Shown one piece after another: positions 1 through 64,000 of a stretch of DNA of 64,000 nt. The translations under genes and the position numbers were made by a program. This stretch comes from Dictyostelium discoideum (Eukaryota). Numbering within the stretch: position 1 is the first letter of the stretch; each line of letters begins with the position of its first letter. Where the stretch lies: assembly GCA_000004695.1 (NCBI GenBank), contig CM000153.2:1-64000 (forward strand). The letters are read 5' to 3'. The notes below the pieces were generated by a model. The model worked only from the letters and a program-made list of their open reading frames with translations. It was not told the origin of the DNA and did not search any database.

Positions 1-100
1 NNNNNNNNNNNNNNNNNNNNNNNNNNNNNNNNNNNNNNNNNNNNNNNNNNNNNNNNNNNNNNNNNNNNNNNNNNNNNNNNNNNNNNNNNNNNNNNNNNNN
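1..100. other. assembly gap (run of N)
   Basis: 100 consecutive n characters at the start of the window. Confidence 0.99.
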
Positions 101-993
101 CACCATCTCAAGCTGTTGGTATTGTACCTTTGTTTATTAAAGTTCAATCAGAACAAGACTCTCAATCAATTGGTGTTTCAGATGTTTCAAATGAAGAAAG
201 AACAGCTATTATTCTTGAAAATCTCACAAGTTACCAAAATCAATGGAATTCAAAACCACCAAAGGGATTGAAAGTTGGTGATACTGTACTCTTTCTAGAA
301 ATTAAAAAAAATAATGATTTAAAAGTAATTAAAACATAAAGATTAATAATATATGAAACAGTAATAATTAACAAATTTTATATTTAATTCTAATAGAAAA
401 TATTGATTTTGTGTAAAATTCATAAGGTAATACAAGAAGACACTAAACAACTTGAATTTTTGGAAGATGGAATCAATAGCCTTCAAAAAAAAGGTTCATA
501 CTCTGGTTTTGTAGGAGGTAACAAGTTGGTTCTTTATAAACAATCAACAGTTGATATTTTTAGAACATCGCCAAACATACAAAAAGATATAGATTCTTTT
601 ACTTCTGGTCTTTATTTAAATAATGATGGGAAAGTTATTGAATTTCTGCATCAATTGGTAACACAAAATGATCCATTTAGGGTTTTGGAAGATGCTCTTA
701 ACAATCCATCAAATATTCCACCTATCATTAACGATAATCCATTTCAACACAAACTCAATAATGAAATGGAACAAGAAGAAATACTCCCATTTTTAAATAA
801 TAATCCAACAGCGCCAAATTTAATGAATTGTTTGAGACAGGATATGAATTTAAAAGAAATAGTACCACCAATACCTCAAGTACAAATAATACCATCATAT
901 ACTATACCACAATCTGGTAGAGGTATAGTAACAACTGTTAAACGTCTCAGAGGCCGTCCTCATAAGATACCAATTGTTAATAAACCTCCTTAA
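101..993 (+). CDS. 3' part of a gene that continues upstream of the window; hypothetical protein with a C-terminal AT-hook-like RGRP motif. Exons 101..324 and 397..993.
   Basis: The reading frame is open from base 101, the gap edge, so the gene continues upstream of the window. The ORF 130-339 ends ...NNDLK and is followed directly by GTAATT. A 72-bp AT-rich intron ends in TAATAG at 391-396. The next exon keeps phase 0 (KILILCKIHKV...) and runs to a TAA at 991-993. The C-terminus GRGIVTTVKRLRGRPHKIPIV resembles an AT-hook. No family was recognised. Confidence 0.45.
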
Positions 994-1004
994 AAATCAC
1001 ATTC

Positions 1005-1215
1005 TAAACCATCCAAATTACCTCTCAAATCACCATCCAAATCACCTCTCAAACTAACATCCAAATCACCATCCATTTCACCTTCCTCACCACCTTTTAA
1101 ATCACCATTTAAATCACCTTCCAATTAACCATTTAAATCACCATTTAAATCACCTCCCAAATCACCTCCCAAATCACCTCCCAAATCACCTTCCAAATCA
1201 CCTTCCAAATCACCA
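1005..1215. repeat. 12-bp-period minisatellite (CAAATCACCTCC-like units, about 17 copies, degenerate)
   Basis: Direct tandem units such as 'ccaaatcacctcc'/'ccaaatcaccttc' are visible. The minus-strand ORF 1125-1400 simply translates them as (GDLE/GDLG)n. Confidence 0.85.
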
Positions 1216-1376
1216 TCAATAGGAAAAATCGTTAATGTGATACCTTCAAAAAAAGTTGCAAAAACAAAGATAACAAGGACACAAAAATTAGAACTTGATT
1301 TGGTTGCAATTAATAGAAGGGGGTATGGGGAAATTAGAAAATAAAAACAAGTGGCCAAATCAAAAAAACAAAAAAA

Positions 1377-1432
1377 ACACAAATCAACACAAATCAACAC
1401 AAATCAACACAAATCAACACAAATCAACACAA
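1377..1432. repeat. 10-bp tandem repeat (ACACAAATCA)x5
   Basis: Five perfect copies of 'acacaaatca' are followed by poly-A. Confidence 0.9.
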
Positions 1433-1621
1433 AAAAATTAAAAAAAAAAAAAAAAATTAAAAATTAAAAAAAAAAAAAAATTGTAAAAAATAAAAAAAAA
1501 TTACATTTGTTAAAAAAAATAAAAAAAATAAAAAAAAATAAAACTTAAAAAAAATTGAAAAAACAAAATAAAAAAAAAAAAATTGAAAAAACAAAATAAA
1601 AAAAAATTTCAAAAAAAAAGA

Positions 1622-1933
1622 ATGATCGAAGAATTAATAGATTCGATAAAACTCTTAAGAAATTTAGCCATTGAATATGGCAATGAAGAATAGTTAGATT
1701 TAGAGGAAAATTTGACTAAATTCCTCGAAAAAGCAGCCAAAGTACTATATGTAAATAGTGGTGATGCTTTCGTTAAAAATTCAAATATGATGTTAGAAGC
1801 ATTAGAATTAAAATCAAAACAATTTCACCAACATTGTGTAAAAACTGTAATAGAAAACGAATTATATTTGGACTTTTTTTGTCAAGGTAGGATACAAAGG
1901 AATATGCAAAAACCTCAAATGCACCAGAGGTAA
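1622..1933 (+). other. two short adjacent ORFs, MIEELIDSIKLLRNLAIEYGNEE* and LTKFLEKAAKVLYVNSGDAFVK...FFCQ, ending at a GGTAGG; possible degenerate element-derived or orphan coding fragment
   Basis: Codon usage looks non-random in an otherwise poly-A/T context. There is no ATG-initiated long ORF and no homology I can recognise. It lies at the edge of the repeat cluster. Confidence 0.15.
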
Positions 1934-2169
1934 CAAAGGTAGAAAAAATTCAATTGGGGGCAGGGGTTACAGGGGTATGGTAAATCAAGCCATTGAACAA
2001 CTCAGGGAGGTTATTAAAATTAATTTATTAAAATTAATTTAAAAAAAAAAAATTGGAAAAAAAAAAAAATTTACAATAATAATAAATTAAATTATTATTT
2101 AAACCAAAAATTAAATTACCATTTTATTAACCAATTAAAATTGGAAAAAATTTTAAAAAAAAAAATTGG

Positions 2170-2201
<32 letters not shown>

Positions 2202-2565
2202 ATCAATAAAAATAATAATTAAAACAAAAAAAAAATTTTAATTTAATAAACAAATAAAGGTCAGTGATTTTTTTTTTCACTGCGCTACTGTAGTGAAATT
2301 AAATAATAAAATTCACTACGTTACTGTAGTGAAATTTTATGGAAAATTCCCTACACAATAAATAATAATTTAATAATGAAACGTATTGTATACGTTCCAA
2401 ATCTCGCATTTTTCGTTGTTTTTGTAAAAACGAAATATGTCAAAAAATTTAAAAATATAGTTTTTTCACTAATACATTTTTCATTATTAAAAACATCGTG
2501 TAATTTATTATCTTTAATGTTTTATTAGAATATCTATTTAGAATTAAACAATAAACTTTTTCGAA

Positions 2566-2760
2566 TTAAAATTATCGTAAAAACTACCTTTAAAATTACC
2601 TTAAAAATTACCTTTAAAATTACCTTAAAAATGAATTTTTTAACGCGGCTTTAAATTCAATTTAAATCCAATTTAAATCAAATTTGCTTTAAATTTGCTT
2701 TAAAGGTGGTTTTTTCTTCGCTGTGTAACTGTGGTTATAATTTTATCATTTAACGCGCTA
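2566..2760 (+). repeat. copy A of an unclassified interspersed element terminus: (TACCTTTAAAATTACC)n, then GATTTAAATTGGATTTAAAT..., ending ...CTTTAAAGGTGGTTTTTTCTTCGCTGTGT
   Basis: The same ~190-bp sequence recurs inverted at 5085-5300 and direct at 5800-5935, within about 3.5 kb. It is probably a Dictyostelium transposon or retroelement end. I cannot name the family from sequence alone. Confidence 0.6.
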
Positions 2761-3256
2761 CCTAACGTATGAACAATCTAAAGAGGCCCCATTGCGCTAC
2801 AATATAAATCAGATGATGATAATCAAGGTTTCGGAACACATGCAACTGCTTCAAAAAAAATTGAATTACAATGGAGAAATGAAAACCCCATGGGGGGATG
2901 AAGCTGGGAAGTAAATTCCGGATTTTTTAGAAAAATCGCTTAGAAAGGGAGCGGCTTGTAGAAGCATTTTAAAGAGACAAGGCCTGGTTAACGCGGAGCG
3001 TTATATACATGAGCCAGTGCCTAAGTTAGTATTTTGTATTTAATATTATAAAAAAATAAATAAATAAATGAAAAAATAGGATATAATAAATAAAAAAATA
3101 AATAATTATTAAAAAAAAAATAAAAAATTTAAAAAAATAAAAAATAAAAAAAATTACTGTTGTAAATGTAAAAGTCACTCACACTAATCTTCAATCCATT
3201 GTCACCTTTGTTCAATCTTTAATCGAACTAGTCCAATCTTTAATCTAATTATTTAA

Positions 3257-3631
3257 TTAATTCCACATGAAGGATAGAAAGAGTGAAAGACTAATATCAT
3301 AATGTAACAACTGGTGGTCGGTATCATCAGTGTTAATTTTTCCTAATGATTTCTTTATTGTGTTGGTTATTGCTGCTGAAGTTATTGGTGTTGTAATGTT
3401 GGGTGATGATGGTGGTGTCGTATTGTTATTCAATTGTTGTTGAGATTGTTGATTTACTAATTGAATGTGTTGTTGAAGAAGTTGATTTTGTTTATCTATT
3501 ACCTGCTGCTGTTCCCTTATCTGACGTTGCTGTTCATTGAATGTTGATACCTGTGGTTGTTGTTGTTGTTCCTCATTATCCTGTTGTTGCAATTCATCAT
3601 TATCAATATCTTCGTTATTATTAGTTGACAT
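3257..3631 (-). CDS. hypothetical Gln-rich small protein (124 aa, MSTNNNEDIDNDELQQQ...)
   Basis: ATG-initiated ORF with an AT-rich upstream region and a coiled-coil-like Q-rich composition. It sits inside the repeat cluster with no recognisable homology, so it may not be a real gene. Confidence 0.25.
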   Translation of the reverse strand: MSTNNNEDIDNDELQQQDNEEQQQQPQVSTFNEQQRQIREQQQVIDKQNQLLQQHIQLVNQQSQQQLNNNTTPPSSPNITTPITSAAITNTIKKSLGKINTDDTDHQLLHYDISLSLFLSFMWN

Positions 3632-3740
3632 TCTCTTAAAATAAATTATTTAATAAAATTTAATTATTTATTTATTCTATTATTAAAGTGAAATGATTAA
3701 TTATTTAAGAAATAAATGTACACAAAATTAATTAATGACC

Positions 3741-3862
3741 GTAGCCCTATCGTGTTTTTATTATTTGTATATATTTATTACTGAGGTTGAATTGGAAACC
3801 TAGTTTCCTTTTTATAGTCCTTAGATTTGAGCGAACTCAAATCTATTAACTACTCCAACCTC
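3741..3862. other. GC-enriched nested-stem structured element (candidate ncRNA or foldback element)
   Basis: An outer inverted repeat GCCCTATCG...CGATAGGGT encloses a 7-bp inverted repeat GAGGTTG...CAACCTC. That in turn encloses two perfect hairpins, GGAAAC-cta-GTTTCC and TTTGAG-cgaa-CTCAAA. The GC content is well above the flanks. Confidence 0.35.
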
Positions 3863-4046
3863 GGCCGATAGGGTTAAAATAATATAATATTGTGTTAAAA
3901 TTGGATCTAATTTAATTATTATTTTCTCTTCTAATTAAATTATTTTTAAATTTTTATTATTATTTTATATGGTGATTTTGTGTGTGACATTTTTAATATC
4001 TGGTATCTAATATCTGTTATGAAAACTTTTTGTGAAATTCAAATTA

Positions 4047-4094
<48 letters not shown>

Positions 4095-5084
4095 AAAATT
4101 AAATTTAATTTAAAATTAATTAAATTTAATTACAACGGGAGAAAACCCCTTTAAACAAAACAATAAAATAAATTATTATTATTTTCTGAATTGTATGTGT
4201 CATAACAAAATGTTGAAACAAAACTATATTCTGAATTATTATTATTTATTTTTGAATTATTGTTTAGTTGTGTTTAGTGAGTTTATTATATAAAATGAAA
4301 CAATTTATTAAAATGAATTAAGTTAGTAATAATTAATATTGAATTATCAATTCAATATTAATAGTTATTTTTAAATGTTCTGTTTAGAACATTTCATAAA
4401 ATTAAATAAATATTAGTATTAACAAGATATTTTTTTGAGATCTTGTTACACATAAAAGTAAATATACAGATAATTAAAAGTAAGGTCGTTATGAAACTAA
4501 ACCGAAAATCAGAATTTTTATTGTTTTTTTAAATTTTAATTTAATTTAATTTAATTTAATTTAATTTTTTATTTTTCAACTGAAAAAATAAAAAATTAAA
4601 AAATAAAAATTAAAATTAAATCAAATATTTTTACATGGAGATGCGCGAATTTGTTACGTTGTTGAGCTCATACTAACTTTAAATTAATTTAGTTTTGAGT
4701 CTCTAACAGTAAAACTATTATTAATCTAAGAAATTTCGTTTACCATTCTTAGATTAATAATAGTTTTATATTATTTATATTTATATTATTTAATTTTTTT
4801 TTTATTTTTTTTAATTTTAATTTTTTTTTGTTGGTTATACACAACAAATTCAAAATGTGGTGTCCCTTTGTTAAGTGGAAATTTTTATATGGCAAAAAAA
4901 AAGAATTTTCTTTTACGTCTATGTTTTAAACAACTAAAACCAGTTTATACCAAAATAAAATAAAAAATTAATATTTAACAGTGGACCTATCAGTGAAAAA
5001 TTGAATTAATTCTGAATAAATAAAGTTGTTTTGAAAAAGATCGAGTTACCAGGAGGAAGTTGCACAGCAAAGAAAAATGCACCT

Positions 5085-5300
5085 TTAAAGCAAATTTAAA
5101 GAAAAGTTGATTTAAATTGGATTTAAATTGAATTTAAAGCCGCGTTTAAAAAATTCATTTTTAAGGTAATTTTTAAGGTAATTTTTAAGATATTTAAAAA
5201 TGCCTTTAAAATTTGCTTTAAAATAATTTTTTAAGCAATTTTAAAGGTGATTTTAAAGGTGATTTTAAAGGTGATTTTTAAGGTAATTTTTAAGATAATT
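5085..5300 (-). repeat. copy B (inverted orientation) of the element terminus seen at 2566-2760, plus additional GGTGATTTTAAAGG and TAATTTTTAAGG sub-repeats
   Basis: The reverse complement of 5090-5200 matches 2600-2705 almost base-for-base: ...AAAATGAATTTTTTAA(A)CGCGGCTTTAAATTCAATTTAAATCCAATTTAAATCAA... The copy ends CTTTAAAGGTG before diverging. Confidence 0.6.
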
Positions 5301-5497
5301 TTTAAGATATTTAAAAATACCTTTAAAATTTATTTTAAATTAATTTTAAATAGGATTTAAAGTAGATTTAAAGTAGATTTAAAGTGAATTTAAATTTCCT
5401 TTAAACATAAATTTAAGGTTTTTAATAAAAAAGATCTAATTTTAGAACAAAAAAATGGGGATAAAATATTCTATCATTTTTAAATTTTCATCAAAGC

Positions 5498-5570
5498 AAT
5501 CAAATGGTGTAATGGTTGATGAGACTACCCTTTGATAGAGGGTCGGGGGATCGAATCCCTTTTGGTAATT
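5498..5570 (+). other. tRNA-like fragment
   Basis: It contains a B-box/T-arm-like GGGGGATCGAATCCC, a perfect anticodon-type stem-loop ACCCT-TTGATAG-AGGGT, and a D-loop-like TGGTGTAATGGTTGA. I could not fold a complete cloverleaf: there is no acceptor stem and the variable region is only 1 nt. It is therefore a pseudogene, fragment or SINE-like sequence. It lies among the element copies and next to an N gap. Confidence 0.25.
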
Positions 5571-5675
5571 TTTGAAAAAATTAAAAAAAAAATTTTAAAA
5601 AATTTATCCGTTAAATAACGGCTTCGAACTCAGGACCTCGCTTTTAAAGCGATTAAAAAGGTAATTTTAAAGGTA

Positions 5676-5775
5676 NNNNNNNNNNNNNNNNNNNNNNNNN
5701 NNNNNNNNNNNNNNNNNNNNNNNNNNNNNNNNNNNNNNNNNNNNNNNNNNNNNNNNNNNNNNNNNNNNNNNNNNN
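5676..5775. other. assembly gap (run of N)
   Basis: 100 n characters. The flanks are repeat copies, which is consistent with an unresolved repeat. Confidence 0.99.
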
Positions 5776-5799
5776 CCCCCCAAAACCTTTTGTCTTTTT

Positions 5800-5935
5800 A
5801 AGGTGATTTTAAAGTAACCTTAAAAATTACCTTTAAAATTACCTTTAAAATTGCTTTAATTCAGGACTTTAAAGCAAATTTAAATTTAATTTAAAGCGAA
5901 TTTAAAGGTGGTTTTTTCTTCGCTGTGTGGGTTGG
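5800..5935 (+). repeat. copy C (direct orientation) of the element terminus, ending CTTTAAAGGTGGTTTTTTCTTCGCTGTGTGGGTTGG
   Basis: Matches 2690-2745 closely: (TACCTTTAAAATTACC) units, then GCAAATTTAAATTTAATTTAAAGCGAATTTAAAGGTGGTTTTTTCTTCGCTGTGT. Confidence 0.6.
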
Positions 5936-5939
5936 AAAA

Positions 5940-7020
5940 AAGTTTTTTTTTTTTTTTTAAAATGTATTATTTAAAACAAAAATTTTATATAATATTAAAC
6001 AATATTTGTTATGACAATTGTGGAATTAAATTTAGTATGTAGTTATAGAGAAATAAAGAAAATATAAAAAAAATGAACTTCGAAAAAAAAGGAGCTTCAA
6101 AAAAAAAAAACTATATATAAAATAAATCCTTTATTTTAGCCCCAGTATTTCTGATTTTTTTTGTAAATCATTCTTTTATTTTATTTATTTTTTTTATATA
6201 TATTTTTTTTTTTAATTGTTAATAAAAAAAAAAAAAAAAAAAAAAAAATAATATGGCCAGTGAAAAATTTTTCGCGAAAAGATTGATCTTTTCAGGGAAA
6301 ACTCGATCTTTTTCAAAATAACTTTATTTATTCAAGAATTAATTCAATTATTCACTGATAGTTTCTAAATTGTGGGTATTTTGTTAAAAAAAAAAAATAA
6401 AAAAATTTGCTGGTTTGGATTAATTTTTTTTATTTTTTTATTGGACCTTTCTGTGAATAATTGAATTAATTCTGAACAAAAAAAGTTATTTTGAAAAAGT
6501 TCGAGTTATCCCGGAAAAGATAAATCTTTTGGCGAAAAATTTTTCATTTTTCATATTATTTTTTTTTTTTAATTTTTTTCATTTATTCACAATTAAAATA
6601 AAAATTATAATAAATAAATAAATAAAATAAATAGTATGATTGACAAAAAAAAATCAAAAATACCGGGGCTCAAATAAAGGATATATTTTTTATATGTAGT
6701 TTTTTTTTTTTTGAAGTTCCTTTTTTTTTTTCGAAGTTCATTTTTTTTTTATTTCCTTTATTTCTCTATAAATACAACCAAATTTAATTCTACGATAGGT
6801 CTTAACAAATATTGTTTAATATTATTTAAAATTTTTGTTTTAAATGTGTTTTATTAAAAAAAAAAAAAAAAAAACATATGAAAAGTGAAAAATTTTTCAA
6901 AAAAAAATAAACTTTTTTTGAAATAACTGAATTTATTCCGGGATAACTCGATCTTTTTCAAAATAACTTTATTTATTCAGAATTAATTCAATTATCCACT
7001 GAAAGGTCCATTTTAAAAAA
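5940..7020. mobile_element. ~1.1 kb imperfect palindromic (foldback) non-coding element built from inverted ~70-bp core repeats (GGACCTATCAGTGAATAATTGAATTAATTCTGAA...GATCGAGTTA)
   Basis: 5945-6150 is the reverse complement of 6660-6840. Examples are AACAATATTTGTTATGACAATTGTGGAATTAAATTTAGT versus ...AAATTTAATTCTACGATAGGTCTTAACAAATATTGTT, and GAACTTCGAAAAAAAAGGAGCTTCAAAAA versus TTTGAAGTTCC...TTCGAAGTTC. The core repeats at 6290-6365 and 6945-7012 are inverted relative to 6441-6512. Further core copies lie at 4985-5060 and 8812-8915. There is no ORF. Confidence 0.55.
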
Positions 7021-7639
7021 ATGCCACAATTTGAATTTGTTTTGAACATTTTTAATTTTTTTATTTTTTTATTTTTATCGGTTTTTTTTAACTTGTCACA
7101 CTTAAACAAATAAAAATCAACATATAAACCAAAAACAATACAACATCAACATATGAATCATCAATAACTAATCCACTACCATATGTAGAAAGCTTCAAAG
7201 AAGAAAAGATAAAACGGATTAACAATTTGGTTTAATGGTTTCCATAAACATCAAACAACTATAGAAATTCAAGTGGTTTTCAAGTGATAAATCCCATCCG
7301 AAATGAAAAAGCAGCATCTATTGGTAGATAGCATCCACTTATTTGGTCGATAATATTAGTTCAACATTGGATATAAAAAGAGATAAGTTTTAGTATATAG
7401 TTTTTTATTTTAAGGGGACAGGCCCCATTTTCAAAAAATTACGGGGAACCTATGACCCTGTGTACACTGAAGAAGAACAATAACAAAAAAGAAAAAGAAA
7501 TAAAAGTCGAAGAAAAAGAAGAGGAGGGAAAAGAAAAACAAGAAAAGATAAGTACTAAAAGTTTTTGCTCAATCCAAAGAATGTGTTTCCAATAGCGTAT
7601 TCGCACAGTTATCACCAACACAATCAACAGCAACCAACA

Positions 7640-7915
<276 letters not shown>

Positions 7916-8516
7916 AGTCAAGATCCATCAGCAATATCAAAAAACCTTAAAAATAACAACCAACAAATTCAGTCATAAATCAATTCAACAAAACCTAATA
8001 ACATTATCAACAACGACCCAATCGATGATTACAGTTTTAATCAATGAAAGAAATGATTTTTCGAAGGATTGTATCTGCAATAGACTTTAAATCTACCAAA
8101 AGGGTTTTGATAGATAGTAGTATGCTATTTGGTTTATTAATATATTATACAATGTCGGTTATACGTTGGTCGTAGTTATATATGTAATTGTAATGGTAAA
8201 GTGGATAAGTCTCACGCTAAATCGATTAGTAGTGGTAATAGTGAATTATCAACCTCCATTGGTCCATAAACTACTCATGTTAAATCGTCAACCACTAATG
8301 CCTCAACTACTCATGCTACATCAACTACAACTGGTGCTCTGGCATTAAATCAAGTGGCAGTGATGGTAAACTTCAAATACAGGCCACACTCTTTGTCAAC
8401 TACTGGTTTTGAAATTTAAAGAAGAAACAGACTCAATCCCAATTTTCTTTTTGGGAAATTAAAAAATAAAATATTGGATCCTTTAATTTTTAAATTCCAA
8501 AATTTTCAAAATCTAT

Positions 8517-8547
<31 letters not shown>

Positions 8548-8699
8548 GAAAAAAATAGATAATTTAGAAAACTAACTTTTTGTTTTTATTTGTTTTTTTT
8601 TTTTTTTTATATCTAGTAATAAGAAAATGACTCATTATTGATCCATTAAAAATGACTCTATTATTATTATTGATCCATATGTTTTTTTTTTTTTTTAAA

Positions 8700-8920
8700 T
8701 GAATGATTTAAAACAAAACTTTTAAATAGTGTTAAACAATTTTGTAGAATTAAATTTAGTAAGTAATTATGAGAAATAAAGAATAAATCAACTTGATCTT
8801 TTTTTTTTTTGAGAATTAACTCAATTATTCACCGAAAGGTCAATTCCCGAATAAATCGATCTTTTTAAAAATAATTTTTTCTTTTCAAAATTAACTCAAT
8901 TATTCATTGAAAGGTTTAAT
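8700..8920. repeat. additional fragments of the 5940-7020 element family
   Basis: 8700-8770 resembles 5945-6060 (...AAAACAAAACTTTTAAATAGTGTTAAACAATTTTGTAGAATTAAATTTAGTAAGTAATTATGAGAAATAAAG...). 8812-8915 carries two copies of the core GAATTAACTCAATTATTCA(C/T)(C/T)GAAAGGT. Confidence 0.55.
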
Positions 8921-9045
8921 GTTTAAAAGTTTTGTTTGAATCATGCATTTTATTAAAAAAAAAAACAATCAGAAATGAAAATTTTTTCAAAAATTTTTTA
9001 GAAAAAGATTCAATGAGTTATTATAATAATAAAAATACACTTTTA

Positions 9046-11927
<2,882 letters not shown>

Positions 11928-12159
11928 ATTTTCATTTATTTAAAATATTAAAAAAAAAAAAATTAAAAAAAAAAATAAAATAAAATAAATAAAATAAAAT
12001 AAAAAAAAAAAAATTGAAAATAAAAAAAAATAAAAAATAAAAAAAATAAAAAAATTAGTATGATTAATAAATCAAAAATTAGACCCAAAACAAATAAGTT
12101 GGCGAAAAAAAAAATAAAAAAATAAAAAAAAAAATAAAAATAAAACTCAAATGATTTTT

Positions 12160-12480
12160 TTATTTTATAATTTTATTATTATTTAATTATCCGAATTTTA
12201 CCTTTCTTTTTCTACCTATTTTCATTAATTTTGAGACATCAAATACAATATTGAAGTCATTGTTTTCATTAAGTTCAGCTGAGAAGCAAATAATGAGGGC
12301 AATTTTTGAGAAATCATCTAAATTACCTCTGAAAATTTAAAATTTTATCTACTATTTGTAGTTTTAAGAATAGGTGCTCAATAAACACTCAATTGTATTT
12401 GATTCCTCAAAATTAATGGAAATAAGTAAAAAAAGAAAGGTAAAATTCGGATAATTAAATAATAATAAAGTTATAAAGTA
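12160..12480. other. ~320-bp imperfect palindrome in the divergent ABC-transporter/mcm7 intergenic region
   Basis: TTTATTATTATTTAATTATCCGAATTTTACCTTTCTTTTTCTACC (12160-12210) is the reverse complement of GGTAAAATTCGGATAATTAAATAATAATAAAG (12440-12480). Inner arms match too (TCAAATACAAT / ATTGTATTTGA). It resembles a MITE or a regulatory stem. Confidence 0.5.
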
Positions 12481-12866
12481 AAAAAATTATTTTTTGTGTT
12501 TTAATTATTTAAAAAAAAAAAAAAAAAAAATTTCGTTTATTATTATTTTTTATTATTATTTATTTTTTTAGTTTTTTTAAAGAAATCAAAAATTAAATAG
12601 AGCGAAAATAATAAATAAAATAAATAATTTTATTATTAATAATAATATTGATTTTTGATAATTATTTTTTTTTTATTGAATTATTTCATTTTATAAAATT
12701 ATTATTTAAATCTTAAATAAAAATGAAAAAAATAATTAACAATTTTTAAAAACCCGCCTTTTTTTTTTTTTTTCAAAAAAAAAAAATTCACTTTGTAAAT
12801 AAAATTTTTTTTATTTTTTTTTATCCTACATATGTAAATATACAACAAAAAAAAAAAAAAAAAAAA

Positions 12867-13545
12867 ATGGAAAACAAACCATATACTCCTTTTAATAATA
12901 ACAATAATTTTAAAAAAAAAAATAATAACAACAATAATAATAAAAAAACATTTTTTAAAGATAATGATGGGAATAGCAATAATATAACACTATCAACAGG
13001 TTTGGATTATTTATCAGAAAAAGAGAAATGTAAAGATTTTTTAAACTTTTTTAAATGTACAGATAATGGTAATATTGGTGGTTTTGAAAAATATGTAGAA
13101 ATGATGAAAGAGATCACACAAAGGAAAAGAAAAAACTTTGATATAGAATTAGATGATGTATACAATTTTAATAGAGACCTTGTATTTGTTGAGTCGATTG
13201 AAAATCAAACATCAACCTATCTTAGACTATTTACCTATGCATTGGATGAACTTATACCACCACCAGATTTATCAAGTACAAGATCAGCAATGGGTTTTAA
13301 TAATGATGATGGTTTCGATAAGAACAAAGAAGATCAAAAGTTTTATCAAAATTCTGATATGGTTTTAGACTTATTGGCATCTCAAAGAATACAAAGAAAA
13401 AAGTTTTTACAAGAACAAAATAGATTAGATCTCGATAGTAATGAATTTGATTTTCCTCAAGAAATTATTAGAAGATTGTAATTTTCAATTATTATTTCTC
13501 TTTTTATAATAATAATAAATAATAAATAATAAATAATAAATAATA

Positions 13546-13609
<64 letters not shown>

Positions 13610-15427
13610 TATTATTTCTTTTTTGATTAATGAAAGTTTTTTTTTTTTTTTTTTTTAATTATTTTTAGTGAATTACATTTTATACCAAGAAAAGGGAAAT
13701 CAATAATACCAATTAGATTAATAAGGAGTGAACTTATTGGTAGATTAGTAACATTTAGTGGTGTAGTTACACGTGTTACAGATGTTAAACCATTGGTAGT
13801 TATATCATTGTATACATGTGATATTTGTGGTGCAGAGATCTTTCAAGAGATTACTTCAAGGGAATTTATGCCATTATTTCAGTGTAAGAGTAAACAATGT
13901 ACAGAAGGTGGTAAACAAGCGGGTAATCTTACCCTTCAAACTAGAGGTTCAAAGTTTGTAAAGTTTCAAGAGATTAAAGTTCAAGAGATAGCCAATCAAG
14001 TACCGATTGGTCATACACCACGTTCCATCAAAGTTTATGTTCGTGGTGAACTAACTAGAATGGCTTCACCTGGTGATATTGTTACAATGTCTGGTATATT
14101 TTTACCAACACCCTACACTGGTCATAAAGCTATTAAAGCGGGTCTATTAGCTGACACTTACATTGAGGCCATGCAAATCCTTCAACACAAGAAAACTTAT
14201 GAACAATTGGATCTCACTGAGGAAATGTTAAAGAAAATTCAAGATGAATCACAAAATGAAAATATTTATGATCGATTGGCAATGTCATTGGCACCAGAGA
14301 TCTATGGTCATTTGGATGTAAAGAAAGCATTACTACTAATGATGGTCGGTGGTGAATCAAAACATATGAAAGATGGTATGAACATTAGAGGTGATATCAA
14401 CATTTGTTTAATGGGTGATCCTGGTATCGCAAAGAGTCAACTATTAAAACATATTGCAAAGGTTGCACCACGTGGTATCTATACCTCTGGTAAGGGTAGT
14501 TCTGGTGTTGGTTTAACCGCTGCAGTCATTAGAGATACCATGACAGGTGAATTTGTACTCGAAGGTGGTTCTTTGGTTTTAGCTGATATGGGTATTTGTT
14601 GCATTGACGAGTTTGATAAGATGGAGGATAGTGATCGTACAGCAATTCATGAAGTTATGGAACAACAAACTATCTCCATCGCGAAGGCTGGTATTACCAC
14701 AACTCTAAACGCAAGAACTTCAATTTTAGCAGCTGCAAATCCTGCTTATGGTCGTTATAATTTCGATCGTTCACCAGATGAAAACTTTAGATTACCACAT
14801 TCTTTGTTATCTCGTTTCGATTTACTCTTTTTAATGGTTGATAAAGCAGATATGGATAATGATCGTTTACTCTCTGAACATGTAACCTATGTACATATGC
14901 ATTCAAAACCACCTCAATTATCATTTGAACCATTCGATTCAGAGTTTATTCGTGCCTATGTTTCACAAGCTCGTAAAATTATACCACCCGTACCAAAGGA
15001 TTTAACTAATTACATTGTCGACTCTTATATTACCCTTAGAAAACAAGATAGTGAAACTAAAACCCCTTTCACCTATACTACTGCTCGTACTCTATTGGGT
15101 GTACTTCGTTTATCTCAAGCTTTTGCAAGATTGAAATTCTCTCAACAAGTCTCTCAAGAGGACGTCGAAGAGTCTATGCGTCTAATGTTTGTCTCTAAAC
15201 AATCAATTAGGTTTAAAAATGAAAAAAAGACTCCTCAAAATCCAAGTTCAATTATTTATACACTCATCAAAGATCATTGCGCTTTAAACCGTGTTAAAAA
15301 AGTTTCAATTTTTGATATCCAACAAAAAGTTTTCTCTTCTGGTTTTACTCAACAACATTTAGATGATTGTTTAAATCTTTATAAAAGTGTTTTAAATTCA
15401 AATTCAAATTTTATTTCTTTAATTTAA
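12867..15427 (+). CDS. mcm7: DNA replication licensing factor MCM7 (about 789 aa). Exons 12867..13477 and 13669..15427.
   Basis: N-terminal EKEKCKDFLNFF...LDDVYNF...LFTYALDELIPP aligns with the MCM7 N-terminus. Exon 2 has the zinc finger CDICG...C, Walker A GDPGIAKSQLL, the MCM box IDEFDKM and the arginine finger SRFDLLF, and is near-identical in motif order to human MCM7. The intron has a GTAATT donor, carries (AATAAATAAT) and (AAT)n, and ends TTTTTAG. Exon 1 ends in phase 2. Confidence 0.93.
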
Positions 15428-15560
15428 ATAATAAATTTTTTATTTTTTTTTTATTTTTTTTTTAATTAATTTCAATTGATTGATTTTTTAAATCTTTATA
15501 AAAGTGTTTTTTTAAATATAATTTTTATTTCTTTAATTTAAAATAATAATTTTTTTTTTT
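15361..15560 (+). repeat. local tandem duplication of the last ~100 bp of mcm7 (coding end plus 3' flank)
   Basis: TTGATTGTTTAAATCTTTATAAAAGTGTTTTAAATTCAAA...TTTATTTCTTTAATTTAAATAATAAATTTTTT recurs at 15476-15560 as TTGATTGATTTTTTAAATCTTTATAAAAGTGTTTTTTTAAATATAATTTTTATTTCTTTAATTTAAAATAATAATTTTTT. Confidence 0.6.
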
Positions 15561-15564
15561 TTTT

Positions 15565-16751
15565 TTAATTAATTAATTTCAATTGATCTGAAATTGTATT
15601 ATATTTAAAATTCCAATAATTTTTATGAATTGGATCAATTGTTTCTGATAATAATTTACAAATCTATATTTTTTTTTAAAGAAAAAAAAAAAAAAAATAT
15701 GTTAATGTTAAATAAATAATTAAAAATAATTAAAAATTAATTAAAAATAAAATAATTACATTTAAAGAATTTTCTAAAGAAATTTTAGTATTTTGTTCTT
15801 GATAAATATCTAAAATGATAGAGTTAACATGAGAACAACCAATATACTTTGATTTCATTTCCAATAGTATATCCAAAAGGGAAGGATAAATAGTGGAAAT
15901 CTTTTGACCTTTGAATAAACCTTTAAGATAACTCCAAGGTGATTCATTATTTGGACTATGACGTATATGATTGAAAGCAAATTCAACTTCACGTTCGATC
16001 AAAGACAAAGGGAAAGGAGATGGATTTAAATTTGAAATGACGAAAAAACGGTGATTCCAAACTGAATTATTACGATGATCCAACGATAATAATTTATCGA
16101 CCATTGCCAATTCACCATTCCAATCACGATAGGTTTTTAATAACCATTGTCTATGTGACCATGCATGATAGTTTTTAGCATCCTCCAATAATACACCACT
16201 GAGGAATTCTTTCTCTTTATTATCACTACCAATATATTTTTCAACTATAAAACGTCTATGATTCCAAATTTGATAATTCTTTGGATCTGTTTCTCCCATA
16301 TCATTCAATAAGTTCATCTCTTGTTGAATATCATATTCAATAGTTTCATCTTGTTCAATGGCTTTCAATACTTCCCTTCTATAATACCATATGGTATAAT
16401 TTGATGGATTCTCTTGAATAACTTCCTCTAATAAATCTAATACTCTAAGTGATTTCTCTTTAGATTTTAATATTGCTCTAAAATAATTCATTTTATCCTT
16501 AACTAATTATGAATTAAATAAATGTATATATATATTATCAAATAAAAAATAAATTAAAACTATTAATTAATTTTAATGAAAATATATTAAATTTAAATAT
16601 ATATATATATATATTTAAACTTACAAACTTCTGAATATAAAATTGGGCAAATTGGATGTGGTCCATCATCTTGTGCCAAAGGTTTTACATCACTCCATTC
16701 TGGTCTTTTTGAAAATGGCACATAACCATCATCCTCTTCACTACTTGACAT
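15565..16751 (-). CDS. fntA: protein farnesyltransferase / geranylgeranyltransferase type-1 alpha subunit (about 319 aa). Exons 16751..16629, 16497..15760 and 15663..15565.
   Basis: PPTA tetratricopeptide-like repeats NYTIWYYRR, KNYQIWNHRR, KNYHAWSHRQW and RNNSVWNHRFF. The N-terminus PFSKRPEWSDVKPLAQDDGPHPICPILYSE and the C-terminal exon ...ICKLLSETIDPIHKNYWNF both align with human FNTA. Two introns, with donors GTTTGTAAG and GTAATT and acceptors TTAAG and TATAG. Exon lengths are 123, 738 and 99 nt, all in phase 0. Confidence 0.85.
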
Positions 16752-17135
16752 TTTTATGTTTTTAATTTGGAAAAATAATAAAAAAAATAATAAAAAAATA
16801 ATTAAAAAATGAAAAAAAAAAAAAAAAATTTTTTTTTTATTTTTTTTTATTTTTTAAAATTCCAAATTGAATGGTTTATTAATTTTTTTTTTTTTTAATG
16901 GTCCTTAGAGTTGATGGTATTGACATTATTTCTTGGTAATATTAAGTGGTAATTCTAAACTTCCACCTGTACTATTTTTTTTTTTTTTTATAAAATCTTT
17001 TATGTTTTTTTTTTTTTTTTTATATTATATTATCTTGTTTGTTTTTTTTTTTTGTTTTTTTATATTATTATAAAATAAAATTTGGCCGTATTCCTCACTC
17101 ACGCGACTATTCCATTTTTAGAAACTCATTATTTT

Positions 17136-17226
17136 AGAAAATCAAATTTAAGATTTTCTAAAAATAGAATTGAAGTTATTAAATTATCAAATTTAATAAC
17201 TTCAATTCTATTTTTAGAAAATTTAT
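17136..17226. other. perfect 30-bp inverted repeat hairpin with clustered TTTTTAGAAA motifs
   Basis: TTCTAAAAATAGAATTGAAGTTATTAAATT-ATCAA-ATTTAATAACTTCAATTCTATTTTTAGAA. Five copies of the (A)TTTTAGAA(A) motif lie between 17110 and 17270. A GC-rich GGCCGTATTCCTCACTCACGCGAC precedes it. Confidence 0.6.
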
Positions 17227-17606
17227 AAATTTAGAATGTTTTCTATTCTAATAATTCCCTATTTTTTAGAATATTTCATTTTAAATATTTAAAATATATT
17301 TAATTATTAATAAAAAATATATTAAATAATAATAATTTCCGTTTTAATTTTGGTTGTTCAGTTTAATAAATATAAAAGATACAAAAAAGATATTAAAAGA
17401 TTATAAACACTAAAAAAAAAAAATATAAACAAGATACAGAAAAGATAAGGTTTAAGATATTGAATATATAAAAAAATAAAAAAAAAGTTACAAATTCAAC
17501 CATTTAACTAAATAATATTAAATTATCTATTTATTTATATAAAGAATAATTGATTTTCTCATTCTTATCACCTTTATGTATTGAAACTTTGTTACATTAG
17601 TATCTT

Positions 17607-17718
17607 TTATTTTTTATTCGAATCTGATAAATCAATTGATATAAAATGATCATCATTATTTTGTTGTTCTTGTTGGTGTTCATATTGTTGTTCATGTTGT
17701 TGTTCATGTTGTTGTTCA

Positions 17719-17785
<67 letters not shown>

Positions 17786-18759
17786 GCTGTTGCTGTTGAT
17801 GTTGATGTTGGGGTAATTGTTGAAATTGTTGTTGTTGTGGTTGTTGCAATTGTTGATGATTATATTGTTCACAGTTAGATTGAGCTGATTTTCTATTTGG
17901 CTCTTGTTTTGAATTTATTGATTGTTCTTTTTGATTTTCAGGTAAATGTTGATCTTCAGTTTGAAATCCATCTACACATATAAAAAGTGAAGATTTAATT
18001 TTATCTTTTTCATGGTTACTATTACTACAACTATGATGATTATCTTGTCCAAATACTGCAGTGGTTGTTATTGTATTATTATTATCTATATTATTACTGC
18101 TAATGATATCAGATTCTAATTGTTCCAAGAGTGATCTTTGTTTTCTTGCAAAATGCATAACCAAAATCTCTGATGTAAACCATAATATTTCACAAATTGA
18201 TTGAAATATATCTTTTGCTTTTATTTCTGATCCTGAATCGTCCCAAACTTCAGAATTCATTAAAACTAATGGAATAAAATCAAATAAAAATAATACTAAA
18301 CTTAATAAAAAGAACTATTTAAAAAGTAAATAAAATATTACCATAATTGTTTTTTTTTTTTTTTTTTTTTTTTTTTGGAAAACTTACAATAAATAATAAC
18401 ATTGAAATTCTTTTATAACTTGAAAAAAATCCAAAAATCATAGTAACAATATCACAACCAAATGAAATATACAGGAACCATGGTAATATTTTATAATAAA
18501 ATGAATTTATAAAAATTATAATAATCTAATAAAAAATTAATTAATTTACTATTTTTTTATTTATTTTTATTTTTAATTTTTTTTTATTTAAAAAAAATAT
18601 AATAAATACCATTTTAATTATTATCGTTAATTGTAAGGAAACTGCACATTTCCCAATTTTATCTACCTTTTGACCATTGAAAAAATTTATAATATAGAAA
18701 ATCATTGATTCCAGTTTAGATAATTATTTATTTGCTAAAAAAAAAAAAAAAAAAAAAAG

Positions 18760-18805
<46 letters not shown>

Positions 18806-18927
18806 TCAAATAAATTTTCGATTATTTATTTATAAACTTTTTTTTTTTTTTTTGGTAATAAACAAAATTTATAATTAAAAAAAAATATAATCGAATTAAA
18901 CATTTTTAAAAAAAAAAATTAAAAATG

Positions 18928-18964
<37 letters not shown>

Positions 18965-19070
18965 AAAAACAAACCATTTCCATTTTTAAAAGTTTACTAA
19001 AATGACAATCTTCCAATTTACTTTCTCCTCTTGTGGTTATTAACTTTTTGATTTCCATATATTAATATGA
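17607..19070 (-). CDS. hypothetical multi-exon membrane protein with a C-terminal poly-Gln tail. Tentative exons about 19070..18990, 18715..18600, 18505..18405 and 18334..17607.
   Basis: The last exon reads FFLLSLVLFLFDFIPLVLMNSEVWDD...(Q)n...HEQQHEQQ*. Upstream exons were found by eye: ...LPWFLYISFGCDIVTMIFGFFSSYKRISMLLFI|GTAAGT, MIFYIINFFNGQKVDKIGKCAVSLQLTIIIKM|GTATTT, and MEIKKLITTRGESKLEDCHFSKLLKMEM|GTTTGT. No family was recognised. Exon boundaries are approximate. Confidence 0.35.
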
Positions 19071-19489
19071 GGTAGGGGTAAAAAAAAAAAAATAAAAAAA
19101 AAAAAAAGATGAAAAATCTACACACACAAATAAAAAATTACAAATTAACAATTTCTTATAAATAAATAAAAATAGTAGTGATAACTACCATTATTTTTAT
19201 TTATTTTTTTTTATTATTATTATTTTTTTTTTTTTTTTTTATTTAATTATTTTTATTATTATTATTATTATTTTTATTATTATTATTTTTATTATTATTA
19301 TTATTATTTTTATTATTATTATTATTATTAAATTATATCGCTATTTCTTTATTCAAATGTAAATTGCCTTTTATAACTTGGTAATAAAATTATGATATAA
19401 TTTTTAAACCATGTGATTATATTATTTTGAAAGCATATAAATATATATAATTATATGTTCTTGTATATCTAGATATATTTATGGTTGTA

Positions 19490-20030
19490 CATCAAAACTT
19501 TTTCCATGATGTAGAAGTAGAAGAAGAAGAGGGATGTTGATTATTATTGCTGTTGTCTATTATATTTCTATTTGAATCTGAAGATAAACTTTTAATAGAA
19601 GAATTTCTAACCATTTCCAAACCCTTATCTGTAGTTTAAATTAATAAATAAATAATTTTTTTTAAAATAAAAAAAAATAATAATTAATCAATTAGATATA
19701 TTCTGTGAAATCAAAAAAAAAAAAAAAAAAAAAAGAAAAATAAAAAAAAAAAAAAAAAAAAAAATAGACTACTTACTAAAAATCAATTCACCAGAGTTTA
19801 AATAAACTAATAGGCCTGTTCTTATTTTATCATTTTTAATTTTATTGGCTGGTCTTAATCTGTTAAGAAAACCTATTTCATTAAAATTTATTTTTTTTAT
19901 TTTATTTTATTTTATTTTTCTACATACAATGAAAATCCTGTAAAATGTCTTAGACAAGCGATTGAGGTGGATACGACAGCAGCATCTGCCACAAATGAAA
20001 CAATACTTGAAAGTAACATATTTCTTTTTA
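19490..20030 (-). CDS. possible small multi-exon gene encoding a short hydrophobic protein (MLLSSIVSFVADAAVVSTSIACLRHFTGFSLY..., then ...RPANKIKNDKIRTGLLVYLNSGELIF|GTAAGT, then a terminal exon)
   Basis: Short in-frame exon candidates with GT donors and AG acceptors were found by eye. The phases are ambiguous and no homology was recognised. Confidence 0.15.
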
Positions 20031-20487
20031 TATTTGGTGTAAGGAATGAAAAAAAAAAAAAAAAAAATTAGATAAAAAAAAAAAAAAGTGAACCCATGGG
20101 GGACTTTTTTTTTGAAGGAAAAATAAAAAAAAAATATTAAAATAATAAAAAAGTTTTATTTTATTTGGCAAGAAAAAAAAAGTACTATGAAAAAAAATAA
20201 AAATAAAATAAAAATAAAATAAAAAAATAAAAAAATTCAATGTAAACAAAATAAATAAAATTATAATTGATTCAATCTTTGCATAATTTAAATCAAAACA
20301 AATTATTTTCCTTTTATGGTTATTAATATTTTCATAAAACATTAATTATTCTAATATTAAAATATATTTTTTTTTTTTCATTTTTTTTTTTTTTTCATTT
20401 TTTTTTTTTTTTTTTTTTTTTTATATTATTTATTTCCATTAATTAAAATAAGGATTTCAATGATTAAAATAAAAAAAATAATAAAGA

Positions 20488-22100
<1,613 letters not shown>

Positions 22101-22194
22101 TAAAATTAAGTTTAAATTTTTATTATGATTATTATTATTATTATTACTTTAAATACTTTTTATTTATTTCCTTTATTTATTTATTTATTTATTA

Positions 22195-22511
22195 TTATTT
22201 CTTTTGAACATTTAATAAATGTAACAAAGAATTTGAAGATAAAATGATTTCAGGTACTAAATCGAAACTAGCACGATTATTAATAGATTGAATAGAAATC
22301 TTTGCACATTCATTGGTTGTTTCTTGAAAAGCACATAAAGTCAAAGCAACAATAAACTCTTGATAAATACTCTCTGGTAAGAATACCCTTTTCTTTGATA
22401 ATTGTTGAATATAATTATTTTGTTTAATGATATCATCCCTATATATTAAATAATTGGTTAACCCAATAACTGGTTTATAATGAACTGAATTACAAAGATT
22501 ATTATTATTAC

Positions 22512-22592
<81 letters not shown>

Positions 22593-23766
22593 TATTATTT
22601 GTTGTGTTTGTTGTTGTGTTTGTTGTTGTTGATGATGATGATGCTGTAGTTGGTGGAATTGATAATTCATCTTCTTCAGCGATTTCAGATAAATTTAAAA
22701 GGCTTTTACTATTATTTATTTTAGTTATTCTTTCACAAATTGGAATATTATCAATAAATTTATATCCTAATGATGAAATTCTAAAAATAATAATTTTGAT
22801 ATTAATAATAATAATAATAATAATTAAAAATAATAATAAAATGAAAAACCAACCTTGTTATCATTTCACAAAAGATAACTCTTGAAAACATTGATAATAA
22901 TAAAATATTTTGAGTATAGACAGATTGAATTGTTTTTAATAATATGATTCTATTAGCAGAAGTAATAAATTCTATTCTTGGTAAAGATTTATCTAAAACA
23001 ACTGGTTTCAACTGAGTTGTTAATAATTTCAAAGCATTCTCTGTTAATGTGTTACTATTATTATTATTATTATTGGTAATACCACTTGAATTTGAGAATA
23101 AATCATCAGATTTGTAGATATAGGATGGTAATGATAAAGTTGGTGCATTGAAAACCCTCTCTTTACCAAGCCTTTTAATATACTCTTGATTATAGATACA
23201 AATTAAACATGACTCTAATCCAATCAAAACATTATTGGTTGGATGTGATTTACTTAAATAAACCCACATCAATGCTGGTAAAAATGACAATACAAACTTT
23301 TTACTTGAAATACAATTTAAATTATACCAACTATAAAACCATTTACATATTATATCATTTCTCTAAAATATTTCCAAATAATCAAATTAATAAATTATAT
23401 ACATATATTAATAATAGAAATATAAAAAATAAAAAAATAAAATAAAATAAAACTTACAGTTCCAAATGAATCTAATAAAATTGAATTTAAAATTGATTGA
23501 AATAATGATTCACTTTCTAAAAATAAACTTGCATAAAATGAAATATCATTTATTATTGATTCTAACAAGGTTTTCATTATTTTCTCAATATTGATATTGA
23601 CTGCTCCACCATTGCTTTGATTAATTAAAATATCACCATTTTCATTGTTGTTTTGTTTTTGACAATGACTATTGAAATAGGTTATTAATTGATTTATAAG
23701 TATTGAAGCTGTTGTTTTATCTTGAGCACTCTCTTTTCTTATTGGTGCTGCACTTGTTCCTTCCAT
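22195..23766 (-). CDS. Hyccin/FAM126-like protein (about 467 aa, with an internal poly-Asn tract). Exons 23766..23458, 23362..22854 and 22780..22195.
   Basis: FLPALMWVYLS...LIGLESCLICIYNQEYIKRLGKERVFNAPTLSLPSYIY...TLTENALK lines up with human hyccin FLPELIWCYLA...[38 protein letters not shown]...ALTESALS, which I recalled from memory. Donors are ACT|GTAAGT and ACAAG|GTTGGT, and acceptors are TTTTAG. The 73-bp intron 2 is short. The (AAT)n tract stays in frame and encodes Asn. Confidence 0.5.
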
Positions 23767-23910
23767 TTTCTAATAAAAAAAAAAAATTAAAAAAATATAT
23801 AATAATAATAAAAAAAAAAAAATAAAAAAAAAAATGGGTTAAAATTTTTTCTTTTAATTTGAGAATCAAAACAAATCACAAGTTTAATAAAACCCACACT
23901 TCTCTTTCGA

Positions 23911-23957
<47 letters not shown>

Positions 23958-24364
23958 AAACTTTTTTGATATTTTTTGGAAAAAAAAATTTTAAAAAAAA
24001 ATAAAAAAACTTTTTTTTTATTTTTTTTTATTTTTGCTCTTTACGCATTGACTGTATTTTTATCTGTATTTTATACATTGTATTTTACAAAATCCCCCCC
24101 ACACCTCACCAATCATTTTTAGAGTAAACGCACACACACACCACTCTAAATAAATAAATATAAATTTAATTTAAAAGATAAATTAATTGTCTCTTTACAC
24201 ATTTTAAAATATAATATTACATAATACCAAAAACAATAAAAAAAAAAAAATAAATAAAAAAAAATAATAATAATAATTACGCATATAAAACTTGTACATT
24301 AGTAATAAAAATATATTATATAAATATAATATAATATAATATAATATAATATAATAAATAAAAG

Positions 24365-24395
<31 letters not shown>

Positions 24396-24417
24396 GAAAA
24401 AAAAAAAAAAAAAAGAA

Positions 24418-26871
<2,454 letters not shown>

Positions 26872-27268
26872 AAATAATACCAAATCAAAATAAATAAAAA
26901 TATAAAAAATAACTCTAAAAAAATAAAATAAAAAAAAAATGAAAACACATTCAATGAAAATGTAAGGAGGAGCACACAAAAAATAAAAAAATAAAAACAT
27001 CACAACAGTAAAAAATGAAAATGTAAGAGTATTCTAAAAAAAATAAAAAAAATAAAAAATTATCAAAATAAAATAAAACACAATGGAAAAAAAAAATCTT
27101 AATCTAGATTTTTTTAGAGTAATATAAGAAAGTTTTCAATCCAATTATTTGAAGGAGGTTTGTTTTTTTTTTATTTTATTTTATTTTTATTTTTATTTTT
27201 ATTTTTTTTTTATTTTTTTTTTTTTCACTATCGATCTGATTTTTTTTTTTTCATTCTTAACAAACCCC

Positions 27269-27301
<33 letters not shown>

Positions 27302-27715
27302 TATATTTTTTTAAAATTTTAAAAAAAAAAAAAAATAAAAAAAAAAAAAATATTCTAACCGTTTGCATCAAATATTGTATCTAAATTAATTTATTTATTT
27401 AATTATTTATTTCATTCACACTTTGTACCTGTATTATTATTATTGTTATTATTATTTATTTAAAACAAGTTGTGATCCCATTTTTTTTTTTTTTTATTTA
27501 TATCATATAACATATTTTTTTTATTTTTTCAAACACATCTATTTTTATCACTTTATTTTTTATTTTTATATTTTATATTTTTTTTTTTTTTTTTTTTTTT
27601 ATAAATAAATAATAAATAAATTTATTTTAAAAAAAAACCTTCACTCACACATACACACTTCCAAACACAGTTTAAATCTTTTGTGTTATTATATTTTTTA
27701 TTCAATTAAAACACC

Positions 27716-27772
<57 letters not shown>

Positions 27773-28009
27773 GGTCCAAATAGAAAAAAAAAAAAAAAAA
27801 AAATACATTAAAAATTAAAAATATAGAATAAAAAAAAAGAGAAAAAAAAAAATAAATAATAAATACAAATAGAGAAACAATTATAACAAATATAGGAACA
27901 AGAAAAGTTTAATTTTTTTTTTTTTTTTTTGTTGTAAACAAAACCAAAAAAAAAAAAAACCAAAAAAAAAAACCAAAAAAAAAAAAAAAGAAATAAATAA
28001 AAAGAAATA

Positions 28010-31000
28010 ATGGTCATACAAGAAATAATATGTATACATGAGCATATAAAGGAACCTCTTCAAATGATATTATTGGATTGCAGGGCAACACTAAATCTGG
28101 TGATGAGAGAAGAAGCATTTCAAAAAGAATATGAAAAGTTATATTCAGATAGTAACAAGTTCCTATCGATTGTAAATACATTCCTTAGTGTTCATGTGTT
28201 TCCAGATGGTGATGTTAGATTAATGCCATCATCAGATGATAAAGAGATTAACATTGCAGAATACTCTGAAACTAAAAAGTTTTATCTTCAATGTTTTATT
28301 GCGGCATTTAGTAAATTTCGTAAACATACAGCAAAACTTATCAATACAATCAAATCAATGGATATGCAATATTTAAAACAAAATCAAACCATCTTCTCTT
28401 TATTAAAACATAAATTAAACTATATAATGTTTAGTGTTTTAGATTCTGCTAGATATATTATTAAAGTTTTAAGATCAAATTCTTTAAGTGAATTAAATTT
28501 TACTCATTTCAATGATAGTGTTTGTATTTTTTTATTTTTATTTTCTTAAAAAAAAATTAAAAAAATTATAGAAAATTTCATACTAATATTTTTTTTATTT
28601 TTTTTTTTATTACTATTTCTTTAAAGAATATTAATAATGTATCAACAGATTTTTTAATAAAAATGAAACAATTAACAGAATATTGTTGTGATCCACCAAG
28701 TGGATTGAATAGATATGATTTTGGTGACTTTAAAAAGAAGTATATGGATTCATTTACAACATTTTCAGAGTTGATGAATGAATGTTTATTTGATATTTCA
28801 AAGCAATCAAAATCGATCATTGAGACTTCCAATGGTTTATTAGAGGATTTAGGTATACTTTTCGAATTAACACTCAGAAGTGCTTCAATGGGAAATGGTA
28901 TTGGTTCATTTCACTTGGATATGCTCTCAAAAAGATCCGATATTGAAAAATGGATCGTTGATTTAGTTGAAAAGGTAAAATTCATTTTACCACTCATTAT
29001 CCAATGTTTTAAGAAATTACCAAGTCCAAATCCTTTAACAAATTATTTACCTTTAATTGGTGAAGAATATCAACAAAAACAACAACTACAACTACAACAA
29101 CAGTCCGGTATTACTATTGATACCGATGACTCAAGTAGTGTAACTTCAACTTCTGAAAGTAATTATTCTTCTGCTCTTCTCACCACTGGTGATCATAGTA
29201 ACCGTAGTAGTATCATAAGTAACGGTGGTGCAAACTTACCAACCAGTCTAAGTAATTTAGAAACTTTTTTAGATACTACTCCAAAATTAACAACTACAAC
29301 AACCACAACTACAACTACTACAACTACTACAACTACAACAACACCACAATACTTAAATGTAAATTCTAATTCATCTCATTCTTCATTACAACCATCACCA
29401 CAACCTTTTAATATCAATAATAATTCACCAAATAATAATCCAAATAATAATCCAAATAATAATAATAATAATCCAAATAATAATAATAATCCAAATAATA
29501 TTAGTAGTCATAAAAGACAAAATTCAGATTTACCAATAATTGTATTATCTTTGGATGATGATGATGATGATGATCAAGATACTCCAGTAATTTGGTCAAT
29601 GTCAGTATCTGAGGTTTCATCTGATCCATTTAATAAAGAGAAACCACAACAAAACCAACAACAATCTCCAACTTTGACCGATGATAAAAAGAAGAAATGG
29701 TTTAGAAATCCATTTAAAAAGGATTCACCAAGTACATCACCAACACCAACACCATTAAATCAACAAAACATAAAAATTCCACCAATTCAAACCTCCTCAA
29801 TATCAGTTTCAACCTCACCAAATTCAAACTCTTCAAATTCATCACCACTTTTATCACCAAAACTTCAAGGTAATTCAACCTTTACCTCCAACTCTTCATC
29901 TTCAATTAATAATGAAATTTCAATTCCATTACCAAATGTTTTAATAAATCCATTTAGTAATTCAAATAATAACAATGCTAAATTGATTGAGATTTTAGAG
30001 AATATCATTGACGAGTTTGACCATACTCAAGAAGATGAGATTCTATTTGATTCAATCAAAAAGACTATACCTATTGGACTTCAAGGAAAGGTTGAAGATA
30101 AATCCATTGAACTATTCGATACCACCACTTCATCGTTACTCAAAGATTACATTGTTGAATATGATGGTCATAAATCAAAGAGATTCACCTCAAAGCTATT
30201 GGTAGAATTTGATCATAATGAAAGACATATCGCTCACTATCACCAAATACATCAACAAGAACATTACAATTATACTGCCAATATACCAGAGTTTGGTGGT
30301 AATATTATATTATCAATTAAAAAAGAACCTGAACAAACATTAAATTCTACTCCTTCAACAATAACTAATAGCACTAGTAATAGTAATCTCTCTGCAATCA
30401 CTTCACCTACGACATCAATGACTACAAGTCGTCAACATCATCATCAACATCATAATCACCACCATCATAATCATCATCATCATCATCATAGAGTTTTAAT
30501 AAGAATGAAAAATAGTACTGAACGTTTAATGATTAAATCCTCAAGTAACAAAGAATCAGATTTAATTAAAGCTGTCATTAGTTATCTTAAAGTAATTGTA
30601 AAGATATCTTCATCATCACTCAAATTGAATAGATCTGAACAATTGATTCAACAATTACTCCAATATGAACATCAAAATCTAAAGAGACAATATTCCTTTT
30701 TACTATTATTCCAAGGTGAAGGTCAATCAAATGAAAATCAACTTTTATCCAATAATAACGTTAGTAGAGAGTTTATTGATTTCTATAAATTCTTAGGAAA
30801 AACTGTTCCTTTAAAAAATTGGAAGAGATATTCTGGTGATATCTATAATACCAATAATAATAATAATAACTCCTCCTATGAACAAGATTCTATCGTTTAC
30901 AATCAAGTTAATGATATTGAAGTTGTCTTTCAAGTTACTAATCTTTTAGAGTCTCTAGAAAAACGAAAAGAACTCTATTCAAAATCTCAAGTTATTATCA

Positions 31001-31415
31001 TTTACCATGAAGGTTCAAAACCATTTAATCAACAAAATTTTAATTTTTCAAATAATCGTAAGTAAAAAAAAAAAGAAAAAAAAAAAAATTAATTCCAAAC
31101 AAAAATAAAAAACTAATCTTTAATTTTATTTTTTTTAAAAATATAGAAATTTTAATTATTATTAAAAAAGTTAAAGTTGATGATGGATCAATGATTAATT
31201 ATAAAATTGGAACAATATATAATAATAACATTTCACCATTTGGGCCAATGATACCAGAAGGTTCAGTTTTCAAAAAAGATTCTTTATTCCTTCATTATTT
31301 TATAACAAAGTGTATCAATGCTCAAAATGCTTACTTATCTTGTCCAATATTTAATCAATCCTCTATTTCTAAAAGAGAAATGGCATTAAATGAAATTGTA
31401 AACAAAAAGAAATAG
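28010..31415 (+). CDS. hypothetical large low-complexity protein (about 1070 aa; poly-Thr, poly-Asn and His-rich tracts). Exons 28010..28519, 28627..31057, and a tentative 31147..31415.
   Basis: Intron 1 runs AGT|GTTTGT ... TTTAAAG with both exons in phase 0. The apparent stop of the long ORF (CGT AAG TAA at 31057-31065) overlaps a perfect GTAAGT donor. An 89-bp AT-rich intron ending TATAG would join in-frame to the otherwise unexplained 74-codon ORF 31191-31415. No conserved domain was recognised. Confidence 0.55.
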
Positions 31416-31558
31416 GTTTTTTTTTTTTTTTTTTGTTTTTTTTTTTTGGTTTTTTTTTTTTTTTGAATAAATAAAAAAAAAAAAAAAAGAAGAAAAGAAA
31501 TAAATAAAATAATAAAATTGTTGTATTTAATAAATAAATTTTATTAAAAATTTAATTT

Positions 31559-33775
31559 TTAATGAATCATTGGTTTTTCTTTTTGAGTTAATAAAATATC
31601 TTGGCTTATTTCACCATTTTTAATACGTTCTAATAGATTAGATTTTTGTTTATCATAATTTAAACTACTTGGCAAACTAAATGACGCAACAAATAAAAGT
31701 ACTGTTAAAATTGCTAATAAAACAAATACCATATGGAAATCTAAAGGATAAGGTAAAGAATGTGATAAACTAAATGCTAATAAAGTACCAGCAATCGTTG
31801 GACCAAATGAACGGGATATTGATACTAAAAACATACCAATTGAATTTACCAATGCCATATCCTTTGGTAAAGCTGAATTTGAAACCATTACAATGATTGT
31901 AATAAAGGTAATTTCACTTGCAAACGATTGAAACATATAAACAGGGAATAAAATAGCCCAAAAAATGTGTGGATGTTCGACATGAATATCATCCATTGAT
32001 GATCCACTTGCTCCTCCAACCACTGTAGTTATACAAAATCTTGATAATTCTGGTAATAAAACCCATGTTGGTATTGCAATTAGCAATGCCAAACGATAAG
32101 CTTTTAAAAGACCAATTGATTTAACAACTCTTGGGAAAATGAATAATTGAATTATTAAGGCAAAAATACCTGCTGAACTTTGAACTGTACCTATATTACT
32201 TGAACTGAAACCAAAACCACCACCTGTTGTTACACCAGTTGTAGGATCATATATTCTTTTAACAGGACTCCAATTTGGAAATACCTCTTCAAATATTGTA
32301 AACATAAATCCTAAAAATGCATAGGTAAGACATGAATATATTACTGGTTTATCTTTATATAATTCACCAATTGGTCTTGGTAATTCGTTTAAATCCTCTT
32401 CAACCTCTTCTAACTCTTCTTCAACTAAAATAATTGGAATTGATTTCATATCTTTATCAATACCACTACTAATTCTTATATTTACTTCTTTATTTATATT
32501 ATTATTATTATCATCATCTTCTTTTTCTTGATCCACATAGATATCATGAACTTTATTTTCATTATTGTTGTAATTTTCTTCAAGATTTTCATTTTCATCG
32601 ATTTGTTGTTTAAATCCATTTGATTTTAAAAAATTTGTTTTCTTTATTAAATTTTGAAGAGATGATTTAATTTTCTTTTTTGATAACCCCTTAAGGTTAG
32701 TTGAACTGGATGATGGAATTTTACTGTATGAAAAGGTTTTTGATTCTTGTAGATAAACATAACCTAATACTAACCCCGTAAGTGAAAATAAAACACATAT
32801 AATATTTGGAAGTAAGTAAGGGAATCTACAAAATATATTACCATCACCAAGTAATTCTGGATGTTTCTTACAAAAATTAGAAAAGAAACCTCCAATTAAT
32901 GGTGCAACTAAAAAAAAAAATTGAATTAGTTTTATTAATAATAAAAAAAAAAAAAAAAAAGTGAGAAATACTTACTAATACCACCAACACCCCAACTAAG
33001 CCCAATAAAACTAAATGCTTTTGCTTGATTTGAAGAATCTGTAATTTCCCCAAGCATTGTCTTTGCAATTGATACGTTTCCATTTAATAAACCAGATAAA
33101 AATCTAAAAACTACAACCATTGGATAATTTCTTGAAAATCCAACACCAGTTAAACAAATCATTGAACCAATTAATCCAAGTAAAAGTGATGGACGACGGC
33201 CACGATAATTACTAAACCAACCCCAAAAAAAACTTGAAACTAATTGTGCTATATAATAAGATGATGCTAAAATTCCTACGAAATAACTAATTAATTTTTT
33301 AGTTTCAAGTTTTAATTAAAATAAATAAAATAAATAATAATAATAATAAAATAATAATAAAGATTAAAATTAATAATCCATTTCTATTTTATTTTTTTTT
33401 TATTTTAAAAAAAAAATATATTTACCCCAATTTATTTTTATCAGTGGTTAAATTAAAACTTGAAACCAAAAAATTAACATATGGAAAAATTGATAAAGAG
33501 TTGATAGCATCACAAAGCATAATTATAAAAATTGCCAATATTTTCATCATCGGAAGTGGAGTGATTGTATCATCAAGTTGATTTTTATTTGTTTTTTGAG
33601 TATCGGTTTCCTCTAATTCAATTGATTCATCTCCATCTTCTTCAATTGATTCATTTTGTTTATCAATTAATTTATTTTTATATTCATCATCTTTATTCTC
33701 AGAAATTTTTACACTATTTGGTAGAATCACTCCGATTTCTTCATTTTCATCACTAAATTCATTAATTGATATCAT
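31559..33775 (-). CDS. major facilitator superfamily transporter (about 669 aa). Exons 33775..33426, 33286..32976 and 32907..31559.
   Basis: The N-terminal MFS half has MKILAIFIIMLCDAINSLSIFPYV, WGWFSNYRGRRPSLLLGLIGSMI and the motif GEITDSSNQAKAFSFIGLSWGVGGIIAPLIGG. The C-terminal half has six further helices. Donors are GG|GTAAAT and A|GTAAGT, and acceptors are TTAATTAG and TTTTTAG. Intron 2 is only 68 bp. Confidence 0.75.
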
Positions 33776-34225
33776 TCACTATCTTTTTTGAATTTATTTT
33801 TTATTTAAAAAATTTTTAAACAAATAAAAAAATATGGAAAAAAAAAGAAAAGTGATTAAAAAGATTCGTTGATTTCTAAATGTTTTTTTTTGACGTTTTT
33901 GATAACATATAAAAAATTTTAAAAAAAAAAATAAAAAAAAAATTAATGGTTTTTTTTTAAAAAAAAAAAAAAAAAATAAATAAAAATAAAATTAAATAAA
34001 GTTATCAGGTGTCAAAATTCGTAAATTTAAAACAAAAGAAATCCCACACCAGGCAAAATTTTTTTTTTTAAAACCCACTTTCAATTTGGTATCGCATCAT
34101 TCCAGCCTAAGTTTTGATAATTAATTTCCCAACACTGCAAAGATATTTTTTCATTTTTTTTTTTATTTTATTTTTTTTTTTTTTCGAAATTAATTTAATA
34201 AAATAAACTATTTTTAATTTTTATT

Positions 34226-35390
34226 TTATTTTAAGGTTGTTGTTACAATATTTTTTAGTAAAATTAATCTTGTCCTTTTCATTTTATCTGAGAACGAAGG
34301 TGAATAATATGAAGCTTTTTCAGCATTAATTAATTTTGTGAGAAGGTAATCTAAAAATACATTATCCTTTTTCCAAATTTTTTGAGGTGGGAAAAAGGGT
34401 GATGATGTTGAAACACCATCTTTGTAGGTGATTGAAACAGAGTATTTAGTAATTTCATTTGAATTAATTTTTTCTAATGGTTGAATAACAACGAAAACAT
34501 CTATTTTTTTTAAAAAATTTTAAGTGTTAATAAAATTAAAAATAAAAATATAAATAATTTTGTTTTAGGAAAAAAAAAAAAAAAAAAACTTACGATTAAA
34601 TTCAGATTTTAACATATTTGGTTTAAAAGGTGGTGAACAATTTATATCTTGAAAAATTATAACAATAATATCATTACCAATATGACGTTTTCTTTCGAGT
34701 TGTTGTTGGTCATTTGGATAGAAAGGTAAATATGTACTAACATGGAACATTATTGATACATTGAATTTCTTAGTTTCACTTATGGAAACTTCTTTAGTTT
34801 TAAAAACTGAATGAGTACCAGTTGTATCATCTAAAAATAAATAAATTTATATTAAAAAATTTTAGTTAGTTGTTATTAATTACAAATTTTTGGTTTATAA
34901 TTGTTTGTTTTCAATTGAAAATATTTACTTTTTACATCTAAACCACCTTTAAATTTATCAAAACCTTTTAATTTAACTTTTTCACCAATGAATTCTAAAA
35001 ACTCTTTAAATTCAGGACTTTCATCTTTATTTGAAAAGAAATCATTTTCATTGGTTTGATTATTCTTTCTATAGAGGATACCAAATTTATAATCTTTAGT
35101 CATTTGAGCGGTTTCCCAATATTGAAGCATCTTTCTAGTTTCAGAGTTATTTGGAATTTTTTGGAATTGTAATTCAGGATAATCAGAGAGATAGAAAGAT
35201 TTAATTGTATTGATAAGTTCATGTGGTGATGATTTACCAGAGGATAAATAAAATCTATCTTCACCATCTTTAGTTCTAATAATCGTTTTAAATTTTCTTT
35301 CTGTTGATTCAATATTTGGTATTGGAGTAATTGGTTGTAATGTTAATTGTGGTGATTGTTGTATTTGTTGTTGTTGTTGTTGTTGTTGAG

Positions 35391-35429
<39 letters not shown>

Positions 35430-37566
35430 GAGTTAATTGTTGTAATGCTTGAGTTGAGTGTGCTTGTTGAGGTAAATTTAAAAATGATGATGAAGGTGTT
35501 GTTGTTGATGATGATGATGATGATGATGGGAGGGTATGTACAGATAAATTTGGACAACTTGCACTAACTTCAGTAATATATGAGTTTTCTTTTTTCTTTT
35601 TCTTTAATTTTCTATAGGAAGGAGTTCTTTCAGCCTCTCTTTTTATACTAATAACAACTGGACCAAGTTCATCTTGGTTATTTGCTAAATAGTTTTTATG
35701 TCTATCTTTCATAAAACTTTCAAAATAATGTGGGAATTCATTTTCAATCTCTTCAATGCATAATGATTGATTATTGTTGTTGTTGTTATTATTTGAATCT
35801 TCTTGCATTTCATTTTCTTTTTTCCAACCGGGACAACTCATAATTAATTGTAATATCCTACTGTTATATTCTTCGTTATTAGTTTCAATTATTGGTTTAG
35901 TTGTCTGTTGTTCTTCTTTGGTTGGATTGTTTTGTTGATTGATATTATTTTCAATCTTTAATAATGATACATTAATAGAATTTGTATTTGGAAGTGGAGT
36001 ATTAAAGAATTTCTTTTTACTTGGTCTTGTTCCTGCAAATAATTTTTGACTATTTATTTCAATTTTGGTTTGTTCTATAGCAACATCTTCAAATTCAGTT
36101 TGAAAAATAATATTATCTAATTTTAATTCTGCTACAGTTGGTCTTCTTATTAATCTTCTTTCTAATGATTTCTTTAAATCTTCTTGATCTTGATCTTCAT
36201 CAATGTTGTTAATCTCTTCTGTAGGTAGTATTGTTGTTGTTGTTGTTGTTGGTGGTAGTGGTGGTGGTGATGATAGATTTTCACCATTAATTAATGTTAA
36301 CATATTTGGATCTGATATTGATTTTCTTTCTAACTTTTTAGAACTTGTTGGTGATTGCTGTTGCTGTTGTTGTTGTTGTTGTTGTAATGGTGGTTGTTGA
36401 GATGAGGTTGTTGTATTTATTGAATTACTATTACAAATTGGAGAAGGAGCATGTCCTTTTTGAGTTATTGGTAAACCATAGATTTCATTTGTTGATAATT
36501 CTGGTAAATTCATTGATGGACTATTATTTGCACTACCATTGTTATCTTCTTCTTTACTTTTTGATCTTTGATGACTAGAACTACTAGTACTAAATATTTT
36601 TAATTTACCTTTTTTATAAATTTGTTTTTTAGGTGGTTCATCATCAGATGAAGTATCAAAATCTGAATCGTCAGAGGAATTGAATTCTAATAAATTACTA
36701 TTATTACCACCACCAATGAAACTTGATCTATTATTTTTGCCATTACCATTTCCACTAATTGAAAAGAAAGAATCAATCTTTGATTTAAATGATTCTCCTT
36801 CTTTCTTTCTTAATGATCCACCTGTTGGTGTATTTGATCCATTACCACTAAAATTATTATTATTATTATTATTATTGTTGTTGTTGTTGAGAGTTAATTG
36901 ATGAGTTGAGCCACTGCAACTATTTATACTTGAACTTGATGAATTTAAACTTGGTGATTCAGCACCTGATCCTCCAACATTACCATTGCTATTTAAATCA
37001 TTATCATCCAAAAGATTACTATTGCTAGTTGACTTTTTGAAAAAGTTTGAAACTGATTTCATTTTATTTGGTTTTTTTGGTGAAAGTTCACCACCTGAAT
37101 TTACTGTTGCATATTTCTTTTTTGGTACAAGATCACCTGCTGATAAATCAAAACTAGTTACTGATAATGTTTTCTTTGGTTTTTGTTTTTCTGAAACAAA
37201 TGATGGTGTCGATGTATTTGATGAATTTAATGATGGTGTTGATGAATTTGAATTTGGATTTGAATTTGGATTTGAATTTGGATTTGAATTTGAATTTGAA
37301 TTTAAAGAAGAGATAGCTGTTCCTGATGAAGATGAAGAAAGGAATTTTCTATCTGTAATCAATGATGATAAGGTTGTTGGTGCTGTTGTATGTGGTGGTG
37401 GTTGCAAAATTGTTTTATTTGTTGATACTGTATTTGTTGGTTCTATTGTTGATTGTTGATTAATATTACTTGAGTCTCCAATTTCTAAACTGTCTAATTT
37501 CTCTCCTAAAATACCAGCTAATTCTTGAGATTTAGATAATGATACATCGCTTTGGCTCCTTTTCAT
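34226..37566 (-). CDS. RapGAP-domain protein with a long Ser/Asn/Gln-rich N-terminal region (about 1064 aa). Exons 37566..34884, 34830..34594 and 34500..34226.
   Basis: RapGAP catalytic-domain hallmarks are split over three exons. These are [32 protein letters not shown]...[36 protein letters not shown] (the Asn-thumb region), and HVFVVIQP...[23 protein letters not shown]. Donors are T|GTAATT and C|GTAAGT, and acceptors are TTTTTAG and AAATAG. The first intron is only 53 bp. Confidence 0.78.
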
Positions 37567-38137
37567 TTTTTTTTTATTTATTTTATTTTGTTTTTGTCGG
37601 TTGGTATTACCACTACTATATTACAGAGTTAAGAATTTTTTTTTTTTAAAAAAAAAAAAACTACAACTATTTATTTGTTTATTTTTTTTATTTGTTCACA
37701 AATTTTTTTTTTTTTTTTAGTAATTTATAATACTAAATTTATTACTATTTTTTTTTTTTTTTTTTAATATATGATTTATTTATTTATTTATTATTTATTT
37801 ATTTATTTATTTTTATTATTATTTAAAATCATAAAAATAATGTTAAAAAAAAAAAAAAAAAAAATTAAAAAATTAAAAAATTATTAATTGTTATTATAAA
37901 TTTGTAACAAGGTGGATTTGATTATAATAATATTTTATTTTATGATGTAATAATAAAATTGATTTATGTGGGTGTTTTAAAAAAAAATATTTTTAAAAAT
38001 AAAATAAAAAAGTACAATTTATTAATTAATTAATTTTTTTTTTTTTTTTTTTTGTTAATATAAAAAAAAAATAAAAATAATGTGTACTATACAAATGTTG
38101 ATTGAATCAATTTAATAAATAAAAATAGAAAGTTGAT

Positions 38138-38179
<42 letters not shown>

Positions 38180-38191
<12 letters not shown>

Positions 38192-38300
38192 GGGGAAAAA
38201 CCCCGGGGGAAAGGGGTTAAAACCAAAAAAATTATAGCCCGAAATTTAATTTTGGGGGGGGAAAAAAAAAAAAAAGTGTGAGTGGGTTGTTTTAGTGATT
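38180..38300. other. G-run cluster (GGGGG, GGGGG, GGGG, GGGGGGGG, GGGGG) in an AT-rich intergenic region, followed by a (TTTTC)n microsatellite at 38321-38345
   Basis: TTGGGGGAAAAACCCCGGGGGAAAGGGGTTAAAACC...TTTTGGGGGGGGAAAA...TTGGGGGTTTT. G/C homopolymers of 4 or more bases are otherwise almost absent from this window. Confidence 0.5.
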
Positions 38301-38322
38301 TGTTGGGGGTTTTTTTTTTTTC

Positions 38323-38356
<34 letters not shown>

Positions 38357-38377
38357 CTTTTTTCTTTTTTTTTTTTT

Positions 38378-38413
<36 letters not shown>

Positions 38414-38802
38414 TTAAAAATCTAAATTAAAAAAAAAAAATTATTACTGACTAAAGAAAAAAAAAAAAAAAAAAAAAAAGAGTAATATTATAATATTTAT
38501 TTTATTTGTATATGGTGTTGATATTGATTTTATTTTTATTTGAAATTTTTAGAATTGAGTGTTTTTGAAATCAGAACCAATGATATTGTTTTAAAATTTT
38601 TGCCGTTGCCTATTGGTTTGTAAAAAAAAAAAAAAAAAATAAAAATAAAAAAAAATAAAAAAAAAAAAAAATAAAAATAAAAATAAAAATAAAAAAAAAA
38701 AATGGAAAGATATTTTATTTAATAATTTTTTTTTTAATTTTTTTTTTTTTTTTTACAAACCAAGAGCCAACAGAGGATCGATTTCACCCATCAAAAAATT
38801 AA

Positions 38803-38922
38803 TCAAAGATTTGTGTGGCTTGACACAAATAAATTATTGTTTCTTTCATTCCCATCCAAATAATAATTGTAACCTCCATTTAAATTTCCACTATAAAATT
38901 GATTAAAATTATTATTTAAAAA

Positions 38923-38982
<60 letters not shown>

Positions 38983-38988
38983 TAAAAA

Positions 38989-39036
<48 letters not shown>

Positions 39037-41666
39037 TATTTTATTATTATTATTATTATTAAAATTATTATTAAAATTATTATTATTAAAATTATTATTT
39101 AAATAATTATTTAATAAATTATTATTATCATATTGATTAAAATTATTATTATTAATATTATTTTGATTATCATAAATAAAATCATCATTATCAATTATTG
39201 GATAAGATATTGAAGATGATGATAAATTTAATTCACCAAGTTCAGTTTCATTTACTTCATCTCTAAATTTTGAGTAATCATTAAAATTCTTAAATTTATT
39301 TGATATGGAGGGTAAGTTTGTCGGTGAAAAGAAATTGAAATTTGAAAAAATATTATTACCATTTGGAATATTATTAATGTTATTATTTATATCATAATTT
39401 AGATAGTGTTGATAGTTATTATTTGCTTTTTTAATTAATTCAGTTTGAATAATTGGTGAGTCTTGATACTCTAATATTAATTTTGTTCTATAGTATTGTG
39501 ATCCACTACCACCATCCCTATCATTACCTAAAATTGAAGAGGAGGAAGAGGAATTGGATGATAATTTTCTACGAATGAAATAAATCGCTACTGCACCACC
39601 ATAAAATGAGGCTGTTATTATAACTAATGATATTATTATTTTTGTAGAGGTTTTCATTCTTTTTAATTCTTTTTTAGAGAAACAATTTGTACCATCTCCA
39701 CCACAAATACCACATAAATCAATGGTTTTTGTTGAATTTAGAACTCCATCACATCCAATTAAACAAGTATCATTATTACCACCACATACTCCACATAAAT
39801 CAAATTTTATCGTTGAGTTTACAATTCCATCACAACCAATAAAACATGTACTATTATCACCACCACAAATGCCACAAACATCATATATTAATGTTGAGTT
39901 TACAATTCCATCACAAGCAATTAAACAGCTATCATTATTACCACCACAAACACCACATAAATCAAAAATAACTGTTGAATTTACAATACCATCACAACCA
40001 ATTAAACAGCTATCATTTTTACCACCACATACACCACATAAATCAAATTTCTTTTTACTTTCGAATATTCCATCACATCCGATATTAGATTCACAGAGAG
40101 TACCATTTCCGCCACATACATTACATTGATCTCTAACTTCACCAAATTCACATGCTGTTGATAATTTTACCAATTGAGAAATACATTGTATTATAGATGG
40201 AGTATCATCATTACAATTCAATGATGTTGGGAAACATGTTCCAGAAAATCCCATTTTACCATTTAAGCTAATTAGGCCTGATAAACCACCATTACCTTTG
40301 TTACCACTAAAATATTGATTACATTGATTTAGCTCAACTTTGGAGATTACCGACATTAATGGTAAGGATACACCTCCTTGACCACCTGACCCAAATCCAC
40401 CTTTACCACCGTTACCACCATTGCCACCCTGACCACCCAATGGCATGTCAATTGAAAAGTTATCATTAATGAATGGTTTACCACCTTCACCTCCAGAGTA
40501 TCCAAGTTCTGGTTGAGTTGAATTTCCACCATCACCTCCATTACCAGAGATGATATTACAAAATTGGATAATAGTACCATTAGATTTAAATATATAAATA
40601 CCAATTGAACTACCACCATCACCTCCATTCTTTCCAGCTCTACCACCACAACCACCGCCACCTCCTCCACCACCTGATCCACCAAAAACTAAACATTGAT
40701 TATTAAATGATCCGCCACCACCACCTCCTCCACCACCACCTTTACCATTTTTACCATCAGTTGCTTTTATTTTAATCGATAGTAAACCTTTATATGTTAA
40801 TTGAACTTTTGTTAATTTTGAATTTACACCATTTTCACCATTATCTCCATCAATACCAAATGATAAAGGATTTACAGTGAATGAGTCTGAAGCTATTCCC
40901 TGACCACCAACCCCTCCCCCATTGGTACCATTTAAACCATTTTCACCATATTCTCTTCCCCGTCCTGGTCTACCACCTTTACCACCCGCTGATAAATAAT
41001 TTTTTTGAGAATAATGATTGTCACAAATACCAGATGATCCTCCATTTCCAGGTTTTGGAATTTTGCAACCTCCACAGTCTATATCATCATTTCCAAAAGT
41101 GACTGCACCATCACCTTCACAGCCACTATTACCATCTTTACCATTTTTACCATTATATTTATTAGAACTCTGAAATGATTGTAAAGTTAAACCATTTGCA
41201 CCATCACCAGATTCAATTCTTAAAAATCTTAATGTTACATTTTCACTTTTTGAAATTAATATACCATAGGATGATGGTGTCTCTTCAAATGCCATTGACG
41301 ATTGATCAGAAATTGAAGGTGAATCATTTGAATAAATTGAAAGATGTGATAATACAATGTTTCTATTATTACCAGTTATATTAAATGCAATTGGTTTTTT
41401 ACATTTAATAATAGTTCCAGATGTAAAAGGGATTTGATCAATATATTCTCTTTTCCAATTTGGTAAACCATAGTAACCTCCAAATATTGAAATCGGATTA
41501 TTATCAATTGAAATTGTTGATTTTAATATATATTCTCCTTTTGATAGTATTATTGATATTTTTTCATTTTTTAATTTTAATGATTTTAAATATGAAATTG
41601 AATATTCTAAATTTTTAAATGGGCTTTTCTATAATATTAAAAAAGAAATTATATTAAAATTAATAC

Positions 41667-41700
<34 letters not shown>

Positions 41701-42072
41701 TAATAATTAAAATAATAATAATAAAAAATAATAATAATAATTAAAAAAACTTACAATTGTACCAAAATTTGAATCCAATCCATTATTTGTATCCACAAAA
41801 ATAAATTTTTCACTTTTTTCATCTCCAATCAATTGAAGATTTTGATTATTAAATGAATTTTCAAATTCATTATCAATTTGTTCAGAAATTGAAAATAATG
41901 AATTTATTTCACTTTTAATAACAATTATTAATAAAAATAAAAAGATTAAAATCTTATCTGAATTGGATTTATTAATAATAAAAAATAAAAATAATCTGTT
42001 AATATTAATATTAATAAAAAAAAAATTAAAAAAAAAATAAAAAAATTAAATTCACATACATTTAGATTTCAT
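38803..42072 (-). CDS. predicted type I membrane glycoprotein with a Gly-rich region and 5 tandem ~25-aa cysteine repeats (CDGIVNSTxxFDLCGVCGGNNDSCLIG), one transmembrane helix and an Asn-rich cytoplasmic tail (about 1027 aa). Exons 42072..42056 (tentative), 41995..41755 and 41628..38803.
   Basis: The 830-aa ORF extends in-frame upstream to a TATAG acceptor at 41629-41633. Upstream are an exon ending ACAATT|GTAAGT and a 17-nt first exon ATGAAATCTAAATGTAT|GTGAAT. Together they give a signal-peptide-like N-terminus, MKSKCILFLFFII.... The transmembrane helix is IIISLVIITASFYGGAVAIYFI. The Cys repeats are obvious in the translation. The family is not named with confidence; it resembles Dictyostelium extracellular Cys-repeat proteins. 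Confidence 0.6.
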
Positions 42073-42515
42073 CTTATTTTTAAAGATATCAAAAAATTAA
42101 AATAATAATAATTGTAAATATTGTAATTTTTTATACAATCAAAGTGAAAAAAAAAAAAAAAAAAAAAAAATAAATAAATAAATAAAAAAAAGAAATAAAA
42201 AAAAAATTAAATTAAAATTAATTTGTAAAACAAATTTGAAAAAATATATATATATACAAATAGTGTTAACGCTGTTTATGTATATTAATAAAAGTGTGTT
42301 GTTTTTTTTTTTTTTTTCTAATTTAAAATAAATTTATTTTTAATTTAAAAAAAAAAAAAAAAAGTTTGATTTGTAAAATGTCAGTTGGATGTGTTGCTAT
42401 AATTTATATAATAACACATAATAAATAAAATTTTATTGACTATTAAATATTTAATAATAGGCTTTGTTTTTTGTTTTTTTTTTTTTTTTTTTTTTTGGAA
42501 AGTGGAATGATGATT

Positions 42516-43570
42516 CTAATTATTTTGAGTATTTTTTGATGGCGATATTGAAGTTGATGAAGTGGTAGTTTGTTGATAATTATTTAAAAATGATCTTGGA
42601 GAACTTGGTAATGGGAGTGATTGTTGTTGTTGTTGTAGTTGTTGTTGCTGTTGATCAATTGGATTATCAATTATATTTAATCTTTGAATTAAATCGAATC
42701 TAGCTCTAACTTCATCAAAACTATTTGGATTAAAATTTGAGATTTCATTAAGTTGAGATTTTAATTTTTTAATTACTAAAGGAAACATCATATAGGTTGC
42801 ATTCATTTGAATCCAAAGGTGATCCAATAGATTGAAAATGAGGAAATACAATTCCTCAAAAGCATGATCATTATGTCTAGACATTGAACAAAGCATAGCC
42901 ATATAGGAGGAAGACCAAAAACTACTATACCAAGGTTGTTGAAGTGAATCCTCAGAGATTTGAAAAACCTCAAAGATCAAATTTGAAATGTTTATACCAG
43001 CCACAGCAAAAGGATAATCTCTATCCTGAGCTAGAATCTCCTGTACCCAATCATTATGATGTTGAACCAAATGAATTAGATTCAATAGACCCATTATACC
43101 CATACCACGAAAATCTCTAGTTGGATCATCACTTTGAAAGCCAAATTTCTTCCATAGGGGTGACTTTTTTTGAAACTCTTGCTCTGGATATAGCAAACTC
43201 CATAAATGTTTTAAGTATTCCTCATGATCGGGATTTGTTGATTCATAGATTGTCGATTTCTTTTGAAATAATATCTTTATAGTTTGTGATTGTTTAGCAG
43301 TAACTTTCTTTGATCTATCTATATGTGATCCTAATAACTCTAAAAGTTCTAAAGATTCTTCTTGGGTTTTTAATATGTACATTGAAGTCTCTTTATTACT
43401 CCAGGTTAATAAAATTTTACCACCAATTTCTTGATTATTATTATTATTATTATTATTATTTTCAATATTTTGTTGATTATTAATTTGATTAATTGAAGGT
43501 GTTGTTGAATATTTTCTTAATTTTTCTTGGTTTATATTTGTATTTACTGTTGTTGATGATGTTGGTGTGG

Positions 43571-43644
<74 letters not shown>

Positions 43645-44512
43645 GCTGTATTATTATTTTGTATTGTAATTGATAATGATGAATTATCTTTTTCTTTATC
43701 TTTTTCTTTATTATCTTTAAATCTTTCAATAAAGTTTGAAATTGATTTCGGAGGAGAGAATCTTTCACCAAATATTGTAGGATCTGATGTTGTCCTTCTT
43801 AATGGTGATATTCCTAAACTCCATGTATTTTGTTTAACTCTTTCAAATAATGATGGTTTATTACCATTATTATTATTATTGCTATTATTATTATTATTAT
43901 TATTATTATCGAAATTTGTTTTTACAGAGAATAATTGATGAATTGATTTTGAAGATATAACTTTTTGAAATTCAAATATTGGTTCGATTGATGGATCTGA
44001 TACAGTCTCCAATTCATTTACAATTAATATTCTACTCTCATTACTCTCTTCTATTGGTATTTTCGTTAAATCTGTAAAGTGTCTACATAAATAAAAAGTA
44101 ATCTTACTAGTTTCATCAATGTCCATTAAAATTGTATCATCTCCATTTAAAACATAAAATCTATCACCTTGTAATCTTAATTCTTCTAATTCTAATTTTA
44201 ACTATATCATAATAATTTTTTTTAAAAAAAAAAAAAAAAAAATAAAAAAAAGTATGTTAATTTTTTGATTTTTTTTGATCAATTATTTATTTTTTTTGAA
44301 AAAAAAAATAATTTATAAAAATTGATTTTTTATGTACTTACTATATTTAATTGTTTATTTAATTCAATTAGTCTATTATCATGTTCATCATTATGTTCAT
44401 TATTTTCATTGGACATTAATCTAAAATCCTCTTTTTGAATTAGGTCCCTTTGTTTTTCAATTTCATTTTTTAGAATTTCTTTTCTTTCTCTTCTTATTCT
44501 ATATCTTTCCAT
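42516..44512 (-). CDS. ELMO-domain-containing protein (about 618 aa). Exons 44512..44342 and 44201..42516.
   Basis: The ELMO/CED-12 domain signature is WKKFGFQSDDPTRDFRGMGIMGLLNLIHLV...DYPFAVAGINIS...HLWIQ. The upstream coiled-coil exon MERYRIRRERKEIL...LNKQLNI|GTAAGT joins in-frame at the acceptor GATATAG|TTAAAATTAGAATTAGAAGAA across a 140-bp intron. It also has poly-Thr and poly-Asn tracts. Confidence 0.7.
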
Positions 44513-44646
44513 TATTATTATTTTTCTTTATATTTTATTTTCTTTATTATTACTATAATTATTATTTTTTTGATTTTTTTTTTTTTTTTGATTTTTTTAA
44601 TTTTTAAAATTTATTTAACTACTTTAATTTTTTTTAATTTTTTTAA

Positions 44647-44699
<53 letters not shown>

Positions 44700-44952
44700 T
44701 TTTGAGGATATTTTAAAATAAATGTGGTTGTGGTGGGGGGTTTGTTAAAAGTTGATGATAAATTTTAAAATTTTTTTTTTTTCTATTTGAATAAAAAAGA
44801 AAAAATGAGTTTTATTTGAAAAAAATAAAAAAAATAAAAAAATAAAAAAAAAATTTTAAAAAAAAAAAAAATTTTAAAAAATAAAAAAAATAAAAAAAAT
44901 TTATTTTCAAAAAAAATAATTAATGTTTTTTAGATTTGAAAACTAAAAAAAA

Positions 44953-44995
<43 letters not shown>

Positions 44996-45328
44996 TGTTT
45001 CGATTTGTGTTACTTATTAATATTTTTTTTTTTTTTTTTATTTTTATTTTATTTTTATTTTATTTTTTTTTTTTTTTTTTTTTTTATTTTTATTTTTTTT
45101 TTTTTTTTTGTGTCAAAATAAGAAAAACATAAAATACATATTTTCATATCAATAGATAAAAAGAATCTTAAAAATATTGTCAAATTAAAAGGTGGCAATT
45201 TTGGGAATGAAAAAAAATTAAAAAAAAATAATAAAAAAAAAAATAAAAAAAAAATAAAAAAAAAAAAATTTCATTGAAAAAACGAAAACAATCACCACTG
45301 ACAAATAAAAAACACATAAACAACCAAC

Positions 45329-45706
45329 ATGTCAAGAAAGATTATACCAGCTCTCACAATCTTTTTTGGACCAATTCTAATACTCACAGCGATTACTCAA
45401 TTTGTTCAAAAAGATGAAGAAAAAGATTTAAAAGTATATTTTTATTATGGTTAAATAAATAACTAATAACTAATAATTAATAATTAATAATAATATAATA
45501 ATAATAAAATTCTCTTTAATAATATTAGGAATTTAAGAAAAATCAACCAGCAAACTATCAATCAAATAAAGAAAATAATGCACAAATTATGAAATTTATT
45601 AGAGACTCTGCAAAAGGTGATAGAATTGACTTTTTTGCAGGTTTAGAGGAAGAAATGAAAACAATTGAGTCAATTAAAAATCAAAACTCATTGAATAAAG
45701 AAAAGC

Positions 45707-45771
<65 letters not shown>

Positions 45772-45825
45772 AAACCAAATACACCACCAACACCATTAAC
45801 AACACCATCAACACCAAAGAAATAA
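45329..45825 (+). CDS. small hypothetical protein with an N-terminal transmembrane helix and a C-terminal poly-Gln/Pro-Thr tail (133 aa). Exons 45329..45433 and 45529..45825.
   Basis: ATG MSRKIIPALTIFFGPILILTAITQFVQKDEEKDLK|GTATAT, then a 95-bp intron ending TATTAG, then EFKKNQPANYQ...MKFIRDSAKGDRIDFFAGLEEEMK...(Q)22...TPKK*. Both exons are in phase 0. It ends 108 bp from the convergent UfSP2 gene. Confidence 0.5.
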
Positions 45826-45933
45826 AAATGATATTGTATATAATAAAAGATATAAATAAATAAAAAAATAAAAAAAAAAAATAAAAAAAAAAAAATTGGA
45901 TTTACTTATTTTATTATGAATAGTAATTATAAT

Positions 45934-47168
45934 TTATAAATCATTTGGAATTTGAGGCATACATAAATTATAGAAAGCATCTTTTCTAAAAAGGTCAGGA
46001 CCTTTCCAACCACACCAACCTTTATCCTTTATTAATTTAATATTATCAGTGGCACCAGTATAATGTGGATCCAATATTAAATAACGAGTTTCACCAGTGG
46101 ATTCATTGAAATCAATACCCAATAATGTGTATGCCAATACACCACCACCAATCATAATTGGGCTACCATTGCTTTGGAAATGTTTTGCAATCTCTCTTGA
46201 TTTATATATAATATCACTTCCTGTTGTAATATTTAATATTTTACTTTCAATCTATATATATATATATTTATAAAAAAAAAAAAAAAAAAAAATTGGTTAG
46301 AGTTCGAAATTGATGAAAATAATAAACAATAAATCAATTTACATACACCAAATAAATGATCTAAACATAAAGTTATTTCGAAAGCACCAATCCATTGTTT
46401 TGATTTTAAGAAAGAAGGTTCTTTATCTTGAATATCAACCAAAGTTTTTTGAATTTCATAATGATTTGGAACGGAATTATTGGTTAAACCTTGATATCTT
46501 AACCATGAACAAATGGTTTGCATTGAACGATATGCACAACCCCAACCATTATCATCGAAGTTATCTTGCTGATAATGATAGTAATCATATGAACCTTCAA
46601 CTAAATAAATATTACCATTAGTTTTACTTTCCATTGATACGTTATTATGAATATTTTTAATATGATGAGTTTGTTGTTGCTGTTGCTGTTGTTGTTGTTG
46701 TTGTTGTTGATGTTTTATTAATTTATTATTTAAATTTAATGATAAATTTGATTTTAAAAATGGTCTATTTAATGGTAAACCTAATAATGTATGATATTTC
46801 TTTCTAATTTCATAATTATCATTATCATTAACTTGTGTTGGGGAATTTTCTTTTTTATCTTCTTTTTTAAAGAGGATAGTTATTGGAAATGGTAAAAAAG
46901 GTAGTTGAAAATGTAATGCCTTAAAATTTTTAATTTTATTAACATTATTTACTTGTTGAATAATTGATTGCTTTATTATATTTAAACCTTCAAGTACACT
47001 ATCATTCTTTGATAATAAACAAAGTGTTGATATCATTATATCATCATTATCATCATCTTCATCACCATCATTTAAATTTAATGATAAGATAGGTGTAGTA
47101 ATGGAATCTAATGAATCAATTGATTTAGTAATTTTAAATAAAATTTCAAATGTTGATGAAATTTCTAA

Positions 47169-47248
<80 letters not shown>

Positions 47249-47981
47249 TTGATTTTGAATTATCTTTTATATATTGATTTAGTTTCTTTTCTAAACTACC
47301 ATTATTTGAATTGCTTGAAAAAATAATAGGAGTAGATGAATCACCTAAATTTTCACAACGATAATATATGTTGTCATTTTTATTATTATTGTTATTATTA
47401 TTATTATTAAAAATATTTGAAATAATATTTAAAGAACAAGGTTTAATTGTTTTAATATTAACCAAATTAAAAGATTTCTTTAATTCTTCAGTGATAAGTG
47501 ATGTTTCAATCTTTTTAGTTTCACTGATATCTATTGGTATTGAAGTATCTAAATCTTTTGATAAAACTTGAAAGAATAGTATTGGTGATTTTTCAACTAT
47601 TTCTTCAGTTTCATTTATAATGGTGAATGATAAAATATAAAATGGTCTTGTAGTTGGTGATGAATATAATTGCTTTTTTAAAAATTCAATAGATTCTTTT
47701 AAAATTTCATTGGTTAAAATTTTATGATCATTTAATTTTACCACTATTTCACCTCCATTTCTTTGTAAATCTTGAACTGTTAATGTTTTATGAATTCCAA
47801 TCATTGAGATTTGAGAACATCTTGGAAATATTGCTTGATATTGTTGTTCTTGTTCTTGTTCTTGTTGAAATTTAATAGAATATACAATTGTATTATTAAA
47901 ACCATATAAAAAATAATGTCCACTCTCGTTTAATAATGGATCATAATCTTCAAGATTATTATTATATTCAATAATTGTCAT
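45934..47981 (-). CDS. Ufm1-specific protease 2 (UfSP2)-like cysteine peptidase, family C78 (about 650 aa). Exons 47981..46347 and 46251..45934.
   Basis: The catalytic-site context is [29 protein letters not shown] (Cys box). The C-terminal region has ...[35 protein letters not shown] (the Asp/His box) and aligns with human UFSP2. The intron has a GGT|GTATGT donor and a TATATATAG acceptor, is 95 bp, and both exons are in phase 0. It has an internal (AAT)n Asn tract. Confidence 0.75.
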
Positions 47982-48477
47982 TATAAATTATTTGATTTGA
48001 TTTTTTTTTTCTTTTTGTTTATAAAAAAAAAAAAAAAAATATTTTCATTTTTTTTTTCATTTATTTTTTTTTTTTTTTTTTTTTTTTTTTTGTGAAGAGG
48101 ATCAAAGTTAACTTTCAAAAAAAACAATTTTAATTTTTCAATTAAAAAAAAAAAAAAAAAAAAAAAAAAGAATAAAAAAGAATTTGGTGTATTATTTGTG
48201 TGTCAAAATAAAATTTTAATTTATTATTATTTTTTTTATTTTTTTATTTTTTTATTTTATTTTAGAAACATTATATATCGAATTCGAATGGTGAAAGTAT
48301 GGGTTTGTTGGTTTTTGGTGTTGATGTTTTTCAATATTGGTTTCATCTCTGTATCTATTTGTTAAACATTAATATTACCTGTATTGATTGTACTTTGACT
48401 ATCATTAATTATCATTTAATGATAAAGAAATTAAATGATTTGATTTATCTAAATTCCTTGGAAAATGAATCACTGGA

Positions 48478-48615
<138 letters not shown>

Positions 48616-48954
48616 TAATGTGGTGGTGGATTTGATATGAAAGAGAATGAGGCGATTGTATTATTATTATTAACTGATGGATCATCATGACCAGTCAATG
48701 ACGATGCTATTGAATCATATTGATTTGAATTAAAATTCCCAATTCTAATGACATTATCATTTGAAACTGTGGCACAAGTAAAAAATATCTGTAATATCAC
48801 CTCTACCACTATATGCTTCTGCTTTATCGCATGAGTTTTACGTGTTGAAATTCAATAGTAATCAATTCAAATCCATTAAATCTTTTTTTAAAAATAATAA
48901 TAATAATAAAAATAATAATAATATATTTATTAAATTACACACAAAATATATATA

Positions 48955-49095
48955 TAGCCGGATATAAAAATTTCAGTATTAAAGTGGTGAAAAGTAATTT
49001 TGAGCGGCACTGTTGGTTGGTAAGTTTGGCCGGATATAAAAATCTCAGTATTAAAGTGGTGAAAAATAATTTTGAGCGGCGCTGGTCTGTTGGTT
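48955..49095. repeat. tandem direct duplication (2 x ~66 bp) of a GC-enriched unit CCGGATATAAAAAT(T/C)TCAGTATTAAAGTGGTGAAAA(G/A)TAATTTTGAGCGGC(A/G)CTG..TTGGTTG
   Basis: The two units are about 90% identical, in the UfSP2/FAD-synthetase divergent intergenic region. No ORF. Function unknown. Confidence 0.6.
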
Positions 49096-49237
49096 GCCCC
49101 CTTTTTTTTATTTACCTTTATTTTTATTTACCATTATTATCTTCCCTAAATAGAAATATGGAAAAATAAAATGAAATATAAGGTTAAAAAAATGAAAATA
49201 TGAAAAATATATTTTTTTTTTTTTTTTTTTTTTAACG

Positions 49238-49287
<50 letters not shown>

Positions 49288-49491
49288 TTATTCAAAACGA
49301 GACTTCCAAACCACAAAAAAAAAAAAAAATTAGATATCTAACTATAAAACATAATAATAATAATAATAAACAATAAAATAATAATATAAAAAAACATAAA
49401 CAACGATAATAATAATATAAAAAAACATAAACACAAACTCGATATAATAAAATAAAATAAAAAAAATAAAAAAAATAAAAAAAATAAAAAA

Positions 49492-50609
49492 ATGACAATC
49501 AGAACAATAAATGAATTAATAAAATTTAATTTAGATTTTATAATTGATAAAAAAAAGTTTTTAGAATATGAAAAGCATAATAATAAAATAAATAAAGAAG
49601 AGTTTTATAATAAAATAATGGAATCAATAGAAACTATAGAATGTGCATTCAATAAATTTGAATTTCAAGAAATAGCTCTTAGTTTTAATGGTGGAAAGGA
49701 TTGTTGTGTTTTATTACATTTAATTAATTATGTTTTATTAAAAAAATTTAAAAATACTATCAATAACTCATGTAATAATAATAATAATATCAATAATAAT
49801 AATAATAAAAATAATAATAATAATAATCAAATAAATAATAAAAGAAATGGATTAAAAACTATATATTTCCAAACACCTGATAGTTTTAATCAAGTGAATG
49901 AATTCACTGAAACTTGTTCTTCAATGTAGGTATATTATATATATATTATTCAATGATATTATATAACTTTATAATAAATCTTTATAAATTATTGAATATT
50001 GACAATAATAATTTTAAATTATAAATATATTTTATAGATATAATTTAAATTTATTAGAAGTTTCATCAATTGGGATTAAAGAAGGTTTAGAAAAAATTAT
50101 TACAAGCGAAAATATAAAAGCAGTTTTCATTGGCATAAGATTTGGTGACCCAAATTCATTACATTTAGAGAAATTCTCTTATACTGACCCTGTATGTAAT
50201 AAAAATATATAAAAATAACATAATTAATACTTTATGTAAAATAATAATAATAATATTAATAATATTAATAATAATAATATTGAAAAAAAAAAAGGGATGG
50301 CCACATTTTTTAAGAGTAAATCCAATTTTAAATTGGAATTATCATGAAATTTGGGAATTCATTAAAATTTGTAATATTCCCTACTGTGAATTATATGATC
50401 AAGGTTATACATCAATTGGACAACAACATGACACAATTCCAAATCCAGATTTATTAATACCATCAACACTCGATCAATATTATCATGCTAATCGTTTAGA
50501 AAATGCTGAAAATGAAAGAAAAGGAAGAGGTAAAAATATTAAACAAATTTATCAACAACAATTATTAGAAAAACAACAACAACAACTACACAGTCAACAG
50601 AAATTGTAG
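49492..50609 (+). CDS. FAD synthetase (FMN adenylyltransferase, FAD1/FLAD1 PAPS-reductase-like domain) (about 300 aa). Exons 49492..49925, 50038..50191 and 50295..50609.
   Basis: ALSFNGGKDCCVLLHL is the PP-loop-like SxNGGKD motif. AVFIGIRFGDP and GWPHFLRVNPILNWNYHEIWEFIKICNIPYCELYDQGYTSIGQQHDTIPNP align with yeast Fad1 ...WPDFMRLQPLLHWDLTNIWSFLLYSNEPICGLYGKGFTSIGGINNSLPNP. Donors are AT|GTAGGT and CCT|GTATGT, and acceptors are TTTATAG and AAAAAG. An Asn-rich insertion sits in exon 1. Confidence 0.8.
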
Positions 50610-50870
50610 AAATATTTAATAAATCCTTTTAACCAAATTATTTATTAAAAAACTTTTAATAATCATTTTTTTTTATTTTTTTTTTTATTTTATTTGTCCC
50701 AAAAAAAAAAAAAAAGGTGTCTTTTATTAATTTTAGTTAGAGTTTTTGTTTTTTTTATTTTATTTATTTTTTTCTTTCTTTTTCAAAAGGAAAGTTTATT
50801 CTTGCTTGTTATTTGTTTTGTTTTCATTTATTGTATTTTAAGTTGGTTGTGAATGTATTGTTGTGCATAT

Positions 50871-50940
<70 letters not shown>

Positions 50941-50956
50941 ATTTATATATTAAAAT

Positions 50957-51163
50957 TTAAGATTCAAATAAAATTTTTGAGAGTAATTGTGGTTCACAAA
51001 TTTTATGAGCATATTTTGCAATAATCATTGAGGAAGCAATAAATACTGAAATATTTTTTAAATTTTCTAAAATTGAATTTCTTGATTCTGGATCTTTGAT
51101 AAGACCTTTAATAGTATCACTCCATGAGATTTGTGTGTATTCATCGTATTCATTTTCATCCAT
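50957..51163 (-). CDS. hypothetical small protein (68 aa, MDENEYDEYTQISWSDTIKGLIKDPESRNSILENLKNISVFIASSMIIAKYAHKICEPQLLSKILFES)
   Basis: ATG-initiated with an AT-rich upstream region and a normal amino-acid composition. It is isolated, with no homology I can assert. Confidence 0.3.
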   Translation of the reverse strand: MDENEYDEYTQISWSDTIKGLIKDPESRNSILENLKNISVFIASSMIIAKYAHKICEPQLLSKILFES

Positions 51164-51586
51164 CTATTAGTTATGTATAATAAATATTTTATATATATAT
51201 ATTTTTTTTTTTTTTTTTTTTTGTTTTTTTTTTTTTTTGAAATAAATTAATTTGTAAGTTTAATGTTTGATGAATACATCTATAAAATCTATTGATTCAA
51301 TTAATTATCATTTATATTGAATTACCTTTTTTCTATGTTTAATAAATGCGTTTGCGTAAATGAAAAACAAAATTTGGAAAAAAATTTGAAAAAACTTAAA
51401 AAAAAAAAAATAAAAAAAAATATAAAAAAAAAATATAAAAAAAAAAAAAATTAAAAAATTAACGAGGATAATTAACCTTTAAGGAAATTAAAATCTTTTT
51501 AATCATTTTCAATAAATATAAATTAATAATATTTTAAAATTATAATTAAATAAAAATAATTTATTGTCCTTTTTTTTTTTTATTAT

Positions 51587-51642
<56 letters not shown>

Positions 51643-51861
51643 TTAAAATAAAATTATCTTTTAAAATAACAAACTAATAAGAAGAAAAATTAAAACTTAA
51701 TTAAAGCCAAATAAAAACAAAAAAAAAAAAAAAAGAAAAAAAAAAAGAAAGAAAAAAAAAAAAAAAAAAAAAAAAGCAAATAACGATTTTGATTTACTGG
51801 TTTAAACAACATCATATTTTAGATAGTTTTTTTTTTTTCCACATCATATTCTAAAAAAAAA

Positions 51862-51895
<34 letters not shown>

Positions 51896-52234
51896 TTTTT
51901 AAAAAAAAAAAAAATATCAAAAAAAAAAAAAAATCAAAAAAAAAAAAAAATTTGTTATTTTAGACAACACAAAAAAAAAAAAAAAAAATTATTTATTCAA
52001 GCACTCACATTATGATTCTTTGATTTATCAGTTTTGTATCCCTATATTCTTTTTTTTTAATTTTATTGTGTAAAATAAGAAATTTTTTTAATTTTTTTTT
52101 TTTTTCAACACAAAATAAAAATTATAAAAATTATAAAAATAATAATAATAATAACAAAGCATATACACAACAAAAAGAAAATAAACAAATAAAGAATTAA
52201 ATAATAGATAAATAATAGATAAATAAACATAAAT

Positions 52235-56945
<4,711 letters not shown>

Positions 56946-57053
56946 AAGATGGTATATTTTTAATAAATAAGAAAAAAAAAAAAGAAAAAAAAAAAAAAGA
57001 TATGATTACCCTAAAATTAAACTTAAGAATTCTTTTTTTTTTTTTTTTTTTTA

Positions 57054-57764
57054 TTATTTTCTATTTTTAGAATTTTTTCTATTCTTTAAATTTTTACCAT
57101 ATTTTTTAAGTTTATCTAAATTATTATTATATTTTTTAATTTTTTCAGGTGTAGAATCTACTCTTACAATGTTTTCATCATCATCATAATCATTACTATT
57201 TTCTGAGAATATTTCTTTTTCTTCTTTTAATTTATTCTTTCTTTTTCTTGGTTGTAATGCTTGTTGTTTTTGTTGTTCTTCTAATTCTAATTCTTCTTTT
57301 TCATGTTTTCTTATAGCCTTCATATCGCTATCATATAATGATAGTCTTTTCAATTCTTTATCAGACATTTCATAATGCTGTGTTTCTCTTTGAGATTTTG
57401 GAATATAGTAACCAGTTTCTTCATCAAACTCTGCATCCTTATCATTATTTCTAATCATTGATCTAAATTTATCATGGAATTGTTTTCTAATTTCAGCATA
57501 TGGATCGCTTTCTCTCTTTAATCTTCTTTCTTCCTCTTCATCTTCCTCCTCCTCTTCTTCTTCTTCTTCTTCATCATATTCTTCTTCATCATCATTTTCT
57601 TCTTCTTCTTCTTCTTCTTCATCATATTCTTCATATTCTTCCTCATTAACTTGATTTAAATTTTTAAATAAGTTTGATCTATTACTTTCTGTATCTTCAC
57701 TTTCAACTAATGATTTTAATTTATCTTTATATTTGATATTTTTAATTTGAGCTATATTTGGTTC

Positions 57765-57795
<31 letters not shown>

Positions 57796-58860
57796 ATACC
57801 ACGAATAATATTACCATTTTCATCATAGATTTTATCCATATATCTTGATTCTTCTTCATAATCATCTTCCTCTTCTTCTTCTTCCTCTTCTTCATAATCT
57901 TCTTCCTCTTCTTCTTCCTCATTTTCATCAAAACTATTCTCATCTACCCCTCCTCTGAGTTTTTTCTTTTTCTCTAAAAATGAATTTAATTTAACTTTCT
58001 TTTTATCTGTTTTATTAGAGTTATCATCAATTTTAATAGAATAGAGTTCTTTTAATTCTTGTTCAGTTAGATGTCTCCATTTACCTAAACCCAAATCACC
58101 CAATTCAACTGGACCAATTCTTGTTCTATGAATTTCAACTGCTTTATTCTCGGTTGATGCAAACATTCTTCTAATTTGATGATATCTACCCTCGTATAAT
58201 GTAACCTTTACTTTATTTTTCTCTTTATCTAAAACTTGTAATTTTGCTGGTTTACATGGCGTTGACTCACCTCTTAACATTATTTTACCACTTTCAAATA
58301 CTTCTGCCTCATCACCAACTAATTTATCTTTTAATACTACTTCATAATCTTTACCACAACCATCATCTTTTGGTGATATAATTCTCTTTTTTTTAAAGAA
58401 AAAGAAAAAAAAATTAAAAAAATAATTAAAAAAATTGAAAAAAAATAAAAAAATAAAACTAATAAAATTTACATACATCAACTAATTTACCATCTTGACT
58501 CAAAACAACAAGACCAGTTACCCATTTATCTAATCTACCAGCAATTGAAAGTGTTGGTTTTCTTTTAAAAAATTCTTTTGGTAAAATATCATAGATAATT
58601 TTATGATCGTGATCATTAACTGTTGAACAAATGTAACCACTTGGTTTATGAACTGCAATATGTAATGTTTCACCATTTTCAATTGGTTCGCCATCAATTT
58701 GAATATCCTTTATATTTGCTTTGGTTGCTGGTGTTACTTTTTTACCTAAAACTGTGACCCTTTTGTCTCTAAGAAATTGTGGCACTCTACTTCTTTCACA
58801 AACACCAAGGTTTGATAATATTCTCTCAATTCTAAGTTTTTTACCAACTTTTAAAATCAT
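57054..58860 (-). CDS. RsuA/RluB-family RNA pseudouridine synthase with an S4-like N-terminus and a long acidic Glu/Asp-rich C-terminal extension (about 571 aa). Exons 58860..58477 and 58385..57054.
   Basis: The catalytic Asp motif is IAGRLDKWVTGLVVLSQDG (typical RsuA motif AGRLDxDTxGLLLLTNDG). Downstream is YEGRYHQIRRMFA. The intron is GAT|GTATGT...AAAAAG, 91 bp, in phase 0. The C-terminus is low-complexity (E/D)n, with poly-Thr encoded by (ACA)n. Confidence 0.75.
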
Positions 58861-59275
58861 TTTATTTTATTTTTTTTATTTTTTTTTTTATATAGAAAAA
58901 AAAAAATTTTGGTAAAAAATTAAATGTGGTAAATAAAAAATAAATGTGATAATTAAAAAAAAATGTGATAATTAAAAAAAAAAAAAAGTGATAATTAAAA
59001 AATAAATGTGATGATGGCAGACCAAGATTCGAAAAATAGGAAAAAATAAAAAATAAAAAAAATAAAATTTAAAAAAATAAAATAACGTTCTTGCCTTTGC
59101 TCAATTTTCAATTTTTTACTTTTTTTTTCAAAATTTTCGTTTTTTTTTTTTTTTTTTTTTTTTTTGTCCAGTTTAAAAGGCAGTTTTTTTTTTTTTTTTT
59201 TTTCATTCCAAAGGATAACAAAAAGTAAGTTTTATTATCAATTATAAAATATTATTTTATTAAAAGTGTAATTGT

Positions 59276-59396
59276 TTTTTAGCTGATGAAAACCTAGATG
59301 ACGAGTCATAATTCTCTACAAGGTTCACTTATTTGATTAGGTTTCCTAATACAAACGTTTACCTTGTCTGTTGATGATCTTTGGCCCTGATTAAAA
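59276..59396 (+). ncRNA. candidate box C/D snoRNA
   Basis: TTTTTAG-CTGATGA (box C-like, 59283-59289) ... TGACGA ... TGATGA (box C'-like, 59363-59368) ... GGCC-CTGA (box D, 59387-59390) -TTAAAA. The 5' TTTTAG and 3' TTAAAA can form the usual short terminal stem. It is intergenic and non-coding, with a higher GC content than the flanks. There is no canonical D' box (closest is CTGT) and the length is about 120 nt. Confidence 0.35.
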
Positions 59397-59447
59397 TTTA
59401 ATTCACTTTTTTTTTTTTTCACCACCCCAAAAAAAAAAAAAAACTGG

Positions 59448-59458
59448 AAGCCCATAAA
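59448..59458 (+). promoter_or_regulatory. DUSE-like motif (G)CCCATAA(AA), similar to the Dictyostelium upstream sequence element found about 60 nt upstream of Pol II/III small-RNA genes
   Basis: GAAGCCCATAAAAAT. My recollection of the DUSE consensus ([A/T]CCCA[C/T]AA) is from memory. It is a single occurrence, so only suggestive. Confidence 0.25.
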
Positions 59459-59514
59459 AATAATTGACTAACATTTTTTAAAATAATCTTTTTTTACCAG
59501 ATTCCTAAATGTAA

Positions 59515-59568
59515 AAAATACTTGAATGCCTTTTGCCCATTTTCTGCTGGTGACCCCTCTTAGAATTT
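59515..59568 (+). ncRNA. candidate short non-coding transcript downstream of the DUSE-like motif, ending in a T8 run
   Basis: About 60 nt downstream of CCCATAA there is a GC-enriched stretch, ACTTGAATGCCTTTTGCCCATTTTCTGCTGGTGACCCCTCTTAGAA, followed by TTTTTTTT. The size is in the range of Dictyostelium small ncRNAs. I did not find the conserved class I motif. Confidence 0.2.
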
Positions 59569-59861
59569 TTTTTAAAAAAAAAATTAATCTTTTATTGCTT
59601 TGTGATAATTTTACAATATGTTAAATTGCTCGTAATATTAATATTACTATTTAGATTTTAATTAAAAATAAATAAATAAATAATAAATGCAAATGGTTTT
59701 TTTTGAATTTTTAAAAAATAAATGCAAATGGTTTTTTTTTATTATTAAAATTGTTTTTTTTTTTTATATTTTTTTTTTATATTGTTTTTTTTTTATATAA
59801 ATTTTTGATTTGTTTATAATAACCAATTTAATCAAAAAATTTTATAAGGTATGAAAGTTTT

Positions 59862-59899
<38 letters not shown>

Positions 59900-60284
59900 T
59901 TTCGCTTCTTGAAACTTTTTTTTTTTTTTTTTTTTTTGTTTTTTTTTTATAATTTTTTAATATATATCATTTATTAATTTTTTTTTTTTTCTTTTTTTTT
60001 TTTTTATAATTTTATATCACACACCACAAATTTGATTTTTTTTTTTTTCTATTTTTAGTTTTGTGTGTGAGCTATCAATGTTAAAAATAATCGCAATATA
60101 AAAAAAAAAAAAATTAAAAAAAAAATAAAAAAAAAAACAAAAAATAAAAAAAAAAATAAAAAAACCAACATGAGCGGCCTTCACATTTTATAACAAACAC
60201 ACACAACAAAAAAAAAACATAAATAAACCTCAATAATAATTATTATAAAAATTTAATACACCCCTCAATATTGTGCCATACAAA

Positions 60285-60317
<33 letters not shown>

Positions 60318-60444
60318 CTCTTCTTCTTTCTTTTAATTTTTAATATACACAACAAAATTCAACTATCATACAAAAAATAATTTTCACTATTTTCTTAAAA
60401 ATATACTTTTAAAGTGTGTATTTATAAATAATTCTCACATTATA

Positions 60445-64000
<3,556 letters not shown>

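Follow-up and report, generated by a model that had tools for sequence, protein, structure and literature searches.

An old, modular inverted repeat in a transposon nest downstream of abcB in Dictyostelium discoideum, probably a decayed foldback- or MITE-like element

The intergenic DNA downstream of abcB in Dictyostelium discoideum AX4 contains a palindrome of ~1.2 kb that is present in independent assemblies, is old, differs in structure between isolates of the species, and has no coding capacity. This structure is probably a decayed, non-coding, modular foldback- or MITE-like element, a reading that is favored because the palindrome consists of modular inverted repeats, has a shorter derivative bounded by terminal inverted repeats (TIRs), contains a variably placed module that is itself bounded by TIRs, and lies in a transposon nest. 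As read from the alignments, a small transposon-like repeat forms its arms, in two inverted copies that are old and have diverged. The window analyzed here is the whole stretch of 64,000 nucleotides from which the palindrome comes (positions 1 to 64,000 of contig CM000153.2, GenBank assembly GCA_000004695.1, forward strand), and coordinates refer to this window unless another sequence is named.

The G+C content of the window lies between 18 and 30% across most 1-kb windows, and its first bases are a 100-N gap. In a protein search with a chimeric query, the N-terminal exons of the gene at 9046–11927 (minus strand) were 100% identical to an ABC transporter B family protein [Dictyostelium discoideum AX4], and the ORF at 403–993, which formed part of the same query, gave a 99% match to DDB_G0282919. 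The corresponding annotation, DDB_G0282919_TE, is Tdd-4 (PMC12405889). Both matches place the palindrome in intergenic DNA downstream of abcB in D. discoideum AX4, beside copies of DNA transposons. Tdd-4 copies flank the palindrome on both sides. The copy at ~100–2730, to which the ORF at 403–993 (DDB_G0282919_TE) belongs, ends at ~2726 in the same terminus as the insert found in the palindrome. In the AX4-like assembly GCA_054883475.1, the locus occupies 5,529,147–5,552,026 of a 5,576,411-bp chromosome record and, thus, the palindrome is located ~31 kb from the end of that record. Other features of the window include an (AGT)n/(AAT)n microsatellite of ~340 bp (7598–7941) that generates spurious ORFs of 137–160 aa on both strands, one of which is called as a gene in the annotation of the AX4-like assembly (L002), two large ORFs, one on each strand (28663–31065, plus; 34876–37566, minus), that carry Rap_GAP domains and are probably paralogs, and the ELMO / ADAMTS_CR_3 gene pair (38803–44126), which is syntenic with D. 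citrinum.

Each arm of the palindrome is composed of four parts, namely a T-run, a module of ~205 bp termed V, an AT-rich linker, and a module of ~117 bp termed C. These parts and the sequences associated with them are arranged as follows:

4974–5062, minus strand: truncated C copy 'd', outer end of the left palindrome arm; 92–95% identical to other cores, nhmmer E = 1.7e-19
5063–5930, no strand assigned: Tdd-4-type DNA transposon remnant in the left arm, separate from the foldback family; Tdd-4-type terminus; encloses the 100-N gap at 5676–5775
5943–6361, plus strand: inner left arm, with T-run 5943–5958, V 5959–6165, AT-rich linker L 6166–6248, and C copy 'a' 6249–6365
6362–6446, no strand assigned: central unpaired loop of ~85 bp, placed by arm alignment and fold prediction
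6447–6871, minus strand: inner right arm, with C copy 'b' 6441–6560, linker, V 6646–6850, and A-run 6848–6866
6867–7015, plus strand: C copy 'c', outer end of the right arm, in the orientation opposite to that arm; ends in GGTCCA, nhmmer E = 3.6e-28
8680–8967, plus strand: short derivative of ~290 bp, with ~45-bp TIRs of the V-end type, a partial V, and C fragments 8790–8842 and 8845–8917

Local alignment of 5900–6407 with 6408–6920 pairs 5943–6361 with the reverse complement of 6447–6871 over 430 columns, with 86.7% identity and 16 gap columns; the identity rises to 90.1% when only ungapped columns are counted. In self-blastn, the inverted repeat of the region reaches 82% over 962 columns (893 bits), and loose scoring returned hundreds of AT-rich low-complexity matches, of which the top dozen alone are real. 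The V copies of the left and right arms of AX4 are 88.6% identical, and nhmmer places V at 5960–6163 and C at 6248–6365 in the left arm. A previous sequence-only reading of this DNA had described arms of ~200 bp separated by inverted cores of ~70 bp. Both the inverted repeat and the inverted cores are present, but they form a single pair of ~420-bp arms with 86.7% identity, in which the cores at 6290–6365 and 6441–6512 are included instead of being separate repeats. An arm identity below 70%, which that reading had taken as a sign against a foldback, was not found, the arms being 87% identical.

The capacity of the unit to fold into a long hairpin, which had been proposed from its sequence, is borne out by fold prediction. 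The predicted RNA fold of 5943–6871 is one long hairpin of −384.1 kcal/mol, compared with −143.7 ± 6.2 kcal/mol for shuffled sequences (z = −38.8), and the predicted DNA fold of the same stretch reaches −293.3 kcal/mol (z = −35.4). The proposed absence of ORFs holds as well, since no ORF longer than 48 aa was found inside the palindrome, where the longest frames are low-complexity stretches of 30–48 aa. Moreover, neither an Rfam scan nor ARAGORN gave any match in the palindrome region.

The C module has six copies in AX4, namely 'a', 'b', 'c', 'd', and the fragments at 8790–8842 and 8845–8917. Core copies are recognized by nhmmer with E-values from 1e-13 to 1e-32. In self-blastn, 6944–7017 matches 5048–4974 (92%), 6300–6361 matches 5047–4987 (95%), 6935–7007 matches 8843–8915 (83.6%), and the longer stretch 6820–7022 matches the reverse complement of 6432–6616 (75.8%). 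The module also bears an imperfect terminal inverted repeat of its own, 16–21 bp long and recognized by eye, TGGCCAGTGAAAAATT ... AATTATTCACTGATAGGTCCA.

When 5063–5934 is removed, the alignment of the arms runs on through C 'd', which mirrors C 'c', and the outer parts reach a score of 120, compared with a maximum of 32 in 500 shuffles. This mirroring indicates that the original structure was a palindrome of ~1.2 kb spanning 4974–7015, larger than the ~1.1-kb unit at 5940–7020 delimited by the sequence-only reading. Likewise, the stretch at 4985–5060, which had been considered a further dispersed copy, is, judging from the same outer-part score, the outermost part of the left arm, moved away from the rest of it. 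The repeated unit is ~570 bp long and has the order C–V–linker–C, with the two terminal C modules inverted relative to each other, and two copies of it stand head to head.

On this alignment, a Tdd-4-type transposon later entered the left arm and split off its outer end, 4974–5062. On either side of the 100-N gap, the insert (5063–5930) is made of 11–12-bp subrepeats resembling TTTAAAGGTGAT, with the two sides inverted relative to each other. Its left end (5058–5198) is 92% identical over 143 bp, as reverse complement, to 2589–2730, the terminus of the Tdd-4 copy at ~100–2730, and its right end is 81% identical. The same Tdd-4 terminus is scattered through three transposon-rich D. discoideum loci (L008–L010). 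Tdd-4 is a 3.8-kb Ginger2/Tdd DNA transposon that encodes an integrase-type transposase and has TIRs of ~260 bp composed of 11–12-bp subrepeats (PMC2836005), and terminal inverted repeats of this type are present in the insert. The target-site duplication of Tdd-4 is 5 bp (PMC2836005); the flanks of the insert share only GTTG (5059–5062 and 5931–5934), with the right side offset by 3 nt, as judged by eye. Two tRNA-like fragments are also found inside the Tdd-type element, at 5504–5575 and 5620–5650 (T-arm-like GGGGGATCGAATCCC; reverse-strand GGTCCTGAGTTCGAAGCC), neither of which is called by ARAGORN or Rfam.

A second, shorter element of the same type is located at 8680–8967, 1.7 kb from the large palindrome. 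Its stretches 8682–8791 and 8914–8993 are 79% and 76% identical to 5945–6068 and 6814–6903, respectively, and its termini are inverted repeats by self reverse-complement alignment. It also shares with the large element the context T-run ... A-run CA(T)ATG, and the likeness extends ~25 nt past its right end. From these similarities, it looks like an internally deleted copy. The element is found at the orthologous site in the isolates ACTFIR (L003) and ACTFIW (L005) and in a longer form in ACTFIY (L004), with different internal deletions. The ancestor probably had a larger copy at this site, which lost different internal parts in each lineage. The longer version of ACTFIY, at L004 13090–13270, comprises a TIR, a C fragment, linker, and inner V.

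Comparison with other assemblies provides further information on the palindrome and the neighboring gap. The gap-free AX4-like assembly (L002) is 99.92% identical to the window along 12000–5795, closes the N gap to ~13 bp, and contains 2.37 kb of extra sequence inside the Tdd-type element, at window ~5449–5462. Judged by this comparison, the AX4 reference is collapsed at the Tdd-type element beside the gap at 5676–5775. The extra Tdd-type sequence of this assembly (L002 ~15993–19135) includes a 444-aa ORF without a Pfam match, a weak homolog of which adjoins Tdd TIRs in one of the transposon-rich loci (L008).

The divergent isolate ACTFIW has an orthologous copy of the palindrome, whose V is 94.5% identical to the right V of AX4 and 87.2% identical to the left one. 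Given that the two V copies of AX4 are 88.6% identical to each other, the greater proximity of the ACTFIW V to the right copy indicates that the duplication predates the split of both lineages and, on these identities, that the arms of AX4 and ACTFIW have not been homogenized since then. The ACTFIW palindrome is rearranged, with an extra C outside, a single C at the center, and no loop, and the center with C 'a' found in AX4 is missing from it. A different Tdd-type end, which belongs to another subfamily (L005 19375–19509, 79–81% identical to that of AX4), is located at another position in the ACTFIW palindrome arm, in which the contig ends. The same ~1-kb palindrome was thus hit by two independent Tdd-type insertions in two lineages, which may mean that these transposons prefer this DNA, or transposon nests in general, as targets. 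ACTFIW also carries a strain-specific block of 3.8 kb (L005 14732–18537), absent from AX4, between the equivalents of window 7181 and 7022. Part of this block is shared with ACTFIR (94–98%; L003 17514–19018), where a PIF1-like helicase gene call (19511–20425) occupies the place of the palindrome beyond the shared block.

The similarity of ACTFIR to AX4 in blastn stops at window 7104, followed by a weak likeness, seen by eye, to ~7025, beside C 'c', and that of ACTFIY stops at 8869. No large palindrome was found in the 10 kb covered in each of these two isolates. The orthologous loci of D. citrinum and D. firmibasis align only up to the end of the abcB gene, with no V or C.

Searches with nhmmer profiles of V and C, together with blastn, place all V and C copies of AX4 within 4974–8967. 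No further copy appeared along the remaining 58 kb of the window, in the transposon-rich D. discoideum loci L008–L010 (66.7 kb), or in the orthologous DNA of D. citrinum (loci of 44 kb) and D. firmibasis (one locus of 22 kb), and a 24-nt core pattern had no matches in the JGI metagenomes, an expected and uninformative result. The dispersed family suggested by the sequence-only reading is real in its further core copies and putative in their dispersal. No copy was found outside this 4-kb block in the ~125 kb of D. discoideum DNA searched, a weak negative, since this sample represents ~0.4% of the 34-Mb genome and would usually miss a family of tens of copies. No convincing target-site duplication was found at the V termini, the C termini, or the ends of the Tdd-type insert; the V termini run into homopolymers of T(16–19) and A(11–19) and, thus, no such duplication is readable there. 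No empty site was recovered in loci L003, L004, L006, and L007. Moreover, V and C have nothing in common with the Tdd-4 termini, and no autonomous or transposase partner for the V and C termini was found in the loci examined.

Several known systems resemble the palindrome in part. Long snap-back arms, the hallmark of FB-type foldbacks, are present here with ~420 bp (~570 bp when extended), 87% identity, and a loop of 85 bp, and Drosophila FB and FB-like elements share arms of hundreds of bp that constitute nearly the whole element. FB elements also resemble the palindrome in their modular internal repeats, lack of coding capacity, and variable arrangement between copies or strains. However, the arms of FB elements consist of short subrepeats in tandem arrays, whereas those of the palindrome combine two unique modules, V and C, in a mosaic. 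Members of FB families are, in addition, dispersed and flanked by 9-bp duplications, whereas the palindrome type was found at two sites 1.7 kb apart and nowhere else in the ~125 kb searched, with no readable duplication. As in MITEs, both the element at 8680–8967 (~290 bp, ~45-bp TIRs) and the C module (~117 bp, 16–21-bp TIRs) are short, AT-rich, non-coding sequences bounded by TIRs of 16–45 bp. The definition of MITEs includes a high copy number and family-specific target-site duplications; here, two and six local copies, respectively, were found, without termini shared with an autonomous element, which is a weak negative in such a small sample. Tdd-4/Tdd-5 elements are physically interleaved with the palindrome in AX4 and ACTFIW, yet they are different elements with no similarity to V or C.

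The D. discoideum genome also contains thug-S and thug-T elements, reportedly described by Glockner et al. in 2001 (Genome Res 11:585). As in the case of the palindrome, thug elements are rare in this same genome and are found together with Tdd-4 in at least one annotated locus. They are stated to amount to ~0.1% of the genome (PMC5633606), and a transposon gene model elsewhere in the genome is described as holding both Tdd-4 and thugS homology (PMC3386910). According to the accounts of their small RNAs, thug-S repeats yield multicopy hairpin-derived miRNAs (PMC4894637, PMC6161686), among which the miRNA_can_D3 pair is listed at six loci on chromosomes 2, 3, and 5 (PMC4894637, S4 Table). The same source reports an annotated, intron-containing gene model for thug-S (PMC4894637), whereas the palindrome has no ORF. 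The 5p arm of miRNA_can_D3 had no match with up to three mismatches in the window or in L002, and an exact search for both arms in 10 loci also gave no matches, so that the miRNA hairpin reported from thug-S is absent from the palindrome. A candidate similarity between the start of the core, AATATGGCCAGTGAAAAATT, and the miRNA arm, AATATGGCTGCCGAAATTAAT, amounts by eye to a shared 8-mer and 13 of 21 positions, and was discarded as too weak. Among the catalogued families, thug is the obvious candidate, and the palindrome may belong to it, although the one thug-S marker compared, the miRNA pair, speaks against thug-S.

The main alternative to a foldback- or MITE-like element is a purely local palindrome that has never transposed. 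In that case, a break followed by fold-back priming, or a fork stalled near the chromosome end followed by template switching, would have produced an inverted duplicate of one piece of AT-rich intergenic DNA, and parts of this DNA would then have been recopied 1.7 kb away. Such an origin would agree with the confinement of all copies to 4974–8967 and their absence from the other D. discoideum DNA searched, with the lack of a detected target-site duplication, and with the location of the palindrome, which lies at the margin of a transposon cluster and ~31 kb from a chromosome end, such regions being prone to rearrangement; the variation of the center between isolates is also expected of unstable palindromes. 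Nevertheless, the short element at 8680–8967 has TIRs of its own to which both ends of the large element correspond, with a shared flanking context, as is typical of deletion derivatives of TIR elements. The C module, of which AX4 has six copies, is likewise bounded by a terminal inverted repeat and occupies an extra position in ACTFIW. Furthermore, the ~125 kb surveyed is such a small part of the 34-Mb genome that tens of copies could exist elsewhere. A local origin is, on balance, possible but less likely.

The very stable predicted hairpin would also suit a hairpin-RNA or miRNA-type locus that is transcribed and processed by DrnA/DrnB into small RNAs with a role in regulation or transposon silencing, by analogy with thug-S miRNAs. 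Hairpin-derived small RNAs have precedents in this genome, not only in the thug-S miRNAs (PMC4894637, PMC6161686) but also in a foldback-forming fragment of the Skipper transposon (PMC2175303). The AX4–ACTFIW identity of the palindrome, ~90–94% compared with 80–87% in the non-coding flanks, is consistent with such a function, although weakly, since the flanks are rich in microsatellites. However, the palindrome has no Rfam match and lacks the thug-S miRNA sequences, is rearranged in one D. discoideum isolate and missing from two others, has no counterpart at the orthologous site of D. citrinum and D. firmibasis, and is split by a transposon in AX4, which makes an RNA locus of this type very unlikely. 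Finally, an artefact of assembly tied to the neighboring 100-N gap might be suspected from the distance of only 170 bp between the gap and the left arm and from the collapse of the reference at this point, where L002 has 2.37 kb more. This explanation, which the sequence-only reading had itself raised against the element, is refuted: the arms differ by 13%, through both substitutions and indels, the gap-free L002 assembly reproduces the palindrome, and ACTFIW has an orthologous copy.

If the palindrome is a foldback- or MITE-like element, the V and C modules would spread, now or in the past, by cut-and-paste in trans and would at present be inert. The head-to-head pair could have arisen either through an inverted duplication or because a second copy was inserted, and the second site at 8680–8967 would represent a copy with the same termini, most of whose interior has since been lost. 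A read-through transcript of the palindrome would fold into an imperfect double-stranded RNA of ~420 bp and could enter the Dicer/RNAi pathway. A bolder proposal, according to which V and C form a low-copy foldback/MITE family that has not been catalogued and differs from thug, DDT, and Tdd, the palindrome is a preferred landing site for Tdd-type transposons, and its read-through transcripts give rise to hairpin siRNAs, is speculative and rather improbable.

The palindrome is real, and both larger and older than first described, but it is ordinary, probably debris of the transposon type in a repeat nest, in a genome whose repeats are already catalogued. Its importance is slight and lies mainly in annotation, as a low-copy inverted repeat that repeat maskers may miss, and it marks a collapse of the AX4 reference beside the gap. 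It also provides a small natural example of palindrome evolution, with unhomogenized arms of 87% identity, a remodeled center, and two entries of Tdd-type transposons in two lineages. If small-RNA reads map to it, the palindrome would be one more transposon-derived source of hairpin siRNAs in Dictyostelium, which is a known phenomenon.

Follow-up and report, generated by a model that had tools for sequence, protein, structure and literature searches.

The analysed DNA (hereafter the window) comprises positions 1 to 64,000 of the forward strand of contig CM000153.2 from Dictyostelium discoideum; between two protein reading frames, it contains the gene of the box C/D snoRNA DdR15 on the plus strand. 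The left neighbouring gene, a minus-strand gene whose ATG lies at position 58860, carries S4 and PseudoU_synth_2 domains, which bears out the label "pseudouridine synthase" given to it in the sequence-only reading (an earlier annotation of this DNA made from the letters alone); a homologue search with this protein found none in Dictyostelium and a single protein of 50% identity, which comes from a transcriptome-type source. The ORF on the right-hand side (1021 aa) gave no Pfam match. As no further snoRNA is listed nearby on chromosome 4 (Table S5, PMC8817022), the DdR15 gene seems to stand alone as an intergenic, monocistronic unit.

The Rfam scan of the full window returned only one match above the curated thresholds, RF01565 ("Dictyostelium snoRNA DdR15"; 135.9 bits at 59280-59392 (+), threshold 70, E 4.5e-18). 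The gathering threshold was exceeded across the full model: The alignment covers model positions 1 to 113 of 113 without truncation, and all 113 positions equal the consensus. The same interval is documented as "CD15" in Table S5 of Diesend et al. 2022 (Sci Rep 12:1952, PMC8817022), located on chromosome 4, 59280-59392, plus strand, with a length of 113 nt and a GC content of 36.28%, and Table S4 of that work specifies CUGAUGA as box C, CUGA as box D and a C-D gap of 97 nt; the window sequence agrees with the publication in the coordinates, the length, the G+C content, both boxes and the C-D gap (59290-59386). As the coordinates are identical, the window corresponds to nucleotides 1-64000 of D. 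discoideum chromosome 4. [quoted passage not shown] 2004 and later renamed CDx, with DdR15 among them. For CD15, an RNA-seq expression score is present in Table S4 and northern blots revealed shifts in abundance during development (PMC8817022); a DdR15 orthologue of D. giganteum has been reported in a 2026 preprint. RF01565 DdR15, CD15 at chr4:59280-59392 and the window element are the same molecule without any difference in sequence; the sole difference from the catalogue of 2022 is the published target label, Cm3281 as compared with Gm2554 according to the sequence (see below). The classification as box C/D snoRNA in the sequence-only reading is thus borne out by the Rfam match and the published CD15 entries in Tables S4 and S5. 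Its premise that a new snoRNA would be added fails, since DdR15 is real, expressed and catalogued already (cloned in 2004, with its own Rfam family and with published coordinates identical to those in the window). We regard it as almost certain that the element represents the gene of this known RNA, with a D' guide directed at 26S G2554 and a pre-D spacer that is probably without guide function.

The boxes C, C' and D that had been called from the sequence are all confirmed (see Table 1). In the mature RNA, 3 nt precede box C and 2 nt follow box D. The first position of box C is a C where RUGAUGA has a purine; Table S4 (PMC8817022) admits this C-initial box CUGAUGA for CD15 as well as for OR9. 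Both internal boxes, C' (UGAUGA) and D' (CAUA), are present, the latter being strongly degenerate and recognised by the register that the guide requires. The internal hairpin of roughly 49 nt is composed of an outer stem (ACAAGGU/ACCUUGU) and an inner stem (AUUAGG/CCUAAU); the fold energy of DdR15 is unremarkable (z -0.8 without and -1.05 with flanks). By analogy with the long inserts of other box C/D snoRNAs, this hairpin would juxtapose D' and C'.

Table 1. Position and basis of assignment of the structural elements of the DdR15 gene.
Feature	Position	Strand	Basis or remark
Mature box C/D snoRNA DdR15 (CD15 by coordinates), 113 nt, 36.3% G+C	59280..59392	+	RF01565, Table S5 (PMC8817022), composition
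Box C, CUGAUGA, RNA nt 4-10	59283..59289	+	Sequence; same box listed for CD15 in Table S4 (PMC8817022)
Guide segment	RNA nt 11-27	+	Between box C and D'
D' guide core UAGAUGACGAG, 11 Watson-Crick pairs with 26S 2551-2561	59295..59305	+	rDNA scan; Fig. S6 (PMC8817022)
Degenerate box D', CAUA, RNA nt 28-31	59307..59310	+	Register placing G2554 at position 5; CAUA in Fig. S6 (PMC8817022)
Internal hairpin, RNA nt 39-87	59318..59366	+	MFE and centroid structures, flanks included or omitted
Box C', UGAUGA, RNA nt 93-98	59372..59377	+	Sequence
9-nt spacer UCUUUGGCC upstream of box D, guide proposed in the sequence-only reading	59378..59386	+	Without convincing rRNA target
Box D, CUGA, RNA nt 108-111, followed by UU	59387..59390	+	Sequence; Table S4 (PMC8817022)
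5' half of flanking complementarity, UUUUAG	59277..59282	+	Only 59281-59282 inside mature RNA
3' half of flanking complementarity, UUAAAA	59391..59396	+	Only 59391-59392 inside mature RNA

In box C/D snoRNPs, fibrillarin methylates the nucleotide that is paired to the fifth guide position. The search for such a nucleotide was based on a metagenome contig of 9332 nt as rRNA reference (L003, Ga0307414_10002705; rDNA unit at 53-6558, minus strand), which was found in a metagenome collection via a D. discoideum-specific 26S 18-mer (Fig. S5, PMC8817022) as one of nine loci. The contig carries a complete rDNA unit (SSU 1618 bits, 5.8S 102 bits, LSU 2751 bits): 21 of 26 published D. discoideum rRNA fragments are contained exactly and four with one to three single-base indels, which are compatible with machine reading of the figure; the one remaining fragment, 26S-G711, is absent within 3 edits. 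The spacing of the sites equals the published numbering (e.g. 727 nt from G2554 to C3281); being of metagenomic origin, the reference may belong to a close relative of D. discoideum rather than to D. discoideum itself. As a separate observation, Dictyostelium-like rDNA with 17S, 5.8S and 26S is present in a JGI metagenome.

Scanned against this reference, the guide core upstream of D' pairs perfectly with 26S rRNA, its 11 contiguous Watson-Crick pairs corresponding to guide positions 2-12; this length was reached by one of 500 shuffled guides. C59302, the fifth nucleotide upstream of the D' box CAUA, pairs with G2554. Of the complementarity of at least 10 nt beside box D or D' by which the sequence-only reading had proposed to check its candidate, with the target at position 5 as expected of a methylation guide, the D' part stood (11 bp to 26S), whereas box D is preceded by runs of only 6-7 bp. 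Gm2554 belongs to the 49 RiboMeth-seq sites of high confidence and is aligned with yeast Gm2288 (snR75) and Arabidopsis Gm2278 (AtU15) (Table 1 in PMC8817022). The identical pairing, guide and CAUA included, is drawn in Fig. S6 as "CD14 - 26S-G2554: 5' CUAGAUGACGAGU CAUA" (PMC8817022), and CUAGAUGACGAGU CAUA is exactly the window sequence at 59294-59310. From pairing and register we infer that DdR15 directs the 2'-O-methylation of G2554 through its D' guide. As for other members of the family, the boxes C/D and C'/D' would be expected to assemble a snoRNP with Snu13, Nop56, Nop58 and fibrillarin; the pre-D' segment pairs with 26S 2551-2561, by which G2554 is set opposite the fifth nucleotide from D', and fibrillarin would then add the 2'-O-methyl group at this nucleotide.

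The assignment to Gm2554 is supported independently by two Rfam matches below the curated thresholds, to yeast snR75 (RF01185; 22.1 bits, E 0.005) and to plant SNOR75 (RF02539; 15.8 bits, E 1.1), which arise from the shared guide; with gathering thresholds of 40 and 50, respectively, the element does not qualify as a member of the snR75 family. The consensus of snR75 contains the identical D' guide 13-mer UAGAUGACGAGUC, and the same rRNA nucleotide is targeted (25S Gm2288, corresponding to Dictyostelium 26S Gm2554). In contrast to DdR15 with its CAUA and its internal hairpin, snR75 and SNOR75 have CUGA as box D'. The 3' halves of snR75 and DdR15 are unrelated: The snR75 consensus shows a long pre-D element, DdR15 merely the 9-nt spacer. 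Judged by guide and target, DdR15 corresponds functionally to yeast snR75 and to AtU15 in its action on Gm2278.

How far the boxes and the terminal stem alone identify a snoRNA has to be seen against the composition of the window. At snoRNA spacing, 17 NUGAUGA...CUGA pairs occur on its plus strand, eight of them flanked by a stem of 4 bp or more and three by one of 5 bp or more; the bare motif arrangement is therefore no better than chance here and is weak evidence in AT-rich DNA. The 5-bp terminal stem of the sequence-only reading holds insofar as UUUUAG (59277-59282) and UUAAAA (59391-59396) can pair, by five Watson-Crick pairs and one G.U; however, four of the six pairs lie outside the mature RNA and two within, and stems of this kind accompany 8 of the 17 chance pairs, so that they are without statistical distinction in AT-rich DNA. 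The published snoScan terminal stem of CD15 has 1 bp and is rated as "not likely formed" (Table S4, PMC8817022). The locus is set apart by its whole sequence and its G+C content rather than by the order of motifs: DdR15 constitutes a 36% G+C island, whereas the window has 22.5% G+C and the surrounding intergenic DNA 5-25%. The frequency of C..D pairs with A/U flanking stems and the ordinary overall fold energy would also be expected of a chance motif arrangement in AT-rich intergenic DNA or of a silent pseudogene copy; but neither accords with the full-length identity to a curated Rfam family derived from a cloned RNA, with the exact published coordinates and RNA-seq support (PMC8817022) or with an 11-bp guide that falls on a mapped methylation site, and this explanation can practically be dismissed.

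Another question is whether DdR15 might be a dual-guide RNA. The sequence-only reading had regarded the segment immediately upstream of box D as the rRNA guide; however, the distance from C' to D amounts to 9 nt only, so that its 12-nt guide UGAUCUUUGGCC must include nucleotides of box C' (3 nt). In the scan of 17S, 5.8S, 26S and the spacers of the reference contig, the pre-D segment paired with rRNA no better than expected by chance: Among Watson-Crick runs that include position 5, the longest comprises 6 bp for the spacer alone and 7 bp for the spacer plus C', values that are equalled by 99% and 73% of the shuffles, respectively, and its RNAduplex energy does not surpass that of the shuffles, either. 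The claim of a guide at this site is thereby not sustained for rRNA. That UGAUCUUUGGCC is nevertheless a working guide for rRNA or another RNA (snRNA, tRNA, mRNA) would agree with the canonical state of both C' and D and with the best near-match at 17S 36-45 (7 Watson-Crick pairs and 3 G.U), which places position 5 on A39, adjoining the mapped Cm38 (Table 1 in PMC8817022). Besides 17S 38-43 and 26S 1514-1519 and 2986-2991, 6-mers of the spacer pair with 26S 2542-2547, in the latter case by UUUGGC and directly 5' of the D' target. On the other hand, any pairing longer than 9 nt has to invade box C', the predicted position-5 nucleotides (17S A39, 26S A2545) are not among the 49 mapped sites (PMC8817022), and, as an indirect indication only, lower-case (less conserved) positions of the Rfam consensus account for four of nine in the spacer compared with one of 17 in the D' guide. 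A second working guide is therefore considered improbable, and the 9-nt spacer upstream of D is probably non-guiding.

The stretch of rRNA that is targeted by DdR15 is also the target of U15 (human SNORD15A/B, Arabidopsis AtU15) and of yeast snR13. AtU15 serves as guide for two sites, Am2271 and Gm2278, which correspond to Am2547 and Gm2554 in Dictyostelium; of these, Am2547 is one of three mapped methylation sites in D. discoideum without an assigned snoRNA (PMC8817022). The DdR15 spacer keeps UUUGGC, complementary to 26S GCCAAA at 2542-2547 and thus ending at A2547; a match of such length within 30 nt of G2554 is found for 2-5.5% of random spacers. However, the pairing comprises only 6 bp, and A2547 would fall at position 7 from box D instead of the required position 5, for which reason it is read at most as accessory pairing or as a remnant from a U15-like ancestor, and any function is unlikely. 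In particular, it is doubtful that UUUGGC serves as an accessory pairing aiding Gm2554 or as an out-of-register guide for Am2547. By its sequence, DdR15 would not qualify as a demonstrable Am2547 guide; it may have descended from a U15-like ancestor.

With regard to the target of the chromosome 4 locus, the entries in Diesend et al. 2022 disagree with each other. Table S5 gives 26S-Cm3281 as target for chr4:59280-59392 "CD15", and Table S7 names C3292 as D target and C3281 as D' target of CD15, whereas Gm2554 is assigned to "CD14" in Table 1 as well as in the pairing of Fig. S6 described above, and the same figure shows "CD15 - 26S-C3281: 5' CAAACUCAGCUCU AUGA" (PMC8817022). If the published table were correct, the chromosome 4 locus would guide 26S Cm3281, which is the site of yeast snR69, and C3292 would be a second target. 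The CD15 entries in Tables S5 and S7 are in favor of this assignment; the DNA itself is not. The printed Cm3281 guide, CAAACUCAGCUCU AUGA, has no occurrence anywhere in the 64-kb window; the complementarity of DdR15 to 26S 3265-3305 does not exceed 6 nt and is located inside the internal hairpin; and the fifth nucleotide ahead of box D is a U, which is unable to pair with a C target. In addition, the oligonucleotide listed for CD15 is identical to that of CD23 and not present in the window, whereas the one listed for CD14 is, with one mismatch, the reverse complement of window positions 59368-59386. The correctness of the table entry is thus extremely improbable, and Cm3281 and C3292 are ruled out on sequence as targets of this locus.

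Because the Cm3281 guide is absent and the complementarity is limited to 6 nt at most, the target in Table S5 is read as a label clash within the paper: The CD14/CD15 labels of Tables 1, S2, S5 and S7 appear to conflict with the pairing drawn in Fig. S6 (PMC8817022). Either the two labels are swapped between coordinate and target tables, or the "CD14" of chromosome 3 is a paralogue sharing the guide; Cm3281 is excluded both ways. The sequence of the chromosome 3 "CD14" (3885476-3885562) would distinguish between both: The presence of CAAACUCAGCUCU-AUGA and ...UCUCACGACAGUCUU-CUGA would mean that the target labels of CD14 and CD15 are swapped, the presence of CUAGAUGACGAGU-CAUA that a paralogue exists and Gm2554 has two guides. 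The practical value of the assignment of DdR15 to Gm2554 lies in curation, as D' and not D is the guide in use; re-users of the 2022 supplementary tables for snoRNA-target maps or knockouts are advised to check Cm3281 versus Gm2554.

The intergenic DNA on both sides of the DdR15 gene showed several further features. Between the start codon of the pseudouridine synthase and DdR15, five tandem units of approximately 20 nt (AAAAAATAAATGTGATAATT) are arranged at 19-23 nt spacing (58915-59016); the last copy continues into GTGATGATGG, and no CTGA follows. At 59407-59443, 15 nt past the 3' end of the snoRNA, a T13-CACCACCCC-A15 inverted repeat folds as a long A/U hairpin (z -1.7), which might, speculatively, take part in 3' end formation. 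Position 59451 marks the sole plus-strand copy in 64 kb of a DUSE-like CCCATAA, with AAATGTA located 56 nt downstream; the latter is followed by an island of 32-35% G+C (59490-59579) that terminates in a T8 run. With respect to a second ncRNA at 59451-59579, Rfam gave nothing at E<10, the predicted fold was not stable (z +1.2 to +1.6) and the sole ORF comprises 32 aa; the feature could be due to chance or represent an unannotated transcript or a UTR. Finally, two adjoining 35-nt units with the common sequence TAAATGCAAATGGTTTTTTTT are positioned at 59677-59746, ahead of the large ORF at 60445, and may constitute a repeated regulatory site.
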